A stretch of 32,868 bases of DNA, taken from positions 1 through 32,868 of the IMG/VR virus record IMGVR_UViG_3300025608_000057; one strand, given 5' to 3'. Positions 1 through 32,868 of this stretch are shown here, piece after piece; the first letter of the stretch is position 1, and the number at the start of each line of letters is the position of its first letter. The DNA comes from a virus (taxonomy: Duplodnaviria; Caudoviricetes). The position numbers were made by a program, and so were the translations under genes. The notes beneath the pieces were generated by a model, which did no database searches, was not told where the DNA came from, and saw only the letters and a program-made list of their open reading frames with translations.

Positions 1-108
1 TCTATTGGGACGATGAGCCTAGTAAAAAAATTTGATGGTTATGAAAAAGCAATAGAAGCTTTAGCTGAAGATATTAAAAAAGAAAAAGAAAGTAAAGATG
101 TGGAATAG
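1..108 (+). CDS. 3' end of a hypothetical protein (partial, runs off window start)
   Basis: Frame 1 is open from base 1 (SIGTMSLVKKFDGYEKAIEALAEDIKKEKESKDVE) to TAG at 106-108. It overlaps the nrdA start by 11 nt, typical of coupled phage genes. Confidence 0.65.
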   Translation, partial: SIGTMSLVKKFDGYEKAIEALAEDIKKEKESKDVE

Positions 109-1843
109 CGAATGGATTAAAGGAGAGGATTATCCTATTTGGGGTGATACTGAAGTTTATAAAAAAACAATTACAGGAGGTTATCTATTACAAAATGAAA
201 CACCTAAACAAGCTTATGAGCGTGTAGCCACCGCGGTTGCAAAGCGTTTATATAAGCCAGAATTAGCTGAAAAGTTTTTTCAGTATATATGGGATGGGTG
301 GCTGTGTTTAGCTTCACCTGTGCTCTCTAATACAGGCACAGATCGGGGTTTACCTATTAGTTGTTTTGGTATTGACGTTGCTGATAGCATAAATGATATT
401 GGACAAAAGAATTTAGAAATGATGCTTTTAGCCAAGCATGGAGGCGGTGTTGGCTTAGGTGTTAATATGATTAGACCCGCTGGAGCTAAAATTACAGGAA
501 ATGGAACAAGTGATGGAGTGGTCCCGTTTTGCAAGATATACGATTCAACAATACTTGCCACTAATCAAGGATCTGTCCGCAGAGGAGCTGCGTCAGTTAA
601 TATCAATATTGATCACCCCGACTTTGAAGAATGGTTGGAGATCAGAGAACCAAAAGGAGATGTTAACAGACAGTCCCTTAATTTACACCAGTGCGCTGTG
701 GTCGGTGACAAGTTTATGCGAAGACTTGAGCAAGGAGATAAAGATGCTAGACGTAAATGGGGAAAATTATTACAAAAACGTAAAGCAACTGGAGAGCCTT
801 ATATACTCTTTAAGGGAAATACAAACAAAAATAACCCAAAAGCGTACAAATCAAATGGGCTCAAAGTTCATATGACAAACATTTGTAGTGAAATAACACT
901 ACATACAGATGAATCACATTCTTTTGTTTGTTGCTTATCTTCTCTTAATTTAGACAAATATGATGAATGGAAAAACACAAATTTAATATATGATGCAACA
1001 TGGTTTTTAGACGGAGTATTAGAGGAATTTATTCAGAAAGCAAAAAATATGAAAGGGTTCGAAAACTCTGTCCGCAGTGCGGAGAAGGGACGTGCTCTTG
1101 GTCTAGGAGTATTGGGATGGCACAGTCTACTCCAAAAGAATGGCATTGCGTTCGAAGGTTTATTAGCTCAATTTAGAACACGTGAGATTTTTAGTAGAAT
1201 TAAGATTGAATCTGAGAGAGCATCGCGAGATCTTGCAGAGATATATGGGGAGCCGCTTTGGTGCGTTGGTACTGGTATGCGTAACACTCATCTTCGGGCC
1301 GTGGCCCCTACTGTCTCTAACAGTAAGCTTAGTGGAAATATATCTCCTGGAATTGAGCCTTGGGCTGCTAACGTATTTACAGAGCAATCAGCTAAAGGCA
1401 CATTTATTAGAAAAAATAAAGAACTTAAAAAAGTATTAAGAAAAATTGGAATTGATAATAAAGAAACTTGGGATAAAATTTTGGAAGATGGTGGATCCGT
1501 TCAAGGAATTAAAGAACTCGATGGATGGTTTTATGATCACGCAGGAAGACTTACGCAAGAAGAAGGCGGGGAAGAACTAAAGAATGTATTTAAAACATTT
1601 AAGGAAATAAATCAACTAGAGTTAGTTAATCAAGCTGGTATACGTCAAAATTATATAGATCAATCAGTAAGTTTAAATTTAGCATTTCCTTCTGTAGCAG
1701 ATCCTAAATGGCTTAATAAAGTACATTTAGAAGCATGGAAGCGGGGTATTAAGACTTTGTATTATATGAGAACTGAATCTGTATTGAGAGGTGATATTGC
1801 AGCTAAAGCAATGGATCCAGAATGTTTAAGTTGTGATGGATAA
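98..1843 (+). CDS. nrdA: Ribonucleotide reductase class I alpha (large) subunit, short form without ATP-cone
   Basis: 581 aa with RNR motifs LASPVLSN, LPISCF (first active-site Cys), GGGVG, NICSEI (N-x-C-x-E finger loop), CCLSSLNL, RALGLG, APTVSNS, DQSVSLNL, the KTLYY tyrosine pair (class I radical transfer) and C-terminal CLSC. Confidence 0.96.
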   Translation: MWNSEWIKGEDYPIWGDTEVYKKTITGGYLLQNETPKQAYERVATAVAKRLYKPELAEKFFQYIWDGWLCLASPVLSNTGTDRGLPISCFGIDVADSINDIGQKNLEMMLLAKHGGGVGLGVNMIRPAGAKITGNGTSDGVVPFCKIYDSTILATNQGSVRRGAASVNINIDHPDFEEWLEIREPKGDVNRQSLNLHQCAVVGDKFMRRLEQGDKDARRKWGKLLQKRKATGEPYILFKGNTNKNNPKAYKSNGLKVHMTNICSEITLHTDESHSFVCCLSSLNLDKYDEWKNTNLIYDATWFLDGVLEEFIQKAKNMKGFENSVRSAEKGRALGLGVLGWHSLLQKNGIAFEGLLAQFRTREIFSRIKIESERASRDLAEIYGEPLWCVGTGMRNTHLRAVAPTVSNSKLSGNISPGIEPWAANVFTEQSAKGTFIRKNKELKKVLRKIGIDNKETWDKILEDGGSVQGIKELDGWFYDHAGRLTQEEGGEELKNVFKTFKEINQLELVNQAGIRQNYIDQSVSLNLAFPSVADPKWLNKVHLEAWKRGIKTLYYMRTESVLRGDIAAKAMDPECLSCDG

Positions 1844-1926
1844 AAAAATAGATAATTGTTTTTTTATTACGCAAATAGTACTTATATTCACATTGTTATT
1901 TGTTAAGTAGTACACGTTGTTTGTTT

Positions 1927-1966
1927 AAAAAGGGGATATGATTCTTAGTCTATCCCCTTTTTTTTT
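1927..1966. terminator. Bidirectional intrinsic terminator between convergent transcription units
   Basis: AAAAAGGGGATA-tgattcttagtc-TATCCCCTTTTTTTTT: an inverted repeat with a T-tract on each strand, located where the + and - strand modules meet. Confidence 0.88.
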
Positions 1967-2258
1967 ATCTTTTCTTACGATCAATGTCTCTTCTTAGATA
2001 TTCTATATCTTTCATAAAAGCCCTCATTTCAGCTTCAAGAGCTTTAACTTCCTCCTCCGTCTTTCTTTGATTAGGCCACGTGTATTTTTGTTCGTTTTCT
2101 TTTAATTTATTAGCCTTTACCTCAACAGCCTCAACACGAGCACTTAATGTGTAATAAGAGCCTACTATAGAAGCAAACATTGCAGCTATAGTGATTATTT
2201 GTGGAATGCTTATGGACACATCCGCTTTTCCGTCTCCATCAATATCTATTTTTGCCAT
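1965..2258 (-). CDS. Small single-pass membrane protein with C-terminal coiled coil (possible lysis accessory)
   Basis: 97 aa. N-terminal DIDGDGKAD, then hydrophobic ISIPQIITIAAMFASIVGSYYTL, then a charged helical tail. Last gene of the minus-strand operon. Confidence 0.7.
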   Translation of the reverse strand: MAKIDIDGDGKADVSISIPQIITIAAMFASIVGSYYTLSARVEAVEVKANKLKENEQKYTWPNQRKTEEEVKALEAEMRAFMKDIEYLRRDIDRKKR

Positions 2259-2260
2259 TT

Positions 2261-2404
2261 TTATTTTTTTAATCGTTTATAAATTCCGATTGAAGTATAT
2301 ATAATTGACAGTATTAACACTATTGTTTGCAGTGTTGGGTCTAGCCCTGTTAAGCTAAATAATAATGCTCCTGCGTTTACGAAATGTATTTTCAAATCTT
2401 CCAT
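2261..2404 (-). CDS. 47-aa hydrophobic protein, holin-like (not in ORF track)
   Basis: Manual translation gives MEDLKIHFVNAGALLFSLTGLDPTLQTIVLILSIIYTSIGIYKRLKK*: two hydrophobic segments and a basic C-terminus. It fills the gap between its neighbours with 1- and 2-nt spacers. Confidence 0.75.
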   Translation of the reverse strand: MEDLKIHFVNAGALLFSLTGLDPTLQTIVLILSIIYTSIGIYKRLKK

Positions 2405-2405
2405 C

Positions 2406-2693
2406 TTAATATTTACAGGACGCCTTCATAGTTAAAGGGCTTACCCTTTTTGGTTTTCCAGCTGGCTGACCTAGTGATTTTTTTTCGTTAATTTTTTTTC
2501 TTTTTTCAGAGCTACTCATTTCACTAGCAGTTTTTGGAGTATCTGAAGATATTCTTTTTTTAGGACGGCAATAAGGAACGCCTCTGCTTTCACCTTTGCT
2601 TCTACCACAAGGTTTACCTGTACTTACGTCAGTCCACTCTTCTTTAAACCAACGTTTAAGTGATGCTCCTTTTTTAGTTTTACTTACAGCCAT
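2406..2693 (-). CDS. Small basic Cys-containing protein (resembles the C-terminal part of DUF5872-like viral proteins)
   Basis: 95 aa, Lys/Arg-rich, with motifs SLKRWFKEEW, CGR, PYCRP and TPKT recalled from marine phage and giant-virus proteins. TAATG overlap with the upstream ORF. Confidence 0.75.
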   Translation of the reverse strand: MAVSKTKKGASLKRWFKEEWTDVSTGKPCGRSKGESRGVPYCRPKKRISSDTPKTASEMSSSEKRKKINEKKSLGQPAGKPKRVSPLTMKASCKY

Positions 2694-2845
2694 TATCCTA
2701 TATTTCCACCTCTTTTACGGCATTTTGCAATATAACCTGAAGCGTAAGCTGATGGAAACACTCTGTATTTAGCTTTTGCTTTGCGATAGCATGCATCCTT
2801 TTTTAATAAAGGAGAGGCATTTGATGTTACAATGTTATATTTCAT
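2693..2845 (-). CDS. 50-aa basic protein with PSAYASG motif (not in ORF track)
   Basis: Manual translation gives MKYNIVTSNASPLLKKDACYRKAKAKYRVFPSAYASGYIAKCRKRGGNIG*. TAATG stop/start overlaps at both ends (2845 and 2693). Confidence 0.8.
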   Translation of the reverse strand: MKYNIVTSNASPLLKKDACYRKAKAKYRVFPSAYASGYIAKCRKRGGNIG

Positions 2846-5800
2846 TATTTAAACTTTTTAAATTTTTCAAACTTTTTAAACTTTTTAAATTTAGAAGATG
2901 GCTTTTTAGTTTGTTTTTCAATCATGCCTAAATCCCACTCTGAATATCCCAATGTGAGAGCAATTGATTGCCATAATTCTGTTTCTGATTCCATTGCTGT
3001 TTTAATATGGTCAGCTTTTATTATAGCTCTATCTGCAGGTAAATTTGTTAATGCAGATACTATTCGACCTCCTGCTAAAAAAGCTGGATTATCTAAGCTG
3101 AATCCTTCTGTTCTCATCTTTTCCTTATCTTGTCTATAAGTAAAAGCTTTAGCAGCAGAGTTTAATTTATTTAATTTAGAGTTTATTGGCGGAGATAAAG
3201 AAGTTGCTTTCATAACAGCTTTTGTATAATCTGTTCTTTTAGCTTTGTTCTGCTTTATAATTTCAAGAATAACATTTTTAGATGTTGATGCTATTGCACC
3301 ATATAAACCAGTTCCGCGTAACAAAGTATCTAGTGACCCATTACCTATATTCCAAAGTCTTTCTTTTTCTTTATCATCTTCTTCATCAGAAAATAACAAA
3401 GCAAATAATGCTTGTTGTAAAGCTGAGAACACTACGTTTTGTATTACGCTATAATACATTAACTTACTAATATTTGTTTTCCAATCTCCACGCCCAGCAG
3501 CTAAATCTTGCATAGCTTTTTTAGTTAATCTAGCATATTGCATTGGTGTATTAGCAAAAGCTAATATAACTCTACCTAAAGAGCTAGCTTGTTGCATACT
3601 GATTCTGTCAGGTCTTGATGATTGTTGAGATTCTTCTGCTGTTTCGGTAAAATCAAGAAAAGCTTGTTCTTGTGCAGCTTCTTGACTCATTCCATCTTTA
3701 ACATATTTATTAAGTCTGTTTCTATAAAATGAAGCTCCTCCAATAGCAATTGCAAAACTATCCGCCATTTGTGTAGGTAAAAAACCAAATTTTAGTATTG
3801 CATTAAAAGCAGCTCTTACTTTATTATCAGCAGTTTTTGCTGCACTTGCAATTTCATCAGCATTAACATCTGTTTTTAAACCTGCTCTACGTTGCTTTAG
3901 AAAATCAGAATTAAACAAAAACCCAAAATCATTCCAAAACTGACTTTGATTTGCAAATGCCTTTGCAGCCATTATAGGATTATTATCTGTAAAGTTTATA
4001 AAGTTTACAGCAGATATAGTTTGAAGCAATGCAGATCTGGCATTTAAGAACATGATTGAACCAACTGAACCGTTAACCCATTCTAGCCAAGCTCTTTCTA
4101 TTTTGTTCCCACCCGCTCTTCTATTGCGTCCATCTTTCATTCTATATAGAATATCTGTAAGTGATTCTACATATTGATCCCCATATAATGCTTTTAACTT
4201 ATTGATATTAGGTCCTTCAAGTTTACCTTGTTTAAATTCTCCAAATATTTCTTCAACATTATCTTTCCATTCTTGCATGTACTCACTACGTTTAACTTGA
4301 TTAACGTATGATAACATGTCTGTTGTAATAGTACCTTCTAGCCAGTTTCCGCTTGGATTTGCATATTCACCTGGAGGTGCTAATGAAATCAGTTGTTCAG
4401 CAAAGTTTTTTAGGTTTTCATTTTTATTTATAAACTTAATAACCTCATTTACATCTTGTTTGCTAGATCCTTCTGGAAGAGTATCTTGCCTATTCCAAAT
4501 GTATAGCCTTACTGCTTGTTCATTAGTATATCCCGTTTCATTTGTTTTACCAAGCTTAGCTGGAGTATTATTAATTTGCTTTTTAAGATTTGCCCATGCA
4601 TTCATAGACATTTGCTTATCAGTTTCAAATTGTCTTATAGCTTTAGCAAAAGGCGTAAGCAAATTGTCTTTATAAAATTGCATTTGCTCATCTCCTTTTT
4701 TACTCTTAGCTAGTGTAGTATATAAGAGTCCAACAAAATCTTCAGCTGAATAAGGTACAAAGAATTTATATTTACCTTTTCCTTTACCAATTATTGATGC
4801 TTTGTCTGCTGAATACTCTTTAGCAAAATCAATTCCTGTTGATGCTTCAAGAAATTTATTAAAGTCTTTGCTTAAAGATTTAGAATATTTAAATTCTCCC
4901 TCATCAAATGTATAATCTGTTTTAGACAACGCATCTGAGTATCTAAAAATACCTTTAGGTGGCATTTTATCTTTATATTTTTCATCTACAATTTCAGCAA
5001 AATCTTTAGGAACTAGATTAGCTTCCATTGTATTAAAAAGATTTTTTAAATCATTTTTTTTAGAATCAGAAGGATTTTTAAAATAATCTATTATTTCATT
5101 AAAAACAAACTGTACGGGGGGATTATGTTCATAAACTGTTTCTCCGCTATAATTTTGAACAATCCTATTCAACGTAGCAGCTCCTCTGAATATTGTTCTT
5201 TGATCTTTTTGATTTAACTTTATAATCGATGCCGCTAGCCCAGGATGTTTTTTGCCTATATTAAATACAATATTTTGTAAAGCATCCCTTGCCTCTGCAT
5301 TTTGATTATTAACTTCAGCTTTAGTAATTTCTCCAGACATAATTTGATTACGAACAGAGTTACTTGTAACATCTATTAGTGTTCCAATAGCCATATCGCC
5401 ATATCTTATATAAGATCTTTGCCCGCTTTTTAATAAATTAAACTTTTTCTTAGAGCTAAGACCAGTTCCTTTTATTGTTGGATATATAACGTTTTCCCAT
5501 AAAGCTTTATTTGTTGTTAATTTTAATTCACCTTTTTTAGAAGAAACACTTCTAGTACCTCTAGAAAATATTTTAATAAAATGAAAAACTATATCTTCTG
5601 CTAAAATAGTGTCATTATTGTCTATAGCAGTATTTACAGCTTTATCAAAAGCTGGAACAACTATATCAAAAAATACTTTTGGATATGATTTTTTAAAAGA
5701 TTCGTTATTTATAGAATCAGCAATATCAGGAAAATCATTAGCTAATTCTATCATATTTTTTTCAAACAGTATACTAGCAAGTTCCTGAGAAGATAAACTA

Positions 5801-8800
5801 TATTTAACTTCAGCTTGGTTAGCTAATGATTTTGAAAATTTAAAATTTTCAGATCTATCAATTTGCTTAGCAATTACTGCTTTGAAATTTTCAGGCAATA
5901 CTTCACCTGTAATACCCGCAATATCTTGGTATTTATTTATCACATCGGGACTTTGTAAAACTTCCATTGTAGCATCAAACGCAATTTCTTCCGCTACTGC
6001 TTCAACTACTGCTGTTTTTCTAGTTCCCTGTGTAGACCTTCCAACATCTGTACCTAAAAAATATTTAATCCATTCGGCTGGGGTTATCTTCTTTTTAGTA
6101 TATACTTTATTGCCTTCAGCGGTTTTTTCTCTTACATGCTTTCCATTTTTATCAAGCACTGGCTCTTGAAAATCTTTAAATCTTCTATTAATTAAAGACT
6201 GAGGTAATTTATTATATATTGATTGAAAGTTATCGCGCAAAAAAGATTCGTAATCAGCTTGCTTACCTACAAATTTTGCAAGAGGTTTTTTAAGTTCAGT
6301 TCTAAATCTTTTTTGTAATTCTAATCTAAATTTAGGATCTTGTGGGTTTGGCAGTTTAGTACCAAATGTTTTTATTACAGCATCTTTAACTGTTGTAACA
6401 AGCTCCTCAGATAGCCCAATTTCTTTTCTTAGACTTTTTATTTCGTCAGCAATTTCAACTTGTTCTTGAGCTTCTATAGACTCTTCTGTAGAGGTATCTG
6501 TAACTGCTTTAGCTTCTGTAACATCAAGTTTAAATTCAGTATCTAATATACGATTAGCAGCTTCAATAGCTCTTCGTTCTAATTGTCCTTGTATATATGT
6601 ATTAAGGGTAGCACCTTTAGAAGTATCATAAGCATTAATAAGATCTAGTAAACCGCGTTTACCAATTTCAATTTCACTTTGAAGTAATTCAAAATCAAAG
6701 CCAGGAACATCTCTATATTTATTTGTTATACGTTTTGTTAAAGGTTTATACGCTTCAATTATATCAAAAGCACCATCTTTGCCTTTTTCGTCAAATATTT
6801 TTTGTATATTATCACCTGATATTGATTTTTTTGACTGCTGTATTTCTTGTTTTACAGCTTGTGGTATTTTAGAAGATTTTAAGTCTACCCCTAATTGTTT
6901 AAATTTAAATTCAGATATATTTTTTTGATAATTGCGTATAAAATTAAATACATCTTTACCTGTTTCAAGTTTAACTGATCCAAAGCCTAAGCCATTCAAA
7001 AATCTTGTAGTTGTATTTTTTATTTTATCTGATAAAGACTCATTAACTATAATTTTTTCTTTAGCTACAAGATCAGAAAAAACATTAAAATATTCTTCCA
7101 ATGCTCCTCTTTCTATATTACCAGCCTCATCTGTATAGTTTAAATCAATCCGTTCCTGTACTCTTTGATATACCTCAGGCTGTGTTTCTTTTAAATAATC
7201 TTTAAAGCTATCTACTAAAGGTTGCATAGAGGCATTATCTGTAGCGAACTTTTGAGCCATCATATAATGCAATAACTCATGACCTATAGCATTAGTTTGC
7301 TCTGTTTCAAGAGCTTTAGGGCTGTTTACAATTACCGTATTGGTATTTGGATCAAAGCTAGCATCAAATTCTGCTTTGGGATCAGATAAATATTCAAATT
7401 TTACGTTTTTTACTTTTTGTTTTGCTTTTACAAAAGCCTCATTAATACGTTCTGTATTTTTTAAAGTTTTACTAATATTTTTTTCAATATCAGCATCAAA
7501 CATTTCTTTCCCTACTAATGTTTCATTTTCATTTGCAGCATTCTGCAATTGCTGTTTTGCAAAATTTTGTTGTGATTTTGTATATCTAGCATTATTTATC
7601 TCACCCGTAGCATCGGCTATAATAGAAATATTATCTGTAAATTTTAATATTTCCTTTTTAGTTAAGCCATCAAATGCAGTATTTAACTCTTTTAGTCTAT
7701 TTTCTTTTTGTAATTCTAAAACATTAATTTGTTCTTGAAATTTTTTCTTTTTATTACTAGGAGCTACTTGTAAATTAATTTTAGCCTCAATTATATTTCT
7801 TTGAATTTCATTATTTTTTAATCTCCAATTTTTAGGAGCAATAAATTGATAAGCTTTGTTTTTATCTATATTACTAAAACTAATTCCTCTTCCTGTACCT
7901 GTAACAGGACCACCCATTACAGCTCCAACAATAGCACCATTTAAAAAATTCCTAATATAAGCAGCTCCTTCAATTTCGTCTTCATAAAGCTTATCATCAA
8001 TAAAAGTTTGTCCTATTGCCGTTACGCCTTCTGTTAAACCTTCTGAAACTGATCCACCAATACCAGCGCCTAAAGTTTTTAAAGATTTTTCTAAGAAATT
8101 TGAAGTAAAATCTTTCATTACTTTATTTGTAATGCCTGTTTTATTTAAAGCACCTAAGGTCTTAGCAAAATAACCACCAGCAAACTCAGTTGCAGTTTCT
8201 ATCCCTCCTTTTAATAAAGATCCACTTGCTATTTTAGAAATAGATTCTTCAGGTCTTTCTTTTAATTCTTTTTCAAATTCACCTCCCGCAGTGCTCATAC
8301 CTAGTAATGCACTTCCATAAATAGGTGAAGCTATAGACAGGGCTAATGAAGGTGCGGAGCCTAAAGCTTGATTAACAGCTAAATCAGCTGCATCTACATA
8401 ATTACCCTCTTCTATCAATCCGTATATATCTTTTTCTCGACCTTCTTCATCAAACTTTTTTGTAGACAAATTACTAATAAGATCAGCTGCGTCAGTAATT
8501 GCTGATAAATCTAAATTATTATTTTTTGCAATTTTTTCATATTCTGATAAAGCATATCCAGGATTTATATTTGCTGTTCCTCCTGTTTTTAATAATGCAG
8601 CAATTGGAGCCATACCATATTTTTCTACAAAATCGCCTAAACCTGCGGCTGTATTTAAAACCCCTGACGCAATACTTGATACCGAGGGTATAACACTTTT
8701 TGGTAGTCCAGTAAAACTAGAAACAAAATTTTTAGAAATTTCTTGCTGTATTTCTTTATCTTTCTTGTCACCTTGTAATTCCAAAGAAGTATCTACCAAT

Positions 8801-8985
8801 GGTAATTCCGTACTTTTTAGTTCGGGTGTTGCATTTACCTCCGCAGGCACACCCTGATTGTCTTCCTGTGGAGGGGTTATCTTTCCCGATTCACGAGATT
8901 CATATTCTTTAATAACAGACGCAATATTTTCTTCCGGCTCACCCGCATCAATCATGCGTTGAACAATTAATTCAAGTTCATTCAT
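2845..8985 (-). CDS. Giant putative ejection (internal virion) / polyvalent protein with zincin, sigma-70 region-2-like and C-terminal helical domains
   Basis: 2046 aa, third gene of the post-nozzle cluster. It has Gly/Ala-rich hydrophobic helices with SEGLTEG, HELLH at aa 569-573 plus a downstream EE, and a sigma2-like GLLDLINAYDTSKGATLNTY. The C-terminal region resembles large polyvalent proteins. Confidence 0.75.
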   Translation of the reverse strand: MNELELIVQRMIDAGEPEENIASVIKEYESRESGKITPPQEDNQGVPAEVNATPELKSTELPLVDTSLELQGDKKDKEIQQEISKNFVSSFTGLPKSVIPSVSSIASGVLNTAAGLGDFVEKYGMAPIAALLKTGGTANINPGYALSEYEKIAKNNNLDLSAITDAADLISNLSTKKFDEEGREKDIYGLIEEGNYVDAADLAVNQALGSAPSLALSIASPIYGSALLGMSTAGGEFEKELKERPEESISKIASGSLLKGGIETATEFAGGYFAKTLGALNKTGITNKVMKDFTSNFLEKSLKTLGAGIGGSVSEGLTEGVTAIGQTFIDDKLYEDEIEGAAYIRNFLNGAIVGAVMGGPVTGTGRGISFSNIDKNKAYQFIAPKNWRLKNNEIQRNIIEAKINLQVAPSNKKKKFQEQINVLELQKENRLKELNTAFDGLTKKEILKFTDNISIIADATGEINNARYTKSQQNFAKQQLQNAANENETLVGKEMFDADIEKNISKTLKNTERINEAFVKAKQKVKNVKFEYLSDPKAEFDASFDPNTNTVIVNSPKALETEQTNAIGHELLHYMMAQKFATDNASMQPLVDSFKDYLKETQPEVYQRVQERIDLNYTDEAGNIERGALEEYFNVFSDLVAKEKIIVNESLSDKIKNTTTRFLNGLGFGSVKLETGKDVFNFIRNYQKNISEFKFKQLGVDLKSSKIPQAVKQEIQQSKKSISGDNIQKIFDEKGKDGAFDIIEAYKPLTKRITNKYRDVPGFDFELLQSEIEIGKRGLLDLINAYDTSKGATLNTYIQGQLERRAIEAANRILDTEFKLDVTEAKAVTDTSTEESIEAQEQVEIADEIKSLRKEIGLSEELVTTVKDAVIKTFGTKLPNPQDPKFRLELQKRFRTELKKPLAKFVGKQADYESFLRDNFQSIYNKLPQSLINRRFKDFQEPVLDKNGKHVREKTAEGNKVYTKKKITPAEWIKYFLGTDVGRSTQGTRKTAVVEAVAEEIAFDATMEVLQSPDVINKYQDIAGITGEVLPENFKAVIAKQIDRSENFKFSKSLANQAEVKYSLSSQELASILFEKNMIELANDFPDIADSINNESFKKSYPKVFFDIVVPAFDKAVNTAIDNNDTILAEDIVFHFIKIFSRGTRSVSSKKGELKLTTNKALWENVIYPTIKGTGLSSKKKFNLLKSGQRSYIRYGDMAIGTLIDVTSNSVRNQIMSGEITKAEVNNQNAEARDALQNIVFNIGKKHPGLAASIIKLNQKDQRTIFRGAATLNRIVQNYSGETVYEHNPPVQFVFNEIIDYFKNPSDSKKNDLKNLFNTMEANLVPKDFAEIVDEKYKDKMPPKGIFRYSDALSKTDYTFDEGEFKYSKSLSKDFNKFLEASTGIDFAKEYSADKASIIGKGKGKYKFFVPYSAEDFVGLLYTTLAKSKKGDEQMQFYKDNLLTPFAKAIRQFETDKQMSMNAWANLKKQINNTPAKLGKTNETGYTNEQAVRLYIWNRQDTLPEGSSKQDVNEVIKFINKNENLKNFAEQLISLAPPGEYANPSGNWLEGTITTDMLSYVNQVKRSEYMQEWKDNVEEIFGEFKQGKLEGPNINKLKALYGDQYVESLTDILYRMKDGRNRRAGGNKIERAWLEWVNGSVGSIMFLNARSALLQTISAVNFINFTDNNPIMAAKAFANQSQFWNDFGFLFNSDFLKQRRAGLKTDVNADEIASAAKTADNKVRAAFNAILKFGFLPTQMADSFAIAIGGASFYRNRLNKYVKDGMSQEAAQEQAFLDFTETAEESQQSSRPDRISMQQASSLGRVILAFANTPMQYARLTKKAMQDLAAGRGDWKTNISKLMYYSVIQNVVFSALQQALFALLFSDEEDDKEKERLWNIGNGSLDTLLRGTGLYGAIASTSKNVILEIIKQNKAKRTDYTKAVMKATSLSPPINSKLNKLNSAAKAFTYRQDKEKMRTEGFSLDNPAFLAGGRIVSALTNLPADRAIIKADHIKTAMESETELWQSIALTLGYSEWDLGMIEKQTKKPSSKFKKFKKFEKFKKFK
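2848..2892 (-). repeat. 9-bp-period tandem repeat encoding KFKKFKKFEKFKKFK
   Basis: About five degenerate copies of AAACTTTTT/AAATTTTT on the + strand, at the extreme 3' end of the 2046-aa gene. Confidence 0.8.
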
Positions 8986-8986
8986 A

Positions 8987-10315
8987 TTATTGTTTATTTT
9001 GCGTTGAGTATTTAGCTAATAAATCAGCAGGATTCATTGGTTCTTTAGACATTTCTTCTCCTGTTATTTTTAAAGACATTAATAAATTTGGTACATCTTT
9101 TTGTTCTAGCATTCCGTTCTCTACTCTAGCCGCTATGATTTGTCTCATTTTTTCAGCATCTGTCATGCTATCAAGCACAGGAATTTTTCCGTTTAAAATT
9201 ATACCACTATCATTAGGGTAAGGGCTTCCTTCTTCTCCTTTTTCAAAAGTAGAAGCAACGCCTCCTGAAGCAATAGTAATACTATTAATATCACTAAAAT
9301 CAACTTTACTTAAATCTTGAGATGCTAAAATAGAACGATCAGAATACTCTCTTTGTTCTTTTTGCTCTTTTAATATTTGAGCAGCTGTTAAACCTTTAGT
9401 TTGGTTTTTATCAATTTTTGCAGAGGCAATCTTTTGATGCCTTCCATATGCTCTATCGTATGATGTTTTTGCTGCTTTTTTATAATTATTTTTAATAATA
9501 TCTATAAGTTGATTTTTAACATTGTCTCCTAAATCATCTAACTTGCCATTATCTTCAAAATCTTCACGTATTTGATCTATGGTAACACCTTTAGGTAAAT
9601 CAACACCTAATTCATCAACTACAATGCTAGCTATATCTGCATCAGAATATCTAGTATTATTTAACTCTTCGTTTATTTTACTTTCAAAATCGTTTTCATC
9701 CCAACCTTGTAAACCATATTTTTCATAACTTTGCCCAAGAGCAGTTAATTGATTTCTATAAGCATCAGATCTTCTTGATATATGTCTTGTGTTAACTAAT
9801 GAATTAAAATCTTTTACTGTACCATCAGCAAATACAAACTCGTCACCTGACACTTTAAAATTACCTTGAAAAATATCATTAACTCTTTCCATTAACTGAG
9901 GACTATTTAGTTTACTTAAATCCTCCGGGCTTGTATCAGCAAATTGAGCTATCCATTGTTTAAAATCACCAGCTTTGGTTGCAACTTTTCCTATACTAGC
10001 AACCGCATCTTGGATTGCCATTTGTCTTTCAACAGGATTTAGGTCTTTATTTCTTATAGCTTCTAAGGCTTGACTTCTAGCCTCTAAAGCTTTACCCATC
10101 GCCCATTCACGCATTTGCATAGGTACTTGACTTTCGTCTAATTGAGGAAGTTGAGCAATTGCTTCAGCTTGAAGTTGCTGTCTTCTTTCTTCTACAAGTC
10201 TAGCTCTTTGTATTGCTTGTTCTCCTCTCTGAACAGCAGGTCGAACAGCTCCTGCTATATCTAAGGGTCTACCTCCGCCTATTGCTTGTCCAATTAATCT
10301 TGTATCTAATGCCAT
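8987..10315 (-). CDS. Putative ejection protein (middle), ~442 aa
   Basis: The likely start is ATG at 10315 (MALDTRL...), after an AT-rich leader and without overlapping the upstream gene. Helical, Gln/Glu/Lys-rich, and positioned between the small and giant ejection-type genes. Confidence 0.65.
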   Translation of the reverse strand: MALDTRLIGQAIGGGRPLDIAGAVRPAVQRGEQAIQRARLVEERRQQLQAEAIAQLPQLDESQVPMQMREWAMGKALEARSQALEAIRNKDLNPVERQMAIQDAVASIGKVATKAGDFKQWIAQFADTSPEDLSKLNSPQLMERVNDIFQGNFKVSGDEFVFADGTVKDFNSLVNTRHISRRSDAYRNQLTALGQSYEKYGLQGWDENDFESKINEELNNTRYSDADIASIVVDELGVDLPKGVTIDQIREDFEDNGKLDDLGDNVKNQLIDIIKNNYKKAAKTSYDRAYGRHQKIASAKIDKNQTKGLTAAQILKEQKEQREYSDRSILASQDLSKVDFSDINSITIASGGVASTFEKGEEGSPYPNDSGIILNGKIPVLDSMTDAEKMRQIIAARVENGMLEQKDVPNLLMSLKITGEEMSKEPMNPADLLAKYSTQNKQ

Positions 10316-10325
10316 AATATATATT

Positions 10326-11039
10326 TTAAAATCCTCCTGCAGCAATTCTTCCAGCTCCTGCAGCAATATTAGCAACACCTCCTACTAAACCTTCAGTAGC
10401 TTGCCTTCTTGCTTCATCGGCTGCTAATTTTCTTGTTGCAGCAGTTTCGTACATGTCTTCAGTTCTGCCAAATTCTTTTTCTTGAACATACTGAGCACCT
10501 CTAGCTCTTGCTCCTTCTAATTGCTGTTGGCCTTGTGCTCTAGCCATTTGATTTCTAGCCTCTTGTTGGCCTATACTAGCGGAGGATGCTTGTAGATTAG
10601 TTGATTGTTGCTGGGCTAGTGTTTGAGCAAGTGCTGCAATTCCAGACCCACCAGCTGTTCTTTTTAAACTACCTAGCGTTCCTGCTAACGCCTGTTGCTG
10701 TTGTTGTGCTGCAAATTCAGACGCTTGAGTGTTTACTTTTAAATCTTCAAACGGATTTGTCATATTTGCTGTAGGGTCTTGAAATTCAAAGCTTTCGTAA
10801 GCTTTTCTTTGCTTTTCTAAATCAGCGCGTGCTGCTCTTTGCTCTTGTCTACGAGCACGACCTCCTACAATTCCGCCAGCAACTCCAGCTAACCCTTCCG
10901 CTATTTGTCCAAACGCCCCCGCGTCTGCTTTAAATGCTTTTTGTAAACCTTGTCCAAATGACTGTTGTCCTGCCTCGCTAAATTTTCCTTCACCCACTGC
11001 TGATTGAAAAGCTCCAGATTTATATATAGTGTCGCTCAT
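10326..11039 (-). CDS. Putative small ejection (pilot) protein, Gly/Ala/Gln-rich
   Basis: 237 aa. Hydrophobic Gly-rich segments (GLAGVAGGIVGG; GLVGGVANIAAGAG) flank a Gln/Ala coiled coil. Composition and position match podovirus small ejection proteins (P22 gp7/T7 gp14 type). Confidence 0.7.
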   Translation of the reverse strand: MSDTIYKSGAFQSAVGEGKFSEAGQQSFGQGLQKAFKADAGAFGQIAEGLAGVAGGIVGGRARRQEQRAARADLEKQRKAYESFEFQDPTANMTNPFEDLKVNTQASEFAAQQQQQALAGTLGSLKRTAGGSGIAALAQTLAQQQSTNLQASSASIGQQEARNQMARAQGQQQLEGARARGAQYVQEKEFGRTEDMYETAATRKLAADEARRQATEGLVGGVANIAAGAGRIAAGGF

Positions 11040-11041
11040 AA

Positions 11042-11365
11042 TTAATTACTACTTAAATGTGCTTCGGTATTAACTGCAAATAATTCAATCTTATCTGTAG
11101 ATGTATTTATAAGCTTTACATTGGCATGGTAACCAATAATACCTGAGCTGTTAATTTTATTGTTTTTTCCAAAAAATATATATGAATCCGTTGTTGGTCT
11201 AACGGATTTATCTTCAATATCTGCAACAAAACTTTTTTTATCCGCTGCTATTGATTTACATTCTCCCACAACTGATGTTTTATTGTTAAGTTGCTGATAT
11301 ATAATATCACCCGGTTGTAGTGAAGAATTAAGTTTATTTGTAAATGTTATTGTTATATCTGCCAT
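11042..11365 (-). CDS. 107-aa beta-rich tail-associated protein, possibly a detached nozzle C-terminal domain
   Basis: Likely start is ATG at 11365 (MADITITF), 2 nt after the nozzle stop. Ends with GIIGYHANVKLIN...IELFAVNTE. Confidence 0.7.
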   Translation of the reverse strand: MADITITFTNKLNSSLQPGDIIYQQLNNKTSVVGECKSIAADKKSFVADIEDKSVRPTTDSYIFFGKNNKINSSGIIGYHANVKLINTSTDKIELFAVNTEAHLSSN

Positions 11366-11367
11366 GA

Positions 11368-14300
11368 TTATATTATAAGATTCATTTTTCCTTCTTTCCA
11401 ATTATTACCTTGTATAAAAATAGGTATTTCAATCTTTAAGGTGTCTGGAATATTTTTAAAGTTTTTAGGCGCTAAATAAGCGGATGTAAATTGATCTTTA
11501 GTAATTGTAAGTATTACTTTATTCACTGTTGTAATTGATGGTTTTTTAGAATCATCAAATGAAAATATACTTACTCCGCCTGTTCCTGAAACTGCTACAT
11601 CTTTTGGCGTATAATTTTCAAGTATTGTGGGTCGATCATTTGAATATGGACCAAAAGTGATTGTAATATTATTTACATAATCAGAGTCTAAATAAAAAGT
11701 ATTAAAATTCGATCTTCGTGGTAAAAAATAATATGATGTTTGGTTTTTTCTAAATTTTAGAGGAGGTACCCAAAATGAAATTTCGCTATATTGTTTACCT
11801 GCATTATTTTCTATCCAATACTGAAAACTTATAGCAATATTACTAGTAAGTTCAAGTTCATATGATACAGTATTACCGTTTTTAGTAAAATGTTTATTTT
11901 TATAACCTTTATCATAAAAAAGGGCTTCTGATGACCTAATCTCACTAAGACTATATTTAAAAATTGTAAGCCCTATATTAGAAAAAGAATTAGTATTAGA
12001 AATTATAGCATTTATTTTTAATTTACCTAGCCCTTCTATTGTTGCATTGGTTAATTCTAAAGGTTGCATTGTTATTGCAGGAAGCACTAATGATTTATTT
12101 GTAGTAAATGTTAAAATTTCATTACTATAACCATAACCACCAGAATTTTTAGCATAAGATCTAAAAGAATATGTTGTATTTTCTGCTAGTCCAGATATTG
12201 CTTTTGAAAAATTACCTACAAAATCAGTTGTATCTGCAATTTGCACACCTGCATAATTTATATCAAAATTTGCCGTACTCAATCCAGCTCCTGGAAAATA
12301 AATAAAACCAGATTCAGTAATTGATGAATTTCCCGCTGATACTATTTTTCCATTTAATATTGCAGAGTTTTCTGTTAAAGAAGTTGCGGCTGATATATTT
12401 AATGCAGGAATAACAGCATCTTCTAATGTAAAAGTCTTGATATTTCCATATGAAAATCCTTTTTCACCCTCTCCAAAAGCTCTATATCTATAATTAATAT
12501 TACTTAATAAATTATTTACAGTTTTATTAAAAGCACCTGTAGTTTGTCCACTAATGCTAAAAATAAAATCATTATTTATAACATCAGGTACTCCTTGTGC
12601 TGATAATACAAAACCTTTGCCTAATAATGTAGAACCGTTAATATTCGTTATATTACCATTTAATTTTACACTATTACTTGTTTTATCTGTAGCGTCATTT
12701 GTTACAACAGTTGGTAGACCAAAAGCACCAGTAGTTAAACTATTTGCGGAACCATAATAAATTGTTGTACCTGTTCCTTGCCAATTGTTCTTTAAAGTAA
12801 CACCAAAAGGATATATAGTGGCATTGTTGTTAGAGTTATATGGGATATCTGAAGCTGTTTTACCTTTTATCCATGCAAACGCTTTGTAGTAATAAGTTGT
12901 ATCAGGTTTTAAATTATATATATTTAAGCTGCCAGTAACCGACGTGCCAATATTATTATCAAAAACAAACATCTTTACATTTGATGGTAATGTAAAATCT
13001 GAATTAAATGCAGGGTTACTATTTTGATCTGATATTAAAACACCATAAGAAATAAGATCTGTATTAACTTTTGATGGATTAGATAACACTGCACCAAAAT
13101 TAGCTTTATAACCTTCTTGCCAATTACCAATCTGAAGATTAGTTGCTAAGCTATTCTTTTTAACATAAGATACGCTTGATGCTGTTGATGTGCTAACAGA
13201 TAAAGATATTGATTTATTGTAAACTATAGGGACCTGAATAGTGTCAGAATATGCTATATTGTCCGTTTGTTTAGTGTTTTTTGCATAAGCTTTTAAATAC
13301 AAAACTGGTGAGTGTTCAAACAAAGGATTACTAGAACTAACTGCTCCACCATCTTTTGTAACATATAAAGGTCCTGTGTGATCAGTAGGCTTTGCATCAA
13401 TTACTTTTACTTTAATACCATTAGTATCAACATTTAAACTAGGTATATTCATATTTGTATATGACTCTGAATATTTACCTTTATTTATCGTATTAATAGG
13501 TAAGTTAATTGAACCTGTTAGCCCGTTAGGTAATTGATATATAGTGTCATAAGTAATACCAACCTCAGATATATCAGCTCCTCCAGAATAAGATATATTT
13601 GCAATAACAGAAAAAGATGCGTATGAATTAGATACTATTTCAATGCTGTCAATAATAGGCTTTGTACCTCTATCAATTTTTGATTTATTTATTAAAACAT
13701 TTACACTCCCCCCTTTTATCTCAACAATTTCATTGCCTATAGAATAGAATAAGTCATCTAATAAAATTGTTCCATTTTCATCTTCAAAAAACTTATCACC
13801 AGGTTGAGGGTCATTAGGGTCTCCATTTGTATAAACAACTTTGTTTTCTACAACGTTGTCAGAAGCCGCATCTTTTTTGTCGTTAAACCCTGTAGAAATA
13901 ACTATTGGAGTTATTAATCTTATTGGATCTGGGGTTTGTATTTTAACGTCTAATATAGCGTTTTCTGCTGTTGCTGTATAAGGTATTGAGCATACAATAG
14001 CCCCATTATTATCTATAGTAGTTGTAACACCACCTACTCCTAAAGTTGCATTTGTAGCAGTAGTGGTTACTGTTATTGTTCCAGCGTTTTCAAAAGTAAA
14101 ACCATTTACAGGTGCAATAGTTTTAGTTATAGTTTTTGCAATGTTAACTTCAACATTATCAGAAAAAGAATTAACAAGATTAGCATTACCTCCAGATGTT
14201 GAAATATAAGTTACACTATCTACAGGATCATTATTAGAGTCACTACAATAAATATTTATTAATGTATTTGAAATAGTTTTATTTGCCGCATCAAATGTTG

Positions 14301-17300
14301 ATATTGTTTTTGGCTTTAAATTTATAGTTGAATTAGTATTTGGGAATAAAACAGATTTATCAATTTTAAATCCTATTGAAATACTTTTATCATCATTTTC
14401 TTCATATATAAAAGAATCTACATAAGTAGATGTAACGTCAGTAGAATTTTCTTCAAGTATAAAGTTTTCAATTAAAAACGTTTTTATATCTGAAGGTCTT
14501 TCAAAATTATAACTTGCCGACGGAACCAATTTAAACAATAAAAGATTATTTGCTGCATCACCTATTGATGATCCAGCATTGCCTGTAACATCTATATTGT
14601 TAGCACTTGAGTATGTGTAATTTACTGACCCAGGAACAGCAAAAGAAAAAGTAAGAGTAATTTCTTTGCTTACAATATTATCTATATTAAGAATTATTTC
14701 TTGATTCCCTAAAAACTCTTCAACATAAACATCCGCAGTAATTTTTAAATATCCTATGTTTCCTGAAGTTAATATTTCACTACTTAAATTAGAATATTTG
14801 ACAATATTATTTTCACCTGAAATAGAAATAAAATCATTTGGTATTATGTCTCTTATTTCATTCCAAGTAACTCCTGAAGGCGGACCAATTTCCCAAGAAA
14901 GTGTTTTTGTTCCGTTTGAGCTTTCTTTTTCATAACCTGTAATTACCTGCGTGTTTGATCTTCCTGCTTGAAATATTATACCATCTGTAAATACATATGA
15001 AAGTGCTGAAATTTTAATTTCGCTTATATCATTTTGCTTTTGATTTATAGAAAAAGGTTCACCTAAACCTATGCCAGGGGCTTCATCTGTATTATTACCT
15101 GGATCAATTTGTACATTTACAGTAGTGTCGGCTAGAGAAGCGGGCACATCAAAAGTTATCCCAACTTCTCCTTCATCAGGAATAATAAAGGGTATTGATT
15201 CAATAACATCTCCATTTTCATCCAAAATTAATGCCGAGCCATCAGCACCAGGGTCACCTATAATTTCAACAATTAATTCACCGCCATCTAAGGGTATACT
15301 AGTTTTAGGAATAATTACCCCTTCTATTTTAGGGTTAGGAATTATTTCTTCAATAGCAGACAAAGATATTTCGTAATTAATATTTGCTTCGTTTATTCCA
15401 TCAATAGTAATAAACTCTGTTAAAGTTATAGTGCCATCTGAATTTTTTATAGCGTCAAAGGTAGCCCTTCCGTTATTAGACTCTATATCATCAATAAAAA
15501 TATTATATCCGCTATCGGGTGTTATTTTTCTTATAACAGTTTGTATTTTTCTGTTTTTTGTATTTGTAACGGAATAAGCACCAGAAGCTGTATTTATTGT
15601 TGCATTTTGAATGTTTGAAGTAAAATTACCACTTACTGTAAATTCTTTTTCTTTCGCTACTCCTTCATATGGTATTTCGAATATTTCATCAATCCCATCT
15701 TCAGTGACTGCATCGCTATCATCTTTAAGTTTTCCATCTCCTGTTAATGTTTCAATATCATCAAATATTATTGTATCGTCTTCTTTGAAATTGCTATCAT
15801 CATTAGATTTTTTAATTTCTTCTAACTTTTCAACAGGTACCTCAGCAACAATATTATCCCCATCTTTAGTCCAATCAATACCTTTTGTTTTAAAATCTTT
15901 CGGATCTAATTCATAACCGTCTTTAGGTTGTATTTCAATTTTAGCCAATTTGCTTGTGTCGTCAAAAGAAACAATAGTTTCTTTAATAGCAATCCCCGTT
16001 TCATTAACTATAGGTTTATCGCAACTAAAGCCAGCTATAGTTTTTGGCTTTAATTTTATTTTAAATGTTTTTTGTGTTTTTGCTGTTACTGATGATACGC
16101 TAGAAGGTTTTCCTATACCTTGTACTGAAAAGTTTTTTAAATCAATATTAGAAATATTTTTATCTTCTCCTTGTATATTACTAAAGTATTTGTTTTCTTT
16201 TTCTATAAAAGAAAGTGTTGAACTTGTGTTTTGATCTGTTACAACTTTTGCTTTCCAATCTTTAGTTCCTTCATAGCTTAAAGTTCTAAATCTTTTTACA
16301 ACAGAAGCATCTTGATTAATAACATATTGAACTGAAGAAGTATATTGCGTGCCATAAAAATTATTTCTTAGAGCATTAACAGAGTCCTGTTCCCAAAGTT
16401 CACCATTATTATAAGTGTAAAATTTACTATTTAATGACACTCCCGCGTCGGGAACAAATGATTTTCTACTTGTCCATCCTTTAGAAGCTTCGTCAAAACA
16501 AATGGTGTCCAAACAAGGTATACTTACATTATAGCATCCATTATATTCATCGTAAGAACCTATAAATGTACTATATGTGTTTAACCTATTTTTAAAAAAG
16601 TCTGAAACGCCAACTATAGATATATCAGTTAACCCATCCATAGATAATCTTAAAACAGCTCCCCTTACTTTATCAACAAAATAAATTCTATAACCATGTA
16701 CCGCAAAAGATTCAGGATTTAATCCTATACCATACTCCCCATTAAAAGGTATTGCGGATCCAAGAACTAGATTAGATGCGGCTAAATTACCTGTACCGTC
16801 AGCATTGTAAAGCATATCTTTGTCAGCCAATACTTTTACAATCTTATCCTCACATAAAGCAACAAGGTCACTATCTCTAGTATATAGCTTTTGAATACTA
16901 CCGTAAGAAGGCAACAAATTTTTTGTTATGTTTAGCGCTTGAATAAATTGATTTGACTCGTTAATTCCATTTTTAGAATTAATTATCCCAGACCAAATTA
17001 ATCCATTGCTTACCCTGTCTTCTTTATATTTTTCTTCTAGCGTAGTTGATGCTCTTACTCCTTTGTCAATTGTGGGCGCATTAAAATCATCTCTAATTCT
17101 ATTTGATTCAACACCATTAAAATTAAATGCATTATACCATCTTAATATTTGCTCATCCCCATGCTGATCTATAGAATAAGCATCTTGTGTTTCATAATAT
17201 AAATCTAAATCAACAATATTTTCTTTAGGTTCAGTTTCAAATACAGCGGGGGATAAACTGCTAAAACCAGCATCATCACTTATTTTTTCTTTTATAATTG

Positions 17301-20300
17301 AAAAACTAAATTCAGGCGTATCATTGCCATAAATACAAAGATTTTCTTTTAGTCTTTCTGTAAATTTAATATGAACTGTACTTTGTTTATCTCCACCTAG
17401 AATTTGCAGCCACCCATGATCAGTTCTTTCTGTTATTTTTAAATCTTCAACTTGGTATTCGTGATCATGAGTACTAAATTTTATTTTAGAGCCTACTTCA
17501 ATAACGCCTAATAAAGTAGCATCTGTAAACCTACTAGATTGAGTAAAAGATATATCAAATTCGGTTTTAGTATTTTTATCTTTAAACCTCTTGCCTTTTC
17601 TTCCTCTTTTTTCACCTGTAGTTGTTCCACCACCACCGTTTTTTAAACCACCGTGAGAAACAAAATAAGGAAATACTTTTTTATCTATTTTACCTGGCCT
17701 TGTTTTTCCGTTTTCATTATCATTTCCATTTATTTGAGACTCAGTATGAATGGATATATATTCCTTATCTTCTTCAGCTATTAATTTTTCAATAATAGAT
17801 TTTTCAAGAATATTGTTATTTTTTAATTTAACAAAAAATCGGCCAGCAAACTCAGAAGTGTTTATATTAGTATCTTTTTCAGAAACTTGCATTGTTATAT
17901 TGCTATACAAAGCTCCGGCGTCTGTATATAAAGATTCTACATCTGAGTCAAAAGATCCATAAATAAATATTTGAGCAAAATTTTCAGCACCATTACCTCC
18001 TGTAATAGTTTTTATATTTTTTATTTTATAACTATTACTTTCTTTATCATTACCCTCTGCTATAAATTTTATGTTTTGCCCTGTAGTTAATAATTTTACT
18101 TGGGTATCATTTATTCCATCACTACCAGCTGTTCTTCCTATAATAATAGAAGTTCCGCCTTTAACAGGGGTTTGATTAGTTGCTTTTGTGTTTATAGTAT
18201 TAGATGTAACAGCTCCTAACGTTTTTAAAAACTCAACTTGTGATAAATTTGTAACTACCTTTTGCTTAGCTGTAATAAACTCAGGGGGTTCGTTTTTTAT
18301 TTCTAGTACTTTAAATCTATTATTTTCAGAAACAACAGGGTCTGGACTATCGTGTTCTTTTTTAAGCAATAAATAATCTTCTTTATTTAGTTTATTTACA
18401 TCTGAGGAAGGTAAAGATAGCCATACAAAACTAGGATCGTCTTCTTCTTGATAAACTCTATCTATAGCTAAATTATAGTATTCATTACTAACTTCTTTTA
18501 TAAAATACTTAAAATGAGTAGCCCAAGCGGGAGCGGCGCTGTTTATTTTTACTTTAGCAGCGTTATTTTTTATAGAAAATCTTTTATTTAAATTTAAAAT
18601 TCCAGATGGGTTAGAAAAAACAGGAGACTGCCTGTTAAATTCATCTATATATACAACACCTATTTGATAATTTCTGTCTGATTTTAAAGTTCTTTGCCCA
18701 GCTACCGATGCATTTATTGGATAATCTTCTCTAGCTACAGTAAAATCTACTTTATTAGTTACATTATAGTTTTGTAAATAATTGCCATAAATTATTCTAT
18801 TTGATGAAATTTCTTGAGCTTTTGCTTTTCTTGGAACATTATCCCATTGCCTTAATAATTGATTATTTTCAACTACAGAATGAATAATCTCTTTTTCTAA
18901 TTCATATATACCGTTAAAATCAGATTTATTTTTTTTGTCAATAATATATAAATTATTATTACTACTATCTTTATATACAATCTGTATTTCTTCTACATCA
19001 TCATCGCCCAAAGATATGTCAGTTAATTTTATGCTTCTAACATTATTTGTCATAGCTAAATTATAACCTTCCTGATGATTATACCTAAAATTAGTTCCAG
19101 GTAAAAAAGCAGTTTCTGAAAATGGAGATAAAGTGGAATATTCTCCATCATAATATTTCCATCTATAAGAAAAACGTGGAAATTTTAATTCATACAAAGA
19201 TTTTCCTTGATCTTGTTTTAATTCAAAAACAAAATTTTCATCTTCAACCTCTCCTATAAGAGATAGTATTTTTAAATCAATCGTTTTTGTAGTAGTGCCT
19301 GTAATTTTAACAACCTCTAATTCTCCCTCAACTTTGGTTGATTGGCCCGATACGGGCTCAAAAGTAATAAAACTTCCTTCTTTCCATTGTATATTATCAG
19401 CAGTCCATGTTATAGTAAATTTATTATTTTTATTTGTATCTAAACCATTAAAGTTTAAACTAAGCACTCTAATATATTTACCTAATTGATTAGGAGTAGC
19501 GTTTAAATCTAATTTAGGGGCTGATAGGGGAGCTTTTTTTGCAACAGCTATATCTTTTTCTTTAAAAGATTTTCCGTTAATCTGGGTTCTTATATTTGAG
19601 TTCCCATTTGTATATTTTTTAAACTTAGATATATCAATTTTTCTTGGCTGATTAAAGTCATCAGTCCAAAATAATATACCGTCTATAATATTTATACCTG
19701 TTATGAATTTATTTTTATTAAAATTCAATATAGTATTGTATACATACTCAGCATTCAGGTCAATTATTTCAAGAGTATTACCTAAATATTCAATATCGTA
19801 AAATACTAATTCATTGTTTTTTTGGTATTCTATAATAGTATTTTTTGGTATTTCAATATCTATATCAAATACAGTATTTTTTAAATAAACCGTATTCTTT
19901 ATAAGAGTCTGACTGCCAATTAATTGTGTATTTAAAGATCCCCCTATTATTAATTCTAATTCTAATTTATTGTAGTTTTTAATTACAAGTTCAGAATTTT
20001 CATTAGATTTAATTGTAACACCTCCTAATACGGAGTTACTTTTACTTTTTAAATCTACTAATATAGGAACTACTTTATTTTGTATTTGGTTATACTCATA
20101 TATAGAGTCTGAATAATCACTAGTTACAAACCAATATATTTTTTCTTGTAAATCCCATTTTATAGCACCTATTGTTTTTGAATTTTCTAATGTACTAGTT
20201 ATTGCTGAAATTTTTTCATTACCTAATAGGTTTTCAATAGCTCCAACATCTGAGCCTTCTGAATTTGTTATATTAACATTAAGAGCATCGCGGTATTCAC

Positions 20301-20373
20301 CATTAGGTATCAATCTTTCGTCAGAATCTTTATTCATTCGACCCAACGTAAAAGTATTTTTAATTTCTGCCAT
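11368..20373 (-). CDS. Tail nozzle/muzzle (stabilization) protein with long C-terminal Ig-like/FN3 extension
   Basis: 3001 aa. The N-terminus (MAEIKNTF..GRMNKDSDERL..GEYRDALN) and motifs LFWTDD.NQPRKI, RFSYRWKY.DGEYS, NRIIYGNY, YGSIQKL and YGIG.NPESF match crAss-like/P22 gp10-type nozzle proteins. It follows two ring-protein genes. Confidence 0.82.
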   Translation of the reverse strand: MAEIKNTFTLGRMNKDSDERLIPNGEYRDALNVNITNSEGSDVGAIENLLGNEKISAITSTLENSKTIGAIKWDLQEKIYWFVTSDYSDSIYEYNQIQNKVVPILVDLKSKSNSVLGGVTIKSNENSELVIKNYNKLELELIIGGSLNTQLIGSQTLIKNTVYLKNTVFDIDIEIPKNTIIEYQKNNELVFYDIEYLGNTLEIIDLNAEYVYNTILNFNKNKFITGINIIDGILFWTDDFNQPRKIDISKFKKYTNGNSNIRTQINGKSFKEKDIAVAKKAPLSAPKLDLNATPNQLGKYIRVLSLNFNGLDTNKNNKFTITWTADNIQWKEGSFITFEPVSGQSTKVEGELEVVKITGTTTKTIDLKILSLIGEVEDENFVFELKQDQGKSLYELKFPRFSYRWKYYDGEYSTLSPFSETAFLPGTNFRYNHQEGYNLAMTNNVRSIKLTDISLGDDDVEEIQIVYKDSSNNNLYIIDKKNKSDFNGIYELEKEIIHSVVENNQLLRQWDNVPRKAKAQEISSNRIIYGNYLQNYNVTNKVDFTVAREDYPINASVAGQRTLKSDRNYQIGVVYIDEFNRQSPVFSNPSGILNLNKRFSIKNNAAKVKINSAAPAWATHFKYFIKEVSNEYYNLAIDRVYQEEDDPSFVWLSLPSSDVNKLNKEDYLLLKKEHDSPDPVVSENNRFKVLEIKNEPPEFITAKQKVVTNLSQVEFLKTLGAVTSNTINTKATNQTPVKGGTSIIIGRTAGSDGINDTQVKLLTTGQNIKFIAEGNDKESNSYKIKNIKTITGGNGAENFAQIFIYGSFDSDVESLYTDAGALYSNITMQVSEKDTNINTSEFAGRFFVKLKNNNILEKSIIEKLIAEEDKEYISIHTESQINGNDNENGKTRPGKIDKKVFPYFVSHGGLKNGGGGTTTGEKRGRKGKRFKDKNTKTEFDISFTQSSRFTDATLLGVIEVGSKIKFSTHDHEYQVEDLKITERTDHGWLQILGGDKQSTVHIKFTERLKENLCIYGNDTPEFSFSIIKEKISDDAGFSSLSPAVFETEPKENIVDLDLYYETQDAYSIDQHGDEQILRWYNAFNFNGVESNRIRDDFNAPTIDKGVRASTTLEEKYKEDRVSNGLIWSGIINSKNGINESNQFIQALNITKNLLPSYGSIQKLYTRDSDLVALCEDKIVKVLADKDMLYNADGTGNLAASNLVLGSAIPFNGEYGIGLNPESFAVHGYRIYFVDKVRGAVLRLSMDGLTDISIVGVSDFFKNRLNTYSTFIGSYDEYNGCYNVSIPCLDTICFDEASKGWTSRKSFVPDAGVSLNSKFYTYNNGELWEQDSVNALRNNFYGTQYTSSVQYVINQDASVVKRFRTLSYEGTKDWKAKVVTDQNTSSTLSFIEKENKYFSNIQGEDKNISNIDLKNFSVQGIGKPSSVSSVTAKTQKTFKIKLKPKTIAGFSCDKPIVNETGIAIKETIVSFDDTSKLAKIEIQPKDGYELDPKDFKTKGIDWTKDGDNIVAEVPVEKLEEIKKSNDDSNFKEDDTIIFDDIETLTGDGKLKDDSDAVTEDGIDEIFEIPYEGVAKEKEFTVSGNFTSNIQNATINTASGAYSVTNTKNRKIQTVIRKITPDSGYNIFIDDIESNNGRATFDAIKNSDGTITLTEFITIDGINEANINYEISLSAIEEIIPNPKIEGVIIPKTSIPLDGGELIVEIIGDPGADGSALILDENGDVIESIPFIIPDEGEVGITFDVPASLADTTVNVQIDPGNNTDEAPGIGLGEPFSINQKQNDISEIKISALSYVFTDGIIFQAGRSNTQVITGYEKESSNGTKTLSWEIGPPSGVTWNEIRDIIPNDFISISGENNIVKYSNLSSEILTSGNIGYLKITADVYVEEFLGNQEIILNIDNIVSKEITLTFSFAVPGSVNYTYSSANNIDVTGNAGSSIGDAANNLLLFKLVPSASYNFERPSDIKTFLIENFILEENSTDVTSTYVDSFIYEENDDKSISIGFKIDKSVLFPNTNSTINLKPKTISTFDAANKTISNTLINIYCSDSNNDPVDSVTYISTSGGNANLVNSFSDNVEVNIAKTITKTIAPVNGFTFENAGTITVTTTATNATLGVGGVTTTIDNNGAIVCSIPYTATAENAILDVKIQTPDPIRLITPIVISTGFNDKKDAASDNVVENKVVYTNGDPNDPQPGDKFFEDENGTILLDDLFYSIGNEIVEIKGGSVNVLINKSKIDRGTKPIIDSIEIVSNSYASFSVIANISYSGGADISEVGITYDTIYQLPNGLTGSINLPINTINKGKYSESYTNMNIPSLNVDTNGIKVKVIDAKPTDHTGPLYVTKDGGAVSSSNPLFEHSPVLYLKAYAKNTKQTDNIAYSDTIQVPIVYNKSISLSVSTSTASSVSYVKKNSLATNLQIGNWQEGYKANFGAVLSNPSKVNTDLISYGVLISDQNSNPAFNSDFTLPSNVKMFVFDNNIGTSVTGSLNIYNLKPDTTYYYKAFAWIKGKTASDIPYNSNNNATIYPFGVTLKNNWQGTGTTIYYGSANSLTTGAFGLPTVVTNDATDKTSNSVKLNGNITNINGSTLLGKGFVLSAQGVPDVINNDFIFSISGQTTGAFNKTVNNLLSNINYRYRAFGEGEKGFSYGNIKTFTLEDAVIPALNISAATSLTENSAILNGKIVSAGNSSITESGFIYFPGAGLSTANFDINYAGVQIADTTDFVGNFSKAISGLAENTTYSFRSYAKNSGGYGYSNEILTFTTNKSLVLPAITMQPLELTNATIEGLGKLKINAIISNTNSFSNIGLTIFKYSLSEIRSSEALFYDKGYKNKHFTKNGNTVSYELELTSNIAISFQYWIENNAGKQYSEISFWVPPLKFRKNQTSYYFLPRRSNFNTFYLDSDYVNNITITFGPYSNDRPTILENYTPKDVAVSGTGGVSIFSFDDSKKPSITTVNKVILTITKDQFTSAYLAPKNFKNIPDTLKIEIPIFIQGNNWKEGKMNLII
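11780..13665 (-). repeat. Four to five degenerate fibronectin type III-like domains within the nozzle extension
   Basis: Recurring patterns P...T..S..L.G.I, GF, and L.(P/E)NT.Y..(R/K)(A/S)(Y/F)A.N..G..YS/G, e.g. NLKPDTTYYYKAFA, NLLSNINYRYRAFG, GLAENTTYSFRSYAKNSGGYGYS. Confidence 0.72.
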
Positions 20374-20378
20374 TTAAA

Positions 20379-21266
20379 TTAATGTTTAATTTGCTTAGAC
20401 TTACCTCTCATTAATTGCGTCATTTCAGCTAAATTCAAATTAGAAAGTCTTAATTTAGCTAATCTTATAGCTGCTCTTTTTTCTTTTTTATATCTATTTA
20501 TTTGATATTCAGGAATATTTTCTTTTACAGAAAGCAAAGAATGCATAATGCTTTTATACATAGCTTCTTCTGAAAACTTATGTATTATCATATCATCATC
20601 TGTAGCTAAGCCATCTGATATGTATTTTATAATAATTAGTCTTTCAGAAAAATCACTACTAAAAGAAATTTTACCATTTTCTTCGTCAATAAAATAAACA
20701 CCATTTTTTGTAGCGTTTACAGGGTCTAAGCCATATCTTTTCCCATAATCAACATTATATTCATCTCCATCTTCTAAATAATTTATATCATTATTTTTTT
20801 TACTACTATTGTCACCATTAGCGTGCCACTTTTTTTCTGTTTCTGATTTAACTGCAAATGTTAAATTTCCCGCTGCATCAGTTATATAGTTGTAATCGCT
20901 ATCTTGCAACACAGGGCGAGGCGTGCTTGATAGTTTATTAGGCAATACTAGCAATTCTACACCATTAGTATTAACCCATGTAATTTTTACTATATTAACG
21001 CAGTCGTGAGGTAGCGCAACTGAAAGAGAAGGTGGTATTTCAATTTCTTGTGTTCGTACAGATCTTAATGTATCATAGTTAAGCTCTTGAATAGCACGTT
21101 GCGCATAAAATGCAACATCAGATCTTTTTGCTTTTTTAATAATACGCTCTTTGCCTGTATAACCAACTATAAAATTAGAAATAATATCACTTAAAGTAAT
21201 AAATCTATAATTTCCTAAATTGTTACTATCGTAATATTCCTGAGGGGTGTTGTTTAAAAGAGCCAT
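20379..21266 (-). CDS. Tail ring / tubular structural protein
   Basis: 295 aa with AQRAIQELNYD, LPHDCVNIVKITWV and IKYISDG. Position between the ring and nozzle genes matches crAss-like tail ring proteins. Confidence 0.68.
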   Translation of the reverse strand: MALLNNTPQEYYDSNNLGNYRFITLSDIISNFIVGYTGKERIIKKAKRSDVAFYAQRAIQELNYDTLRSVRTQEIEIPPSLSVALPHDCVNIVKITWVNTNGVELLVLPNKLSSTPRPVLQDSDYNYITDAAGNLTFAVKSETEKKWHANGDNSSKKNNDINYLEDGDEYNVDYGKRYGLDPVNATKNGVYFIDEENGKISFSSDFSERLIIIKYISDGLATDDDMIIHKFSEEAMYKSIMHSLLSVKENIPEYQINRYKKEKRAAIRLAKLRLSNLNLAEMTQLMRGKSKQIKH

Positions 21267-21269
21267 TTA

Positions 21270-21944
21270 TTAAGATTTTTCTTGTGTTATTTTTTTATTG
21301 TCTATACTTTGTGCAACCTGAGTTATTTCTGGTTGTTTAATAGAAAGCCCTGCATATGAAAGTATTTTTATAACTAAATTAGGCTCATCAGATTCATGCA
21401 ACTCAAAATTAATTGAATTAGAAGAATCATATAAAGCTACGCTATTTATTTCGCTATAAGCCCATTGGACTGTATTTGGAATTTTTATATAATTTATAGA
21501 TATAGAACTTGCATAAGGATAAACATATATAGACGTACCTTTCTTAGTGTACACAGGATAAGTAGTAGTGGGAGTTGTAAGAGGCGAAGCATTAATAGCT
21601 TGTAATTCTTTTTCGCTAACATAACAAACTTCTACATTGCCTTCAACTATAGAGCCTACTCTATATAGGTTTTCGGGCGTTGTATGAAATAAATTATCTG
21701 TTATTAAATTTTCTGTAACCTCAAATATGCTAATTTTTTCTTCAATGTTGTTAATAATATCCGCATATTCTGAATTATTATATCCAACCCTATTGAATTG
21801 GTTTAAATCATAAAAATATTGCTCAAATATTTCTAATTGAGCTTGATTAGCCATAAGATTAAACTCTTGTGGTGTTATGTAACCTCTGTTTTCTTTATTA
21901 AGAATAGCTAGTACTCTTTGATATACTGTATCTACGCTAACCAT
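21270..21944 (-). CDS. Tail tubular / head-tail adaptor ring protein
   Basis: 224 aa with GYITPQEFNLMANQAQLEIF, YIKIP..V.WAY and FELHESDE motifs typical of crAss-like ring proteins. Synteny supports the call. Confidence 0.72.
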   Translation of the reverse strand: MVSVDTVYQRVLAILNKENRGYITPQEFNLMANQAQLEIFEQYFYDLNQFNRVGYNNSEYADIINNIEEKISIFEVTENLITDNLFHTTPENLYRVGSIVEGNVEVCYVSEKELQAINASPLTTPTTTYPVYTKKGTSIYVYPYASSISINYIKIPNTVQWAYSEINSVALYDSSNSINFELHESDEPNLVIKILSYAGLSIKQPEITQVAQSIDNKKITQEKS

Positions 21945-21962
21945 ATTTTTTTATTGTTTATA

Positions 21963-21993
21963 ATGATAAGGGCCACCTAAGCGACCCTATCAC
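21963..21993 (-). terminator. Stem-loop (weak terminator or mRNA-stabilising hairpin) after the 276-aa gene
   Basis: Minus strand GTGATAGGGTCGC-TTAG-GTGGCCCT(T)ATCAT. The G-U pairs work only on the minus-strand transcript. The U-tract is poor. Confidence 0.6.
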
Positions 21994-22002
21994 TATAGTG
22001 GT

Positions 22003-22833
22003 TTATTTTAACTTTTTTTCTATTGATTTATAAACCTCAACACCTTCATCTGTTTTTAAATACGATGCAAAAGCACTGTATGGATTTTCTTCAAAAGGTA
22101 CCGACATTAATTTTTTATTATTAGCCGCCCAGTGAAATGATTTTTGATCACCAGATAAATTAATAATACCGCCTTCAACAGCTTTAATAGCAAAGTTTCT
22201 TAACTGTACGTTGTCGTCGTCTACTAATAAAATAAATGCTTCAGGGTTTCTTTTTGCAAATAGCAATAAATCTCTTTTAATTTCTGAGGAAGTCATTTTT
22301 GACACTCCTGAGCCTTGCTCAACTCTTAAAACAGCTTCTGCGTGATCTATATCTAAATCTCTCGCTAAATTCAGTGCTGTTATTTCAAATTCAAGATCTT
22401 GTAAATCATCTTTAGCTTCTGCAACTGCATCAGCCTCATAGTAAGTTAAATTTCTTTGAGGATGATATAACGTTAATAATTTTTGTAAAGCTTGATCAGC
22501 TTTCGGCACAAACAATGAACCGTTTTTAAAAACAATATGCTTTAAAGTTGAAAACCCATTTTGTTCATCTTTAAATGGTGAGTTTTGATTAGAAGCATAT
22601 CTTAATTCTCTACTCATACTTTTTTCTTCATCCCACCACATTAAAGGATTTCTACTGTGATGTCGTGAAGCAAGGGTAAAACTAATAGGTGCTTTATTGC
22701 CTTTTAAAATATAAGTTCTATCTTTAATTTCCCATTCGTTTTTCTTTTGAATAGGTTTTGTTGGTTGTGGTGTTTCAATCACCTGTGCTACAGGAGCCTC
22801 TACAGCTTCCACAGCTTCTTTTTTCTTAGCCAT
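22003..22833 (-). CDS. Conserved hypothetical protein immediately downstream of the major capsid gene
   Basis: 276 aa with a low-complexity N-terminus and an ordered core (ELRYASNQNSPF, IVFKNGSL.VP). AT-rich leader TTATATTATATTATG. Function not recognisable. Confidence 0.8.
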   Translation of the reverse strand: MAKKKEAVEAVEAPVAQVIETPQPTKPIQKKNEWEIKDRTYILKGNKAPISFTLASRHHSRNPLMWWDEEKSMSRELRYASNQNSPFKDEQNGFSTLKHIVFKNGSLFVPKADQALQKLLTLYHPQRNLTYYEADAVAEAKDDLQDLEFEITALNLARDLDIDHAEAVLRVEQGSGVSKMTSSEIKRDLLLFAKRNPEAFILLVDDDNVQLRNFAIKAVEGGIINLSGDQKSFHWAANNKKLMSVPFEENPYSAFASYLKTDEGVEVYKSIEKKLK

Positions 22834-22855
22834 AATATAATATAATAAAATTGAT

Positions 22856-22898
22856 AAAAAGTAAAGATAGAGGCGCCTTAAAGACGCCCCATCCTTAC
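22856..22898 (-). terminator. Intrinsic terminator after the major capsid gene
   Basis: Minus strand GTAAGGATGGGGCGTCT-TTA-AGGCGCCTC(T)ATCTTTAC followed by TTTTT, 8 nt after the MCP stop. Confidence 0.82.
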
Positions 22899-22906
22899 AT
22901 TAATAA

Positions 22907-24349
22907 TTACGCTCCTTGAGTAACAGACTTAAATAAAGTAAAGTTGTTAGCTCCTTGAACACATAAACATCTTTCAGACAAGAAGTGTACATTCATCTCA
23001 TCAACGTCAGAAGTATAAACTCCACCTACAGATCCAGTGATCCAAGATTTCATTTTTCTATCATCAGCTTCAGAAGCTCTGTAACGAACGTGTAAGAAAG
23101 GACGCTTAATGTTCTTACCTAGTTGCTGATCGTATACAGTTGAAGTACCAGCAGGTACCATCACACCATCAATATCTTCAGTAAGTCCACGTGTTGCAGC
23201 ATCGTTTAAGTATTTCCAGTCAGTTTTGTAGAAGTCATAAGAACCTCTGCGGAAACCGCTGAATCCTAAGTTAAGTGCCATATCCTCACTGTTGTTGAAT
23301 ACTCCGAAAGAAGATCCTCCATTATAGTGAGCATTAACAGCTCCTAGCATATCATCAAAAGCCAATGCAGTTGCACGGTTTAAGAATAACATGTTTTCTT
23401 CAATAGCTCCTTGCTTATCAAGATTTTTAAGAATTTCATCAAAATCTCCTAGTGCAGTACGATCCGCTCCAGCATCAGATAAAGTAGCTTCACCTGAGTT
23501 AAAGTTTTGATAGATATTACCTCTTGACTCAATAGCAGCAAAAAGACCTTCAGTACCTTTATACCCTTGATCGTTAGCTTCAGAACCGTTACCAGTAGTA
23601 GCAGCTAATTCACCTTCAACCATTGACATTTCTAAGTAATCTTCAAAACGTAAACGAGTTTCGTGCTCTGATTTTAAATACCATAAGTATCCTCCAGCTC
23701 CATTTTCAGTAGTTACTTCAACCCATCCAATTTGTGCAGTATCAGAACCAGAGATAGAATATTTATCTTTGATAATAATAGGAGAGTTGCTAAACTGTTG
23801 GAAACCAGCATCTACAGATCCAGTCATACCAGCAGTACCTTTAGCAAATTCAGAACCGTAAACAAATACTTTTACAGTTACAGCAGAACCAGAAGTAAGT
23901 CCAGCAGCTGTTAATGTTTGCTCAGCATAAGGAGCAACAACAAATGTATCAGTAGTAACAGAAGTAACAACAGCTTTAATAGTAGTTAATCCTTCAGCAA
24001 CAGCTACAGTTTGCCCTGCGCGTACAGCGTGTCCAGCTTCTGTGATAGTATTTGTGGTTGTATTAGCAGCTGCAGCATCATAAGCGATATGCAGTCTTCC
24101 TTGTTCTGACCAAATAATTTGATCTGAAGCAGAAGGAATCTCAGCTCCTACCATACGTAAGAAAGAAGATACAGAACGATTTCCGTAACGCTCTACTTCT
24201 TTTTCGTATACATCTGGTAAAAATTGTTGTGCAAATGTTCCACCTCCAGAGGCAGAGTCAAATGTCAGGTAGTTTCCTGAAAAAAGTGTTTTTGTTGGTG
24301 TAGGCGTTAATCCTGCTGGAAACGATCCACCCGTGTTAAATAATCCCAT
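22907..24349 (-). CDS. Major capsid protein (HK97 fold, crAss-like type)
   Basis: 480 aa, lying after portal and scaffold and followed by a terminator. Motifs QFLPDVYEKEVERYG, IIWSEQGRLH, GTEGLFAAI, LGFSGFRRG and FLSERCLCVQGANNF. Confidence 0.88.
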   Translation of the reverse strand: MGLFNTGGSFPAGLTPTPTKTLFSGNYLTFDSASGGGTFAQQFLPDVYEKEVERYGNRSVSSFLRMVGAEIPSASDQIIWSEQGRLHIAYDAAAANTTTNTITEAGHAVRAGQTVAVAEGLTTIKAVVTSVTTDTFVVAPYAEQTLTAAGLTSGSAVTVKVFVYGSEFAKGTAGMTGSVDAGFQQFSNSPIIIKDKYSISGSDTAQIGWVEVTTENGAGGYLWYLKSEHETRLRFEDYLEMSMVEGELAATTGNGSEANDQGYKGTEGLFAAIESRGNIYQNFNSGEATLSDAGADRTALGDFDEILKNLDKQGAIEENMLFLNRATALAFDDMLGAVNAHYNGGSSFGVFNNSEDMALNLGFSGFRRGSYDFYKTDWKYLNDAATRGLTEDIDGVMVPAGTSTVYDQQLGKNIKRPFLHVRYRASEADDRKMKSWITGSVGGVYTSDVDEMNVHFLSERCLCVQGANNFTLFKSVTQGA

Positions 24350-24367
24350 TTTTAATGTTAATTAGTG

Positions 24368-25594
24368 TTAATTTTTAATTTTAAATCTTAAACGACTCGC
24401 ATCATCACCGCTAATTGCCCTAACTTGCATACCGCTAGAAGTTGTAACCTTTTCGTGAGCGCTTCTAGGATTCATATCAATGTTTTTAGAAGTCTTCATT
24501 TGACTTTTAACCGCATCGGCTTTTCCTTGCTCATAAAAATGATTAGCTATAGCATCTGCATTCATTGCAGTAAATAAAGCTTTGTGATATCCTTTTGCAT
24601 CTGATATTTCATTGTTTTCATTAACAAATTTGCTAACTAGTGTATTTATATCTGATTGAGAATCTTTTACTTTATCTACATCTTTAACATTATATCTATA
24701 TTTTGATTCACCAACATTAAATTCAAAACCTTTGAATTCGTTAGAAAACAATTCACTTGTTTTTTGTTCAAATACAGATCTTTGTTGTTGCTTAGATGTT
24801 TGATTCGTTTTATAATCATTGTAAAACTCTATCGCTTCTCTCTGTTCAGGATTTAACTTTGAACTTAACTTAAGTTCATCGTAATATTTATCCTTTAAAT
24901 TAGAAAGGTTTGATTTAGCTTCAGCTATTGATTCCTTAAATGCTAATTTTTTACGCTTTATATCGCGTTCATCATCAACGTCTTCATCATAAGAAAAATT
25001 GTCTTCTATTAAAAATTCAATTTCATCTGTTGCTAGATGAGGTTTTGTTTGTTGATAGTATTCTCGCAATAATTCCATATTGTCCATACTATCATAATCT
25101 TTATTAAGACTAACATAATCTTCAACAGATCCGCCCGTCTCCTCCATAAACTCAATTAGTTTATTTATGTTTTCAGGTAATACAGGAACCTCTTGATTAT
25201 TATTTACGTCTTCCTCCTGTTCTTTAAGCTTATTAGGAATATCTTTTATCTTGTCTAATAAGGTGTTAGAGGCTTCAGCTTCTAGCTCTTCTTCTTGTAC
25301 GAGTTCAACGACTGGACTTTCATCGTTATTGGACCGTACTTCTTCGTCCACTTCTTCGCTATCTGTGGTTCGTTCGCCCACATCCACGCTTGTTGTTTCT
25401 TGCTCTTGAACGGCATCTTCTTTTGTTTTTACAGTTTCCCTTAAATCTAGTTTTATTGTACCGTCTTCATCAATGCTAACGTTACTAGGAGCTTCCTGCG
25501 GTTGCTCTTCTTGCTGTGATTCTTCTTGTGGGGTTTCTGTCTGGTTTTCTACTGTTTCTTGAGTAGTTTCTTCTACATTTGTTTCTTCTGACAT
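24368..25594 (-). CDS. Acidic scaffold-like capsid assembly protein
   Basis: 408 aa with a very acidic, disordered N-terminus and a helical core, located between portal and MCP. Confidence 0.7.
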   Translation of the reverse strand: MSEETNVEETTQETVENQTETPQEESQQEEQPQEAPSNVSIDEDGTIKLDLRETVKTKEDAVQEQETTSVDVGERTTDSEEVDEEVRSNNDESPVVELVQEEELEAEASNTLLDKIKDIPNKLKEQEEDVNNNQEVPVLPENINKLIEFMEETGGSVEDYVSLNKDYDSMDNMELLREYYQQTKPHLATDEIEFLIEDNFSYDEDVDDERDIKRKKLAFKESIAEAKSNLSNLKDKYYDELKLSSKLNPEQREAIEFYNDYKTNQTSKQQQRSVFEQKTSELFSNEFKGFEFNVGESKYRYNVKDVDKVKDSQSDINTLVSKFVNENNEISDAKGYHKALFTAMNADAIANHFYEQGKADAVKSQMKTSKNIDMNPRSAHEKVTTSSGMQVRAISGDDASRLRFKIKN

Positions 25595-25628
25595 AATAAA
25601 ATATTATAAAATTAGTTTTTGGGTATTA

Positions 25629-28052
25629 TTATCTAGGCTCAAAAGCCTCAAGATTAAATCCGCTACCCATGGTATCATTACCCGCAGATTCAAACTCTTG
25701 TTCTCCTTTTTTATCTTTACGTTGTTCTATAAGTTTAGACTGTTGAGAAGCTTGTATTCTAGTTCTTTCGTCTTTTCTATCTTCTTTATATTTTTCTTTA
25801 TTTTCAAAAGCTTCACCCTCTTTTTCTTTAATAGCCATGTTAAGATCAAACTCAAATCGCATAAGCTCTTTCTTCAACTCTTTTTCTTGTTGCATTTTTT
25901 GCATTTCAAGATCTAATTCAATTTGAATAAGCTGTGCTTTTTGATTTGTAATCGCTTCATTCTTTTGAATCTCCATCTGAGCAGCAATTTGTGTATTTTG
26001 AGAGTTTGCATCTGCTTGCGCCTGAATATTGGCTTGCTGTGTTTCTCTATCTAATTGTTGTTTTTTGCGCCTACGTACTTTTAATACTTGGTTAGCTAAT
26101 TTGATATTTTTTATTTCTCTAATATCAATAGCATCTTCAAGATATATTTGATCTCTTGATAAAGCTTGCTGTATATTGTTTTCTAGCATAGCTTTTTCTT
26201 CATCATCAGGGGCAAGTTCAATAAAAATACCAAAATCATGCAAATGCATATTTTTAATTTCTTCTAATGTAGCAACATTGGATCTACCTATGCTAGATAT
26301 AAAAGCATCTCTTGTTGGGGAGAACTCAATTACATCGGATATTCTAAGGCTAATTGCCTCTGCATCCTTTGCTGTTAAATATAAGCTTGACTGTAATATA
26401 TGTCTTGTTGCTGTATTTGAATTTGCAGCTGCAAGTTTTTGTATTCCAACTAAAGCATTAGAATCAGGCATAGATCCATCTCTTGCTTCATTTAATCCGG
26501 TTACATCACGAATCATTTGAAGATAATAATTATATGTACTTATTAATGAAGATATTTTATTATTACCACCATTAGAAGTTAACTCTTGAATAGGTACTTT
26601 ACCTGGATTCATATCTCCATCCTGTGTAAATGATCTACCTATTACAGATCCTGTTTGGAAATACATATTTAATGCTTCCTGCGGATTATAATTAGTTCCA
26701 TTACCTAAATCAATTTCTGCTAAGCCATCTGCGTCCAAATAAACTCCATCAGGAATCATTCTTGACATAACTTGTTGTAGCTTTAAGTGAGTAAGCTGTA
26801 TCATGTCTGCAAAAGAAGTAACTCTACTAACTAAAGACTCTATTCTACCTTTATACATTCTAGGAGCTACAACATTATAATTTAACATTACTTTCGTTGT
26901 ATCACTTTTAGGACGAACCATATTTTTAGCTACTTCCCACTTTAATAACTTTTGAGTTCCTAATACAAAAGCCCCATCATAAACGACTTCAATTGATCTG
27001 GATTCCTTTGTAAATGGCAAATCGCCTTCAGATGGTGGATTGAATTGATCATCTTTTGGAATAGCTTTATCAGCTCCAGATGCTGTTTTCTTTATTTTGT
27101 ATACTTCATTATTATATGTTTTATAATTAAAGTATAATATTTGAATAGTATTAGCGTCTAAAACACTATCTTCATTTACAAAACGATTATGAGAAGCCGC
27201 AGTTTGTACTCCTTGCTGAGTTAATTCCTTAAGATCCTCATCTTGTAAATTTGGAAATTGCTTTTTTAACTCATTTATTGTTACACTTTTAACTTCTCCA
27301 ATATAATATATATCATCAAAATATGGTGAATGAGTGTATGAATAGACTAAATTAGCTGGATCAACATATTCTAATTTAATACCTTCTGAATGATTAAAAT
27401 CATTTTTAGTTGCACCAATACCAATAACTGTTAAATCATAATTAACTCTTTTCCTAATTAAATCATAGTTATTAGCGTTAAAGGTATGATTAATAGCTTG
27501 TTCTTCTGCAATTTCTATAGATTGCTTATACTCAAGCTGTAATTGTAAACCAAGCTCTTCTTCATTCTCAGGAAGATTATTAGGGTCATTATTATATACA
27601 TTAATACCCAGCTGATTCATTATTTGATCAGATATTTCTTTTGTCTGCATATCTTCTAAAACAGATTCAACATAATCTGTTCTTTGTTTTACAGACGAAG
27701 GGTCTTGAGAAAAAGCAACTATATCAAACATTCTATCTGACATACCGTTTACAACAATATCTACGAACTTAGGAATAATTGGCACAGGTTTCCAATCTAA
27801 ATTTAAATAAGACAGATCACCATTAATTGATAATTCATCTTTATATTTCTTTATTGATTGCTCACCTCTAGCATAAAGCCTTAATTTGTGATATTCATCT
27901 CTATTAGAGTAAAAACGAGTTGCACCTGAGTCTCTTTTGAACCACTCGTGTTCAATAGCTCGAGCTACACTTAACCCGTATTCTGAACTTGCCTTTTCAG
28001 CATCGCTCGCTATCTGACTTGGAAATGAACTTTTTAATATTGTTTCAGCCAT
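25629..28052 (-). CDS. Portal protein
   Basis: 807 aa directly after TerL, with RLYARGEQ, PIIPKFVDIVVNG and IRDVTGLNEARDG and a long C-terminal coiled coil (barrel) as in P22/crAss-type portals. Confidence 0.88.
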   Translation of the reverse strand: MAETILKSSFPSQIASDAEKASSEYGLSVARAIEHEWFKRDSGATRFYSNRDEYHKLRLYARGEQSIKKYKDELSINGDLSYLNLDWKPVPIIPKFVDIVVNGMSDRMFDIVAFSQDPSSVKQRTDYVESVLEDMQTKEISDQIMNQLGINVYNNDPNNLPENEEELGLQLQLEYKQSIEIAEEQAINHTFNANNYDLIRKRVNYDLTVIGIGATKNDFNHSEGIKLEYVDPANLVYSYTHSPYFDDIYYIGEVKSVTINELKKQFPNLQDEDLKELTQQGVQTAASHNRFVNEDSVLDANTIQILYFNYKTYNNEVYKIKKTASGADKAIPKDDQFNPPSEGDLPFTKESRSIEVVYDGAFVLGTQKLLKWEVAKNMVRPKSDTTKVMLNYNVVAPRMYKGRIESLVSRVTSFADMIQLTHLKLQQVMSRMIPDGVYLDADGLAEIDLGNGTNYNPQEALNMYFQTGSVIGRSFTQDGDMNPGKVPIQELTSNGGNNKISSLISTYNYYLQMIRDVTGLNEARDGSMPDSNALVGIQKLAAANSNTATRHILQSSLYLTAKDAEAISLRISDVIEFSPTRDAFISSIGRSNVATLEEIKNMHLHDFGIFIELAPDDEEKAMLENNIQQALSRDQIYLEDAIDIREIKNIKLANQVLKVRRRKKQQLDRETQQANIQAQADANSQNTQIAAQMEIQKNEAITNQKAQLIQIELDLEMQKMQQEKELKKELMRFEFDLNMAIKEKEGEAFENKEKYKEDRKDERTRIQASQQSKLIEQRKDKKGEQEFESAGNDTMGSGFNLEAFEPR

Positions 28053-28053
28053 G

Positions 28054-30261
28054 CTACTTAATTATTTGCGAATGCATTCCTTTATTGTTAAATCTTTTTA
28101 TTTGTATTCCTAACGATTGTCTTTCAAATTGAGGCTTTGGGCTATATAAATGTCTATTGCAAGCCATTATAGCTAAACCTGAACTTATTGCTGCATCAAA
28201 CTTTGTTCTTTTGTTTATATCAAAACCTGCCCAATCGTTTAATGTTCTATTAAAATATATATTACCCCCGCCTTCTTCATTAACGCCTACATATTTTTCT
28301 ATATAAGTTTCAATTGCAGAAGCGTGAGCCTGCTTAATATCTTCAGATGTATTGGGTATTCCACCAATTTCTTTTTCTGTTACAGATAACTTATTCCAAA
28401 CCTTATCAGGTCTATTCATAGAAAATCCCCTATAACCTCTTCTTTTAATATGATATAATAAACGAGGTTTATTGTTCTCACATAGTATTGGCATACCATA
28501 AAATATAACAGCCATTAATATATCTTCAAAAAACATTTCAGCTGTTTGAGGCCTAGCTATATATTCTAAAAAGAATGTATTAGGCGGAGCATCTTCCATA
28601 CTAAACTTAGTTAATCCGTGTAAAGCACCATTTGAACCTACTCCATCTGTTGTACCTGATATATCATATGAATCACAACCAAATGCACCTATATGTTCAT
28701 TACCTGGATATTTAGCTCCATTCTTAACTATTACATTGTTTTGCAGGTTCTTAGGAGGAACCCATGAAACTAAAAATCTTCCAGAAGGATTTGGGTTAAA
28801 AATTACTTTAGTATCTTTAATTCCATTTTCCCAAGAAAAAGAACCTTTTGTTACAACTCCTTGTCTAACAAGATCTTCGTTGTAATCTATTTGCTCGTAT
28901 ATTTTTGTTAAATTAAATATACTATTTTTAGCTTCATCTCTAAAAGCGTGCTCTTCAGTTCTTGGAAATTGTCTATAATATTCATTAAGCCCATCAGAGT
29001 CATGCTTTAAACCGTCTACTTCATTCTCCCAAAAGTCTATTACCCCTATGTCAACGTATTCCCCATCGTTGCCAAGGATGGGTTCTTCTGGAGTATCAAA
29101 TATAGGGTATCCATAAGAATCAATGTATCCTTCGTAATTCCATTCCATAGGGATGAACAAACTATATAATCCCGAGCTAGTCTGTCCATTTCTATTTCTT
29201 TTTGTAACATCTGAATTTTTATATAATTTTTTAAAATTACCCCCTCCTTTTTCTAAAGCATTTGATGTTGATCCCATCATGCACTTACCGATAATTTTAC
29301 TTCCTAACCTTAGCGTTGTTTTTGTTACTCTCCAGTTATTTAATATATTGTCAGGTCTCTCCCATTTACCGGATTCATCATGTACTAACAGCTTTAATTT
29401 TTCACCATCATAACTGTTATCCCCCGTATTCTTCCAGTCAATAGTTGTATCTAACCCCTCTAATACTTGTTTTTCTGTGGTTGAAGTGATGGACTTTTTG
29501 GTAAGCTTTGAGGCTGGAACCCTGTAGGCGAGTTCTGATTTCGGTCTGTCCATCCCGTCTTGTATTGGTTTAAAGAAAAACGGGTAGTTGACTGATATTG
29601 GTACAACTTTGTCTGTAAACATTTTCTTCGCATCTGCTCCAGTCTTAGAAAGTATTCCAAATCTTGAATCGGATGATATTGTTGCTTGGTTAACGGTCTC
29701 CCCTGACGCCATAAAACTAAAGCCTGATCGTCTGTTTTTGAGGTAACAAAGTCCGTAGCATCGTTTATCAGCTTTGCAAGCTTCCCAGAAGATAAAGAAT
29801 AATCTATTGGCTTCTCTGAAGTCTGGCTTCCCAACGTCAATTTTAGTCCACTGCAAGTACATGTAGTGAGTACCAGTAATATAAGTGCTAACACCTTTAT
29901 TATTGAACCAATAACCATTTTCCCGCTTAGTAAACTCTTCATCAATATATTCATACCATTTTGATTTGAATGATTCTGGATAACTTTCCCAATCAAATAT
30001 ACTTTTTATTTGATTTAATTCTTTAGGATATTCAGAAGGTGTCCACCTATCTTTTGTTTTATCTATTGACTTAGGAGCCTCAGGTAATGCTATACACAGG
30101 TTTTGTATTTCAATTACTTCGCCTATCTTTCCAGTCTTACTTATAACAACTACATCATATTCTTTATTATATCCATATTCCCATTTATTATAACGATTCA
30201 TTCGTTTTATAATATTAGGTTTTATAGGTGTTACAGTTTTTACTAAATATTGCTCGTACAT
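28054..30261 (-). CDS. terL: Terminase large subunit
   Basis: 735 aa with Walker A-like KNRRSGFS, Walker B LLVHDESGKW, coupling motif MGSTSN, and RNase H-like nuclease residues FGCDSYD, ENNK and FDAAISSGL. Confidence 0.93.
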   Translation of the reverse strand: MYEQYLVKTVTPIKPNIIKRMNRYNKWEYGYNKEYDVVVISKTGKIGEVIEIQNLCIALPEAPKSIDKTKDRWTPSEYPKELNQIKSIFDWESYPESFKSKWYEYIDEEFTKRENGYWFNNKGVSTYITGTHYMYLQWTKIDVGKPDFREANRLFFIFWEACKADKRCYGLCYLKNRRSGFSFMASGETVNQATISSDSRFGILSKTGADAKKMFTDKVVPISVNYPFFFKPIQDGMDRPKSELAYRVPASKLTKKSITSTTEKQVLEGLDTTIDWKNTGDNSYDGEKLKLLVHDESGKWERPDNILNNWRVTKTTLRLGSKIIGKCMMGSTSNALEKGGGNFKKLYKNSDVTKRNRNGQTSSGLYSLFIPMEWNYEGYIDSYGYPIFDTPEEPILGNDGEYVDIGVIDFWENEVDGLKHDSDGLNEYYRQFPRTEEHAFRDEAKNSIFNLTKIYEQIDYNEDLVRQGVVTKGSFSWENGIKDTKVIFNPNPSGRFLVSWVPPKNLQNNVIVKNGAKYPGNEHIGAFGCDSYDISGTTDGVGSNGALHGLTKFSMEDAPPNTFFLEYIARPQTAEMFFEDILMAVIFYGMPILCENNKPRLLYHIKRRGYRGFSMNRPDKVWNKLSVTEKEIGGIPNTSEDIKQAHASAIETYIEKYVGVNEEGGGNIYFNRTLNDWAGFDINKRTKFDAAISSGLAIMACNRHLYSPKPQFERQSLGIQIKRFNNKGMHSQIIK

Positions 30262-30536
30262 TATTTGGATCTTCTTTCTGCAAAACCACTGAAGCTTTGT
30301 TTATCTTCAACAGGTTTGTTTTCCATTAAATTCTTTTCAGCTTCAATGCGAGTAAGTATTTCAAAAGCATCAAAAATTGCAAGTTTTTTAGTTGCAGCAG
30401 CATTCTTCAATCTGTCAGCTGCAAGCTCATCCTCTCCTCCATCAACAATAATTTCTTCTTCAGCTACTCTTATTAATTCTTGGACAGCTTTATATCCAGC
30501 TTGGATTATATTCGGTTTCAGATCCTTTGCGTTCAT
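30261..30536 (-). CDS. Putative terminase small subunit
   Basis: 91-aa helical protein coupled to terL by a TAATG overlap. The call rests mainly on position. Confidence 0.55.
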   Translation of the reverse strand: MNAKDLKPNIIQAGYKAVQELIRVAEEEIIVDGGEDELAADRLKNAAATKKLAIFDAFEILTRIEAEKNLMENKPVEDKQSFSGFAERRSK

Positions 30537-31089
30537 ATTTAATTGAAATTGAATTTAGTGGTACTCTATATAATTTTTCATTGTCTATAATGAATTCATA
30601 TTCACTATTAGGAGTAAAACCTATTAAATCATTGTTGTTTAAATTAAAGCTTCTTAAATCGTCTCCTAGGTGCTTTAAAACACCCATTAAAGGCTCTTCT
30701 TTATCTTCAGTCAATTTATTTAAACTATGTACAGGTTTTACAAAACAATATCCAGGAGGCGTATGCCATTTCCCGTTCCTTTTGTATAAAAATATTTGAT
30801 CACTATAACAAAAATACTTATCTTCTTTAAAATAGCTTCTGCTGTTTTTTTCTTCACCTCTAATGTTGTAAAATCTTCTAAAAACATTGTGGTGTACAAT
30901 TACTTCATCTTCTATTTGTAAAAATTCATTATCATTTATTAATGGTAACTCTTTTATTATACCATTTCTATTTACAAACTTGTGGTCTTCTATTGAAGTA
31001 TTTAATATAAGTTCTTTGTCATCAATACTTTTTTTATTACTGTATCTACCATTTAATGGTTCAACAATATAAGCATAAATGTTTTTCAT
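30490..31089 (-). CDS. Tandem GroES-like (co-chaperonin fold) protein
   Basis: 199 aa in two beta-rich halves, each matching the GroES pattern (V.P ... G.V/I ... D.V/I.F/V): YIVEP...GIIKELP...EDEVIVHHN and CFVKP...GVLKH...DLIGF...EFIIDNEKLYRV. Confidence 0.6.
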   Translation of the reverse strand: MKNIYAYIVEPLNGRYSNKKSIDDKELILNTSIEDHKFVNRNGIIKELPLINDNEFLQIEDEVIVHHNVFRRFYNIRGEEKNSRSYFKEDKYFCYSDQIFLYKRNGKWHTPPGYCFVKPVHSLNKLTEDKEEPLMGVLKHLGDDLRSFNLNNNDLIGFTPNSEYEFIIDNEKLYRVPLNSISIKYERKGSETEYNPSWI

Positions 31090-31307
31090 TAATATTGTAG
31101 ATTATATTCAATTGAAATTGCCATGTTTTTATTAAACTGTTTCCAAGGTAAAACCTCATCATCTTTATTAATGTATATTCTATAGCTTTCTTCTTCTTCT
31201 ATTATTTCTGTTATAGTATGACCTCCAAAAACTTCTTGCCCAACGCTATAATGCATTGCATCATTTTTATAGTCTCTGCCAATGCTAATTTTTCTTATTA
31301 GATTCAT
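31089..31307 (-). CDS. Small conserved hypothetical protein
   Basis: 72 aa (IRKISIG.DYK..AMHY.VGQ ... WK.FN.NM.ISIEY), with a TAATG overlap to the next gene. Confidence 0.8.
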   Translation of the reverse strand: MNLIRKISIGRDYKNDAMHYSVGQEVFGGHTITEIIEEEESYRIYINKDDEVLPWKQFNKNMAISIEYNLQY

Positions 31308-31434
31308 TTTTATTAATATTTGATTCTTGTAAAATTGTAGAAATAGCCTGTACTTTTGCTAATTCTTTAATTGGGAACTCATTTAATATTTGAGTTATTC
31401 TACTTATTTGATTTTCATTTAATTTAATTTCCAT
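31285..31434 (-). CDS. 49-aa hypothetical protein (not in ORF track)
   Basis: Manual translation gives MEIKLNENQISRITQILNEFPIKELAKVQAISTILQESNINKNESNKKN*. It has an AT-rich leader like the other genes and a 23-nt overlap with the next ORF. Confidence 0.6.
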   Translation of the reverse strand: MEIKLNENQISRITQILNEFPIKELAKVQAISTILQESNINKNESNKKN

Positions 31435-31493
31435 AATATTTATATTTAGTTAACTATATTATTACATATTAGTTATTATCTTCAAGTCTTGCA

Positions 31494-32867
31494 TTATTCG
31501 TTGTATAATTGTGTAACTTCTTCTGCGTCTAATGCTCTGTCAAAGATTCTTACTTGGTCTAATTCAGCATCTGCGTGCCACTGAACTCCCCCTGAATCTT
31601 GGTTCGCCCCTAAATTAAATTGATTTAAGTCATTTGGCATTACAATTTGTGTAGTAGAACTTCCTACTGAATAGGTTACTGTTTCTGGAACACCATCTAA
31701 ATAAAGTTTAGTACCACTACTATCAGCAACAAACGCAAAATGATGCCAATTATTATCTGCAATATTAGTTGAACCTGCTGCTACAATATTATTTGTTGAA
31801 TTATTTCTGTTATTTATATATATAACATTTCCTTGACTTGCTCTAAAGTAAAGAATCATTTCTGTAGAGCCTTCATTTGTATCAGTAAACCCTATAAAAG
31901 AGTTTACTTGGGTGCTTGAAGAATGTCCACTTGTTTTTATCCAACCTGATAAAGTTAAAGTTGTTTGATTTCTGTAAGCCGTTCCTAAAGAAGTGCTTTT
32001 TATTATAGAGCTACTCCCATTAAAAGATGCAGCATCATCAAATTTACCTGTTGCATAAGTTATATTAGAAGCAGTACCGTTATTTCCATTACCTGAATCA
32101 TCTCCTGCATCTCCATTTAGTTTATAAGTAGCTAAAGTTGAATCATCATTAAAGAAGTTATCTGCTACAAATACTTCTTCAGCAAATGCCATAAAGATGT
32201 AAGTTCCACCGTTTGCGTTATAATCTCCGTGAGGGTCTCCTATTGTAAAACCATTAGAGTGTGAAGAAAAATTTGAGTTATTACCAACTTCTTCTGCTAT
32301 TGACTCATTAGGTTCTAAAGAATTAGCGAAATCTCTTTTATTGTCTATTATTTTCCAGTCCTCAACACTATCAGTTCTTTTTATAATTATCATAGCAGGT
32401 CTAAACCCTGTTACAACATTTACCGTATTTCCAGAACCTGTCCCAACGTAAGAACCTATTTTAGACATTCCATCAACGCTGTGGAAGCAGTAGGCGATAG
32501 TATCTTGTGTATTATAATTTCTTACTCCTATATTAATTACATTACCATTAGAACCAACTGCATTAGAACCTGTACTGCCAACGGAATTATTTGTATTTAA
32601 CCTTAAAAAATTAGTAGATGGACTACTAAATATTGTTCTATTTCCGCCAACTATCCAACTATCTGTACCATTATCAAGACCTTTAAGAAAATATATTTCT
32701 GGTTCTGAATTTAATCCGTGTCCTACCGTTGGAGCTGTTTCTGTATTGCCAGTAAACTTCACAATACTAAACCCTGCCTCTGTATTAGCGGATACTTGAC
32801 TTGTAATAGTTCCATCTGTGTTTTGTACGTCATCACCTCCTGCTTTCCAGTTCCAAGCTACGTAGTC
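31494..32867 (-). CDS. LamG/concanavalin A-like lectin-domain virion protein (partial; 5' end outside window)
   Basis: The frame is open to the window end (DYVAWNWKAGG...SANTEAGFSIVKFTGN...VGHGL, a marine-phage repeat domain, DUF7483-like). The C-terminal LamG motifs are GKFDDAASFNG, TLSGWIK, WHHFAFV, KLYLDG and LDQVRIFDRAL. Confidence 0.85.
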   Translation of the reverse strand, partial: DYVAWNWKAGGDDVQNTDGTITSQVSANTEAGFSIVKFTGNTETAPTVGHGLNSEPEIYFLKGLDNGTDSWIVGGNRTIFSSPSTNFLRLNTNNSVGSTGSNAVGSNGNVINIGVRNYNTQDTIAYCFHSVDGMSKIGSYVGTGSGNTVNVVTGFRPAMIIIKRTDSVEDWKIIDNKRDFANSLEPNESIAEEVGNNSNFSSHSNGFTIGDPHGDYNANGGTYIFMAFAEEVFVADNFFNDDSTLATYKLNGDAGDDSGNGNNGTASNITYATGKFDDAASFNGSSSIIKSTSLGTAYRNQTTLTLSGWIKTSGHSSSTQVNSFIGFTDTNEGSTEMILYFRASQGNVIYINNRNNSTNNIVAAGSTNIADNNWHHFAFVADSSGTKLYLDGVPETVTYSVGSSTTQIVMPNDLNQFNLGANQDSGGVQWHADAELDQVRIFDRALDAEEVTQLYNE

Positions 32868-32868
32868 G

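Follow-up and report, generated by a model that had tools for sequence, protein, structure and literature searches.

The DNA analysed here belongs to a marine phage of the Flavobacteriia-type podovirus kind with a crAss-like particle, and the last gene of its virion block encodes a giant protein in which residues ~724-815 are, by profile and predicted model, a diverged sigma-70 domain 2. It is probable, on the sequence comparisons described below, that this sigma-like module is delivered by the virion and redirects the host RNA polymerase (RNAP) to the early promoters of the phage; within this reading, packaging, cleavage and RNAP binding are steps that we infer.

The window, that is, the whole stretch of 32,868 nt that was analysed (record IMGVR_UViG_3300025608_000057; Duplodnaviria; Caudoviricetes), is the late block of a podovirus. 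A co-chaperonin, terminase, portal, capsid and ring proteins are followed by a 3001-aa muzzle protein and then by three genes of 237, ~450 and 2046 aa, with a ribonucleotide reductase on the opposite strand after the 2046-aa gene. The muzzle and crAss-type structural block can be recognised from a PF25729 match and from gene order, and the giant gene lies after the muzzle, at the cargo position where it had been placed by the original prediction. The four genes from the muzzle onward are as follows.

11368..20373, minus strand: muzzle/nozzle protein with a crAss_MUZ_C domain (PF25729, E=1.5e-11; phrog_14478), which marks a crAss-type tail.
10326..11039, minus strand: 237-aa Ala/Gly/Gln-rich gene, likely the first cargo/pilot protein, in the position of phi38:1 gp99 and Elemo gp88.
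8987..10378, minus strand: gene of 442-463 aa, likely the second cargo protein, in the position of phi38:1 gp100 and Elemo gp89.
2845..8985, minus strand: 2046-aa giant protein, the last gene of the virion block and a likely cargo/ejection polyprotein.

Among cultured phages, Flavobacterium phage Elemo, the Cellulophaga phages phi38:1 and Calle, and phi13:2 are closest, and the nearest cultured groups, as placed by sequence, are thus Elemovirus, Pervagoviridae (phi38:1, Calle) and Pachyviridae (phi13:2) of Flavobacteriia. Structural gene order is shared with these groups, terminases are 46% and capsids 39-44% identical (Elemo, phi38:1, Calle), and in all of these groups the last gene of the block encodes a giant structural protein. 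The links to cultured phages rest on terminase, capsid and profiles; with the giant protein as the query, no match was obtained in Pfam and PHROGs or by tblastn against cultured phages. Its positional equivalents in Elemo, phi38:1 and phi13:2 (1691-3694 aa) are annotated as 'structural protein', labels that presumably rest on virion proteomics. The family profile of the giant protein matches the N-terminal part of these three giants and also the peptidase of Elemo gp90, with E-values that apply to an 11-sequence set and an N-terminal match that is perhaps partly compositional. According to the available text of PMC10172136, packaged cargo, RNAP proteins included, is encoded behind the muzzle gene in crAss001. 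On the basis of gene position, the annotation of the relatives and the crAss001 cargo genes, the giant protein is likely packaged in the virion and ejected with the DNA. As a hint of the host, one Flavobacteriaceae metagenome-assembled genome (MAG) contains a related phage contig.

A sigma-70 region-2-like domain had been read in this protein by eye at positions 6541-6770, which correspond to aa ~739-815, and the peptide quoted for it is indeed in place as aa 740-812 of the open reading frame (ORF) 2845-8985(-). Residues 740-815 lie inside the domain that is now delimited; its start is earlier, at aa ~724, where a region-1.2-like helix is added. The module and its two most informative elements are listed below.

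6541..6816, minus strand: sigma-70 domain-2-like module, aa 724-815 (regions 1.2 and 2.1-2.4), from profile, predicted fold and alignment.
6673..6675, minus strand: E771, aligned with the Glu of region-2.2 DLIQEG and invariant in 120 of 120 close homologs.
6562..6573, minus strand: region 2.4 motif R805-A-I807-E808 (RxIE), which tracks promoter base -13G in relatives.

The assignment to sigma-70 domain 2 is made because profile and predicted structure agree. A phmmer search of the Protein Data Bank (PDB) with the single sequence aa 721-835 gave five matches, four of them to sigma factors (best FliA, E=0.025), and a 95-sequence profile of aa 712-1056 reached SigK (E=5.3e-4) and SigE (E=1e-3), with sigma factors in 9 of 12 rows. 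The best match in the ESM Atlas was Sigma70_r2, with a score of 0.95 that is to be read alongside just 144 of 256 shared features. The AlphaFold2 model of aa 712-1056 has a mean pLDDT of 83, and when its helices 724-814 were compared with 48,161 chains, ranks 1-20 were all occupied by domain 2 of sigma-family proteins, T4 gp55 included, in line with the match to the sigma2 helical bundle that had been anticipated. The best structural match is SigB (8x6g; rmsd 2.6 over 86 residues), whose Z of 9.3 falls inside the range where the structure-comparison tool cautions for helical bundles, followed by pro-SigK (Z 8.3), sigma32 (Z 8.3) and gp55 (7d7d, Z 8.2). Foldseek returned no match to the two-domain model at E<=0.001 in the PDB, and otherwise one match, to an uncharacterised viral protein. 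In Pfam, Sigma70_r2 falls below the cut-off in the giant protein and is matched in 1 of 29 relatives (E=0.003), and a 2888-aa frame of a relative matches PF04542 with E=4.5e-4.

Like sigma-70 family domain 2 (PF04542), for which the nearest solved structures are SigB 8x6g, pro-SigK 8vjl, sigma32 8hkc, RpoS 5h6x and SigE 8b3z, the module is a helical bundle with regions 1.2 and 2.1-2.4, in which a DLIQEG-type helix, a Y/F-D-x-x-K-G motif and the region 2.3 Tyr can be aligned. Alignment with SigA places E771 on the Glu of DLIQEG, which we take to have a core-binding role, and shows a 3-residue insertion after it in region 2.2; this position is variable in distant family members. Y786 and Y797 retain the region 2.3 aromatics, and R805, I807 and E808 are 90-99% conserved among 120 homologs. 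As had been pointed out at the outset, the WW pair of sigma factors (W433/W434) is not conserved, the corresponding residues being G800/Q801, with F at 801 in 48 of 120 homologs. The stand-alone sigma factor encoded by relatives of this phage also lacks WW, and the loss of WW is therefore no argument against function. In contrast to sigma-70 factors, the phage module is embedded in a 2046-aa protein of the virion block, carries the region-2.2 insertion, has no WW and no region 3 or 4 that could be found, and is followed by a domain of unmatched fold.

The absence of a clear region 4, also part of the original prediction, holds in that no Pfam region-4 match was obtained in the giant protein and aa 852-1046 matched no sigma-4 structure. 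That the giant protein is itself an RNAP was rejected on motif grounds: the DxDxD catalytic motif, whose absence had already been remarked, does not occur in the 2046-aa protein, and D[FYLIVM]DGD does not occur in 205 homologs of at least 1800 aa. Comparison of the full-length giant-protein profile with the PDB listed no RNAP chain, aa 712-1056 being the part that was folded, and no RNAP was found among 42 proteins scanned from a complete relative (G002). By motif, then, the module is not an RNAP, and its status as a full sigma factor beyond domain 2 is putative. Derivation of the module from the stand-alone sigma of the phage was also considered, and the profile comparison was negative (probability 0.9%).

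The sigma-like module is flanked by other recognisable parts of the giant protein, listed here from the N-terminal side.

6928..7326, minus strand: zincin-like metallopeptidase, aa ~554-686, with H569-E570-L-L-H573 and E631, upstream of the sigma-2 domain.
6823..6834, minus strand: SKKS, aa 718-721, a degenerate form of the FSKS-type tag at the tag position of some homologs.
6433..6540, minus strand: aa 816-851, a conserved F-x-L-D-V-T-E stretch together with a flexible, acidic linker (11 D/E, 3 K/R).
5848..6432, minus strand: helical domain with a beta-hairpin and conserved basic residues, aa 852-1046, without a fold match.
5827..5838, minus strand: FSKS tag, aa 1050-1053, which ends the ~330-aa sigma-like module; candidate self-cleavage site.
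4888..5826, minus strand: variable insert, aa 1054-1366; an EH dipeptide (1286-1287) is seen in the family consensus.
4876..4887, minus strand: YSKS tag, aa 1367-1370.
2947..4884, minus strand: conserved C-terminal region, aa 1368-2013, possibly a channel or anchor part.

The peptidase and the tags go beyond the original account. Residues H569, E570, H573 and E631 are invariant in 120 homologs, and the HExxH...E motif fits the MPTase hub of phage polyvalent proteins as presented in the main text of PMC5512222. Among the 120 homologs, 159 [FY]SKS tags were observed where 8.3 are expected, with one cluster of 28 immediately ahead of the sigma domain (about -50 relative to the sigma motif) and another of 59 immediately behind the second domain (about +275). 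The tag is present in 89 of 180 peptidase-bearing homologs, compared with 3 of 18 peptidase-less ones, and about half of the homologs have no clear tag. Self-cleavage at FSKS-type tags would release a sigma-sized piece of ~330 aa.

Between the two domains of this piece, the linker is modelled with pLDDT below 50 over aa 824-847, and aa 816-851 could possibly be a stand-in for the sigma-finger (region 3.2). When folded alone, aa 852-1046 reaches a pLDDT of 91.5, and its structure search gave a best VIA Z of 5.4, no sigma-4 row and no Foldseek match. Residues 852-875 had been considered by eye as a region-4 helix-turn-helix, which these search results leave unsupported. The domain is a candidate reader of upstream promoter boxes.

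With clustering at 50% identity, the profile of the module retrieves no fewer than 739 protein clusters. In a set of 73 loci chosen by patterns outside the sigma domain, which yielded 71 giant frames and 64 non-redundant giants, the sigma-2-like module was found in 47 of the 64 at the first pass and in 58 after profile iteration, with a reversed-sequence control that reached at most 7.2 bits; in one of the six giants missed by the profile, a sigma-2-like stretch is visible by eye. The module lies 139-274 aa after HExxH in the 52 of these 58 giants that have an upstream HExxH. This retention bears on the proposal that the sigma-2 fold is a structural or relic part of an ejection protein that has lost its RNA polymerase contact. 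The large divergence within the family (13-24% identity among distant members), the failure of Pfam to detect the domain and the fact that cultured relatives manage without it are all compatible with a relic; it is the persistence of the domain in 58 of 64 giants, the near-invariance of residues on the polymerase- and DNA-facing helices among close homologs and the covariation of the domain with a promoter, described below, that make such a relic very improbable.

Another feature outside the original account is a separate sigma factor of ~245 aa with regions 2 and 4, which is encoded in 23 of 24 near-complete relatives.

Evidence for the use of the module comes from a promoter-like motif that is known from the early regions of relatives, the window itself being a late block. 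In the early region of G002, six copies of TTACA-n-AACACG-n-GGATAAT precede small ORFs, and a de novo dyad search across relatives recovered the same motif. In the form TACA-n8-ACG-n10-GATAAT, it is present in 26 of the 29 early regions of relatives, each with 5-10 copies. The search pattern ACA-n8-ACG-n10-GAT[AT][AT]T, with one mismatch permitted, found 182 sites in total, compared with 0.05-0.35 in each shuffled region and two on the opposite strand of all regions together. A position weight matrix (PWM) confined the sites to the early regions in G001 and G002 and found none in the late block of the window, in Elemo or in phi38:1. The three regions without the main motif are those of G047, which has a variant, G052, and G075, a 3-kb fragment. 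In G052 the module is intact and no full motif was found, the early region being almost absent, with one truncated site. The main motif is also absent from G046, which has the variant, and from G053, which seems to end before the early region.

When GATAAT is numbered -12 to -7, the ACG box lies at -25 and the TACA box at -37. At positions outside the search pattern, +1 is a purine in 98% and -1 a pyrimidine in 80% of sites, and of 23 ATGs located at +1, 21 are the first codon of an ORF, compared with 14 of 60 for an ATG at -2 and a background of 30%. As read from these sequences, the motif positions fit the geometry of bacterial RNAP initiation, with leaderless ATGs. The Flavobacterium sigmaA promoter is TAnnTTTG at -12 to -5, and the phage motif differs from it as well as from the SM5 and SM6 motifs, as these are given in the available text of PMC9723704. 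Matches to TAnnTTTG are near shuffled counts in most early regions (3 versus 2.75 in G002) and 2-4 fold higher in a few. In Elemo, sites of the TATATTTG type are found in place of the GGATAAT motif, and no module, stand-alone sigma or motif was detected in Elemo or phi38:1, which sets this family apart from the tested cultured relatives. The repeated motif is likely, from its sequence and placement, an early promoter private to the phage family.

It could be asked whether the host itself opens this promoter, with sigmaA or an extracytoplasmic function (ECF) holoenzyme, while the injected module sits on the upstream boxes in the role of activator or appropriator. There is a loose likeness between T(-7)A(-6)nn..TG(+1) and TAnnTTTG, the TTTG part is matched at 3 of 4 positions in 44 of 182 sites and at all 4 in 2, aa 852-1046 could be a DNA-binding activator, and, as far as the available text of PMC9723704 describes them, the motifs of the 7 ECF sigmas in F. 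psychrophilum are known only in part. The TAnnTTTG register, however, would put the start ~5 nt inside 21 leaderless ORFs, and the -13 base follows the phage domain. Sigma-2 domains also compete with host sigma for the same clamp site. Opening by a host holoenzyme, with the module as activator, is considered quite unlikely.

Covariation of promoter and module is seen at the base -13. In all 20 genomes whose embedded region 2.4 is of the RxIE type, G predominates at this base; it predominates in none of the six genomes without RxIE, where it was seen at 2 of 8 sites in G068 and at no site in the other five. On a tree of the C-terminal region of the giant protein, the RxIE/-13G label changes three times in all bootstrap trees, and one of these changes involves long branches (G065/G068). 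In the register used here, E808 aligns with sigma70 R441, which we take to be a -13 contact, and Glu808 could read the template C at -13. Over 25 genomes, promoter distance correlates with module distance (r 0.62; partial r 0.55 given the stand-alone sigma, p=0.001) and with the distance of the stand-alone sigma (r 0.53; partial r 0.42 given the module, p=0.001), with permutation p-values that ignore kinship. In G046 and G047 the promoter is rearranged to ATACGTTACA-n~16-GATAAT, and the module is most divergent there. Since the promoter changes in step with the sigma-2 domain, the phage likely injects its own sigma-like factor.

The same correlations give some room to the stand-alone phage sigma as the reader of the repeated promoters, in a positive feedback primed by weak host transcription, with the embedded domain only occupying host core, either to keep host sigma away, like a decoy, or to tether the DNA while transcription drives its entry. 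Its gene is nearly universal in the relatives, as noted above, it covaries with the promoter when the module is accounted for, its protein is likewise divergent in G046 and G047, and a search for late promoters found AT-rich leaders only and no separate promoter class for it. However, the promoter array precedes its gene, in the same orientation, and its region 2.4 is nearly constant where -13 varies, staying RI[KR]G[AG][IV]RR in those five of the six non-G genomes where it was read (G051 is the sixth), whereas the embedded region 2.4 varies. The near-shuffled counts of the host motif in most early regions also speak against priming by host transcription. Reading of the early promoters by the stand-alone sigma is on balance unlikely.

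The reading in which the injected module selects the early promoters can be set out as a sequence of steps. The giant protein with its sigma-2 module would travel in the particle and be delivered with the DNA, as gene position and the annotation of cultured relatives suggest. The upstream zincin may then release the ~330-aa piece (aa ~722-1052) at FSKS-type tags, a step that is optional because about half of the homologs are without a clear tag; the module may also act while tethered, in which case it could help to pull the DNA in. By homology, the module would dock on the beta' clamp helices of the host core through region 2.2 (E771). The covariation points to regions 2.3-2.4 as the part that would open and read (G)GATAAT at -13 to -7, and the domain at aa 852-1046 may take over from sigma regions 3-4 in recognising the ACG (-25) and TACA (-37) boxes. 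Gene order suggests that the stand-alone sigma would then be made from the early transcripts and act on later genes. Counterpoints to this scheme are that cultured relatives whose giants are annotated as structural lack the module, that the aromatic melting residues are reduced and that region 2.2 carries the 3-residue insertion.

This scheme resembles two known systems without coinciding with either. T4 gp55 and SPO1 gp28 are phage sigmas that redirect host core RNAP to phage promoters, and gp55, whose fold match to the module is given above, is essentially domain 2 only. The ~245-aa sigma of the present family belongs with them. All of these are free proteins, synthesised once infection is under way to serve middle or late genes, whereas the present module is encoded within a late structural gene and, brought by the particle, would be the first to act. 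The virion RNAPs of crassviruses (crAss001 gp47/49/50) share with it the arrangement in which the muzzle is followed by two smaller cargo genes and a giant cargo protein, as described in the available text of PMC10172136. With the RNAPs of crassviruses and N4 (vRNAPs) it shares the need to transcribe early genes at entry; here, a sigma-like module without catalytic DxDxD would stand in place of the enzyme, and host core would therefore be needed. The Crassvirales likewise have the muzzle and structural block but differ in having a virion RNAP among the cargo genes; as given above, the scan of 42 proteins of G002 found no RNAP and the 205 homologs lack the motif. The module thus appears, with good probability on this analysis, to work like a phage sigma while filling the role of a virion RNAP. 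The expectation of a sigma-like role gains from the covariation of the module with an early promoter-like motif unlike that of the host, and is to be corrected in that the nearest cultured phages are not RNAP-carrying crassviruses.

A further comparison is offered by polyvalent proteins with an MPTase hub (Iyer et al. 2017, PMC5512222), in which HExxH...E also stands beside effector domains in a packaged protein, as it would in the putatively packaged 2046-aa protein. According to its main text, N4-type vRNAPs are fused to a zincin peptidase, and T4 Alt targets host RNAP after injection; Alt, by contrast, modifies RNAP enzymatically and selects no promoters. The statement that sigma-like domains had been noted in polyvalent proteins was not borne out, as the main text of PMC5512222 has no instance of the word 'sigma' and names no sigma domain.

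Within the literature covered by a full-text search, which had most subscription papers outside it, no description of a virion-delivered sigma was found. To our knowledge, known phages start early transcription with host holoenzyme, injected RNAP or injected modifiers, and phage sigma factors are made only after infection. The present findings may accordingly be taken, with somewhat better than even confidence, to indicate, in a large family of marine Flavobacteriia phages, a third immediate-early route that would depend neither on host sigma nor on a packaged RNA polymerase, and in which an injected sigma-like factor composed of sigma domain 2 and a new-fold domain, cut from or tethered to an ejection protein, would use the host core enzyme at a private three-box promoter TACA/ACG/GGATAAT and would perhaps contribute to genome pull-in. 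This claim lends itself to direct testing, since it names a protein piece, a promoter, a start site and a residue-base pair (E808 with -13G). A particle-borne sigma, if true, would add a new strategy, in a family that numbers 739 or more protein clusters (50% identity), would make early transcription independent of the sigma state of the host, would represent a naturally occurring minimal sigma that dispenses with WW and region 4, and may provide a possible orthogonal sigma/promoter pair for Bacteroidota.

Two further features of the window concern the giant protein and the gene that precedes it.

4888-5826, minus strand: variable insert of the giant protein, which contains YEHNPP
8987-10378, minus strand: gene preceding the giant-protein gene, with a GTG start as listed that overlaps the upstream gene

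In some homologs (P0096 and P0117), the place of the insert is occupied by kinase-like Pfam families. For the preceding gene, an ATG at 10315, giving a product of 442 aa, agrees better with the relatives than the listed GTG.

The early regions of the related phages display several variations. On the minus strand of genomes G046 (L354, 43.9-48.0 kb) and G047 (56.9-63.6 kb), the early motif takes the form ATACGTTACA-n~16-GATAAT, in which the ACG box lies 5' of TTACA, whereas in the main motif, TACA-n8-ACG-n10-GATAAT, it is located between the boxes. The early gene array is almost missing from G052 (L345, 36.9-38.3 kb), where a single, truncated promoter copy is present; either this stretch was deleted or the assembly collapsed at the repeats.

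An inverted repeat, TGTGAC(GA)TAGC ... GGCTAATGTC(A/G)CA, is conserved in the early region of the complete genome G002 (L241) and at 20 further sites in relatives, positioned immediately 5' of a gene for a protein of ~205 aa and overlapping its start codon, with the stand-alone sigma gene coming next; additional copies occur close to the genome end. This repeat is a candidate operator or origin for the ~205-aa protein. Across the whole G002 record (L238-L241), a DNA polymerase was not found among the 42 scanned proteins, although a primase-helicase, Erf, an exonuclease, RNR, thymidylate synthase, and GroEL/GroES are encoded. A contig of a Flavobacteriaceae MAG (L251) encodes a phage GroEL that shares 89% identity with the G002 protein and has other phage genes beside it; the contig is either a hint of the host or a binning artefact.

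Homologs of the giant protein also differ in module architecture. In four loci (L056, L065, L069, and L075), the sigma-2 half is retained and the following domain is swapped for unrelated sequence; the main promoter motif is still present in one such genome, G060 (L065). G069 (L320 and L321) has two stand-alone frames, one of 263 aa and one of 260 aa, that match Sigma70_r2. Neither the HExxH peptidase nor FSKS tags occur in six homologs that retain the sigma module (L012, L016, L019, L033, L048, and L064), so the module may be active without cleavage.
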